Below are positions 1 through 23,702 of a stretch of 23,702 bases of DNA, piece by piece (the stretch's first letter is position 1; every line of letters starts with the position of its first letter). The notes under the pieces were generated by a model. That model was given only the letters and a program-made list of their open reading frames with translations. It was not told the origin of the DNA and did not search any database. The translations under genes and the position numbers were made by a program. This DNA comes from Chlamydiota bacterium (GTDB lineage Bacteria; Chlamydiota; Chlamydiia; Chlamydiales; SM23-39), in NCBI GenBank assembly GCA_050049995.1, contig JASFVE010000030.1, forward strand, positions 1 to 23,702, read 5' to 3'.

Positions 1-2
1 CG

Positions 3-158
3 GAAAAAGGAAAAGTAAATGAAGAGCTTATAGCTTTTTTAGCAAAAGAGCTAAAAATAGCTAAGTCGCAAATCGAGATTTTAAAAGGACACACTTCTCG
101 TTATAAAAAATTAGTGCTTAAAGGCCTTTCTAAAGAGGCTTTTACCCATGTCTCTTAA
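3..158 (+). CDS. DUF167/UPF0235 (YggU-like) protein, 3' part (5' end outside window)
   Basis: Frame 3 reads EKGKVNEELIAFLAKELKIAKSQIEILKGHTSRYKKLVLKGLSKEAFTHVS*, matching the DUF167 pattern GKAN.EL..FLA..L...KS.I.I..G.TSR.K. Not in the ORF track. Confidence 0.9.
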   Translation, partial: EKGKVNEELIAFLAKELKIAKSQIEILKGHTSRYKKLVLKGLSKEAFTHVS

Positions 159-192
159 GGAAAGAAAAGCCGAAGCCAGCTTTTCTTTCCTT
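157..192. terminator. Probable bidirectional intrinsic terminator between convergent genes
   Basis: Perfect 14-bp stem aaggaaagaaaagc (157-170) / gcttttctttcctt (179-192) with an 8-nt loop, between the DUF167 stop and the stop of the 200..403 minus ORF. Confidence 0.75.
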
Positions 193-199
193 CTTCAGC

Positions 200-403
200 T
201 TACTGTTTTCTATGCCAAATTAAAAGTCTTTTAAAACTTTGGCATTCTTGAACACAGTCTTTAAATTTATCTTGGGCACATTGATCAGTTTTTTTAACTG
301 ACTCACAAAATTTATCACATGGCATACGTTCTTTCTGATAGTCTTCAAGCATACTATCAACTAAACGATGTGGCGCTGAATTATTATTAGTAGGTGATGA
401 CAT
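200..403 (-). CDS. 67-aa Cys-rich hypothetical protein (twin CX3C), downstream of a TPP riboswitch
   Basis: Strong SD GGAGGA just upstream of the ATG; riboswitch and promoter upstream; terminator downstream. Cys at 29, 33, 42, 50 and 54. Confidence 0.8.
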   Translation of the reverse strand: MSSPTNNNSAPHRLVDSMLEDYQKERMPCDKFCESVKKTDQCAQDKFKDCVQECQSFKRLLIWHRKQ

Positions 404-406
404 AAG

Positions 407-485
407 TCCTCCATAATTAGTTTTATAAAATAGAGGAAAACATATCTAAGATGTTTTCTTTTCTGAGTTCACCAGAAAAGAATAT
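407..485 (-). promoter_or_regulatory. Riboswitch expression platform (anti-aptamer, competing hairpins, anti-SD/SD)
   Basis: CUGGUGAAC (475-467) is complementary to the aptamer 5' arm GUUCACCAG (577-569). Anti-SD UCCUCUAU (437-430) can pair with AUGGAGGA (414-407). Hairpins UUCUUUUCUG/CAGAAAAGAA and GAAAACAU/AUGUUUUC overlap. Confidence 0.7.
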
Positions 486-578
486 TTTTCACTCTCCCTA
501 CGCCAATATTACTTGGATCAGGTTAGTAAGGGTTAAGTACTATGTACTTTTTCAGCTTATTAGCACCCCTGGTGAACG
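486..578 (-). ncRNA. TPP (THI-box) riboswitch aptamer
   Basis: Minus strand reads GUUCACCAGGGGUGC-UAAUAA-GCUGAAA-AAGUAC-AUA-GUACUU-AACCCUUACUAACCUGAUCCAAGUAAUAUUGGCGUAGGGAGAGUGAA. It has GGGGUGC..GCUGA, ACCC, ACCUGAU, P5 CCAA-GUAAUA-UUGG, GCGUAGGGA and P1 UUCAC/GUGAA. Confidence 0.9.
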
Positions 579-584
579 CTAAGC

Positions 585-614
585 AGTTTATGTTTTTTTA
601 TAAAAAAAGTACAA
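585..614 (-). promoter_or_regulatory. Putative sigma70-type promoter for the riboswitch transcript
   Basis: Minus-strand TTGTAC (614-609)-N18-TAAACT (590-585), placing the start site a few nt before the aptamer P1. Confidence 0.5.
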
Positions 615-696
615 TGTTTAAAATGTTTAGCAAAAATTGTGCCAGTTGGATTACCTTATTCGGCCTAACAATATTTTTTAACAGTAAAGGAGTAAT

Positions 697-1092
697 ATGT
701 CTGTAAATTCTGTAAATAATGATAGAGCTATTATTAAGAAAGCTCTAGAAGATGCCTATGCTAATGCATCTAGGCAGATAGATTTTTGTCATGACGTTAG
801 GGAAGGTCATTCCATAACAAGGGCTCAAATAAGAGCAGCATTTTCTGGCTGGCAAAGTAAAGTAACCTGTAGTGGCCATCTTAAATTTTTTCATCCTATA
901 ACTCTACAAAGGGGTGAGGTTATTAATCATGGACCTCTTAAAAAAGAAGTTATAGTTTCAGTTTGTCGAGTTATACAAGATCATTTAAATATTTTAGGTA
1001 ATGATATTTTCGGTTATCGCACTCATAACTTTAAATCTGAACCTGATTATGACAAAGCTGTTGATAGATGGCTTAGTAGAGTAAATAGTTAG
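697..1092 (+). CDS. Hypothetical protein, possible HicA-like (dsRBD-fold) core
   Basis: SD AAAGGAG. The segment GWQSKVTCSGHLKFFHP..INHGPLKKEVI resembles HicA G(F/W)....GSH..(Y/F).HP..V..H. The CDS is likely; the family call is weak. Confidence 0.6.
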   Translation: MSVNSVNNDRAIIKKALEDAYANASRQIDFCHDVREGHSITRAQIRAAFSGWQSKVTCSGHLKFFHPITLQRGEVINHGPLKKEVIVSVCRVIQDHLNILGNDIFGYRTHNFKSEPDYDKAVDRWLSRVNS

Positions 1093-1149
1093 ACAACTAC
1101 ATTGACTTTTTTAAAAGACTTTTAAATAAATTAGAGAAAATAGGGATAT

Positions 1150-1788
1150 ATGAAAGAGCTACAGCACTTATTTGAAAACAACCGTATCTGGGCAGAAAAT
1201 AAAGTCAAAAACGATCCTCAAATCTTTTCAAGATTATCGGAAAAACAGGCACCAAAATATTTATGGATAGGTTGTTCTGATAGCCGCATTCCTGCAAATG
1301 AGATCCTAGGCTTGGAACCAGGAGAAGTGTTTGTTCATAGAAATGTAGGTAATTTATTTCCTCATACGGATTTTAACTGTCTTTCAGTTCTTCAATATGG
1401 AATAGATTATCTCAATGTTGAACATGTGATTGTCTGTGGACATTATCGATGTGGCGGAGTGATGGCAGCTATGGAAAATGCACAGTTTGGCTTAGTCGAT
1501 AATTGGTTGCGTAACATACGAGACATTTACTCTAGAGAAAAAGAACAGCTAGATGCAATTAAAGATAAAGAACTTAAAAGTAACCGTTTAGTCGAACTAA
1601 ACGTGTTATATCAAGTTATGAATGTCTGCCATACTACGATTGTGCAAAATGCATGGGCCAATAACAAAAAGTTAAGCATCCACGGATGGACCTATGATCT
1701 TTCTACAGGGCTTTTGAAAGATCTTAACTGCTGTATTTCTTCTTTGGATCAAATAGAAGATAGCTATAGAACACTTAAGCTTCATTAG
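1150..1788 (+). CDS. can: Beta-class carbonic anhydrase
   Basis: WIGCSDSR, GEVFVHRNVGN and CGHYRCGG zinc-ligand motifs; IHGWTYDLSTGLL C-terminus. Confidence 0.96.
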   Translation: MKELQHLFENNRIWAENKVKNDPQIFSRLSEKQAPKYLWIGCSDSRIPANEILGLEPGEVFVHRNVGNLFPHTDFNCLSVLQYGIDYLNVEHVIVCGHYRCGGVMAAMENAQFGLVDNWLRNIRDIYSREKEQLDAIKDKELKSNRLVELNVLYQVMNVCHTTIVQNAWANNKKLSIHGWTYDLSTGLLKDLNCCISSLDQIEDSYRTLKLH

Positions 1789-1856
1789 TAACTTCTTCTT
1801 TTTCTGTACATAAAATATTATTTTTTTTACTCATAGCGTAAAAGAGAGGAGATAAT

Positions 1857-2015
1857 ATGCTGTATTGGGCTCTGATTTTCTTCATTATTGCATTAATTGC
1901 TGCATTATTTGGTTTTACGAGAATTTCTGTTGGGGCAATGGGAATAGCTCGTGTGCTATTTTTCATATTTTTAATCTTGTTTATATTTTCCTTAATTTTT
2001 TATGGATTTAGATAG
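1857..2015 (+). CDS. DUF1328/UPF0391 (YtjA-like) small membrane protein, 52 aa
   Basis: MLYWALIFFIIALIAALFGFTRISVGAMGIARVLFFIFLILFIFSLIFYGFR* with SD GAGGAG; typical DUF1328 pattern. Not in the ORF track. Confidence 0.93.
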   Translation: MLYWALIFFIIALIAALFGFTRISVGAMGIARVLFFIFLILFIFSLIFYGFR

Positions 2016-2097
2016 TAAATATGAGAATTTACTAAAGTAGCTTTTACCCTTTTTTTTTATCTTTGAATAAAATATTTTCTTACTTTTAAGTAAGACA

Positions 2098-3720
2098 ATG
2101 TGTATTCGACTATATTTACTATTTTTTATTTTCCTTCATCTTTTCGTATATGCTGAAGATATCTGGTTAGAAGAATTGCATGGTTTGACTTTTATACAAA
2201 AAGTTGATGAAGAAAATCCTCTTGATGCAAAGAACTTTTCCTACGGAATTAATATTGTTGATGTATATGTCCCTGATGAGAAGGCTTTCATTAAAGAAAT
2301 GCAGCAGTTTTTAGGGTTGCCCTTAAAACCTTCTTTAATAAAAGAAATAAAACAGCAAGCAGTTCAATACTACCAAAAAAGAGGGTTCTTACTCGTAGGT
2401 GTTCTAGTCCCTGTTGAGCAAGATATCTCAAATGGTGTCTTAAAAATTATCATTAATATTGGTCGTTTAGGGAAGATAAAAGCTAGTGGAGCTAAGTATT
2501 TTTCCAATGAAAAACTGGCATCTGAGCTGCGGGTGAAAGAAGGTGAGTATCTTCAAAAAGATGTAATCTTGTCAGATTTAAATTGGATGAATCAAAATCC
2601 ATTTAGGGCAAGTGATGTTGTTTTAGAACAAGGAGAGAATTTTGGTGAAACCGATCTTACTCTCTCCACTATTGATCGTTGGCCAGTAAGGTTTTTTGGG
2701 GGTTATGAAAATACAGGTAATCAGATAGCTGGAAGTTCTCGTTTTCTAACCGGAATCAATTTAGGAAATCTTTTTAAAATTGGCCATCAATTAAATTATC
2801 TATTCAGGTTTTCTCCTCAATTTAATAAGTGGTGGGGGCATTCAGGCAGTTATATTGCACCTTTGCCATGGAGACACATTTTTGAAGCCTATGGATTTTA
2901 TACTCATGCAAAGCCAGATGTAGATGTAGGATTCGATTCCAATGGGAAAAGCTGGCAGTTAGCTGGAAGGTATAAAATTCCTTTTCAAACAGGTTTTTTG
3001 AACAATCTTATTTTTATCGGTTATGAATTTCAAAGATCGAATAACTTTCTGACTTTTGGAGACACTTTATTATTTGATAGATACATAGATATTTCTCAGT
3101 TTTTAGTCGGTTATGAAGCCTTTATTGAGTATAAAGCTGGTAAAACGAAAATAGGAGCAGAAATATTCCTTAGCCCAGGGAATATGACTGCCTTTAATAA
3201 TGATCAAAGTTTTGCCCAAGAACAAGAAGGAGCCAAGAGTAATTATATTTTTGGAAGAACCCGGTTAGAGCAGTCAGTATACATGCCTAAAGGTGCTTTT
3301 TGGTGGTTGGATATTTTATTTCAACAGGCTAGTGGAAAGCTTCTTCCAACAGAACAGTTTTCTTTAGGAGGTTTTTATACGATAAGAGGTTACGATGAGA
3401 ATGAAGTGATTGGCGATAATGGCATACTTATTAAAAATGAACTTCACTTTCCAGTAATTCGTCTTCCTCCTAAAAAACGATATCATCAAATTCAATTTCT
3501 TGGGTTTATAGATTATGGCTGGACCTATGATGTAAACCAAAATATTTTAAGCAAAGATGTGGCCACCCTTGCTTCTGTAGGTCCTGGCGTGAGGTATAAT
3601 TTTGAAAATTATATTTCCTTTCGTTTTGATTACGGATGGCAGTTAAACACTATTAGAAGAGTTGTAGATCCATCTAGCAAAAAGTCGAGAGCACATTTGA
3701 GCCTTATTGTTTCCTATTAA
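2098..3720 (+). CDS. TpsB outer-membrane transporter (ShlB/FhaC/HecB family)
   Basis: Signal peptide; POTRA-like region (YYQKRGFLLVGVLVPVEQDISNGVLKI); loop-6 motif FSLGGFYTIRGY; FIDYG; beta-barrel C-terminus ending in an aromatic residue (LSLIVSY). Confidence 0.93.
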   Translation: MCIRLYLLFFIFLHLFVYAEDIWLEELHGLTFIQKVDEENPLDAKNFSYGINIVDVYVPDEKAFIKEMQQFLGLPLKPSLIKEIKQQAVQYYQKRGFLLVGVLVPVEQDISNGVLKIIINIGRLGKIKASGAKYFSNEKLASELRVKEGEYLQKDVILSDLNWMNQNPFRASDVVLEQGENFGETDLTLSTIDRWPVRFFGGYENTGNQIAGSSRFLTGINLGNLFKIGHQLNYLFRFSPQFNKWWGHSGSYIAPLPWRHIFEAYGFYTHAKPDVDVGFDSNGKSWQLAGRYKIPFQTGFLNNLIFIGYEFQRSNNFLTFGDTLLFDRYIDISQFLVGYEAFIEYKAGKTKIGAEIFLSPGNMTAFNNDQSFAQEQEGAKSNYIFGRTRLEQSVYMPKGAFWWLDILFQQASGKLLPTEQFSLGGFYTIRGYDENEVIGDNGILIKNELHFPVIRLPPKKRYHQIQFLGFIDYGWTYDVNQNILSKDVATLASVGPGVRYNFENYISFRFDYGWQLNTIRRVVDPSSKKSRAHLSLIVSY

Positions 3721-3734
3721 TTAAAAGGGTAATT

Positions 3735-6149
3735 ATGAAGTCATTTCTAGTTTGTTCTGTTTTTTTTCTTTTACAGGCATATGCAGTTCCTAGGGAAGAA
3801 AAAGTTATTTCAGGAAATATTTGCTTTTCAACAACCAACAATAATTTAGAAATACGTCAACAAAGCAAGCAAGCTGTGATTGATTGGAAAGAATTTTCCA
3901 TTAACAAAAATGAACAAGTTTATTTTATCCAGCCTCCTAATAGCGCCATATTAAATCGTGTAACAGGAGCAATGCCATCTAGAATAGATGGCATGCTAAA
4001 AGCAGATGCTGCCCTTTATTTAATGAATGAAAAAGGTCTTATTGTTGGCAAAGAAGGGGTCGTTGAAGCTAAAAGTTTTTTTATGCTGGGGCAGAAAATA
4101 CAAGAAGAAGATTTTTTGAACCAAACTAGCATGCTTCAAGCAAATTCTGAAGCAGTTATCATCAATCATGGAAAAATCAAAACAACCGGGGGGGATATTT
4201 TTCTTGTAGCTAAAGAAGTTAAAAACTCAGGACAAATAGAAGCAATCAAGGGAAAAGCTTATTTAATTGGAGGATCTGAAGTTTTTTTACAAAAAGAGCT
4301 AGATGAAAACTTTCAAGTTAAGGTGAAAAACTTAGGCTCAGTTGAAAATATGGGGCTCATTAAAGCAGCCCAAGTAGAGATACAAGCAGCAGGAGGAGAT
4401 ATATATAGCTTGGCAATCAATCAAATGGGTGTAATAGAAGCTAATGGTTTTTTAAAAAAAGAAGGGAAAATTATTCTTACTGCAGATACTGGAAACATAA
4501 GTATAGCAGGTAAACTAAAAACAACAACCTTAGAAGAAGGAGGTTTGATAGAAGTTACAGGGCTTGATGAAATACATGTTTTGGAAAATGCGTCTTTGCT
4601 AGCAAATGGAGAAAGTAAAGGGGGAACTATTTTAATAGGGGGAGATTTTCAAGGAAAAAATCCTGCTATAAAAAATGCAAAAAAATTACGCATTGAGCCT
4701 AATGCAACAATACAAGCTAATGCTATAGAAAAAGGTGATGGTGGCAAAGTAATTACCTGGGCTAATGAACAAAATATTTTCAAAGGGAAAATTTCTGCAC
4801 AAGGAGGACGAGTAAAAGGGAATGGGGGTTTTGTTGAAGTATCGTCTCCTAAGAATTTAGTCTTTGCTGGTCATGTATCTACTGTGGCCTTTAATGGAAA
4901 AACCGGAAACCTTCTTTTAGATCCTTCTGATATTGTAATAGGGGATTTTGGAGGGACAAGTACCCCTCCTTATCCAGCAGGTGGTGCGGAAATGTATGAT
5001 CCAGCAGGATCTTCAGGACAGTTGGATGTGTTAGACTTGCAAGCTGCATTAGGATCTACTAATGTTACTGTTTCTACCATAAGTGGAACTGGAGGTGCTG
5101 GAACTGTTACAATTAATAGAGGGTTTTCTTGGAGTTCATCTAATACTTTTTCAGTTACAGCAAATCGAAATATTATTCTGGATGATGTAACGATTACAAA
5201 TACTAATGCTTTAGGAGGCTTTACCGCAGTGGATTTACAAGCAGGGCAAGAAGGGGTGGTCACAGGAAACTTCGATGGTATTTTTTTAAGAAATGCAACA
5301 ATCTCATCCTCTACTGGAAATATAAATTTTGTAGCTCGTGGAGGAACATCCGACAATAATTATGGTATCCACTTGTTTAACAGTACTATTTCATCTACAG
5401 GGTTGGCGTTGAGTCCGGCTACAATTACTCTTAATGGAGTTGGGGGAGCTGGAGTAAATGGGCTGTCAGGGGTAGTGATCGAGTCCAATTCATCCATAAA
5501 TTCAAGGCTAGGAGATATTTCCATTACAGGGAGCGCTAATGGGACAGGCATTTTAAATCATGGAATATGGATTTTTTTTCGATCAGAAGTACTCTCTGAT
5601 GGGGTAGGAGTAAATGCTGCAACCATTTCATTAAATGGCTCTTCCAGTTTTGGAACATCTGATAATTTTGGAGTAAATATTCAGGAAAATTCAACGGTTT
5701 CCTCTGATACAGGTAATTTGAATATTACAGCCACTTCTCAGGGTATAAATAATCACAATGTGGGATTACTTATAAAAAAAAGTGGAAAAATAGCTTCGGT
5801 TGGAACGCTTGCAAGTGCAGCTACCCTTACTATTAATGCAACTTCAGGAACAGGTAGCAATGGGAACAGAGGAATGTTAATAGATTCTAGCTCTTTGATT
5901 GACTCTATTAATGGAAATTTAGATATTACAGCTGAGTCTAGAGGAGTAGGGACATACGGAAATCAGGGGGTAGCCTTAATGAATAATTCCTTAATTAGGT
6001 CCACCGGAATAGGTGTTGATGCTTCGGATATTTCGATATTAGGTACAATGGGAGCAGGTGAATCTGTAGGAACTAGGGCAGATTTCTCTTCTGATATCAC
6101 TTCTGTAGAAGGGATTATCAATATTAACGGAGGATACCAAAAAGAATAA
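3735..6149 (+). CDS. TpsA exoprotein 1, filamentous haemagglutinin N-terminal domain (HMW1-like), 804 aa
   Basis: Signal peptide; IDWKEFSI and ILNRVTG..S.IDG; GGTILIGGDFQG, GGFVEVS and LLLDP motifs; Gly/Ser/Thr/Asn beta-helix repeats; directly follows tpsB. Confidence 0.9.
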   Translation: MKSFLVCSVFFLLQAYAVPREEKVISGNICFSTTNNNLEIRQQSKQAVIDWKEFSINKNEQVYFIQPPNSAILNRVTGAMPSRIDGMLKADAALYLMNEKGLIVGKEGVVEAKSFFMLGQKIQEEDFLNQTSMLQANSEAVIINHGKIKTTGGDIFLVAKEVKNSGQIEAIKGKAYLIGGSEVFLQKELDENFQVKVKNLGSVENMGLIKAAQVEIQAAGGDIYSLAINQMGVIEANGFLKKEGKIILTADTGNISIAGKLKTTTLEEGGLIEVTGLDEIHVLENASLLANGESKGGTILIGGDFQGKNPAIKNAKKLRIEPNATIQANAIEKGDGGKVITWANEQNIFKGKISAQGGRVKGNGGFVEVSSPKNLVFAGHVSTVAFNGKTGNLLLDPSDIVIGDFGGTSTPPYPAGGAEMYDPAGSSGQLDVLDLQAALGSTNVTVSTISGTGGAGTVTINRGFSWSSSNTFSVTANRNIILDDVTITNTNALGGFTAVDLQAGQEGVVTGNFDGIFLRNATISSSTGNINFVARGGTSDNNYGIHLFNSTISSTGLALSPATITLNGVGGAGVNGLSGVVIESNSSINSRLGDISITGSANGTGILNHGIWIFFRSEVLSDGVGVNAATISLNGSSSFGTSDNFGVNIQENSTVSSDTGNLNITATSQGINNHNVGLLIKKSGKIASVGTLASAATLTINATSGTGSNGNRGMLIDSSSLIDSINGNLDITAESRGVGTYGNQGVALMNNSLIRSTGIGVDASDISILGTMGAGESVGTRADFSSDITSVEGIININGGYQKE

Positions 6150-9100
6150 TGGTTCGTACTCTGTGCATTAGCCTTTTCTTTTTTCTTCATCTATTTGCCA
6201 ATCCTACAGGAGAGTCTATTGTTAGCGGAAATCTGAATATCAATTCTCATAAGAACCAACTAGATATTCATCAAACATCTAAAAAAGCGATAATTGAATG
6301 GAAAGATTTTTCTATTGAATTAGGTGAGCGTGTAAATATTCACCAAAAGTTCTCTAATGGGGTTATACTTAACAGAGTCATTGGTAATTGCTCTTCAAAA
6401 ATTTTAGGAACGCTAGAAAGTAATGGATTAGTTTATTTAATTAATGAGCAAGGGATATTTATTGGTAAACAAGGGAAAGTTCAAACAAAAGGTTTTTTAG
6501 CTTCCTGTTTAAGTCTTAAAAATGAACCTTTTTTACAAGGTAAAACCCTATTTTTTGAAGGAGATAAACAGGGTGAGCTTGTTAATTTGGGCTCAATTAA
6601 AACTTCAACGAAACATATTTTCCTTCTAGCTCAGGTAGTTAAAAATGAGGGGAAAATACATGCCCAAAAGGGTAACTCTTATTTAATTGGTTCTAACCAA
6701 CTTTATTTAACAGAAGATAATCAAATTTTTGTTAACTCCAAGTCAATTGGAACAGTAGAAAACAGGGGATCTATAAAAGCTGTCGAAGCTCAGTTAGAAG
6801 CAGCTGGTGGTAGCATATATTCCTGCGCTATTAACCAGACAGGTATAGTAGAGGCAAATGGTATTGAAAAGATTAATGGGAAAATCATTTTAAAAGCTCA
6901 TTCAAATTTGACGGATGTCTCTGGATCATTAATTGCTCAATCTCAAGATAAGGGAGGAGCAATACAAGTAACTGGTGGAGATGAAATTCACCTTCAAGAT
7001 ACAGCCAAAGTACTGGCTAATGGAGATCTTGGAGGAGGAGAAGTTTTAATAGGAGGGGACTACCAAGGAAAAAATCCGAGTATTGAAAATACAAAAAAAA
7101 TATGGGTTAACAAAAAAGCTGTAATAAATGCAGATGCTATCATCCAAGGAAACGGAGGTAAAGTTGTTATTTGGGCTGATGAGCAAAACCTTTTTGGTGG
7201 GACTATTTCAGCTAAAGGAGGGAGGATAAAAGGTGATGGAGGTTTTATAGAAGTTTCCGCTAAAGAATACTTATTATACAAAGGCTCGGCGTTCACTAAT
7301 GCATTTAATGGTAAAACAGGAAACTTATTACTAGACCCTTCTGATATTACCATAAGCACTTCAGCTAGTTCTCCTGCATTCCCTACATCGCCAGGTAATT
7401 ACAATCCTACAGGCGCATCGGCTACATTAAATGTTTCTGATCTGGTAAATGTAACTGATGGCTTAGGAAACAATAATGTTACTGTTTCAACTAGTGGAGG
7501 AACAGGAGGGTCGGGAATTGTTACCTTTGCAAATGACGTGACGTGGAGTGCCAATACCACATTAACTGTGCTTGCCGATCAAGCTATCATTGTCAATTCT
7601 GGCGTAAGCTTAAGTAATACAAGTACAGCTAGTAATTTTACTGCCTTTGATTTTAGAGGTAATGAGGCTGGAGGTTCCACAGCTAACTCTATTGGAATAG
7701 ATATTGTAGGGAGTATTTCTACAGTTAATGGAAATATCAATTTAGTAGGACAAGGAGGGACATCTGCTTCCAACTTTGGAGTATACCTGCGCAATACGTC
7801 CACAGGACTTTCTTCTTCTGGCTCAGGTGCCAATGCAGGTACTATTACTATTGATGGGACTGGTGGATCAGGGGCTAGTGATTGTTATGGTGCCTACATT
7901 CAAGGGTCTGGAGACAGAATAACTTCCATAGATGGAAATATTTCAGTTACAGGGGTTGGAGGAGGAGATGGAACTAGTACAGGCAATATAGGCATTTTGA
8001 TGTCAGACGGGGCAGCAGTGCGCTCAACAGGTACTACTACCGATGCTGCTACTATAACATTTGCTGGAACAGGTGGTTCAGGTACTTCTAATAATCATGG
8101 CATAGAAATTACCGGAACTAGCTGCGGTATTAGTTCTAGTGTTGGAAATATATCTCTTACGGGTGATGTGGACACACCTAGTAGTTCTACAAATTATGGG
8201 ATTTATATCAACTCAGCTGGATTTATTGAGTCAACAGGAACAACAAGTGATGCAGCTACTATCACTTTAAATGGTACGGGGGCTGGAACTTCTTCTGGAA
8301 GGGGGATCACTTTTCTGGAAGTATCTAGCTTTACCAGCGTAAATGGTGATATTAGTCTTACAGGAGTTGGAACAGGGGGTGGAACTTCTTCTGATGGAGT
8401 AGTTATGAGAAATACGACTATATCATCTACGGGAACAGGAGCCAGTGCAGCAAATATTACTATAGATGGAACATCCAATGGATCTTCGGGGTCGGGATGT
8501 GAATTTTTCACTAGCTCTGGAGCTATTAGTGTTGCGGGAAATATTAATATTTCAGGGACGGGCGCAGGAGGGGCTGAGCAAGGATTTGATATGACAAGTT
8601 CTAGTGCTTTTGTTGGCAACGGTTCTACGCAAGGAGATATTACTATTATTGCAAATACTATTAATTTAGCAGGAGATGCTCAATCATCTGGCGTTTTGAC
8701 AATTCAACCTGATACTGTAGCTGGAACGATGGGTCTTGGGGATTCTTCTTCTGGTACACTTAACTTAACTAATACTGAACTATCCAACATCCAAAATGGA
8801 TTTAGTGAAATTATTTTTGGCAGAACGGATGGTACTGGAGCTATTGATGTAAGAGCTTTTACTTATACTGATCCAATAACTATTCAAAGTTTAAGTGGAA
8901 CAATTACTATCAATGGAGCGTTAGCTGCAGGAGCTAATGCCATTACTCTTTCTTCAGATAGCATGGCAATAGACAATTCCGTAACTGGTACTAGTACTTT
9001 AACTATACAACCCGGCCAAGCATCTACAACCATTGGTTTGGGTACTGGTGCAACTGGGACGTTAAACTTAACGGATACAGAGTTGGGCAATCTTACCAAC

Positions 9101-11086
9101 GGTTTTTCTTCCATCACTTTTGGATCTACTACGGGAACTGGTGCAGTAGACATGCAAGCTTTTACTTATTCTGATCCCATCATTGTTTATGGTGGAACTA
9201 TTAGTGCAAATGGGATAGTAGCTACAGGAGGTAGTGATAATATAACCTTTAATATTGGTAGTGCAGGAGCAGGGACTCTTAACTTGAATGCTAATGTCAA
9301 TGCCGCGGGCACTTTTACCGTTAATGGAGGCTCAAATAATGACGCCTTTAATATCAATGTCACTAGTCAGACGGCCACACTTATTGGTAATGGAGGAACG
9401 AATACCTTAACAGGACCTAATGCTTCTAACACTTGGGCAATCACATCTGATAATGGAGGAACCTTAAATACAAGCATTGGGTTTTCAGATATGCAAAACT
9501 TAACGGGCAATGCCAATAATGATGCTTTTACTTTCAATGGTGCTTTTCAAATCACAGGAACAATAGATGGCTCGACAGGAACTAACACACTAACCGGACC
9601 CAACGTCAATAACGCTTGGGCTGTCACTTCTACGGACACTGGAAGTATAACACCTACAGGAGCTGGTGGAGCTACCAGCTTTAGTAATATTGGGAATTTA
9701 ACAGGTGGCTCCAGCAATGACTCTTTCGTTTTAAGTGATGGCGTCGGAGTCAGTGGAGCTATAGATGGAACAAGCTCTACGGGCAACGCCCTTAGCTACG
9801 CTGCTTATACCACTAGTGTTTCTGTAAACCTGCAGACAGGAGCTGCCACGAACATAACAGGTGGGGTGAGTAATATTCAGACGTTCACAGGAGGTAGCAA
9901 TACTGACACTATAACTGGAACGAATACCACCAATGCCTGGAGCATTACTGCTGATGACACTAGCAGCTTAAATAATGGAAGCACAACTTTTACGTTAAAT
10001 AGTTTTGAAAATCTTACAGGTGGTTCGGGAAATGATACGTTTACGTTTAATGGAGCCTTTCAAATCACAGGAACAATAGATGGCTCGATTGGATCTAATA
10101 CTATAAATGGTCCTAATGTGAATAACGTTTGGGCTGTTACCAGTCAAACTACAGGAACTCTCACGCCAACAGGTGCCAGTGGCTCTACTAGTTACTCGAA
10201 TATAGGTTCATTGGTAGGTAACGCAAGTGATGATACGTTTAATCTTTCTGCCGATATTACCCTGCCAAGCATAACGGCAGGTGCTGGAACCGATACTTTA
10301 AATTTCCTAGCAGGTTGGACAATACCTGCTACCATAAATTTAAATACAGTTACCGGCTTTGAAGTGATCAATGGACCTCCCGGTCTTGATAATACGCTTG
10401 TGGGTAATAACTTAAGTAATACTTGGACCATTACAGCTGCCGATGCGGGGACTTTAGAAAATACAGACTATCCATCACCTGCTGTTTTTACCTTTAGTAA
10501 TTTTCCTAATATTACAGGAGGCTCAGCTAATGATTCTTTTGACTTTACCGCCGGCTTTACTGTAACAAGCATCGACGGTTCTACTGGAAGTAATGCTTTG
10601 CTAGCGCCTAATACAGCAAACACTTGGAATATAACAGATGATAATACCGGAACTGTCGCTAGTATCTCCTTTGCCAATATTACAGACTTAACAGGTGGGA
10701 CCTTAAGTGACACGTTTGTATTTGCCAACCAAAAAGGAGTCTCGGGACAAGTAGATGGAGGCGCCCCGGCGAGCTTAAATACGTTGGATTACTCTGCCTT
10801 TTCACCAGCAGCTACAGTTATTGAGCTCACTGCTACATCAGGAACTGCTTCCAATTTAGGTAGTGGCTACATAAATATTGGAAATATCATTGGCAACATT
10901 ACTTCAGGCTCTGTCATCACAGCAGCAATACAACAAAAATCTAACTTCTATTTTGCCAATTTACAGCTTCTTTTTACGGAGCTTTATCATTGCAGGCTTA
11001 TCCCTGAATTTTTCTATAGGCAGTTTGAAAAGATGAAGTATGTTCAAGAGCCTCAAGAAAAAATTCAAATAAAAAGAAAAAGATAA
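6149..11086 (+). CDS. TpsA exoprotein 2, filamentous haemagglutinin/HMW1-like adhesin, 1645 aa
   Basis: Same TPS-domain motifs as TpsA1; long beta-helix repeats; NTW.IT/F.N..NLTGG..D.F repeats; start overlaps the TpsA1 stop (TAATG). Confidence 0.9.
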   Translation: MVRTLCISLFFFLHLFANPTGESIVSGNLNINSHKNQLDIHQTSKKAIIEWKDFSIELGERVNIHQKFSNGVILNRVIGNCSSKILGTLESNGLVYLINEQGIFIGKQGKVQTKGFLASCLSLKNEPFLQGKTLFFEGDKQGELVNLGSIKTSTKHIFLLAQVVKNEGKIHAQKGNSYLIGSNQLYLTEDNQIFVNSKSIGTVENRGSIKAVEAQLEAAGGSIYSCAINQTGIVEANGIEKINGKIILKAHSNLTDVSGSLIAQSQDKGGAIQVTGGDEIHLQDTAKVLANGDLGGGEVLIGGDYQGKNPSIENTKKIWVNKKAVINADAIIQGNGGKVVIWADEQNLFGGTISAKGGRIKGDGGFIEVSAKEYLLYKGSAFTNAFNGKTGNLLLDPSDITISTSASSPAFPTSPGNYNPTGASATLNVSDLVNVTDGLGNNNVTVSTSGGTGGSGIVTFANDVTWSANTTLTVLADQAIIVNSGVSLSNTSTASNFTAFDFRGNEAGGSTANSIGIDIVGSISTVNGNINLVGQGGTSASNFGVYLRNTSTGLSSSGSGANAGTITIDGTGGSGASDCYGAYIQGSGDRITSIDGNISVTGVGGGDGTSTGNIGILMSDGAAVRSTGTTTDAATITFAGTGGSGTSNNHGIEITGTSCGISSSVGNISLTGDVDTPSSSTNYGIYINSAGFIESTGTTSDAATITLNGTGAGTSSGRGITFLEVSSFTSVNGDISLTGVGTGGGTSSDGVVMRNTTISSTGTGASAANITIDGTSNGSSGSGCEFFTSSGAISVAGNINISGTGAGGAEQGFDMTSSSAFVGNGSTQGDITIIANTINLAGDAQSSGVLTIQPDTVAGTMGLGDSSSGTLNLTNTELSNIQNGFSEIIFGRTDGTGAIDVRAFTYTDPITIQSLSGTITINGALAAGANAITLSSDSMAIDNSVTGTSTLTIQPGQASTTIGLGTGATGTLNLTDTELGNLTNGFSSITFGSTTGTGAVDMQAFTYSDPIIVYGGTISANGIVATGGSDNITFNIGSAGAGTLNLNANVNAAGTFTVNGGSNNDAFNINVTSQTATLIGNGGTNTLTGPNASNTWAITSDNGGTLNTSIGFSDMQNLTGNANNDAFTFNGAFQITGTIDGSTGTNTLTGPNVNNAWAVTSTDTGSITPTGAGGATSFSNIGNLTGGSSNDSFVLSDGVGVSGAIDGTSSTGNALSYAAYTTSVSVNLQTGAATNITGGVSNIQTFTGGSNTDTITGTNTTNAWSITADDTSSLNNGSTTFTLNSFENLTGGSGNDTFTFNGAFQITGTIDGSIGSNTINGPNVNNVWAVTSQTTGTLTPTGASGSTSYSNIGSLVGNASDDTFNLSADITLPSITAGAGTDTLNFLAGWTIPATINLNTVTGFEVINGPPGLDNTLVGNNLSNTWTITAADAGTLENTDYPSPAVFTFSNFPNITGGSANDSFDFTAGFTVTSIDGSTGSNALLAPNTANTWNITDDNTGTVASISFANITDLTGGTLSDTFVFANQKGVSGQVDGGAPASLNTLDYSAFSPAATVIELTATSGTASNLGSGYINIGNIIGNITSGSVITAAIQQKSNFYFANLQLLFTELYHCRLIPEFFYRQFEKMKYVQEPQEKIQIKRKR
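9545..10088 (+). repeat. Intragenic direct repeat in TpsA2 (31-bp identical core, 513-bp offset)
   Basis: tttcaaatcacaggaacaatagatggctcga at 9545-9575 and 10058-10088; both copies lie in FTFNGAFQITGTIDGS.G.NT..GPNVNN.WAVTS. Confidence 0.9.
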
Positions 11087-11198
11087 ATAATTTTAGAACT
11101 TTTCATTGGAACAAATCTGAAAATTTTTTACATTTTTTACCCCAAAATACCAGTAGTCATATGCTGGTTATAATTTTTATATATAAAGGAGTATTCCG

Positions 11199-11798
11199 AT
11201 GAAAAAGTGGTTATTAATGATCGTTGCTATCATTAGTTGTTCGGCTATTTATGCAAATCAGCCGGAAAGAGTTGAAACATTGTCAGCTAAGATTATCAAA
11301 AAAAATAAAGAAGGGTATTTTGTCCTTGCTGATGGTAGTTATTGGAAAGCAATTGGCTTTTCTAAAAGGTGGCGGTCTTTAAGTGAATGGTGGAATAATG
11401 TTGAATTGGCTCCAGAACAGTATGACTGTGTTCCTGATGACTGGTATTTAGGAAGTCTTATTGAAGTTTATCCAAAATATGGCAACTTAGAAATTAGTGA
11501 AGCTGACGCTTCGAACCAAGAGATCATTAAACAATGTACAAACCTACTTGTAAATAATAGGACAGGACAAGTTCTTTTTGCTATTGAGTTAAGCCCAGAA
11601 GAATGCCTAGTGAGGTTGTTTGAAGAAGCTCGAAACGAAGGCTATGATGAAGGGTATATAGAGGGTACCAAAAAAAATTATAAAAATAGTGCCGAATCTT
11701 ACAATAGAGGGCATGCTGAAGGTTACCGAGTAGGTTATACCGAAGGTTATCAGGCAGCTATTAACGAGAATTTACCAAGAAATGATTTAGTCAATTAA
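11199..11798 (+). CDS. Secreted hypothetical protein with C-terminal GxxxG (FliH-like) repeats
   Basis: SD AAAGGAG; signal peptide MKKWLLMIVAIISCSAIYA; EGYDEGYIEG..RGHAEGYRVGYTEGY. Confidence 0.8.
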   Translation: MKKWLLMIVAIISCSAIYANQPERVETLSAKIIKKNKEGYFVLADGSYWKAIGFSKRWRSLSEWWNNVELAPEQYDCVPDDWYLGSLIEVYPKYGNLEISEADASNQEIIKQCTNLLVNNRTGQVLFAIELSPEECLVRLFEEARNEGYDEGYIEGTKKNYKNSAESYNRGHAEGYRVGYTEGYQAAINENLPRNDLVN

Positions 11799-11807
11799 TT
11801 TCAATAT

Positions 11808-11840
11808 GCCGATCAGATATAACTGGTCGGCTTCTTATAT
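11808..11840 (+). terminator. Intrinsic terminator
   Basis: gccgatcag-atataa-ctggtcggc stem (9 bp, one G-U) followed by ttcttatatt, 9 nt after the stop. Confidence 0.7.
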
Positions 11841-11905
11841 TACTCATCCATTAATTCATTTTTTTGCTAAACTACGTTGCAACAAAATAAAATAGAGTTC
11901 TTACA

Positions 11906-13114
11906 TTGCAGATTGTTGTCATCGGTGGAGGTGCTGCAGGTTTTTTTGCAGCTTTAGCAGCTAAAGAGTTAAATCCTAAAGCAAATACTATCATATTAGA
12001 AAGATCTGCCAAGTTATTGAGTAAAGTTAGGATTTCTGGAGGTGGCAGATGTAATGTGACGCATGCATGCTTTGAGCCTCGCCTTTTAGTGCAAAATTAT
12101 CCACGAGGACAAAGGGAATTATTAGGCCCTTTTCATACTTTTCAACCAAAAAATACTATTGAGTGGTTTAAGGCACGGGGTGTTATTCTAAAACAGGAAG
12201 AAGATGGACGAATGTTTCCTGTTTCAGACTCTTCTAGCACAATCATCGATTGCTTTTTAAAAGAAGCAAAAAAACTTGGTGTAGAAATCCGAACACAGAC
12301 AAAGTTGCATTCTATTAAAAAAGTAGAAAAAGGATTTGAGTTAGATATTGGCTCAGATAAACCCCTCTTTGCTCATCATGTCATTTTAGCTACAGGCAGT
12401 TCTCCTATTGGTTGGGAGGTTTCCAAAAGTCTAGGGCATACTATCCAGGCGCCTGTACCTTCTCTTTTTACTTTTAATATTCCTTCTTTTTCCATGAGTA
12501 GTTTATCTGGTATATCAATTGACCGAGTAAAGATTAAAATAAAAGAATCAAAGTTGGAACAAGTGGGAGCTTTACTGATTACTCATTGGGGATTTAGCGG
12601 CCCTGCTATACTTAAGCTATCAGCTTTTGCAGCTAGACATTTAGCGGAAAGAAACTATGATTTTTCTGTTATTATTGATTGGCTACCAGATTTTACCGAG
12701 CAAGAATTGCGAGATAAGATGGAAAAAGCGCGCAAAGAATATCCGACAAAACACTTTGGAAATGTTCAAATGGTTTCTCTTCCTAAAAATTTATGGAAAA
12801 AACTTTATGAAAAAGCAGGCTTGGCAAGCCATATGCTCATGAACTCCATTAGTAAAAAAGCTATAACAAAGCTTTGTGAAATTTTGAAAAAAGAACAATA
12901 TGAAGTACATGGAAAAACAACGAATAAAGATGAGTTTGTCACATGTGGTGGAGTTACTTTATCTGAAGTAGAGTTTAAAACAATGGAAAGTAAACTTTGT
13001 AAAAATCTTTTCTTTTGTGGAGAGGTATTGGATATTGATGGAATAACTGGAGGTTTTAACTTTCAAAATGCATGGACAACTGGTTGGATAGCGGGAAGAT
13101 CAGCAGCAAAATAA
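11906..13114 (+). CDS. HI0933/BaiN/YhiN-family NAD(P)/FAD-dependent oxidoreductase
   Basis: GGGAAG Rossmann motif, KVRISGGGRCNVT, LLITHWGFSGP, VTCGGV, GEVLDIDGITGGFNFQ.AW..G; TTG start. Confidence 0.95.
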   Translation: MQIVVIGGGAAGFFAALAAKELNPKANTIILERSAKLLSKVRISGGGRCNVTHACFEPRLLVQNYPRGQRELLGPFHTFQPKNTIEWFKARGVILKQEEDGRMFPVSDSSSTIIDCFLKEAKKLGVEIRTQTKLHSIKKVEKGFELDIGSDKPLFAHHVILATGSSPIGWEVSKSLGHTIQAPVPSLFTFNIPSFSMSSLSGISIDRVKIKIKESKLEQVGALLITHWGFSGPAILKLSAFAARHLAERNYDFSVIIDWLPDFTEQELRDKMEKARKEYPTKHFGNVQMVSLPKNLWKKLYEKAGLASHMLMNSISKKAITKLCEILKKEQYEVHGKTTNKDEFVTCGGVTLSEVEFKTMESKLCKNLFFCGEVLDIDGITGGFNFQNAWTTGWIAGRSAAK

Positions 13115-13146
13115 CAATTCAAAAAATATTATTTAGGTAATAAATT

Positions 13147-13356
13147 ATGACAACAAAAGATAGCAATGGAAATGTTCTTAACGAAGGCGACTCAGTACAG
13201 GTTGTAAAAGATTTAAAGGTAAAAGGATCTTCTATAACTCTTAAAAGAGGTAAAAAGTTTAAAAATATTCGACTAACCAATAATGAAGAAGAAGTGGAAT
13301 GCCGAGAAGGAAAAACGACACTTGTTTTAAAAACTTGTTTCCTAAAAAAAGTATAA
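13147..13356 (+). CDS. PhnA/YjdM C-terminal-domain protein (no zinc ribbon)
   Basis: KDSNGNVLNEGDSV.VVKDLKVKGSS..LKRG..KNIRL..LK..FLKK matches the PhnA domain. Confidence 0.9.
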   Translation: MTTKDSNGNVLNEGDSVQVVKDLKVKGSSITLKRGKKFKNIRLTNNEEEVECREGKTTLVLKTCFLKKV

Positions 13357-13364
13357 TAGTCTTC

Positions 13365-14084
13365 TTAATTAGGGAATGATCTGGAAATATTAAAAAAAGT
13401 ATGTTGAGTTAACGCAGCTAAGAAACCTGAATTTTTAACTGCAACGTTAGCTGTTATCCTGAAAAAAAATGAAGAAGATACTTTGTAAAACCAATTACTA
13501 CTATATTTTTCAGGAATCAAGTTTATATTAGAGTTTTGTGGAGGGCATACTTCTGCTAAGGAAAAGACAATACTATCAGCAATAGCTAGTGTTGGGGTTG
13601 CATAGAACATAGGTAGAGTACTTAAGAGAATTTCTCTAGCAACGGCCCAAACAAGGCCTATTTTAGCGTCCAATCCTATTTTTGTAGTTTCTGCTTTTCT
13701 AGTAATTCCTCTGGTAGCTGTCATTCCTAACACTAAAGAGGTCACAAAGCGAGGAAGCAAAGTTAAAGTACTCTTTGATTGAAGGATTCCTGAATAAAGA
13801 GCTTCTTCAACAACAGAAATCATTATCCCAGATTTTAAAGAAAGCTGGCCTGGATAGGTATTTTCCTCGCATAAAGAAAGTCTGGCAACTCGGTCGATAG
13901 CAGAGGCGATAGAAAAATATTTCAACCCTTGAGAAATTGTCCCAATGACATTTTTATGAGAGGCTTGGCCTGTAAAGTGTAGAATTGCGGCAAAAGATGC
14001 TGTTCCTAAATCAAATGTAAGACTTGTCATTTTCAGTAATGTATGTTTTTGAGTAAGACATTTTAAAAAAAATGCCTTATTCAA
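13365..14084 (-). CDS. Membrane protein, degenerate CPBP (Abi/CAAX protease)-like; true start probably ATG at 14030
   Basis: VVEEALYSGILQ (motif 1-like) and SGFLAALTQHTFFN (HxxxN motif 4-like); several hydrophobic segments. The 14084 start is TTG. Confidence 0.55.
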   Translation of the reverse strand: MNKAFFLKCLTQKHTLLKMTSLTFDLGTASFAAILHFTGQASHKNVIGTISQGLKYFSIASAIDRVARLSLCEENTYPGQLSLKSGIMISVVEEALYSGILQSKSTLTLLPRFVTSLVLGMTATRGITRKAETTKIGLDAKIGLVWAVAREILLSTLPMFYATPTLAIADSIVFSLAEVCPPQNSNINLIPEKYSSNWFYKVSSSFFFRITANVAVKNSGFLAALTQHTFFNISRSFPN

Positions 14085-14146
14085 AGCAATATGAAATTGT
14101 GGTAGACTCCTTTACCAAGGAAAGAAAGTTATAAGAGAGGTGAAAG

Positions 14147-14725
14147 TTGAAACTTGAAGTAGAATGCACTTGGAATGAAAAACGAAACAAAGCAAAACAG
14201 ACAATTAGGTTTGACTATGCCCCTAAAAGCATTTTTTGTATGCCTGATGAAAAAGTCCACTATTTGCGCACACTAAGCCAAACAGCAGGGGAATCAGGCC
14301 CTTCTGTCCTTAAAGATTTAAAGTCTTTAAAGGAACAATTTCCTAAAAGTCTTTACGCGGGAGTAATCTATTATCAAACTCTCGAATTTTTTGAATATTT
14401 AGAAGAAGCAGAAGAAGTGCTTCTTGAGCTAAAAAAGCATTTCCCTCAACAAGTTTTTTTAAGATGCTTTTTGGCTAAAAAACTTCTTAAAAATAGTGAA
14501 CACGAAGCTTTTACCGATTTTTTTCAAAACATTGAAGTTTTAAAAGGTGTTTTTCCAAAAAGAAAGCTTTTCTTTTTTGAAGAAGCGTTATTTTTTCATA
14601 ATTTGTGGGTCTATCATTTTGAAAAGATGGGAGATGGTTTGCAAAGTGAAAAACATCAGCGGTTTATTCTTTTAATCATGAATACCCTACAGTCTTTTAG
14701 TTTATCTCAGGAAGTTAAAGCTTAA
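14147..14725 (+). CDS. Hypothetical helical (TPR-like) protein
   Basis: SD GAGGTG before TTG; repeated helical pattern LKEQFPKS.. and EEAEEVLLELKKHFPQ. Confidence 0.7.
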   Translation: MKLEVECTWNEKRNKAKQTIRFDYAPKSIFCMPDEKVHYLRTLSQTAGESGPSVLKDLKSLKEQFPKSLYAGVIYYQTLEFFEYLEEAEEVLLELKKHFPQQVFLRCFLAKKLLKNSEHEAFTDFFQNIEVLKGVFPKRKLFFFEEALFFHNLWVYHFEKMGDGLQSEKHQRFILLIMNTLQSFSLSQEVKA

Positions 14726-14793
14726 GTGCCTTTTTCACAATTATCTTAGTTAATAATTGTAGATAATAACAAGAACTGTTATTAGCACTTTCT

Positions 14794-15690
14794 ATGCATA
14801 GTTGGTTAGAAAAGCTAATAAAAGAACAACCTAATTTATTTGTGCAGGCTATACAAGCTGCTAATGATGGTATTGTTATAACAGACTATCAAAAAGAAGA
14901 TAATCCTATCATATTTGTTAATAAGGCTTTTGAAGCGATGTCTGGCTATTCTTATAGAGAAATTTTATTGAAAAACTGTCGATTTCTACAAGGAAACGAT
15001 CGTAATCAATCAGGTCTTGAGGTAATTAGAAAAGCAGTTAAAGAAGGAATATCTTGTCGAGTAGATCTTCGCAATTATAAGAAAGACGGATCTATGTACT
15101 GGAATGAGCTAAGTGTTGCTCCCCTTAAAAATAATCAGGGACAAATTACTCATTTTGTAGGAGTGCAAAAAGATATTACTAAACAAAAGCGCTTTGAAGA
15201 ATCCCTTTTTTTACAAAGTTACGAAGATCCTTTAACGCACCTTTTAAACCGGCGAGGGTTTGAAGATAAAGCACAATCTCTACTTACTTTATCTAAAAGC
15301 AACCAGTTTAATATTGCATTAGTCATAATAGATTTAGATAGCTTCAAAGCAATTAATGATTGCTATGGACATACAAAAGGCGATGAAGTGCTAATAAAAG
15401 TTGCAAACTTACTAAAAAGCAATAGCAGACCATTTGATGTAGTAGCTCGCTATGGAGGAGATGAATTTATTGCCCTTTTTGCTGAAAAAGATTCTTTTTC
15501 TATGAAGACCTGGAAAATGAAATTAGCAGAAAATTTAGAAAAAATAAATTCTTCTAAAGAACTGGAGCCTTCGATTTCTTTTTCAATAGGTGAGGCTACA
15601 TTGCCTTTTTTAGTTGATAAGAGCTTAGAAAAAGCTATTTTAGAAGCTGATAATTCACTGTATGAAATGAAAAAGATGAAAATGAAGTAA
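14794..15690 (+). CDS. LOV (PAS)-GGDEF diguanylate cyclase, candidate blue-light sensor
   Basis: DNPIIFVNKAF..MSGY, NCRFLQG (Cys62), RNYKKDG..WNEL, FVGVQKDIT; DPLT.L.NRR, IDLDSFK.IND.YGH..GD, RPFD I-site and GGDEF (15454-15468). Confidence 0.93.
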   Translation: MHSWLEKLIKEQPNLFVQAIQAANDGIVITDYQKEDNPIIFVNKAFEAMSGYSYREILLKNCRFLQGNDRNQSGLEVIRKAVKEGISCRVDLRNYKKDGSMYWNELSVAPLKNNQGQITHFVGVQKDITKQKRFEESLFLQSYEDPLTHLLNRRGFEDKAQSLLTLSKSNQFNIALVIIDLDSFKAINDCYGHTKGDEVLIKVANLLKSNSRPFDVVARYGGDEFIALFAEKDSFSMKTWKMKLAENLEKINSSKELEPSISFSIGEATLPFLVDKSLEKAILEADNSLYEMKKMKMK

Positions 15691-15721
15691 TTTTCTAGGT
15701 AGACATTAGAAAATAAATAAT

Positions 15722-16804
15722 TTAGATAATGTTTAATCGTCTTTTACGATGTAGCGTGCGAGGATCCATGTGTACTTCTTCTTTTCTCTTAGCTGCAAGC
15801 TGGCCGCAGGCTCCACTTACATCTTGACCTTTACTGTAACGAACGGGAGCAGGGATAGAACGCTTCGTTAAATACATCTGGAATTCCCGTATACGCTGTT
15901 CAGTAGAAGCTGCTATTGGCATACCTGGAAAAGGATTAACTGGAATTAAATTTACCTTAGCTTTAATTCCATGTAAAAAATGAACTAACTTTTTGGCGTC
16001 TTGCAAGCTGTCATTTTTTCCGTCAATCATGACATACTCAAAAGTAATACCATAACGAGAGGATGCCGGATATTCAAGTAATGCCTCTTTTAGTTCATCC
16101 AAGCTATACTTTCGGTTAACAGGCATCAGCTTACTTCTTTTTTCATTGTCGGCATTGTGTAAAGAGATAGCTAGTCGAACGGGTAGGTCTAGCCCTAACT
16201 TTCTAATTTCAGGGACAAGACCAGATGTGGAAACGGTAACTTTAGCTTTAGATAAGTTAAAACCATCTGGTGAAATCATAATAGAACATGCTTTTACTAC
16301 TGCATCATAATTATCCAGAGGCTCACCCATTCCCATAAAAACCACATTTGTGACTTTTTTATTTTCCAGGATTTGATTGGCTAGCAATAGCTGAGCTAGA
16401 ATCTCTCCTGAAGATAGGTTCCTTTTTAATCCCATTTTACCTGTTTGGCAAAATGTACATCCCATCTTACAACCTACCTGTGAGCTTAGACAAAGTGTTG
16501 TCCTATTCTCATAAGGCATAATAACAAGCTCAATCAAAAGGTTATCATTTGTTTTTAGGAGAAGTTTCTGACTTTCATCTTCGGAAATAAGTTTTGAGTC
16601 TATAATAAGAGGTTCCCAGCAAAAACTTTCTGCAAGTTTTTTTCTAGTAGCTTCAGGCAAATTAGAAAAAGAGGAGGGGTCAGTGATGTTTTTTTGAAAG
16701 ATCCATTGAAAGATCTGTTTTGCTCGATATTTAGGAATAGACTCTTGCAAAGTCCATTCTTCCCAATCTGAAAGAGATAAATCGAAGGCTATTGGTTTAG
16801 TCAT
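15722..16804 (-). CDS. rlmN: Dual-specificity 23S rRNA (A2503)/tRNA methyltransferase RlmN
   Basis: CLSSQVGCKMGCTFC radical-SAM motif, VFMGMGEP, ISLH, FEYVMI, VNLIP.NP, GACGQL. Confidence 0.96.
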   Translation of the reverse strand: MTKPIAFDLSLSDWEEWTLQESIPKYRAKQIFQWIFQKNITDPSSFSNLPEATRKKLAESFCWEPLIIDSKLISEDESQKLLLKTNDNLLIELVIMPYENRTTLCLSSQVGCKMGCTFCQTGKMGLKRNLSSGEILAQLLLANQILENKKVTNVVFMGMGEPLDNYDAVVKACSIMISPDGFNLSKAKVTVSTSGLVPEIRKLGLDLPVRLAISLHNADNEKRSKLMPVNRKYSLDELKEALLEYPASSRYGITFEYVMIDGKNDSLQDAKKLVHFLHGIKAKVNLIPVNPFPGMPIAASTEQRIREFQMYLTKRSIPAPVRYSKGQDVSGACGQLAAKRKEEVHMDPRTLHRKRRLNII

Positions 16805-17007
16805 TATAGTTGCTTTGGCTTTTTATCTTCAGACTTACCTAAATCAATCACTCGATGAGCCATTGCATCTTCAGGGTCAGTAACGATAGGAGAGTCTTTA
16901 TCATCTTTTCTTGCAGCTCCTCGATGTTTGTAAAGCAGCCAATCTTTTATAAATGTTAGTGTTACAATAAAAATTACTGCTGAAATAAAAATAACTAGAT
17001 TAATCAT
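16804..17007 (-). CDS. Small single-pass membrane hypothetical protein, coupled to rlmN
   Basis: N-terminal hydrophobic helix and charged tail; stop overlaps the rlmN start (TAATG). Confidence 0.65.
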   Translation of the reverse strand: MINLVIFISAVIFIVTLTFIKDWLLYKHRGAARKDDKDSPIVTDPEDAMAHRVIDLGKSEDKKPKQL

Positions 17008-17052
17008 AATGTGTTATAAAATAACATTTTTTTAATAAAAGAAGCAATATAT

Positions 17053-17499
17053 ATGAATTTTTTGTCGTCCAAGCATAAGCAACATCCTCGAGTTGGTGTA
17101 GGGTGTGTTGTTCGAAAGGAAGGGAAAGTTCTTTTAGGTAAAAGAAAGGGATCTCATGGAGAAGGCTCTTGGGCTTTTCCTGGCGGTCATTTGGAATATG
17201 GAGAGACGGTAGTAGATTGTGCTGCCCGTGAGCTAATCGAAGAAACAGGTTTGAAGGCTTTGTCTTTACATGAAGGGCCTTGGGTGGAAAATATTATGAC
17301 TGAGTCTCAGAAGCACTATATAACAGTTTTTGTTTTTATAGATGAATTTACTGGAGAGCCAGAATTATTAGAGCCTAATAAATGTGAAGGCTGGCAGTGG
17401 TTTTCCTGGGATGACCTTCCAAAGCCACTTTTTTCAACAATTTCTTCTTTAATTGAAAAAGAATTAATATTAATTACTAAAGATGATTTTATGATCTAA
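17053..17499 (+). CDS. Nudix hydrolase (NUDT15/MutT-like)
   Basis: Nudix box GGHLEYGETVVDCAARELIEETGL; PRVGVG and EPNKCEGWQWF.WDDLP are typical of the NUDT15-like group. Confidence 0.93.
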   Translation: MNFLSSKHKQHPRVGVGCVVRKEGKVLLGKRKGSHGEGSWAFPGGHLEYGETVVDCAARELIEETGLKALSLHEGPWVENIMTESQKHYITVFVFIDEFTGEPELLEPNKCEGWQWFSWDDLPKPLFSTISSLIEKELILITKDDFMI

Positions 17500-17577
17500 C
17501 TTTTTGATTTTGTGTAGGTAAGAAGGGTTTTACTTTTAGTTTATTTAAATATTATTATAAATTAATTTAAAAAAAAA

Positions 17578-17605
17578 TTTACATAAAAGAATTATTTAAT
17601 ACAAT
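17578..17605 (+). promoter_or_regulatory. Putative sigma70 promoter, copy 1
   Basis: TTTACA-N16-TACAAT; both hexamers and the spacing are conserved in the duplicate at 17963-17990. Confidence 0.6.
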
Positions 17606-17628
17606 GAAGCTAAAGGGAGGTATTACAT

Positions 17629-17814
17629 ATGCATACAATCAAATCGTTATCAATTATTGCTTTAGCTGCTTACTTAATTTTTCAAGGGTTATACTATCTT
17701 GCTGAGTTATCTACTCCTGTAGTTCATGCTGCAATTGGATTATTAGGACTGGCTTCAGGTATTTTAATGTTTATTTCACTTAATCATTGGGTTGAACACC
17801 ATAAAGGTAAGTAA
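17629..17814 (+). CDS. Small two-helix membrane protein, paralog 1 (61 aa)
   Basis: SD GGGAGG; two hydrophobic segments; 50/61 identical to paralog 2. Confidence 0.85.
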   Translation: MHTIKSLSIIALAAYLIFQGLYYLAELSTPVVHAAIGLLGLASGILMFISLNHWVEHHKGK

Positions 17815-17829
17815 GATAAAAGATATAAA

Positions 17830-17860
17830 ATAGCCTGTTTTAAAGGCAGGCTATATTTTC
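17830..17860 (+). terminator. Intrinsic terminator, copy 1
   Basis: atagcctgt..gcaggctat stem followed by attttc. Confidence 0.7.
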
Positions 17861-17884
17861 GTTGCAATTCTTTACTAGAAATTA

Positions 17885-17908
17885 ATTTATTTCTGATCAG
17901 AAATAAAT
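17885..17908. repeat. Perfect 24-bp palindrome
   Basis: atttatttctga|tcagaaataaat, no spacer. Confidence 0.9.
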
Positions 17909-17962
17909 CTATATAATTTCCAAACAAATTCTTAAGTTTTTATTTTTTAATAAATTAAAAAA

Positions 17963-17990
17963 TTTACATTAAATAAATATTTAATACAAT
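17963..17990 (+). promoter_or_regulatory. Putative sigma70 promoter, copy 2
   Basis: TTTACA-N16-TACAAT, duplicate of 17578-17605. Confidence 0.6.
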
Positions 17991-18013
17991 AAAGTTAAAG
18001 GGAGGTATTGAAT

Positions 18014-18202
18014 ATGCATACAATCAAATCATTATCAATTATTGCTTTAGCCGGTTATTTAATTTTTCAAGGGTTATTTTATTTAGCTGAAATAACAGCT
18101 CCGATAATTCATGCTGCAATTGGGTTATTAGGGTTAACTTCAGGAATTCTAATTTTTATTTCTTTAGGACATTGGGTAGATCACCACAAAGGTAAAAAGT
18201 AA
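18014..18202 (+). CDS. Small two-helix membrane protein, paralog 2 (62 aa)
   Basis: ATG 18014 matches the paralog 1 start and SD spacing; the ORF-track TTG at 18008 is too close to the SD. Confidence 0.85.
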   Translation: MHTIKSLSIIALAGYLIFQGLFYLAEITAPIIHAAIGLLGLTSGILIFISLGHWVDHHKGKK

Positions 18203-18216
18203 TAGCAAAGCGGTTT

Positions 18217-18240
18217 ATAGCCTGTTTTATAACAGGCTAT
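18217..18240. terminator. Intrinsic terminator, copy 2, between convergent genes
   Basis: Perfect 10-bp stem atagcctgtt-ttat-aacaggctat. Confidence 0.7.
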
Positions 18241-18258
18241 TGAATAATAGAGGTTCCC

Positions 18259-19122
18259 TTAAGAGTGCGCTATATTAGATTCTGCTTGATTTTGAGAGAT
18301 CCATTCACCAGTTTCTTGAAAATGATCTACTTGATATTTTCCAACCGACGCATCCACTTCGCTAGGAAGATCAGCAGCTCCTGTGAATTGTATTCCAATG
18401 GTTTGAACCTGACCTTTTAGTGAAGAGGCTACAGATTCAACGTTAGCTTTTTGATCGTCAATGAAAATTACTTTTTTAGGGGTCCAACCAAGCTGAGCAA
18501 AGAAGTTGGTTAAAACGGGCCCTTTATCGTGAAGCGAAGTTATAAGAACCCCCGACTTATAAACAGGAGGAAACTCTTTATCGTCGTCTTTTGGTAGATT
18601 AAGTAATTGTGTGTCAGGAAATGAAGGGCTAAAATCAAATCCAAATTTTTTCAGCTCATCTATTCGCCAATCGATAAAACTATCTACTTCTCCAATTTTT
18701 CCACCAGGTGCTGCTGTAAAAGCAATGGTGGGAACTCCTTTTTTTTGTAGTTTTTCTACAAAAGAAGGCAGGTGGTTATCAAGAAGAGAATGCTCTGCAT
18801 GCATTAATATTTCCCTAAATATGTACCTTTTGTTTCCAGATTCATCTTTAATAACTTTTTTTCCACCCATTAATTGATCAAGAAGCTTATTCCACTTAGG
18901 TTTTAAAATAGCATCTTTAGGTGTAATTAGTGTCTGATCAACGTCCCAAAGTACTAATGTATTTTCATCTGCTTCTTTTTCTATGATTTCTTCTATATAT
19001 GCAAAATTATTAGTAGAAGTATTGTAAGATTTTGAAGAAGAATTGATGTCACTGTCAGATGGTGTTGCTGTACATAAGCACGCTCCAATAAGTGATTGAA
19101 AAGCTGTTAATAAACAAGACAT
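18259..19122 (-). CDS. DUF2608-type HAD-superfamily protein
   Basis: LVLWDVDQTL (motif I), AFTA (II), DKG (III), PKKVIFIDD..NV (IV). Confidence 0.8.
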   Translation of the reverse strand: MSCLLTAFQSLIGACLCTATPSDSDINSSSKSYNTSTNNFAYIEEIIEKEADENTLVLWDVDQTLITPKDAILKPKWNKLLDQLMGGKKVIKDESGNKRYIFREILMHAEHSLLDNHLPSFVEKLQKKGVPTIAFTAAPGGKIGEVDSFIDWRIDELKKFGFDFSPSFPDTQLLNLPKDDDKEFPPVYKSGVLITSLHDKGPVLTNFFAQLGWTPKKVIFIDDQKANVESVASSLKGQVQTIGIQFTGAADLPSEVDASVGKYQVDHFQETGEWISQNQAESNIAHS

Positions 19123-19159
19123 TTTTATAACCTTTTATTATTTAATAATAAGTATATTA

Positions 19160-19188
19160 ATTTTAATACAGATAATATCTATTGTCAA
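19160..19188 (-). promoter_or_regulatory. Near-consensus sigma70 promoter for the DUF2608 gene
   Basis: TTGACA (19188-19183)-N17-TAAAAT (19165-19160), 37 nt upstream of the start. Confidence 0.75.
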
Positions 19189-19443
19189 ATAAATGAAAAT
19201 AAAGTAATTAAAAATTATTTAAAAAGTTGATAATAAATTGTTTGGTTTTTAGGGTTTCTTTGGAAAATCAAAAAAAATCTACACTTTTTTGTTTTCAAGT
19301 GAGGTGAGGTAATTCTTGAAAAATATGTTTTATTTTCTGAACATATCAAGCTTAAAAATCAAAAATAGCCTATAAATAATGATGGATATCTTTCTTAGAA
19401 ATACTTCTATTAAATATCCTTTAAAACATCAAAACTAATAAAA

Positions 19444-20637
19444 ATGAATTCAGAAAAACGCGGAATAAAATTCTTAAACGCCTGTCTTTTAATTATTGGC
19501 ACATCAATCGGAGCAGGAATGCTTGGCATGCCTGTTGAAGCAGGGCAAGGCGGTTATATTCCAAGTTTAATTTTCCTTACTTTTTCTTGGGTAGCTTCAT
19601 TCATATCTGCCTTATTTTTTGTAGAAGCGCTTTCTTTTATTAAAGCATCAGTCAACTTCTCAACTTTGTCAGAAAAGATTATAGGAAAAACTTCGAAGGT
19701 CTATATTTTATTAGTATATCTGCTTTTATTTTTATCTTTGATTTTTGCCTATACAAAAGGGGGAGGGGTCTTCATTGCAGATCTTCTGCCTTCTTTCCCT
19801 ATTTGGCTAGGAACTTTTTTATTTTTAATTGTCTTATTCCCATTTATACTGAAGGGAGCAAAGTCAGTGGGAAAGATCAATTCCTTTTTAACCTTTCCTA
19901 TGGCGATAGCTTTTGTTCTTTTGTTAGTGATAGGGTCTAAAGAAATAAGTGTTGCTAATTTAACTCATAAGCATTGGGTTAATGGTTTTATTTCTTTACC
20001 AATATTGGTAACAGCATTCGGATTTCATGGGATTATCCCATCACTTTTTAATTACCTAAATCACAATAAAAAAGTTATACGACGAGCTATAATAGTAGGA
20101 TCTATTGCAACTTTAGCGATATATGTTTTCTGGCAAACGTATATTATGGGTATTATTCCACTCAATGGAGAAATTAGCTTATCTTCAGCCTTAATGCAGG
20201 ATCAAACTGCAATTACTCCTTTGCGGAAGATCATAGGCTCTGCTTCTGTTTCCTATCTTGCAAATCTATTTTATTTTTGTGCTTTAACAACCTCTTTTTT
20301 AGGTGTCAGCTTGGGCTTGACAGATTTCCTTATCGATGCATTTCGCTTGAAAAATACTGCCTATAATAAATTTGTAATTACTCTTCTTATTTTTATTCCG
20401 GCATTTATCCTATCAGGAACTAGTTTGAGGGTGTTTTACTTGTCTCTTAAATATGGTTCTGGGTTGGCTTGTACTCTTCTACTTATTCTTTTCCCGACCG
20501 TACTAGTGTCTAAGCTCCTAGCAAAAGGTGAAAAGAAGCAAAAAGCCAAAATCTTAAAAATAGGCATAGGATTTACTTTAATTTATTCAGCAGTAGTTAT
20601 TTTTTCTCAACTATTAGGCGTTTTCACTACTTTATAA
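19444..20637 (+). CDS. Aromatic amino acid permease (TyrP/Mtr, HAAAP family)
   Basis: IIGTSIGAGMLGMP, AFGFHGIIPSL and ALTTSFLGVSLGL.DF motifs; multi-pass hydrophobic protein. Substrate not resolvable. Confidence 0.9.
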   Translation: MNSEKRGIKFLNACLLIIGTSIGAGMLGMPVEAGQGGYIPSLIFLTFSWVASFISALFFVEALSFIKASVNFSTLSEKIIGKTSKVYILLVYLLLFLSLIFAYTKGGGVFIADLLPSFPIWLGTFLFLIVLFPFILKGAKSVGKINSFLTFPMAIAFVLLLVIGSKEISVANLTHKHWVNGFISLPILVTAFGFHGIIPSLFNYLNHNKKVIRRAIIVGSIATLAIYVFWQTYIMGIIPLNGEISLSSALMQDQTAITPLRKIIGSASVSYLANLFYFCALTTSFLGVSLGLTDFLIDAFRLKNTAYNKFVITLLIFIPAFILSGTSLRVFYLSLKYGSGLACTLLLILFPTVLVSKLLAKGEKKQKAKILKIGIGFTLIYSAVVIFSQLLGVFTTL

Positions 20638-20719
20638 AATTATATTTATCAAGTAGTCAATTTCTTTATTCTAAGGCTTCCTTTTGTTATTCTTTTACCT
20701 CTTAATTTTTTAAAAATGA

Positions 20720-22477
20720 GTGTTTTATATGACATCAATGACATCAATAGATTCTTATCAAAGAATAGAGACACTTCCCATTACAAACTCTCCTTCAGCT
20801 GCTACTATAAATAAAAATAAAGCTTTTCTTATTGAAGGGGAGAGTCTCGGGGAGTCAATGCATTTTCCTGAACTCAGTTTAGCTAAAAAACTTGCAACAG
20901 AAAACGGAATAGAAGCTTTTGACTGTATTCAAAGCTTCGATACATTTCATGTTACAAGTTTTTTTGAGTCTCAAAGTGTAAGAGATCATAAGAAAATTGC
21001 TATATTTATTATTAAACTGTTCTCTGGAGAAAGTTCTATTTCTACAATTGTCGAAGAAGTTATAGAACCTGCTTTGCATGAGTTGGTCTCAAAAGGGGTT
21101 TACCGTGAAATGCCTGAATGGGTAACCACTTTAAAAAACGATTTTGCTCAATCTGTACAAGAATTGCGCGATTGTTATTTAAGTGAACAAGAGTGGGAAA
21201 AAGATTTTGATTCATTACATAGTTCTATGCTTGATTTATCTAATCAAATTTCTGCAAAAAGTTTTTTTTCTTACTTACAAGATCATCCTGAAATAGAGGA
21301 AGTTTATGGTATTCTAGGTCTTAATCACATTGATTTTCTAGATAAACATGCCAAGCAGGTAGATCGAACTCCTAAAGAAAATCATTTGGAGATTGTGTTT
21401 TTAAACAGAATAATTATTGTTCATTTGTTTGGTGGTACACATAGTGACGTAAGTCATTTTGATGCCATGGCTAGTTTTGCATCGCAACAAGGGCTGATTG
21501 TTCCTGAAAGAGAATCTAATAAAAAAGAACTATTAAAATTGCTGATAAGTCCTTCTTATTTAAGAGAGAAGAGTCGGATGCTAGAAGATTCTTTAGAAAT
21601 CCCAACCTTGAAATCAACAGAAGAGAGGCTGCAAAAAGCAGAGCAGAAGTTTGACTACTGGATGAAAGTATATAATCATTCTGAAAACATGACTCATGCA
21701 GAAAAACTACTTCAATGGCTTGATTATGATGAAGGTGGAAAGTTAGTTGCAAATTATGATGAATTTACAGAGTTGGCTAAAAGATTGAATCAAATAGGTT
21801 ATGAAATTGAAGAAATGCCTTCTCTAGAACAATTTGATGAGGTCATGAAAAACTATGGTGTGAATCAAGAGCACCAGCAGAGAATATTTGAAGGCTTATT
21901 TGGAAAACTAAATGCTCCAGTATCATCTACGGAAATCACAACCCCAAAATCATTATCGGATAATAAACTAGAAGTAACAGCGCAAGTATTTGATAGCTGG
22001 ATGAAAAGAGATTCACATACTAAAGCTGATGGAGAAGAGCTTCTTTTCTGGCTTTATAATGATTGTGGTGGAGATTTAGTTGAAAATTATGAAGAGTTTA
22101 CAGAACTGGCTAAAAGATTGAACCAAATGGGGTATAAAATCGACGAAGTTCCTTCTCAAGAGCATTTTGATGCTGCTAAGAGAGGGGAGAGTTTGCCTAC
22201 TATTCAAAAAACTCCCAAATTATCAGCAGAGGAAAGACTACAAAGAGCAGAGCAGAAGTTTGACTACTGGATGAAAAAATATAAGCATACTGAATCTAAT
22301 GAAGAAGAACTACTTCAATGGCTTTATTATGATAGCGGTAGAAAGTTAGTTGAAAATTATGATGAATTTACAGAGTTGGCTAAAAGATTGAAGCAAATGG
22401 GATATGAAATCGAAGAAGTTCCTTCTCAAGGGCGGTTTGATGTTGCTAAGAAAAAATTTTTAGAAGAGATGATTTAA
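20720..22477 (+). CDS. Hypothetical acidic protein with three C-terminal ~80-aa repeats; start probably ATG 20729
   Basis: Long open frame; three copies of FD.WMK..E.LL.WL..D.G..LV.NY.EFTELAKRL.Q.GY.I.E.PS...FD. Confidence 0.85.
   Translation: MFYMTSMTSIDSYQRIETLPITNSPSAATINKNKAFLIEGESLGESMHFPELSLAKKLATENGIEAFDCIQSFDTFHVTSFFESQSVRDHKKIAIFIIKLFSGESSISTIVEEVIEPALHELVSKGVYREMPEWVTTLKNDFAQSVQELRDCYLSEQEWEKDFDSLHSSMLDLSNQISAKSFFSYLQDHPEIEEVYGILGLNHIDFLDKHAKQVDRTPKENHLEIVFLNRIIIVHLFGGTHSDVSHFDAMASFASQQGLIVPERESNKKELLKLLISPSYLREKSRMLEDSLEIPTLKSTEERLQKAEQKFDYWMKVYNHSENMTHAEKLLQWLDYDEGGKLVANYDEFTELAKRLNQIGYEIEEMPSLEQFDEVMKNYGVNQEHQQRIFEGLFGKLNAPVSSTEITTPKSLSDNKLEVTAQVFDSWMKRDSHTKADGEELLFWLYNDCGGDLVENYEEFTELAKRLNQMGYKIDEVPSQEHFDAAKRGESLPTIQKTPKLSAEERLQRAEQKFDYWMKKYKHTESNEEELLQWLYYDSGRKLVENYDEFTELAKRLKQMGYEIEEVPSQGRFDVAKKKFLEEMI
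21610..22460 (+). repeat. Three intragenic direct repeats (~21610-21850, ~21945-22183, ~22213-22460)
   Basis: Identical 31-mers at 21637-21667 and 22246-22276; identical 39-mers at 21751-21789 and 22354-22392. Confidence 0.92.
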
Positions 22478-22566
22478 AATTTAATGTAAAAACTTAAGCG
22501 TCTTCAATATTGCTTTGATAAAAGAGCTTCAGGCATAGTTTATAGAAAATCAAAAACTAAAGATAA

Positions 22567-22956
22567 ATGGCTGGCTCATATATTTGGATCGGACTTGGAG
22601 GCGCTTTAGGGGCAGTGGCTCGTGTGGGAATAATGCGAATATTGCCGTCTTTTATTCTGTCAGTTCCTTTCAAAGTATTTCTGGTTAATATATTAGGATG
22701 TTTTTTAATAGGGCTACTGACTGAAGCGATGGCCTTTTATGGAAATGTCTCTATCAATATGAGACATTTTCTCATTCAAGGATTTTTAGGTGGCTTCACC
22801 ACTTTTTCTGCATTTGCTTTAGAATTTGGCTTGCTTTATGAAAAAGGTTCTCATTTTACAGCAATTTTTTATGCAGCACTTAGCGTTATTGTATGCATCA
22901 TTTCCTTTTTTGTTGGTTTAAGAATCCTTAGGCTTTTTATGCAATTTTTGTCATAA
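22567..22956 (+). CDS. crcB: Fluoride efflux channel CrcB/FluC
   Basis: GGALGAVAR, VNILGCFLIG and GFLGGFTTFSAF motifs; four hydrophobic helices. Confidence 0.95.
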   Translation: MAGSYIWIGLGGALGAVARVGIMRILPSFILSVPFKVFLVNILGCFLIGLLTEAMAFYGNVSINMRHFLIQGFLGGFTTFSAFALEFGLLYEKGSHFTAIFYAALSVIVCIISFFVGLRILRLFMQFLS

Positions 22957-22992
22957 TTTTTATTATGAATAAAGTTCATTGAAAAACAAAAA

Positions 22993-23702
22993 ATGAATGC
23001 CTCAAAATGGATCTTTAATGACCAAGTGAAAATTTGGACAGAATCATTTGGAGTAAAAAAGTATCCTGCGGTGCTTTTGATTTGTGGATCTGGAGCTGTT
23101 AGCACTTTTTATTCCAATTTTTTTTGTAATAAAATTGCTGAAGCAGGTTTTTTTGTTATTCGTTATGATCAAAGAGATTATGGAAAATCCTCTCATTTCA
23201 AACAGATTGATCCCAAGATACTTCCTGATTTACAAAAATTAAAAACCCAGCTGCCATATCAGATAAAAGATTTAGAGGAAGATGCTCGCATCATTTTGGA
23301 TACATATAGAATTTCCAAAGCTCATTTAGTAGGGCACAGTATGGGCGGAATTGTAGTTCAGCTTTTTGCCGCTACTTTTCCTGAGCGATTGTTGAGTTTT
23401 ACTTCCATTTCTGCAGGACCAGCTTCTCAAAAGTATGAATTAGAACCAGTATCGGATGATATTATGCAAAAACTGCTTTCCAATGGCCCTTGAGGAGATT
23501 TCGAGAAAGACGTTGATGGGTGGTTAAAAAGTTTAAAGTTATTGAATGGGGACGTAGAGTTTGAAAAAACTTAGGCTAAAATCTATATCAAAGAGATATA
23601 TAGACGGGACAAACATGCTGGGGTTGCTTGGAATAATATTGGAATTCAACAATTTATTCCTGACTACTTTAAAGAATTTCAAAACAATAAAACTCCTGGG
23701 CT
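22993..23702 (+). pseudogene. Alpha/beta hydrolase (RdmC-like esterase) pseudogene, runs off window
   Basis: VIRYDQRDYGKS and GHSMGG nucleophile elbow. In-frame TGA (23491-23493) and TAG (23572-23574) interrupt a frame that continues hydrolase-like (GDFEKDVDGWLKSLKLLNG..*AKIYIKEIYRRD..AWNN..KTPG). Confidence 0.8.

What the first reader, a model, noticed from the sequence alone, without database searches (positions are those of the whole stretch)
200..614. TPP riboswitch with an intact translational switch controls an orphan 67-aa gene, not a thiamine gene
Seen: promoter, THI-box aptamer, a 9-nt anti-aptamer (475-467 vs 577-569), two overlapping hairpins, an 8-bp anti-SD/SD pairing (437-430 vs 414-407), one small ORF, then a terminator. 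Known: TPP riboswitches almost always precede thiamine synthesis, salvage or transport genes. Inference: ligand binding frees the anti-SD and turns translation off, so this soluble Cys-rich microprotein with no transmembrane segment would be made on thiamine starvation. The anti-SD matches this gene's own SD, which argues against a chance juxtaposition. It may be an undescribed thiamine-responsive protein or effector.
Basis: partly seen in the sequence, partly recalled or inferred. Interest (0 to 1): 0.85.

Follow-up and report, generated by a model that had tools for sequence, protein, structure and literature searches.

The report
Thiamine-switched chlamydial disulfide microprotein family
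A genuine vitamin-B1-sensing RNA switch in uncultured, host-dependent chlamydiae controls an undescribed family of tiny cysteine-stapled proteins that look built for export into the host cell, which may be how these bacteria respond when they run short of a vitamin they cannot make.

Summary
The TPP riboswitch is real (RF00059, 64.1 bits), and the quoted pairings are in place. The ORF is neither an orphan nor a remnant. It belongs to an unannotated family of 65-105 aa proteins in environmental Chlamydiae: 26 distinct intact copies, all behind a TPP switch or its remnant. Five of 6 weak protein-only hits had the switch. dN/dS is 0.22-0.27. Promoter and OFF-state pairings are conserved; the OFF state covaries. 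In the 98%-complete genome I found no thiamine synthesis or kinase gene. It has TPP enzymes and a second switch on an MFS carrier, which follows the small gene directly in 3 of 25 relatives. The cysteines form a nested ladder (44 of 48 mirrored). N-termini are Ser/Thr/Pro/Asn-rich with no signal peptide. Best guess (0.45): a starvation-induced, type-III-exported disulfide hairpin that improves TPP supply from the host. Export, target and TPP response are untested. The Mia40 signal is absent. The scan noted an analogous switch-plus-small-Cys-protein case on other DNA (e1-2886054); sequence look-ups found no notes on this family.

The parts
609..614 (-). -35 box of a sigma66/sigma70-type promoter
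   Evidence: TTG at this offset in 20 of 25 family leaders; below the threshold of the consensus scan
585..590 (-). -10 box
   Evidence: TAnnnT at this offset in 21 of 25 leaders
477..580 (-). TPP riboswitch aptamer (THI box); P1 = 576-572 with 492-488
   Evidence: RF00059 64.1 bits, E 1e-10
569..577 (-). 5' P1 strand, target of the anti-aptamer
   Evidence: 98.5% of cells paired in 15 leaders
467..475 (-). anti-aptamer (anti-P1), 9 nt
   Evidence: exact complement of 577-569; 6 of 9 pairs invariant, one double change in 15 leaders
456..482 (-). hairpin A (OFF state): traps the anti-aptamer and the anti-anti-SD
   Evidence: 95% of cells paired, 2 pairs with double changes
436..458 (-). hairpin B (ON state): anti-anti-SD 458-451 pairs with 443-436
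430..437 (-). anti-SD
   Evidence: pairs with 414-407; 93% of cells paired, 2 pairs with double changes
407..412 (-). Shine-Dalgarno GGAGGA
200..403 (-). 67-aa microprotein: Ser/Pro/Asn-rich N-terminus, helices 10-26, 29-36, 44-66, twin CX3C (C29/C33, C50/C54), extra C42, C-terminal WHR motif
157..192 (-). 16-bp hairpin with A- and U-tracts, probable bidirectional terminator shared with the convergent gene
   Evidence: a hairpin of -12 kcal/mol or better follows the stop in 23 of 26 members (no shuffle control); not flagged
3..158 (+). 3' end of a convergent yggU/DUF167 gene (not part of the unit)
   Evidence: PF02594 E 6e-13

Best explanation
A self-contained cassette (promoter, TPP riboswitch, one small gene, terminator) in an obligately host-dependent chlamydia that appears to need ready-made TPP. 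SHOWN by computation: a real aptamer, a conserved three-layer translational platform, a real protein-coding family and a lack of detectable thiamine synthesis. INFERRED, about 0.9: with TPP bound, P1 forms, hairpin A traps the anti-anti-SD and the anti-SD covers the SD, so the gene is OFF; without TPP the anti-aptamer breaks P1 and hairpin B frees the SD. INFERRED, about 0.65: the product is a helical hairpin stapled by nested disulfides (C33-C50, C29-C54). INFERRED, about 0.55: it leaves the cell through the type III secretion system by its N-terminus. Overall mechanism, 0.45: it is a TPP-starvation effector that acts in the inclusion or host cell to raise the TPP available to the co-regulated MFS importer. 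The host target is unknown. A small-Tim/Mia40 mimic that diverts mitochondrial TPP import is one sub-case (about 0.1).
For: Switch-gene linkage: 5 of 6 protein-only hits in 301 genomes have RF00059 directly upstream. Of 23 distinct switch-only pattern hits, 19 have an intact family ORF and 2 a stop-broken one. Six more were found through HMM or RF00059 surveys. Coding: dN/dS 0.27, 0.22, 0.26, against 0.09 for the MFS, 0.08 for a HAD and 0.02 for carbonic anhydrase in the closest pair. Auxotrophy: no tblastn hit for ThiC, D, O, M, E or TPK; no PF02581 or PF04263; the only ThiL-like hit reads as PurM (my reading of the sequence); 4 E1-dehydrogenase matches and a transketolase are present. The genome's other TPP switch leads an MFS carrier, and that carrier follows the small gene within about 1-45 nt in L041, L049 and L052. 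Disulfide ladder: 44 of 48 extra core Cys have a mirror partner, against a random mean of 9 and a maximum of 25 in 5000 draws. Export: N-terminal S/T/P/N fraction 0.48 (24 members) against 0.23 in 1375 genome ORFs and 0.23 in 113 small SD-bearing ORFs; Ser at position 2 in 83% against 14% and 11%. This matches the published T3S bias (PMC2669295, passages). SctV is present above cut-off. Three more small twin-CX3C ORFs with such N-termini exist in this genome. A review lists host TPK1 as a host factor for chlamydial growth (PMC10301204, passages).
Against: There is no expression, ligand, secretion or interaction data. The N-terminal bias is a home-made composition score, not a trained predictor, and disordered N-termini of cytosolic proteins can look alike; my 7 Inc-like controls scored only at the 76th percentile. 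Host cytosol is reducing (recalled), so disulfides need an oxidising compartment, and the Mia40 signal is absent here and in 22 of 27 members. The window's SD is predicted about 0% unpaired in both states, with an opening cost of 8.2 kcal/mol even when ON. ON-state pairs are conserved but show no significant covariation (136 of 500 shuffles as high). Pattern hits contain the anti-P1 motif by construction. Absence of ThiE in 19 of 19 carriers is not discriminating, since only 5 of 103 family genomes have it over cut-off. TPK is present in 7 of 22 carriers. The ladder anchors were chosen by me, 5 of 26 members were left out, and kin are not independent. Two copies are stop-broken, and the family is rare (14 of 401 genomes, one of them a false hit), so it is dispensable.
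Confidence: 0.45

Rival explanations
1. The protein stays with the bacterium as an accessory or regulator of the TPP-regulated MFS importer, or as a small TPP/thiamine-binding scavenger that feeds it.
For: Tight operon with the MFS in 3 of 25 relatives and a looser link in L035. The same switch subtype drives the MFS directly in L045 and L048. A W/F-H/S-R/K/D C-terminal motif occurs in 13 of 26 members, with semi-conserved aromatics.
Against: The MFS ortholog was found in only 13 of 22 carriers. In the other 9 (83-99% complete) the small gene is the only TPP-switch target found. Many genomes have switch plus MFS without the small gene. Only two residues besides the start Met are invariant, which is poor for a ligand site. 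There is no signal peptide for the periplasm.
Confidence: 0.2
2. A cytoplasmic starvation or developmental regulator: made when TPP is low, it slows growth, spares TPP by binding a TPP enzyme, or acts at the conversion to the oxidised infectious form. Its cysteines serve as a redox switch or metal site.
For: Soluble, no signal peptide. Stand-alone transcription unit in most genomes. Twin CX3C can bind metals, and chlamydial infectious forms are more oxidised (both recalled, no call).
Against: A conserved Cys4 site is lacking: the outer pair is fully absent in 7 of 21 anchored members and the inner pair lies far from it. Median 25% identity to the window protein is low for binding a conserved bacterial enzyme. 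The T3S-like N-terminus is kept across families.
Confidence: 0.2
3. Small-Tim/Mia40 mimicry (sub-case of the best explanation): the exported protein enters the host mitochondrial intermembrane space and disturbs carrier import, leaving more TPP in the cytosol.
For: Size, twin CX3C and helix-turn-helix match the described Mia40 substrate design (PMC8061763, passages). Weak zf-Tim10_DDP hits for 2 members (E 0.027 and 0.74) and DUF842 for one (E 0.004), all below cut-off.
Against: The ITS consensus (PMC2806287, passages) is absent in the window protein; it occurs in 5 of 27 members against 1.9 in shuffles, at inconsistent cysteines. Plant alpha-hairpinin/vicilin and TIL families score as well, which points to convergence.
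Confidence: 0.1
4. The ORF is a remnant of a deleted thiamine gene, a leader peptide for the downstream carrier, or a chance ORF behind a stranded switch.
For: The leader RNA is far better conserved than the protein (median 75% nt against 25% aa). Some loci lack or have broken the ORF (L033, L046, L045, L048, L099).
Against: dN/dS 0.22-0.27 and an in-frame 9-nt indel in the closest pair; the cysteine ladder; no curated family above cut-off; no longer, fused form found (weak evidence); its own terminator-like hairpin.
Confidence: 0.05

Closest known systems
TPP (THI-box) riboswitch, Rfam RF00059, with translational anti-SD control (E. coli thiM type; mechanism recalled)
   Same: Full aptamer above gathering score; anti-aptamer / anti-anti-SD / anti-SD relay with predicted OFF polarity.
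   Different: The target is an unannotated microprotein, not a synthesis, salvage or transport gene. The platform occurs in a short form (hairpin A hides the SD itself, 8 of 25) and a long relay form (17 of 25) with the same predicted polarity.
Chlamydial type III secreted effectors
   Same: Ser/Thr/Pro-rich, hydrophobic-poor N-terminus, no signal peptide, fast divergence, SctV present.
   Different: Secretion untested; very small; riboswitch-controlled. None of the 12 titles and abstract starts listed describes such control.
Mitochondrial small Tims / twin-CX3C Mia40 substrates (PF02953)
   Same: Twin CX3C on a helix-turn-helix of 65-105 aa with nested pairs.
   Different: Pfam scores below cut-off; no ITS in the window protein; 1 to 3 pairs and variable spacing.
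Plant alpha-hairpinins / vicilin-buried peptides (PF04702, PDB 6o3q)
   Same: CX3C...CX3C helical hairpin; weak matches (E 0.012 and 1.3).
   Different: Not significant; no signal peptide or precursor; bacterial and riboswitch-controlled.

Membership tests
TPP riboswitch RF00059 | covariance-model score above gathering threshold over the full model | tested here: met
   64.1 against 54.3 bits, positions 1-105 of 105
TPP riboswitch RF00059 | expression platform mutually exclusive with P1 that reaches the ribosome site | tested here: met
   ddG 4.0 kcal/mol, 0 of 30 shuffles; OFF covariation score reached by 1 of 500 shuffles; equilibrium SD opening stays low
TPP riboswitch RF00059 | binds TPP and changes expression | not testable with these tools
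   needs probing or a reporter
TPP riboswitch RF00059 | lies before a known thiamine synthesis, salvage or transport gene | tested here: not met
   first gene has no curated family; a putative carrier follows second in 3 of 25 relatives
Type III secreted effector | genome encodes a type III secretion system | tested here: met
   SctV, TIGR01399 880 bits against cut-off 692; other components not searched
Type III secreted effector | N-terminal composition bias without a Sec signal | tested here: met
   97th percentile here, family median 97th; home-made score
Type III secreted effector | T3SS-dependent secretion | not testable with these tools
   bench test
Small Tim / zf-Tim10_DDP | twin CX3C on a helical hairpin | tested here: met
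   C29/C33 on helix 29-36, C50/C54 on helix 44-66
Small Tim / zf-Tim10_DDP | PF02953 score above cut-off | tested here: not met
   no hit for the window protein; best member 14.5 against 22.3 bits
Small Tim / zf-Tim10_DDP | ITS signal X-Ar-XX-Hy-Hy-XX-C | tested here: not met
   absent in the window protein; 5 of 27 members
Small Tim / zf-Tim10_DDP | structural match to solved small Tims | tested here: inconclusive
   TIM22-complex chains at Z 3.5-3.6, rmsd 9-10, tied with unrelated rows
Remnant of thi / pnuC / thiT / MFS gene | similarity to such a gene and loss of coding constraint | tested here: not met

The most novel reading that the evidence does not exclude
Environmental chlamydiae use a vitamin riboswitch to switch on an injected, disulfide-stapled microprotein that manipulates the host's thiamine economy on demand. 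It would be the TPP-regulated member of a wider class of chlamydial twin-CX3C micro-effectors, possibly routed to host mitochondria.
Probability: 0.4. Interest if true: 0.9.

Novelty: new variant of a known kind. Interest (0 to 1): 0.78.

Why it matters
TPP switches are a standard way to find thiamine genes. This one points to a protein family with no annotation that is the only TPP-switch target found in 9 of 22 carrier genomes, so it names a missing function in how host-dependent bacteria obtain a cofactor they cannot make. If the protein is exported, it would link metabolite sensing by RNA directly to host manipulation. It is short and soluble and can be tested without culturing the organism. 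The survey also flags a candidate TPP carrier (the MFS) and shows a riboswitch platform in two architectures of the same polarity.

Tried and rejected
Family searches: Pfam gave only sub-threshold hits; NCBIfam none; PHROGs 2 single-member weak hits among 22; PDB sequences E 0.9 and 1.3 only; ESM Atlas one low-score unnamed cluster and one blank. phmmer over 1.84 billion representatives gave 4 long repetitive Cys-rich proteins, rejected. Fold searches of both models gave no clear match: best Z 5.2 and 7.5, within background for helical models; Foldseek none at E<=0.001. This neither shows nor excludes a new fold. No longer or fused form among 3880 candidates (weak). False or weak HMM hits rejected: L026 (stops, no switch), L065 (opposite strand of a long gene, no switch), L142-L144. 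No RNA holder listed for the region, so expression is open. Viral contigs remain unsearched, and the MFS-microprotein complex remains unpredicted. The C63 twin-CX3C ORF is not detectably homologous (probability 0.8%); one C87 ORF had no relatives in 249 other genomes scored. Literature (10 searches): no listed title or abstract start describes this family or a chlamydial TPP riboswitch; 'environmental chlamydiae' + 'riboswitch' gave 0 papers; PMC4652624 has 0 occurrences of riboswitch, thiamin or TPP in its main text. The library lacks most subscription papers and I read no supplements, where riboswitch catalogues could list these loci.

Full report
OBSERVATION. Rfam finds one RNA family in the window: TPP at 477-580 on the minus strand, 64.1 bits, E 1e-10. 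The promoter misses the consensus scan, but its two boxes recur at the same offsets in 20 and 21 of 25 related leaders.

ORGANISM AND NEED FOR TPP. The genome is 1.88 Mb, 98% complete, 35% GC. Of 14 genome records sharing the switch subtype, 11 are titled as chlamydiae and 3 as uncultured bacteria; one has an 88% identical ORF and the same upstream neighbours. Queries for ThiC, ThiD, ThiO, ThiM, ThiE and TPK taken from related loci found nothing by tblastn (names are my reading of those sequences). PF02581 and PF04263 were absent, and the one ThiL-like hit (39.8 against 184 bits) reads as PurM. Four E1-dehydrogenase matches and a transketolase are present. The only other TPP switch leads a 405-aa MFS carrier. 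Inference: the organism imports intact TPP from its host.

THE ORF IS A FAMILY BOUND TO THE SWITCH. Protein first: 6 weak hits in 6 other families among 301 genomes; 5 of 6 have RF00059 directly upstream, and the sixth has stops and none. RNA first: a pattern for the switch alone gave 14 genome and 11 metagenome loci, 23 distinct. Of these, 19 carry an intact small Cys ORF, 2 a stop-broken one (L033, L046) and 2 lead to the MFS without it (L045, L048). HMM searches hit 14 of 401 and 13 of 400 genomes, mostly training members. New ones were L062 (switch with an insertion, 43 bits) and L067; L065 and L142-L144 were rejected, and L139 looks like a stop-broken copy without a switch. An RF00059 survey of 103 family genomes (38 with a match) added L074, L086, L096 and L097, the last two with degenerate aptamers. 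Total: 26 distinct intact members including the window's. I found no intact clear member without a switch. Membership of the most divergent ones (L039, L097, L049) rests partly on context. dN/dS is 0.27, 0.22 and 0.26 in the three pairs where it could be computed, of 10 tried. The neighbouring 131-aa ORF gave 0.36, and the MFS, HAD and carbonic anhydrase 0.09, 0.08 and 0.02. Leader identity (median 75%) far exceeds protein identity (25%).

THE SWITCH. In 15 long-form leaders, ON pairs hold in 98.5% of cells without significant covariation. OFF pairs hold in 94.2%, with 7 double-change cells; 1 of 500 shuffles reached the covariation score, a control that ignores relatedness. Of 29 leaders loaded, 25 could be computed (4 lacked an exact motif; the 25 include 2 broken copies and L045). 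In all 25 the anti-P1 state is favoured without ligand by 1.2-8.4 kcal/mol, and opening the ribosome site costs 3.4-8.3 kcal/mol less in it. Shuffling the platform removed this in 5 of 6 tested (0 of 30 shuffles reached the value; 3 of 30 for L043). Against: the window's SD is predicted paired at equilibrium in both states, so ON expression would be low or depend on hairpin B forming first during transcription (inference). Eight of 25 leaders use a shorter platform; in those whose structure I inspected (L031) hairpin A hides the SD directly.

THE PROTEIN. Besides the start Met, only C33 and C50 are invariant. AlphaFold gives three helices, pLDDT 72, and a long hairpin for a six-cysteine member. 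No coordinates were available, so disulfide geometry was not measured. In 21 of 26 members with clear anchors, 44 of 48 further core cysteines have a mirror-image partner (random mean 9): an outer CX3C pair, an inner pair, both or neither. This fits a disulfide ladder better than a fixed metal site. There is no hydrophobic segment in the window protein. N-termini are rich in Ser/Thr/Pro/Asn (0.48 against 0.23; Ser2 83% against 14%), as described for type III substrates (PMC2669295, passages seen), and SctV is present. Four of the 7 most S/T/P/N-rich among 113 small SD-bearing ORFs of this genome carry twin CX3C, which suggests a recurring design. The three others are not detectably homologous.

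LINK TO UPTAKE. The MFS follows the small gene within about 1-45 nt in L041, L049 and L052 and about 300 nt in L035; a more distant MFS follows in L031; none follows in the other 20 of 25 (one cut short by a contig end). The ortholog occurs in 13 of 22 carriers. In the other 9 the small gene (broken in one) is the only switch target found. So the two are co-regulated but not obligate partners. ThiE is missing from 19 of 19 carriers tested but is rare in the family anyway; TPK is present in 7 of 22.

MECHANISM AND RIVALS. Best (0.45): a TPP-starvation-induced, type-III-exported disulfide hairpin that raises TPP supply from the host. A review names host TPK1 as needed for chlamydial growth (PMC10301204, passages), though it explains this by the host pentose phosphate pathway. 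The small-Tim/Mia40 sub-case (0.1, counted within the 0.45) fits size and motif (PMC8061763, passages) but fails the ITS test (PMC2806287, passages) and the Pfam cut-off. Rivals: carrier accessory or TPP scavenger (0.2), internal starvation or developmental regulator (0.2), remnant (0.05), other (0.1).

NOVELTY. The RNA is a member of a known class with a known kind of platform; the output is an unannotated family. Ten literature searches listed nothing on it; I saw listings and abstract starts, and passages of five papers, no supplements. The scan's notes hold an analogous case in another genome, a 111-aa exported Cys-rich protein behind a TPP switch (e1-2886054; unchecked, homology not tested), and a chlamydial switch with a thiM stub (e1-5289046), a reminder to test the remnant reading. 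Sequence and place look-ups returned nothing.

VERDICT. Observation confirmed; interpretation supported and extended. New variant of a known kind; interest 0.78.

Noticed in passing
G000:C15:17954-19259 (L001:1501-2806): Second TPP switch whose P1 3' strand overlaps the GTG start of an MFS carrier; orthologs behind TPP switches are the commonest target in the family survey. Candidate TPP importer.
   Followed up: partly
L146:1054-1344 and 5682-5963; L145:954-1229: Three more small ORFs in this genome with SD, S/T/P/N-rich N-termini and twin CX3C; no Pfam family above cut-off; one had no relatives in 249 other genomes.
   Followed up: partly
L028:14-223: A second 69-aa twin-CX3C ORF lies just downstream of the family gene, possibly a tandem paralog.
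   Followed up: partly
L135:1501-2823 and L006:1501-2743: A different TPP switch subtype precedes a 221-250 aa protein and a 151-159 aa protein; the three scanned have no Pfam family. Another undescribed TPP target; in L006 the first ORF begins like the MFS.
   Followed up: partly
L068, L078, L082, L085: TPP switch before an 85-aa hydrophobic protein (SemiSWEET/PQ-loop-like, recalled, not scanned) followed by a thiamine-pyrophosphokinase-like gene in one genus.
   Followed up: no
L019:1501-2950: TPP switch before a 453-aa protein similar to this genome's nucleotide-transporter-like genes: possible dedicated TPP translocase (family name recalled).
   Followed up: no
L045:1344-1445: Long-form switch drives a 34-aa unrelated peptide whose stop overlaps the MFS start, suggesting translational coupling after loss of the microprotein gene.
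   Followed up: partly
L139:1470-1720: Stop-broken ORF resembling the family, with no TPP switch nearby.
   Followed up: partly
window 2098-11086 (+): Two-partner secretion locus: ShlB/FhaC-type transporter followed by 804-aa and 1645-aa Gly/Ser/Thr-rich proteins that look like filamentous-haemagglutinin-type passengers (recalled, not scanned).
   Followed up: no
window 697-1092 (+): Divergent 131-aa ORF without Pfam family, dN/dS 0.36 against its closest relative; its start lies about 80 nt from the switch promoter.
   Followed up: no
window 20720-22477 (+): 585-aa protein with an internally repeated C-terminal module and only sub-threshold Pfam hits; effector-like.
   Followed up: no
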